From an uncultured Verrucomicrobiales bacterium (lineage in GTDB: Bacteria > Verrucomicrobiota > Verrucomicrobiia > Verrucomicrobiales > DEV007), in contig CALKOM010000034.1 in assembly GCA_938091905.1 (NCBI GenBank), positions 1 to 12,994 of the forward strand: DNA of 12,994 nucleotides. Direction: 5' to 3'. Position 1 is the stretch's first letter. Each line of letters opens with the position of its first letter. The notes below the pieces were generated by a model that was not told the origin of the DNA, made no database searches, and was given only the letters and a program-made list of their open reading frames with translations. Shown here one piece after another: positions 1 to 12,994 of the stretch. A program made the position numbers and the translations under genes.

Positions 1-412
1 CGACCTCGTAGACTTCTCCGTAGTTGTCGGTCTGATCGTTGCGGGCGACTTGGCCATTTGATTCGGCCACGTCCTCAAACATTTTCTGATCGATGCTGTA
101 CCAGTGACCAGGCTTAAGATCGCCATTGAGGCTTGGAGGAACGTCTGAGGGCCAGTAGACGCCATCGAATCGGCCTGTCTTGTAGGCGATCTGGTCTTTG
201 CCCACTGCCGGCTGACCTGCCATGATCTGGGAAACTCTGAGAGGAAGCACCTGGCCAACGGTGAAAGCCTGTAGCTCATGCGCAGACCCAGGGTAAATCG
301 CTGGGTCAGTCGAGGTAGAACACGCGGAAATCAGGCATGGGATGATCGTCCAGGCCAACTGTTGCAAAGAAAGGCGCTCATTCTTCATGTAGGTATTTCC
401 AAGTAGTGCCAT
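1..412 (-). CDS. Putative lipoprotein, hypothetical (partial; 3' end runs off the left edge)
   Basis: Not in the ORF track; translated by hand as an open frame from ATG 412 (alternative ATG 388) to position 1: MALLGNTYMKNERLSLQQLAWTIIPCLISACSTSTDPAIYPGSAHELQAF...GEVYEV. Lipobox-like I-S-A-C (Cys codon 322-320) follows a hydrophobic stretch and precedes an S/T linker. Purine-rich GGGAGAAG lies upstream of ATG 412. Confidence 0.7.
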   Translation of the reverse strand, partial: MALLGNTYMKNERLSLQQLAWTIIPCLISACSTSTDPAIYPGSAHELQAFTVGQVLPLRVSQIMAGQPAVGKDQIAYKTGRFDGVYWPSDVPPSLNGDLKPGHWYSIDQKMFEDVAESNGQVARNDQTDNYGEVYEV

Positions 413-596
413 GCGCTTCTCCCTCATCTTGATGTCACAAGATAAGCGACGATAGCTGAAAAGCATTGAGGTTTGCAAAACGCCTACGCTGATCCTCCTG
501 TCACTGCTTTCTCAAATGGCGAATCGCACCGGGAACGTTCCCTTCGGCTGAAATGACCTAGGCGGTGGTAGTGGGACCGATCGACAACGACAGAGA

Positions 597-628
597 GCTC
601 GGACCAATGACTCCGAGCGTTCTTTTTT
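597..628 (+). terminator. Intrinsic terminator-like hairpin with U-tract on + strand (possibly bidirectional)
   Basis: GCTCGGA (597-603) / TCCGAGC (612-618) form a perfect 7-bp stem with an 8-nt loop, followed by GTTCTTTTTT. It lies about 10 nt past the stop of the minus-strand ORF at 629. Confidence 0.6.
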
Positions 629-996
629 CTATCGGCGATTTCCGAAAAGGTCAGAATCAAAAGCTATGAAGAAATAGTCTCCCCAAGCGCTTCCTCCGGT
701 CTCGATTGGGTTGAGCGAAAAGCGTAGGTGCTGCCTAACTGTAAACACATCGCTACTAGATTTCATGAAGCTTCCCAGCGCAAATCCGGGTGAAGCAGAA
801 ATGTTAGGATTCACAAGAAAGATGCCAGACGGAAGCGAGGCTGGCATTTGAGCGGGCAAACTTCCGTTAACGTCGAAGGAAAGTTCGGATTTGATCAGTT
901 GGAAGCCTGAGATGGTAACGGCTGCTTTCGAGCTACCCATGTGGGCGGCGATCATGAGGAGAATGGCTACAGCGCTTATATGATGTCGTGCTTCAA
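629..996 (-). pseudogene. Probable decayed secreted protein gene (N-terminus of PEP-CTERM-like style); frameshifted signal peptide, possibly 3'-truncated
   Basis: ORF 629-955 extends upstream in frame as ISAVAILLMIAAHMGSSKA/AVTISGF, which reads as a signal peptide with cleavage site but has no in-frame start. TTG AAG at 996 is 41 nt upstream of ATG 955, one base short of frame. No PEP-CTERM tail is visible. Confidence 0.4.
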
Positions 997-1113
997 ACTA
1001 TCGGGTATCGCGAATCGTTAGGCTCAAGTCAATCTGGTTGCTCGCACCGAGGAGAGCTTGAGAGCTTATTGCTCGTATCCGTTCTTCTTATCGCGGGTCA
1101 AACTAAATACCTA

Positions 1114-1142
1114 ACCACCCGCCCGATGAGTGTAGCGGTGGT
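1114..1142 (-). terminator. Weak hairpin downstream of the HAD gene
   Basis: ACCACCCGC (1114-1122) / GCGGTGGT (1135-1142) with one bulge and a 12-nt loop. A T-rich tail follows on the minus strand, about 30 nt after the HAD stop. Confidence 0.3.
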
Positions 1143-1173
1143 CATTGAACACGCCCAAGGACTAGGAATCTTC

Positions 1174-1779
1174 TTAACCGCCCTCGATGAGTACTGAGTG
1201 CATGCCGGCTGCTTCGGCTGCTTGAATGCCTAGTTGGCCGTCTTCAATGACGAGGCATTTACTAGGTTCGACGCCCATCCGTTTGGCGGCTTCAAGAAAG
1301 AGATCTGGGGCTGGTTTGCTATTCTCGACCTGATCTTGGGTGACCACGACCTCAAATAGTTCGCGGAGACCGATGGCTTCTAGGGTCTTAGTGACTGTTT
1401 CCCAGACGCCACCTGAAGCGACACCGACCGGGTGGGTGGCTGCCACGCGTTTGGCTAAGTCAACGACGGGTGGATTTGGCGAAACGCGGTGGAGATTGTC
1501 TCGATAGAAAGCCTCCTGATCGGCGACCACTTGCTCGGGATCGAGCGATTCGCTGAAGTGATCGTTTACACGGCGGACGGTTTCTAACATGCACACTCCG
1601 GCGAGAGATTGTGCAAAGTCGCGGTTCAGGGTGAAGGTGGCCCCGTTCTTCTTGTAAGCATGGATCCAGGCTTCGAAATGTAAGGCCATCGACAGCGCGA
1701 GTGTGCCATCATTGTCGAAGATATATCCTTCGAACGGTTGATTTGGGATCTCTAAGCCTTCAGGCGTGGTGATAGTCAC
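1174..1779 (-). CDS. HAD-superfamily phosphatase (beta-PGM/YqaB-like, subfamily IA)
   Basis: 201 aa, GTG start. Motif I FDNDGTL (DxD), motif II VASGG, motif III SKPAPDLF, motif IV IEDGQLGIQAA. Confidence 0.93.
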   Translation of the reverse strand: MTITTPEGLEIPNQPFEGYIFDNDGTLALSMALHFEAWIHAYKKNGATFTLNRDFAQSLAGVCMLETVRRVNDHFSESLDPEQVVADQEAFYRDNLHRVSPNPPVVDLAKRVAATHPVGVASGGVWETVTKTLEAIGLRELFEVVVTQDQVENSKPAPDLFLEAAKRMGVEPSKCLVIEDGQLGIQAAEAAGMHSVLIEGG

Positions 1780-1857
1780 ACGGGATGCATATTGTATGCT
1801 GAGCGGTTGGCAAGAAATGCGTGAACGACTCGAGTAATACGGTGTTTCATCGTTGCC
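1780..1857. promoter_or_regulatory. Compact divergent promoter region
   Basis: 78 bp between divergent starts. On the minus strand, TTGCCA-N16-TATGCA ends 6 nt before GTG 1779. The inverted repeat GCATA-TTG-TATGC (1787-1799) overlaps it. Confidence 0.4.
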
Positions 1858-4179
1858 ATGACGATCCGTTCTGTCTTTTCCACCTGCTTCATCCTCTCAA
1901 CTGCAGTTCTCGCTGCGGAGGAGGCGACTCCTGGCCACTCGTATCACGGCGAGAGTTTCAACGAGGGGCCGCGTCAGCAGGCTTATTTGATGGATACCAC
2001 GGGTGACATCAGCTTCCCCGTCTCGACGAAGAATGAGAAGGCGCAAGCCTTCTTCAATCAGGGCGTTGGTCAGCTTCATGGCTTCTGGTACTTCGAAGCC
2101 GAGCGTAGCTTTCGCCAAGTGCTCCATTTAGATCCGACCTGTCAGATGGCCTACTGGGGGTTGGCGATGTCGAATGTGAACAACGGCAAGCGTGCCAAGG
2201 AATTCATGAAGGAAGTAGAGGAAGCTCTCGAGAGCGAGAAGCTTACAGAACGTGAGCGCCTCTACTTGAAATCGCTGCACCGTTTCTACCATGGCGGCGA
2301 GAAGGATGCTAAGAAGCGTCATCGTGAACTGGTGCGGGACTACGAAGACATTGCGCTGCGTTTTTCAGAAGATATTGAAGCTCGTGCGCTCGCTGCTCAG
2401 CAGATTTGGTACAATGGCCGCAAAGGGTTGCCGGTTTCCAGTCACCTGTCAGTGGATGCGATGATTCAGCAAGTACTCGATGCGAAGCCTATGCATCCTG
2501 TTCATCACTACAAGATTCATTTGTGGGATAATGAGAGAGTGAAGCAAGCGCTTCCTTCAGCGGCACGGTGCGGGCAGTCTGCTCCTGGGATTGCCCACAT
2601 GTGGCACATGCCGGGACACACCTACTCCAAGACTCACCGTTATGAGGATGCTGTCTATCAGCAGTCCGCATCCGGCCGCGTGGACCATGCCCACATGATG
2701 CGCGATCATGTCATGCCTCACAAGATCCACAACTATGCGCACAATAACGGATGGTGTGCGGAGAATCTTGGTTTCTTGGGGCGAATTGATGAGGCGATTA
2801 GTCTTGCTGTAAATCTGATAGAATTGCCGAGGCCTGCGAAGTTTAAAAAGCTGGGCGAGACAGAGTATTACGATGCTGGTGGCACTCCCTTTAGGGAGGG
2901 GCGCAAGCGGCTTTGGGCATTGCTCAACGACTACGCGCTTTGGGACGAGCTTCTTCGCCTGAGTGAAACCTCGGTGCTTGCGGCCACAGATGATCCTCTC
3001 ATGCAGGCGAATAGGTATCGTTATCGTGGGATGGCCTATTTCTACAAGGGTGAGCTGGATCAAGGTCGTGGCGAGATCGCTGCCCTTGAGGAGTTCTTGT
3101 CAGGTTATGAGACTCAGCGAGACGAGGCTGGGGAAGCTGCTAAGACGAAGGCGGAGGAGAAGCAGAAAGATGAGGAAGACGAGAAGAAGCGTGATGAGGC
3201 CATCAAGAAGGCGGAGAAAGGGGCGCGCAAGCCCTATGATTCCATCGTCAAAGCCTGCCAATCATACAAAGGGCATCTCGAAGCGCATCTTGCTGTCCTT
3301 ACGGAACGTCCAAAAGTGGCCCGTGAGAAACTCGACAAGGCGAAAGGATTGTTAGCGATCGATAAAGCTCGTCTTCACATGGAGCTGGCGAACTGGGAGA
3401 AAGCTGCAGAGATTCTCAAGCGGGAGGTAGATGGCAAACGTAACCCTGTCGTCATGAAGTCGAACTATATTCGAACGCTCAAGCAGTTAGGCGAGAAGGA
3501 CACCGTGAAGAGAGAGATGGAATCGCTACGCAAGTTGGCTGCCACGGCGGATGTCGAGAGCCCTCCGATGGTCGCCCTCAGTGAGATTGCCAAGGAACTG
3601 GAGTTTCCTGAGGACTGGCGGCTTGCTCAAGATGAGCAGGACGACTTGATTGATCGACCTGACCTCGATGATTTAGGCCCATTCCGCTGGTCGCCTTCGG
3701 CGGCGCCGGAATGGCAGTTTTCTCAGGCAAATGGAGAGGTCATTGACTCAACCAAGTTTTCCAACAAACCGGTGCTGGTGATCTACTATTTGGGCCGCGG
3801 TTGTTCGCACTGTATGGAACAGCTGAATGCGTTTGCTCCCGAGGCTGACAAGTATCGGGAGGCAGGTATAGAGATCGTAGCGGTGAGCACGGATACTGTG
3901 GAGGGTCTGGCCAAGACCTTCCAGCAGGGCGAAGGCGAGAATCCCTTTCCGTTTCCGCTGGTTTCAGACGCTGAGAATGTGGGGTTCAAAGCTTTTCGCG
4001 CCTACGACGAGTTCGAGGACCAGGCTCTTCATGGCACATTCCTTGTAGACGGCACAGGCAAGATCAGGTGGCAAGACGTCAGCTATGAGCCCTTCATGCA
4101 TGCCAGTTGGCTTCTTGAGGAGTCCGAGAGGCTGCTGGCTACGGATGCCGTGATCGAAAGCCTTGTGGCGACCAAGTAA
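1858..4179 (+). CDS. Secreted TPR-repeat protein with C-terminal AhpC/TSA-like redoxin domain
   Basis: 773 aa with an N-terminal signal peptide (...STAVLA/AEE). TPR-like helices (AQAFFNQGVGQLHGFWYFEAERSFRQVLHLDPTCQMAYWGLAM) and His clusters follow. The C-terminal thioredoxin fold shows KPVLVIYYLGRGCSHC (CxxC at 3802-3813), IVAVSTD, FPLVSD and GTFLVDGTGKIRW. Confidence 0.88.
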   Translation: MTIRSVFSTCFILSTAVLAAEEATPGHSYHGESFNEGPRQQAYLMDTTGDISFPVSTKNEKAQAFFNQGVGQLHGFWYFEAERSFRQVLHLDPTCQMAYWGLAMSNVNNGKRAKEFMKEVEEALESEKLTERERLYLKSLHRFYHGGEKDAKKRHRELVRDYEDIALRFSEDIEARALAAQQIWYNGRKGLPVSSHLSVDAMIQQVLDAKPMHPVHHYKIHLWDNERVKQALPSAARCGQSAPGIAHMWHMPGHTYSKTHRYEDAVYQQSASGRVDHAHMMRDHVMPHKIHNYAHNNGWCAENLGFLGRIDEAISLAVNLIELPRPAKFKKLGETEYYDAGGTPFREGRKRLWALLNDYALWDELLRLSETSVLAATDDPLMQANRYRYRGMAYFYKGELDQGRGEIAALEEFLSGYETQRDEAGEAAKTKAEEKQKDEEDEKKRDEAIKKAEKGARKPYDSIVKACQSYKGHLEAHLAVLTERPKVAREKLDKAKGLLAIDKARLHMELANWEKAAEILKREVDGKRNPVVMKSNYIRTLKQLGEKDTVKREMESLRKLAATADVESPPMVALSEIAKELEFPEDWRLAQDEQDDLIDRPDLDDLGPFRWSPSAAPEWQFSQANGEVIDSTKFSNKPVLVIYYLGRGCSHCMEQLNAFAPEADKYREAGIEIVAVSTDTVEGLAKTFQQGEGENPFPFPLVSDAENVGFKAFRAYDEFEDQALHGTFLVDGTGKIRWQDVSYEPFMHASWLLEESERLLATDAVIESLVATK

Positions 4180-4214
4180 TCCCCTCAATCACCTATGGTG
4201 AGGTGATGAAGGGA
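4180..4214 (+). other. Stem-loop immediately after the stop codon (no U-tract)
   Basis: TCCCCTCAATCACCT / AGGTGATGAAGGGA pair with one mismatch and one bulge around loop ATGGTG. Confidence 0.55.
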
Positions 4215-4289
4215 CAACTCGGCGGTTGACGCGACACGAAAGATTTTGTCCTCCCGTAGGGTTACCACGCGAAAAGCGTCGGTTTGTTT

Positions 4290-4348
4290 CGGTTTATTTT
4301 GAGAAATTCTCCTCGAGCTTTGAGGGAGGTTGAATTTCGCAAAAACCG
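4290..4348. promoter_or_regulatory. Long imperfect inverted repeat upstream of the nucleotidyltransferase operon
   Basis: Arms CGGTTT..TTTTG-A-GAAATTC and GAATTTC-G-CAAAAACCG, with an inner TCCTC/GAGGGA pair. It overlaps a possible promoter TTGAAT-N16-TATTAA (4330-4357). Confidence 0.4.
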
Positions 4349-4362
4349 GATTATTAACGATT

Positions 4363-5241
4363 ATGGGAATTAGAAAGGCTGTAATCACTGCGGCTGGTGA
4401 GAGGCAACGTCACTTGCCGCTGCAAACGATGGTCGATGGCCAAGGGCGAAACCGTAAGGTTCTAGGGCTCCTGTCAGACGAAGCCGCTTCTGCGGGTATT
4501 GACGAGATCGGTATCGTCGTGAGGCCGGGAACGGCCGAACTCTACCGAGACGCCATGGATGATGTCAGCGCCGAGATCACCTTTATCGAACAGCTGGAAC
4601 CGCGTGGCTACGGGCACGCCGTGCTTAGTGCTGTTGACTATGTAAAAGACGATCCTTTCCTCCTCATGGTGAGCGATCACGTTTACGTGAGCGACGATCC
4701 AAATGCCGAGACGTGTGCGAGTCAGTTGGTGCGAATCGCTGAGGAAGAGGACTGTGTGGTTTCAACGGTGCAGCCGACGCATGAGGGGCGTCTACGCAAT
4801 TTTGGAACCGTTGGTGGGACTCTCTTTGATGCGAGTAGGGACCTCTACGAGGTGAATGCGGTTTTAGAAAAACCGACCCCGACTGAAGCCGAGCAGAATT
4901 TGATGACGCCTGGCCTTCGTCATGGCTACTACCTCACGTTCTTTGGCATGCATGTCTTGCAGCCTGCTGTGATGGCTCTCTTGGACGAGAGGGCGAACGC
5001 CCTTGGGCCGAATGAGCAACTCGATCTTTCTGCTTCATTACACGAGTTTTCTAGACGTGGGCGCTACCTGGCTCAGGTTATGAAAGGGCGACGCTATGAC
5101 CTCGATTTCCGTCATGGTCTTCTGATAGGGCAACTTGCGGTGAGTTTATCAGGGCAGTATCGCGATGAGGTTCTTTCAACGATTACGGATCTTCTTGCGC
5201 GAAACAGTCAAAGAAACGCTGGAAATGAATCTGATATCTAA
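4363..5241 (+). CDS. GalU-like sugar-phosphate nucleotidyltransferase (NTP_transferase family) with atypical signature
   Basis: ATG 4363 gives MGIRKAVITAAG, a typical GalU N-terminus, so it is preferred over TTG 4330. Also present: EAASAGIDEIGIV, FIEQLEPRGYGHAV, DDPFLLMVSDHVY, VLEKP and RYDL. Confidence 0.88.
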   Translation: MGIRKAVITAAGERQRHLPLQTMVDGQGRNRKVLGLLSDEAASAGIDEIGIVVRPGTAELYRDAMDDVSAEITFIEQLEPRGYGHAVLSAVDYVKDDPFLLMVSDHVYVSDDPNAETCASQLVRIAEEEDCVVSTVQPTHEGRLRNFGTVGGTLFDASRDLYEVNAVLEKPTPTEAEQNLMTPGLRHGYYLTFFGMHVLQPAVMALLDERANALGPNEQLDLSASLHEFSRRGRYLAQVMKGRRYDLDFRHGLLIGQLAVSLSGQYRDEVLSTITDLLARNSQRNAGNESDI

Positions 5242-5244
5242 GAA

Positions 5245-8200
5245 TTGACTGTGTCTTTAAAGCTAAGAGACATCATCACGGCGACGGACCGTGAGACAAG
5301 AGACACCTCTCTGGAAGCTATTTGCGAAGTGCTTAGCTTTGATGAGTTGATTGCCGAGTGCAAGAGTCTGGATCTTTTCCGACGGGAGAGTGAGAACCTT
5401 TACGAGCGCGTTCGTGCCCTCTTCTTCCTTTATGCAATTTACCGATTCTACCTCCCTGCGAAGCTGGAAGAAACGTCAAAAGACGGCGCTGCAGTCTCCT
5501 TTGAGGCGTACGCGCATTTGCTAGAAAGACGATTTTCTGAAGCCTTGGACCATTTCTTAGATGATCAGGCCTCTGCCGGGTACTCGGACGCGATTAGTAG
5601 CGCATTGGCTAAGACATACTACGAACTGGCGTTGCAGAATCTGGCGGACCAGGTGCAATCGAGTGTTCGGGCTGTCCGCGGAAACCAATGGATGTTCCGG
5701 ACTGGGGCGCTTGAAGACTATCCGTTGGAGGTTCGGTCGGAGCTGTTGCAATGTGAGAACAGTGCTTATCCGTTGATTTATGAGAGCACCGCTGTGCGCA
5801 TGGATCTTTCACATAGTGCATGGAGTGATATCTTCTTCCTTGGAATGGATTTTCCGAGTGGGGCTCGCGTGCTCAACATCTCCGTTGATCTCGCTGTGCA
5901 TGGGCGAGACGCTCACCCCAGGCCACCGGTGGAGGCTCGTTTTCGAGTGATCGATGAGCCCATTATCCGTCTTACTAGCGTCGATCTTGGAGTGTCCGCG
6001 GAGATCACTGAACTCGGGGATGTCTTCAACTTTGCGAAGGACTACCTTGGGCTTCTGAAGGCGGCCCTCATTGCCTCCGGCATCGTTCCTATGGGGTTAG
6101 AAGGGTCAGGACAGCGTTTATCTGTCTTGCTAGAGACATTGGTCGGACTTGGGCGAGGCTTCGAGTTGGTCAGTTGTGTCAATGATATTCCTAAAGGCAG
6201 TCGACTGGCGGTTTCTACGAATTTGTTGGGCGGTCTCATAGCGGTTTGTATGCGTGCTACGGGGCAGACACGGTCTTTAGAAGGGCCTCTTGGCGAGGGA
6301 GAGCGACGCATTACGGCGGCGCGAGCGATTCTGGGAGAATGGTTAGGAGGATCCGGCGGGGGCTGGCAAGATTCCGGCGGAGTCTGGCCGGGTATTAAAG
6401 TGATAGAAGGCTGCCCTTCTCGGGAGGGAGATCCCGAATATAGGATCAGTCGTGGGCGTCTGTTGCCACAGCATACCTTGCTAGGCACCGATGTTATTTC
6501 GAGTGAAATGCGAGATCGCCTCCGCGATAGCCTTGTTCTTGTCCATGGTGGAATGGCGCAGAATGTTGGGCCTATTCTCGAGATGGTGACGGAGAAGTAC
6601 CTACTTCGCTCTGCCAAGAGCTGGGAGGCGCGACAGGAGTCGATGCAGTTGTTCGATGCTATCCTTGCAGCCTTACAGTCGGGAAATATTAAATTGTTAG
6701 GAAAGCTGACAACAAAGAATTTCTTTGGGCCGCTGCAGACGATTATTCCTTGGGCTACGACTTTCTTCACTGAGCGCCTCATCGATTTGGTTAAGGTTGA
6801 ATTTGGAAAGGATTTCTGGGGCTTCTGGATGCTCGGCGGGATGTCGGGTGGTGGTATGGGGTTTATCTTTGAGCCTGGTCGAAAGGTTGAAGCTTTGGAG
6901 CGAATGAAAGTGATCATGGTTGAGCTGAAGGGACAGCTCCAGCACTCGTTGCCCTTCGCGATGGATCCGTTGGTGTATGATTTTAGCATCAATGAGGCGG
7001 GTAGTAGTTCTGAACTTCTGACGGGCGAAGCCGCTCTTATGTCTCCAGGATACTATGCGATGACCTTGCCATTGCTCTTGCGAGAAGATCCGCGGACGCT
7101 TTCGCAGGAACGGCGCGCGGAAATGGAACGGTTCGAGATTCGAGCGGACGCTGATACGAGCTATGATGAGGTAAGGGACAAGCTTCTTACCTACCTCTTT
7201 CCACGTTCGTTAAATGGTAATTCGTCGGAGTCCTCGCTGGATCAATTGCTAGATGCGAATGGTTTTGATCCGCCCTTGCATGAGCGGATTCAGGGGGACA
7301 TGCGAAGGGGGCTCATTGGACTTTCAAAGAATCGTTTGGCAGCGAGTTCACAGGTCAAAGATGTGCGCCCTGGCGATGTGACTATCACCACAACTGCGGA
7401 AGACGACGCCATTGGCCGTGAGGCGCTGTCGAATGGAGAAGTTGCAGTCGTCACCCTCGCAGCAGGTGCGGCTAGCCGCTGGACAGAAGGGGCGGGAGTT
7501 GTGAAGGCTTTGCATCCCTTCTGCAAGTTTGAGGGACGACACCGAACGTTCCTTGAGGTTCATTTAGCAAAGACGCGCTTTGCTGGGTCCACTCATGGAA
7601 TGTTGCCGCTTCATGTCATCACGACAAGCTACCTGACGGACGAACCTATCCGTGGCTTTTTAGATGGCGTCGATCACTATGGAATGAGCGATAGTGTGTT
7701 CCTTTCGAGAGGACGATCTATTGGATTGCGCCTAGTGCCCATGCAACGCGATCTCCGCTTTGAGTGGGAGGAGATGCCGCAGCAGCGCCTCGACGAACGT
7801 GCGCAGAAGATGCGTGCGAGTTTGCGCGAAGCCTTATTGGCTTGGGCTTCTGGTGCCGGTGAAGGGAGTGACTATCGCGATAATGTTCCGTTGCAGTGCC
7901 TGCATCCGGTGGGGCATTGGTATGAAGTGCCCAATCTATTGCTCAATGGAACGCTGGCAGACCTACTCTCGCAGCGACCTCAGCTCAGAACGCTGATGTT
8001 GCATAATATTGATACGGTCGGCGCCAATGTGGATGCAGCGATGCTTGGATACCATCGCCGTACGAATGCCGCACTAACGTTTGAATTGATTCGGCGCCGC
8101 TTGGAGGATCGGGGTGGTGGCCTCGCCCGCGTGAACGGTTCCCTAAGGCTAGTTGAGGGCCTTTCTATGCCGCGTGAGGAAGATGAGTTTAAGCTTACCT

Positions 8201-8562
8201 ATTACAACTCGAACACTTGCTGGATAGATATTGATCAGATGCTTGCTTGCTTCGGTCTAACACGTGCTGATCTTGGTGACGCACCCAAAGTGGCGCGATC
8301 TATCCGTGAGTTTAGTAGTCGACTCCCTACGTATATTACCCTCAAGGAGGTGAAGAAACGTTGGGGTCACGGGCAAGAAGACATCTTCCCGGTGGCTCAG
8401 TTCGAACGGTTGTGGGGAGACATGACAGCTCTTTCGGATGTTCCTTGTAGCTACGTTGCTGTGCCTCGACTACGGGGCCAGCAACTAAAAGAGCAAGCGC
8501 AACTTGATGGTTGGCTGCGCGATGGATCTCGCGACTTCACGGCTTCTCTGTGCGAGTGGTAG
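5245..8562 (+). CDS. GHMP-family sugar kinase fused to a UDPGP-family (UGPase/UAP/USP-type) sugar-1-phosphate uridylyltransferase
   Basis: 1105 aa, TTG start (or GTG 5251). GHMP motifs: [12 protein letters not shown] (~5794), [11 protein letters not shown] (~6187), GGGWQD (~6355), GGMSGGGMG (~6835). UDPGP motifs: [14 protein letters not shown] (7441), HPVGHW (~7903), HNIDT (~8002), RGGGL, NSNTCWI (~8206), QFE (~8398). Confidence 0.85.
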
Positions 8563-8563
8563 T

Positions 8564-10738
8564 TTAGCGAAGGATTCGATCTCGCAACTCATGCAAACGA
8601 TCTAGATGGATACCGGGAGGTTGTTTTTCTAACAACCATTCGATATCTGCGATGGCGCGCTGCCCAGCATTGCTCTGGTAGAGAAGGAGAGCTCTGCTCA
8701 GGTGCGAAGAGGCATCCTCAGGATCGATGGCTAAGAGGAGGTCGAGTTCTGGGATTGCTTGGGTTGGGTCTTCAGAGTCCAGGTCGATTCCGATGAGATT
8801 CCTTAGCATTCGAGTGAGAATAGAGCGTTTGCCCGCAGGATCGAGATCTGTTTCGTTGAGATCTCTGCCAGTTGTCGCGAGCACTAAGTTTTCGGCGTCT
8901 TCCGTGGTGAGCAGTTTACCACCATCAAATACATCGATCAGTTGATTTTTACCTTCTCCGGAGCGGTGTTGCAGCACGAAGTGGCCCGGCAATGGAATCC
9001 CGTGAAGGCCGGTGACTTCAAGTCGTTGCGCGAGTTCCATGTAGAGCACTGACAACGTGATGGGGATTCCCTCGCGATCTTCCAGCACCACGTTCAGATA
9101 ACTATTGTCGCGGGCATAATAGTCGCTCCGACTGCCGTGAAAGCCGAGTTGCTGAAATAGGTAGTCTGACAATGAGGCGAGCTTCTCCGTTGCATTCGCA
9201 TTCTCCTTCAGTGAGCTGCGGATTTCTTCTGCCATGGAGTCCAACTCTTTGCGATAAGCTTCCACGTTGAGATTAGGATCATTGAGTAGTGCGATCAGAA
9301 GTCCGGTATGAAAAAGATCGATTTCATGATCCTTCTTGTTTTCTAACAAACGCTTTGTCTCTTGGATGACGTGTTGGCGGTGTAGGTCAAGTGACCAGTT
9401 TCGTAAGTTCTCTGCCTGTATCTCAAGGGCGCGTGCCTTCTCTTCGATAAGTGCTTTAGCAATCTTTGGTGTTGATTCTAACGTTGATACGCTATCTTCG
9501 TTGGGTTCCTTGAGCCACTGATTAAGCGCCTCGTTGAGAGCCGGATCTATCTGCTCAACGGCACCAGCTTCCCCATGCGAGAATGCTTGAAAGGAAGCTG
9601 CCGTATCGCGGAACTTGCAGAGGCCAACCTGTCCGCCGCGTAGAGCTTCATGCTCGACACTGACGACTTCATCGCCATTGACGTAGCCAGTGATGGTGGC
9701 TCCGTTGACCACGACTCGGAGGTGATTCCATTCGCCTTGGCGGTAGGATGGAACGGGAACGTCCGCTAGGATGTTCCAGGAAAACACATCCGGCCCTGCG
9801 AAATGAGTGAGTCGGAGTTGCCCGCCACTGGGATAAAAGCCGTAGTGTCGATCTCCACCATCTGAGGCAAAGGCAAGACCAGCCGCTCCTGCTTCGTCAT
9901 CGAGCCTAACTTTGACCTGTACATCGAAGGCTGTCTCGTTTGGGGGGGCTTGATAAAGGCAAAGCGATCGCCCACCGAATCCGGCGGCTTTGCCGTTGAC
10001 GGAAATGGTTCCGGCGCGCTGCCGCCAGTCTGCTCCTTCTTGGAGTGGCTTCCATTGGCGTGGGTTCAATTTTCCAACCGTTACCCAACGTTCGATGGGG
10101 ATGGGATTGGGGCTTTCCAACAAGAGTTTTAGCGCGTTCACCGGCATAGCGAAACCGATGTTGTCGCTTACCTGGGATTTCAGTGACGGGATCCCGATCA
10201 CTTGGCCTTGTCGGTTGAGTAGCGGGCCGCCACTATTTCCAGGTTCTATCGGAATTGCTAATTGAATCATCGAATAGCCTTCCATGGCTCGAGTAGCGGA
10301 GACGACACCTTCTACCACGCTGAAACGAAACCCCTGAGGATTCCCCATGGCCACGACGGAGAGTCCATCGGGGATATTGTCAGAGTTGCCTAGCGGAAGT
10401 GTGGGGACATTCTCTTCCGTGACTCGTATCAGGGCGAGATCAAGCTTGCGATCTGAGGCATGGATACTCTTCACAGTGAGTTCCTTCCCATCAGAGGTTG
10501 TCACCCGAATCCTTCGTGCTTCGCCGATGACGTGAAGATTAGTGGCGATGAGCCCTTTCTTGACGAAGAATCCGGAACCCTCTCGATCGGCGCGCCCGGG
10601 GCGTGAATCGTGAGTGATGGTAACCAGCGAAGGGCGTACTTCTCTAGCGATGACTTCTGAAGTCTTGTCCTCCTCGTTCGCGTAAGAGTTTAGCACGAAG
10701 GAAACAATGAAGAGAGCAATGAACCGATATCTCACCAT
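8564..10738 (-). CDS. Secreted multidomain protein: trypsin-like serine peptidase + DUF1080/LamG-like domain + SirB1 (transglutaminase-like) domain + TPR
   Basis: 724 aa with a signal peptide. The S1 triad is intact: ATNLHV, DLAL, GNSGGPL. A beta-sandwich follows (AGLAF...GEWNHLRVVVNGATITGYVNG...GGQVGL). SirB1 motifs are GFHGSRSDYY..NSYLNVVLEDREGIPITLSVLY, LPGHF and RMLRNL, then a terminal TPR. No PDZ domain. Confidence 0.88.
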   Translation of the reverse strand: MVRYRFIALFIVSFVLNSYANEEDKTSEVIAREVRPSLVTITHDSRPGRADREGSGFFVKKGLIATNLHVIGEARRIRVTTSDGKELTVKSIHASDRKLDLALIRVTEENVPTLPLGNSDNIPDGLSVVAMGNPQGFRFSVVEGVVSATRAMEGYSMIQLAIPIEPGNSGGPLLNRQGQVIGIPSLKSQVSDNIGFAMPVNALKLLLESPNPIPIERWVTVGKLNPRQWKPLQEGADWRQRAGTISVNGKAAGFGGRSLCLYQAPPNETAFDVQVKVRLDDEAGAAGLAFASDGGDRHYGFYPSGGQLRLTHFAGPDVFSWNILADVPVPSYRQGEWNHLRVVVNGATITGYVNGDEVVSVEHEALRGGQVGLCKFRDTAASFQAFSHGEAGAVEQIDPALNEALNQWLKEPNEDSVSTLESTPKIAKALIEEKARALEIQAENLRNWSLDLHRQHVIQETKRLLENKKDHEIDLFHTGLLIALLNDPNLNVEAYRKELDSMAEEIRSSLKENANATEKLASLSDYLFQQLGFHGSRSDYYARDNSYLNVVLEDREGIPITLSVLYMELAQRLEVTGLHGIPLPGHFVLQHRSGEGKNQLIDVFDGGKLLTTEDAENLVLATTGRDLNETDLDPAGKRSILTRMLRNLIGIDLDSEDPTQAIPELDLLLAIDPEDASSHLSRALLLYQSNAGQRAIADIEWLLEKQPPGIHLDRLHELRDRILR

Positions 10739-12021
10739 TCGATTCGGTCCTCAGATGAAATGAAGGCATTGGCCGCAGCCATATTGGTCACAGCCATTTT
10801 GTTCGGGTCCCACTCAAGGCGCTCGCCGGGTGTTCTAAGTGCGACATTCCCTAACAAGACGGCCTCTGTAAGTGGGCCACTATAAGAGAAGTTTGCGCCG
10901 GCAGGTTGGCCACCTTTGCAAGCATCAATGAACTCCTGATAGTGACCTGAGGAACGCGGTAGCGTGGCGCTCGGACGCTTGTAGGCCTGCATGGCCTTTT
11001 CAGGAATCAAACGCACGCCATCACCGAGTCCTCCAGTCATGATCTTGCCCTTATTGCCAATGTAGAGTGTGCCACCGAAGTGATCTCCCATTTGGCGATT
11101 AGCCTCAAGTTCGGCAGGGCGTTCAGGCACACGTTTGCCATCGTGCCAGACGATTTTGACAGGAGGGAAGCCATCGCGTTTCGGGAACTGATAGGTGATT
11201 GTTGATGCCTTGGGCGCGGTTTCTTTCGAAAGGCCGCTGGCTTCGGCTTGCACGGATGTGGGCGCGGTTAACTTGAGACTACGGAAGATTGGATCGAAGT
11301 GATGGCATCCCATGTCGCCAAGCGCACCACAGCCAAAGTCCCACCAGCCGCGCCATTTGAACGGATGGTAAGCTGGATGATAGGGTCTCACGGGGGCAGG
11401 GCCTAAATAAAGATCCCAATTGATATGGTCAGGAACTGGTGGCGAATCCTTGGGCCGCTCGATGCCTTGGGGCCAGATTGGGCGGCTGGACCATGTGTGA
11501 ACCTCGGTGACATCGCCGATGGCTCTGTCGGCGATCCATTCGGTCAGGACGCGATGCGAGTCCTTGGCATTCCACTGGATTGACATTTGTGTTGCGACGT
11601 TCGTCTCGGCTGCGCGCTGGGTTACTTTGCGTGCTTCCGCGACTGTACGCGTCATGGGCTTGGCACAGTAAATGTGCTTTCCTAGATCCATCGCTGCGAG
11701 TGCGATACTCGCGTGCGTGTGATCTGGGGTGCCGATGACGACTCCATCGATGTGTTTCTCCTTCTCCAGCAGGATACGAAAGTCCTCGTAGCGTTTGGCT
11801 TTGGGGTATTGGGAGAAGGTCTTTGCGGCAAATTCGGAATCGACGTCTGCGAGAGCCACGATGTTCTGGCTAGAGAGTTCCTTGAGATAGTTGGCTCCCA
11901 TGCCTCCGACGCCGACGCCCGCGAGGTTGAGGGTCTTACTGGGTGCCCTGGCTCCTAGAAGATCGTTCGCTATGACGAGAGGCACCGCTGCTGCACCCTG
12001 AATGATTTCACGCCGTTTCAT
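10732..12021 (-). CDS. Gfo/Idh/MocA family NAD(P)-dependent oxidoreductase with twin-arginine-type N-terminus
   Basis: 429 aa. MKRREII start, Rossmann motif GVGVGGMG, TPDHTH, KHIYCAKP, WDLYLGPAP and WRGWWDFGCGALGDMGCH. The stop overlaps the next start (ATGGTGA, 7 nt). Confidence 0.95.
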   Translation of the reverse strand: MKRREIIQGAAAVPLVIANDLLGARAPSKTLNLAGVGVGGMGANYLKELSSQNIVALADVDSEFAAKTFSQYPKAKRYEDFRILLEKEKHIDGVVIGTPDHTHASIALAAMDLGKHIYCAKPMTRTVAEARKVTQRAAETNVATQMSIQWNAKDSHRVLTEWIADRAIGDVTEVHTWSSRPIWPQGIERPKDSPPVPDHINWDLYLGPAPVRPYHPAYHPFKWRGWWDFGCGALGDMGCHHFDPIFRSLKLTAPTSVQAEASGLSKETAPKASTITYQFPKRDGFPPVKIVWHDGKRVPERPAELEANRQMGDHFGGTLYIGNKGKIMTGGLGDGVRLIPEKAMQAYKRPSATLPRSSGHYQEFIDACKGGQPAGANFSYSGPLTEAVLLGNVALRTPGERLEWDPNKMAVTNMAAANAFISSEDRIEW

Positions 12022-12096
12022 ACCCTATTCTGGGCGGTGAGGCGGTGAAAGGCCAGCCTTGGAATCTGGGATATTTACCAGGACGTAGTCGCTTAC

Positions 12097-12150
12097 CATA
12101 AATTGAAATTTCATATCTAAAAGTAATTAATATAATTTAGCTGTATAAAG
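12097..12150. promoter_or_regulatory. AT-rich divergent promoter region
   Basis: Sharply AT-rich patch containing the palindrome TGAAATTTCA (12104-12113), TTGAAA (12103) and TATAAT (12131). The -35/-10 spacing is non-canonical. Confidence 0.35.
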
Positions 12151-12151
12151 C

Positions 12152-12508
12152 ATGGATTCAATCGCGTCGTCGTCAGGGGCTACTCGCCCGTCTCTCATTC
12201 TGGAGGAATGGGCTGTTCAGCAGCTCAAAACCCACTGGCTGAATCTTGAAATCCTGGAGGTTTTCCCTCTGAAGGCAAAAGAAATGGTTTCTTTCAAGGG
12301 GACGATGCCTGAGGTCAGGGAGATCGGTATCCGCCTGTTGACGGTAGATCCCAAGCACGCAGGGGGATCGGCTCGTCTAGCCTTGGCTTTCCACCGGGCG
12401 CAAGCTCTGGTCGGCATCGAGAATGCCTTTAGCATTCCTACCCTGCAAGCAGAAGCGTGGCCAGCGGTGTCCGAAACGCCATGCTGTCATCAGTTCCAAG
12501 GGATTTGA
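12152..12508 (+). pseudogene. Possible truncated gene start (one TPR-like repeat); tail reads into the antisense of the porin remnant
   Basis: ATG follows the AT-rich patch. RLLTVDPKHAGGSARLALAFHRAQALVGIENAF resembles a TPR unit. The last ~18 codons overlap the minus-strand porin fragment. Confidence 0.3.
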
Positions 12509-12760
12509 AGCCTACTCCGAAATCGAATTTGTCCACTATTCCGCCCAAAAAGACATGATAGTAGTCAGCTTGATAGTCTAGCGGGCTGTCGGCGGCATCT
12601 GTCTGGTGCGCATACTCCGCTAAGAACCTCAGCTTAAATGGGTCTGAGAGCGGATAAGTTCCAGACAATGATAGACCAAAAGTATTGTTGCTTTGGGCAT
12701 TACCTGCGTTGTTTTCAAGATCCAGGAGGTAGGCATAGGCAGTAACTTTGGTATTTGGGA
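12438..12760 (-). pseudogene. Internal fragment of an alginate-export (AlgE-like) family outer-membrane beta-barrel gene
   Basis: The frame extends upstream of the track ORF: PNTKVTAYAYLLDLENNAGNAQSNNTFGLSLSGTYPLSDPFKLRFLAEYAHQTDAADSPLDYQADYYHVFLGG...GFKSLGTDDSMAFRTPLATL. It shows amphipathic beta-strands and the family-like FxTPLATL motif. The usual H.FNGWAD continuation is missing and the 5' part is cut at the IS end. Confidence 0.75.
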
Positions 12761-12831
12761 TGGAGTTCCCCCAAGAAAGTGGACATGGACCGGACAGATC
12801 GCTCTGTTAGTTTAGGTGTGTTTTCTGCGTT
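12761..12831 (-). mobile_element. Terminal remnant (probable right end) of an IS3-family element
   Basis: Starts TGGAGTTCCCCCAAGAAAGTGGACA, the 5'-TG ... GGACA pattern of IS3-type IRs, exactly where porin homology stops. The minus frame reads AENTPKLTERSVRSMSTFLGELH, resembling an OrfB tail that runs through the IRR. Confidence 0.55.
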
Positions 12832-12994
12832 TGGAAGTGGTAGCCCCAAACGGAGCCATGTAGCTATTGAGATTTCGAAGGCTCGTCTGCGGTGATCAAC
12901 CCAAGTAAAACAGACGAAATGAAGCGAAAGAGAAGACACCTCACACCTGAATTCAAAGCACGAGTCGCCATCGAAGCCCTTCAGGGCCTCAAAA
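12832..12994 (+). mobile_element. IS3-family insertion sequence, left end (partial)
   Basis: IR-like TGGAAGTGGTAGCCCCAAACGGAGCCA starts at 12832, 87 nt upstream of a transposase OrfA start. The true left end could alternatively be 12761. Confidence 0.65.
12919..12994 (+). CDS. IS3-family transposase OrfA, N-terminus (partial)
   Basis: Not in the ORF track; translated by hand as MKRKRRHLTPEFKARVAIEALQGLK, a characteristic HTH_Tnp_1 N-terminus (RR.F/L..EFKA.VA.EAL.G.K). Confidence 0.88.
   Translation, partial: MKRKRRHLTPEFKARVAIEALQGLK

Follow-up and report, generated by a model that had tools for sequence, protein, structure and literature searches.

Can a single bacterial polypeptide carry a free sugar all the way to a UDP-sugar, and does it do so alone? 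The question is raised by the longest open reading frame (positions 5245-8562, forward strand) in a stretch of 12,994 nucleotides from an uncultured Verrucomicrobiales bacterium, the whole of which we refer to as the window (GenBank assembly GCA_938091905.1, contig CALKOM010000034.1, positions 1 to 12,994). A preliminary description, made from the letters of the sequence, had read this frame as a candidate one-polypeptide sugar salvage enzyme comprising an N-terminal region of about 180 residues of unfamiliar fold, a GHMP kinase of the fucokinase branch, and a UDPGP-type domain. Natural kinase-pyrophosphorylase fusions such as Fkp are workhorses of one-pot nucleotide-sugar synthesis, and a bacterial kinase-UDPGP enzyme could open direct access from free sugars to UDP-sugars. 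Here, we studied the reading frame, its relatives, and its gene neighborhood with profile searches, structure prediction, and complex prediction.

Architecture of the large protein

The frame begins with TTG and encodes 1105 amino acids plus a stop (P0001, the large protein); starting instead at the GTG at 5251, two codons further on, gives 1103 amino acids, as in a 99%-identical database record (P0002). Three nucleotides separate it from the stop of the upstream gene. A chance reading frame or artifact is ruled out by more than 8000 homologous clusters (at 90% identity, from Verrucomicrobiota, Chloroflexota, Planctomycetota, and other phyla) and by full-length conservation at 58%-99% identity. 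The protein has four parts: a helical domain (residues 1-172), a GHMP kinase domain (176-592), a helical linker (601-651; positions 7045-7197, forward strand, by DSSP of the AlphaFold2 model), and a UDPGP-type domain (665-1105). Both the reading frame and the order of parts given in the preliminary description are thus borne out, by Pfam, the NCBIfam model PRK13412, AlphaFold2, and Foldseek. The whole-chain AlphaFold2 model has a pLDDT of 90.8 and a pTM of 0.89, the latter suggesting that the kinase and UDPGP domains are held in a fixed mutual arrangement. As judged from sequence and models, the protein is a bacterial enzyme that unites a fucokinase-like sugar kinase with a eukaryote-type UDP-sugar-forming domain.

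The N-terminal domain (5245-5760, forward strand) is all-helical by DSSP of the models and specific to the family. A fold search of the PDB with these residues gave nothing at E ≤ 0.001, the best value being 0.54, and beyond the protein's own family an Atlas search turned up no more than TPR/HEAT leads below 0.9; neither search assigns the domain to a known fold. Folded alone, it reaches a pLDDT of 83.8.

A fucokinase-like GHMP kinase domain

The kinase domain (5770-7020, forward strand) is most clearly related to that of Fkp. The kinase part of PRK13412, the NCBIfam Fkp model, matches residues 179-560 with E 6.7e-17, covering profile positions 611-950 of 974 at 60.5 bits, a score that does not reach the model's cut-off of 721. 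In a PDB sequence search, the kinase region matched the Fkp kinase domain (9iip, 5yys) at E 4e-8, and at 3.8e-11 with the family profile. The two-lobed GHMP fold, expected from the preliminary description at residues ~180-590, is present in the model (Foldseek TM 0.84 to the kinase part of Fkp, 9iip, and 0.81 to the heptokinase WcbL, 4usk), and 29 of 30 Atlas matches of the domain carry GHMP_kinases_N. The Pfam check proposed earlier had a divided outcome: UDPGP was recovered at 31.3 bits, but GHMP_kinases_N found no match in the large protein and GHMP_kinases_C scored 12.5 bits, under its cut-off of 21. For one distant full-length relative (P0156), the GHMP_kinases_N threshold is passed.

The kinase motifs lie where they had been described. 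The first, at residues 185-195 (5797-5829, forward strand), holds R185, W193, and D195, which align with Fkp R592, W599, and D601; the next residue, I196 (5830-5832), sits at Fkp T602. E365, followed by GGGWQD at 371-376 (6337-6372, forward strand), aligns with Fkp E751, with Q375 and D376 at Q761 and D762, and a further GHMP motif, defined by alignment to Fkp and by conservation, lies at 6832-6870 on the same strand. GHMP motif II is a Gly/Ser-rich phosphate loop of the PxGSGLGSS type. Its counterpart here (6187-6219, forward strand), located by the Fkp alignment and by conservation, reads GSRLAVST versus IPAGSGLGTSS in Fkp, with R320 replacing G715 and A322 replacing G717; the loop still begins with Gly-Ser and ends with Ser-Thr, S324 aligns with Fkp S719, and the variant is conserved family-wide, distant members having GSGLAVST. 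In the main clade, K317 and R320 are extra conserved basic residues in or near this loop.

The Fkp structural study describes R592, S719 (a metal ligand), E751, and D762 (the proposed general base) as catalytic, and W599, D601, T602, Q761, D762, and R592 as contacting fucose (PMC11982464). By sequence alignment, all four catalytic residues are retained in the large protein (R185, S324, E365, D376), as are five of the six sugar-contacting residues, the exception being T602, which is replaced by Ile. Among 77 family members, R185, S324, E365, D376, W193, D195, and Q375 are invariant or nearly so.

Could the kinase act on a sugar phosphate rather than on a free sugar? Along a route like that of HddA/GmhB/HddC, the GHMP domain would phosphorylate C1 of a sugar 6- or 7-phosphate, the distal phosphate would be stripped by a phosphatase, and the UDP-sugar would then be formed by the UDPGP domain, bypassing a phosphomutase. 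The TM of 0.81 to WcbL is close to the value for Fkp, and the basic pair K317 and R320 at the phosphate loop would suit such a substrate. However, a heptokinase as the nearest sequence relative was not supported, the PDB search matching Fkp only, even with the family profile, and W193 preserves the Trp that, in Fkp, stacks against the C4-C5-C6 face of the fucose. Together with the genomic evidence given below, this makes the sugar-phosphate route improbable, and we continue with a kinase acting on a free sugar as the preferred reading.

A UDPGP-type nucleotidyltransferase domain

The C-terminal domain (residues 665-1105; 7237-8559, forward strand) was identified by Pfam, profile search, and Foldseek. 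The Pfam UDPGP model (PF01704, cut-off 22) matches residues 897-999, an alignment limited to profile positions 173-279 of 413, or about a quarter of the model. PDB sequence matches of the region are UGPases such as 2i5k; the family profile matches 12 PDB UGP/UAP sequences and, with UAPs, extends the alignment to the N-terminal loop region. The UDPGP fold extends across the whole domain, with Foldseek TM values of 0.55-0.62 to UAP/UGP structures over 390-490 aligned columns.

The UDPGP nucleotide loop has the form G-G-x-G-T-R/x...K, and is complemented by a C-terminal catalytic Lys. In the large protein, the loop (7456-7506, forward strand) reads LAAGAASRW...K754, that is, AGAASR versus GGxG(S/T)R in relatives (LAGGVGSR or LAGGLGTR); K754 is nearly invariant, and G741, R745, and G749 fully so. 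Core motifs including PRLRGQQLK (7912-8490, forward strand) are conserved in the family and align to UGPases; single-residue roles within them are assigned from general knowledge of the family, and we take K1082 to be the catalytic Lys. The kinase and nucleotidyltransferase motifs of the preliminary description are thus both recognizable. Its premise that UDPGP-family enzymes are mostly eukaryotic fared less well, given that the family of the large protein has 2736 bacterial-type representatives at E ≤ 0.001 and that no fewer than 558 species genomes contain relatives.

A second nucleotidyltransferase encoded directly upstream

The gene immediately upstream (4330-5241, forward strand) encodes a divergent GalU-like nucleotidyltransferase of 303 amino acids (P0272), assigned by a Pfam NTP_transferase match (1e-8) and by its best PDB matches, YngB/GalU (E 2.4e-18); against TIGR01099 (galU) it scores 78.2 bits, far under the cut-off of 326.8. 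GalU has the signature GxGTRxLPxTK. At this place the partner's N-loop reads KAVITAAGERQRHLPLQT and lacks two residues of the signature, its second Gly and its Thr; the loop (AAGERQRHLPLQT) follows a family consensus of AAGxxQRxLPLQT, and is conserved in 57 full-length homologs (in an alignment of 59 rows, of which the other two are truncated). The partner retains EQxEPxGYGHA, the Asp of GDH, and LEKP, among which are the Gln and the Asp that we take to bind uracil and Mg, respectively, as in the GalU type.

With the kinase phosphate loop and the nucleotide loops of both nucleotidyltransferases all variant, and the module set among housekeeping genes, the kinase-like domain or the GalU-like partner might serve a plain UDP-glucose pyrophosphorylase as its sensor or regulator, much as GalF, a weakly active GalU paralog, stands beside GalU. 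We consider this very improbable: none of the four catalytic residues of the kinase (general base, Arg, Glu, metal-binding Ser) has been lost, each being nearly invariant, and the variant loops are strongly conserved rather than decaying. An active kinase paired with active nucleotidyltransferases is the reading we prefer.

The pairing itself is close to constant. In 77 of 80 related loci examined by tblastn, a GalU-like gene lies directly upstream on the same strand; our own open reading frame calls place it as the immediate same-strand upstream neighbor in 55 of 76 loci, a discrepancy that arises because of overlaps in reading frame calling. No partner gene was found at two loci (L015 and L072), each with about 1 kb of upstream sequence. 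Apparent fusions of the GalU-like and large genes, which might have served as Rosetta-stone evidence (P0183, P0202, P0273-P0276), were set aside, as their junctions and tails resemble read-through or frameshift products.

Complex prediction with residues 1-600 of the large protein and the partner gave a score of 0.77, versus 0.01 for the best of three controls. The score expresses model confidence; a value of 0.77 was attained by 116 of 157 solved complexes and by 2 of 215 mismatched pairs, counts that apply only roughly here, as the prediction used our own alignments. At least 95% of the contacts agree between runs, and the partner has a pLDDT of at least 85. The predicted interface sets residues 145-162 and 336-341 of the large protein against 151-156 and 183-189 of the partner, on columns that are invariant in both families. 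The interface list thus defines a predicted docking segment at residues 145-162 (5677-5730, forward strand), in which G146, N147, W149, M150, F151, R152, and L161 are invariant among 59 sequences, and whose pLDDT is below 50 in the N-terminal domain alone versus 85-90 in the full-length model. These predictions support binding of the partner at the place where the helical and kinase domains meet. The self-contained system of the preliminary description therefore does not hold: the large protein is accompanied by a second gene whose product is predicted to bind it.

If the partner docks on the helical/kinase half, it may be the partner, and not the UDPGP domain, that consumes the kinase product, as in an Fkp split over two genes, with the UDPGP domain acting independently, for example as a housekeeping UDP-glucose pyrophosphorylase. 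Several observations are in keeping with this: Fkp has a short helical linker between pyrophosphorylase and kinase that packs on the kinase (PMC11982464), an Fkp mutated in its pyrophosphorylase domain shows an altered sugar preference of the kinase (PMC12732313), the module is surrounded by housekeeping genes, and records label the protein UGPase. We nevertheless find this arrangement rather doubtful, since the kinase-UDPGP fusion is maintained across phyla and in a permuted relative, the whole-chain pTM of 0.89 points to a fixed arrangement of the two domains, the docking prediction took in residues 1-600 only, and the partner's nucleotide loop is non-canonical. We therefore retain the reading in which the UDPGP domain serves the kinase.

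Family distribution and gene neighborhood

Full-length relatives from other phyla share 58%-63% identity, which suggests purifying selection. The cultured species Coraliomargarita akajimensis has a homolog as well (P0059). In one distant relative (P0234), the order is permuted to UDPGP, helical, kinase, so that the coupling of kinase and UDPGP domains appears to be independent of order. In two independent giant relatives (P0141 and P0152), the module is joined to ROK sugar kinases, and one of these two proteins additionally carries an inositol-monophosphatase-family domain; a GalU-like domain, sought in these giants with the family profile, was not found. Such fusions fit the sugar-phosphate route at least as well as the free-sugar route, but the ROK-fused relatives have Gly rather than Arg at the position of R320, and the bacterial loci examined lack a linked phosphatase or ROK gene. 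Natural split forms of the large protein were also looked for, and the shorter matches inspected are fragments of the full-length type.

Past the GalU-like gene, flanking genes are unrelated housekeeping genes, as judged by Pfam for 100 of the 134 open reading frames nearest to the module, with roughly the shorter third set aside. Across 79 loci and the same 100 frames, no epimerase, glycosyltransferase, transporter, or phosphatase is a conserved neighbor; the second commonest neighbor cluster (12 of 79 loci) is an antisense artifact of reading frame calling, and real families occur at seven of 79 loci at most. A HAD beta-phosphoglucomutase-family gene lies in the window at 1174-1779; elsewhere it is linked only in an 88%-identical locus (L003).

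Database records name family members UGPase or hypothetical, so that, as had been foreseen for automated annotation, at most the uridylyltransferase is recognized and the module is currently mislabeled as UDP-glucose pyrophosphorylase or left hypothetical. No paper describing a GHMP-UDPGP fusion came up in full-text literature searches, nor did a characterized homolog of the large protein or a measured activity for any family member. The main text of a 2025 survey of FUK/GFPP/FKP evolution contains no occurrence of UDP, uridylyl, or Verrucomicrobi. As far as we have found, the near-constant pairing with a second, variant nucleotidyltransferase has not been described previously.

Proposed function

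The large protein and the GalU-like protein probably form a two-protein machine that converts a free sugar to an activated sugar. In the reading we favor, with a probability of roughly 55%, the large protein is the larger subunit of a sugar-activating enzyme, conserved as two genes and three modules, in which an anomeric sugar kinase is coupled to UDP-sugar formation. The kinase domain would use ATP to phosphorylate the anomeric hydroxyl of a free sugar, and the UDPGP domain would convert the resulting sugar-1-phosphate and UTP to a UDP-sugar. The partner may be a second, UDP-hexose-type pyrophosphorylase within the same complex; it retains the presumed uracil-binding Gln and Mg-binding Asp as well as the Glu/Lys of the VEKP type. 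Weighing against this two-gene reading are the shortfall of the Pfam GHMP models, the variant phosphate, nucleotide, and GalU loops, the lack of a linked epimerase or glycosyltransferase, and the two loci without a partner.

As a first guess, the kinase substrate may be an L-galacto or D-arabino-like sugar, because most residues by which Fkp holds L-fucose are, as aligned, retained in the pocket. The combination of a fucose-like pocket with a UDP-forming domain is an untidy fit, since UDP-L-fucose is, to our knowledge, not a known metabolite.

Why two pyrophosphorylases should serve one kinase is the mechanistic question posed by the pairing. The most economical role for two different ones, we infer, would be a Leloir-like exchange, in which one produces UDP-X and PPi and the other spends the PPi on UDP-glucose, so that UTP and PPi are recycled. 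Carried to its end, this would give a self-contained Leloir-type metabolon, with an Fkp-like anomeric kinase clamped between UDPGP-type and variant GalU-type pyrophosphorylases and the pair acting as a GalT equivalent (sugar-1-phosphate + UDP-glucose -> UDP-sugar + glucose-1-phosphate) through the passing of UTP and PPi. This extension is speculative and, on balance, unlikely; if true, it would bring together parts not previously seen together, and in Verrucomicrobiota, Chloroflexota, Planctomycetota, and Armatimonadota it would be a core pathway by which sugars enter metabolism or nucleotide sugars are supplied. Regardless of mechanism, the module is widespread and strongly conserved, with thousands of clusters spread over six or more phyla of polysaccharide degraders that are dominant in the environment, and the identity of its substrate would correct metabolic reconstructions in the phyla that bear it.

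Comparison with known systems

The heptose kinases HddA and WcbL, which act on D-glycero-D-manno-heptose 7-phosphate, belong by fold to the same GHMP sub-branch as the large protein (TM 0.81), but have no sequence-level match to it in the PDB search, and the pyrophosphorylase of their pathways is a separate, short NTP_transferase. GalU and YngB share EQxEPxGYGHA, GD(H), and (V/L)EKP with the partner, whose loop (G-x-x-Q-R-x-L-P-L-Q-T) differs from that of GalU and which is of the type that accompanies the large protein at 77 of 80 loci. The Pfam UDPGP enzymes of yeast (Ugp1, 2i5k) and Arabidopsis thaliana (2icx) and the UAP 8yp3 have fold and core motifs in common with the C-terminal domain, and none of the UGP, UAP, and USP subfamilies is clearly nearest to it; unlike these eukaryote-type enzymes, the domain is bacterial, stands behind a kinase, and has the loop AGAASR.

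Zebrafish DrGKUP is likewise a natural fusion of a GHMP sugar-1-kinase and a nucleotidyltransferase for UDP-sugar salvage (PMC3938481). Its nucleotidyltransferase is N-terminal and of the short bacterial NTP_transferase type, and its kinase is C-terminal and of the glucuronokinase branch, unlike the domains of the large protein; the same source reports that its pyrophosphorylase activity could not be demonstrated in vitro.

The closest comparison is with Fkp of Bacteroides fragilis (5yys, 9iip, 9iit), whose kinase domain is the nearest solved relative of the kinase described here by both sequence and fold. Both proteins place an anomeric kinase (predicted in the large protein) and a pyrophosphorylase-type domain on one polypeptide, both have helices ahead of the kinase domain, and they have in common the catalytic residues (R, S, E, and D) and the sugar-contacting W, D, and Q, whereas T602 of Fkp is Ile in the large protein. 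The order of the two domains is reversed and the pyrophosphorylase family differs, as the preliminary description had recognized: in Fkp, the pyrophosphorylase (PMC11982464) is N-terminal and consists of GFPP plus a beta-helix, whereas in the large protein it is C-terminal and of the UDPGP family. Where Fkp has a three-helix linker, the large protein has a helical domain of 172 residues, and, unlike Fkp, it is accompanied by what looks like an obligatory second nucleotidyltransferase gene.

Domain architecture of the large protein

The longest ORF of the window (5245-8562, + strand) starts with TTG 3 nt past the stop of an upstream GalU-like gene and encodes 1105 aa; an alternative GTG start two codons in would give 1103 aa, the length of a 99%-identical record (P0002). 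Pfam searches recovered a UDPGP match at residues 897-999 (31.3 bits; cut-off 22), GHMP_kinases_C below threshold and no GHMP_kinases_N match, and the NCBIfam Fkp model PRK13412 aligned by its kinase part only, at residues 179-560 (E 6.7e-17). PDB sequence matches are the Fkp kinase domain (9iip, 5yys, 9iit) and eukaryote-type UGPases, and family profiles of the kinase and UDPGP domains bear out both assignments. The AlphaFold2 model, based on 77 family members (pLDDT 90.8, pTM 0.89), comprises an N-terminal domain made only of helices (residues 1-172), an alpha/beta kinase region (176-592), a helical linker (601-651), and an alpha/beta C-terminal domain (665-1105). Foldseek matches in the PDB include Fkp (full length E 7.7e-19; kinase part TM 0.84), the heptokinase WcbL (TM 0.81), and many UAP/UGP structures (TM 0.55-0.62), and 29 of 30 matches to residues 173-598 in an Atlas feature search are GHMP_kinases_N clusters. 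Modelled alone (pLDDT 83.8), the N-terminal domain has no PDB fold match at E<=0.001, the best (E 0.54) being to generic helical repeats. Because domain searches, model, and fold matches agree, the layout read from sequence in the preliminary description (N-terminal region of unknown fold, GHMP kinase, UDPGP domain) is confirmed.

The antisense strand of the kinase region holds a 316-aa ORF (6042-6992, - strand), which most likely results from coding-strand composition; comparable antisense ORFs interfered with ORF calls in high-GC loci.

Family size, distribution, and variants

A word-indexed protein search returned at least 8000 homologues, all at E<=0.001. The best 120 of these, with Coraliomargarita akajimensis DSM 45221 among their sources, are full-length (1074-1137 aa, 62-99% identity) and are named "hypothetical protein" or "UTP--glucose-1-phosphate uridylyltransferase", with "galactokinase/mevalonate kinase-like predicted kinase" appearing once. 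An exhaustive search of 50%-identity representatives gave 2736 proteins at E<=0.001, of which 562 reach E<=1e-30, and at least 558 of at least 599 pattern matches in one-genome-per-species contigs encode relatives. The family is large, uncharacterised, mis-annotated, and bacterial. By record labels, the best 80 of the at least 558 loci belong to Verrucomicrobiota (49), Chloroflexota (17), Planctomycetota (6), Armatimonadota (3), Acidobacteriota (1), Ignavibacteriaceae (1), and Bifidobacteriaceae (1), with 2 carrying no label; among the matches listed, the closest to the window is an uncultured Verrucomicrobiales MAG (L003, 88% identity). Across these 80 loci the large protein stands at 58-63% against Chloroflexota and Planctomycetota copies and at about 60-63% against other Verrucomicrobiota families, a near-equal similarity across phyla that suggests either very strong constraint or possible inter-phylum gene transfer.

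Distant relatives vary in architecture: in P0234 the domains are permuted to UDPGP, helical, kinase; P0141 (2318 aa) combines, in this order, a ROK sugar kinase, the helical-kinase-UDPGP module, and an inositol-monophosphatase family domain; and in P0152 (2939 aa) the module is followed by a ROK kinase. The ROK and phosphatase fusions in these giant proteins point to a sugar bisphosphate, as in an HddA-like route, which the WcbL fold match also favors; we nevertheless judge such a route distinctly improbable for this family.

Catalytic sites and proposed reaction

An HMMER alignment to Fkp, read against excerpts of the 2025 crystal-structure paper (PMC11982464), places the leaving-group stabiliser R592 at R185, the metal ligand S719 at S324, the essential Glu E751 at E365, the proposed general base D762 at D376, and the sugar contacts W599, D601, and Q761 at W193, D195, and Q375, with the sugar contact T602 changed to I196. 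Across the family alignment of 77 sequences, each of these positions and the glycine-rich loop shows invariance or conservation of at least 90%. The loop reads KGSRLAVST, against AGSGLGTSS in Fkp; its Arg-containing form prevails in the main clade, and distant members have GSGLAVST. The UDPGP domain conserves the loop LAAGAASRW...K (LAGGVGSR or LAGGLGTR in relatives) and core motifs, including PRLRGQQLK, that line up with UGPase motifs where HMMER aligns them; the roles of single residues in this domain are putative. That these are regulatory, non-catalytic modules seems highly improbable, and neither the kinase nor the UDPGP motifs give any sign, at the sequence level, of decay into a pseudo-enzyme.

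With a kinase and a pyrophosphorylase fused and conserved together, we infer that salvage from kinase to UDPGP domain, already proposed in the preliminary description, is still the simplest reading: the kinase domain would phosphorylate the anomeric hydroxyl of a sugar, and the UDPGP domain would form the UDP-sugar from the product. The kinase pocket appears to resemble the Fkp fucose site, and since five of the six fucose contacts counted (R592, W599, D601, T602, Q761, and D762) are kept, an L-galacto or D-arabino-type sugar would be a first guess at the substrate. At odds with this guess, UDP-L-fucose is not known as a metabolite.

A conserved GalU-like partner

Directly upstream of the large ORF lies the gene of a 303-aa divergent GalU-like nucleotidyltransferase (P0272; 4330-5241, + strand), with a Pfam NTP_transferase match (1e-8), a TIGR01099 galU match below cut-off (78.2 bits vs 326.8), and YngB/GalU as best PDB matches (E 2.4e-18). 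Its N-terminal loop is KAVITAAGERQRHLPLQT. The GalU signature loop is GxGTRxLPxTK; the partner-family consensus, AAGxxQRxLPLQT...DGxxK, is kept in 57 of 57 full-length homologues (59-row alignment, two rows truncated), and EQxEPxGYGHA, GDH, and LEKP are invariant. By our own ORF calls, 55 of the 76 loci having an upstream ORF have the partner as the next gene upstream on that strand, and tblastn places it upstream and in the same orientation in 77 of the 80 best loci. Of the other three, L070 has only about 210 nt of upstream sequence, and L015 and L072 gave no tblastn match to the partner in about 1 kb upstream. Around the two genes, related loci share no further conserved neighbour: the 100 of 134 nearest ORFs past the GalU-like gene that were scanned, with roughly the shorter third left out, are unrelated and mostly housekeeping (phosphoglycerate kinase four times, sigma-70, DNA polymerase I, IF-3, thioredoxins, and others). 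The genes of the partner and the large protein thus make up a two-gene module that is set in core-genome surroundings and lies outside any polysaccharide-utilisation or glycan-synthesis cluster. The preliminary description had proposed a one-polypeptide sugar salvage enzyme. The fusion of kinase and UDPGP domains stands, and with the conserved catalytic residues it lends partial support to the function suggested, which the protein would carry out beside a partner that had been overlooked.

We predicted a complex of large-protein residues 1-600 with the whole partner, each with its own family alignment. It scored 0.77, the best of three controls reaching 0.01; the predictor reaches 0.77 for 116 of the 157 solved complexes and for 2 of the 215 mismatched pairs, counts that hold only roughly because we supplied our own alignments. 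At least 95% of contacts are shared by the three runs, and partner pLDDT is at least 85. The predicted interface (large-protein residues 145-162, 279, 336-341, 352, and 356; partner residues 151-156, 183-189, 192, and 198-199) maps to invariant columns (large protein, GNQWMFR...PLR; partner, E152 and EKPTPTEAE), and segment 148-160 of the large protein is less confident in the lone N-domain model than in the full chain. The prediction supports binding of the partner to residues 1-600, and a large protein that would work with it. Six records resembling fusions of the two genes were given no weight because, judged by junction and tail, they seem to be products of read-through or frameshift.

We consider a split-Fkp arrangement, with the partner serving the kinase and an independent UDPGP domain, unlikely. 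Our preferred, speculative account is a GalT-like exchange by two nucleotidyltransferases: the partner would be a UDP-hexose pyrophosphorylase run in reverse beside a UDP-X pyrophosphorylase, and the pair would reproduce GalT exchange, recycling UTP and PPi locally. If so, the module would be a GalK+GalT equivalent, with an epimerase elsewhere the only further need.

Other genes of the window

Tail to tail with the large ORF, stops 1 nt apart, is the gene of a 724-aa protease-fusion protein (8564-10738, - strand) in which Pfam and NCBIfam find an unusual succession, in this order, of trypsin/HtrA-like protease, 3-keto-disaccharide hydrolase/LamG, transglutaminase-like core2 (SirB1-like), and TPR_9 domains, and no PDZ match; it also occurs in L003. 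Its gene lies downstream of, and overlaps by 7 nt, that of a GFO/IDH/MocA oxidoreductase (10732-12021, - strand), which matches a BT_2158-type glycoside 3-dehydrogenase model (477.8 bits, E 3.3e-143) under the equivalog cut-off of 750. Because of its neighbour's 3-keto-disaccharide hydrolase domain, the pair hints at a putative 3-keto-glycoside pathway. A 773-aa protein (1858-4179, + strand), likewise upstream in L003, carries TPR-like repeats in its N-terminal part and, by Pfam/NCBIfam, an AhpC/TSA (peroxiredoxin/redoxin) domain in its C-terminal part. A beta-phosphoglucomutase-family HAD hydrolase (1174-1779, - strand; TIGR02009 136.7 bits; cut-off 153.35) was rejected as a sugar-phosphate partner, being linked to the module in no other locus except L003. 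Four small or end-truncated ORFs (629-955, -; 2-478, -; 12152-12508, +; 12715-12993, -) match nothing in Pfam or NCBIfam at E<=0.01.

Comparison with known systems

UDPGP-family enzymes had been described as mostly eukaryotic; they are not exclusively so, since a bacterial USP of this family from Bifidobacterium, used in synthesis, appears in an excerpt of PMC5974040. Full-text literature searches, which take in few subscription journals, turned up no description of a GHMP-UDPGP fusion, so that prior work may exist; the terms UDP, uridylyl, and Verrucomicrobi are absent from the main text of a 2025 phylogenetic survey of FUK/GFPP/FKP (PMC12732313). The enzyme system is widespread and testable, includes a third module whose presence calls for an explanation, and is of clear value for nucleotide-sugar biochemistry. 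Kinase/pyrophosphorylase salvage enzymes are already known, so the novelty is one of domain architecture, with no new principle: Fkp has the reverse domain order and a GFPP/beta-helix pyrophosphorylase (excerpts of PMC11982464), and the zebrafish glucuronokinase/pyrophosphorylase, as excerpted from PMC3938481, joins an N-terminal short NTP_transferase to a C-terminal kinase.
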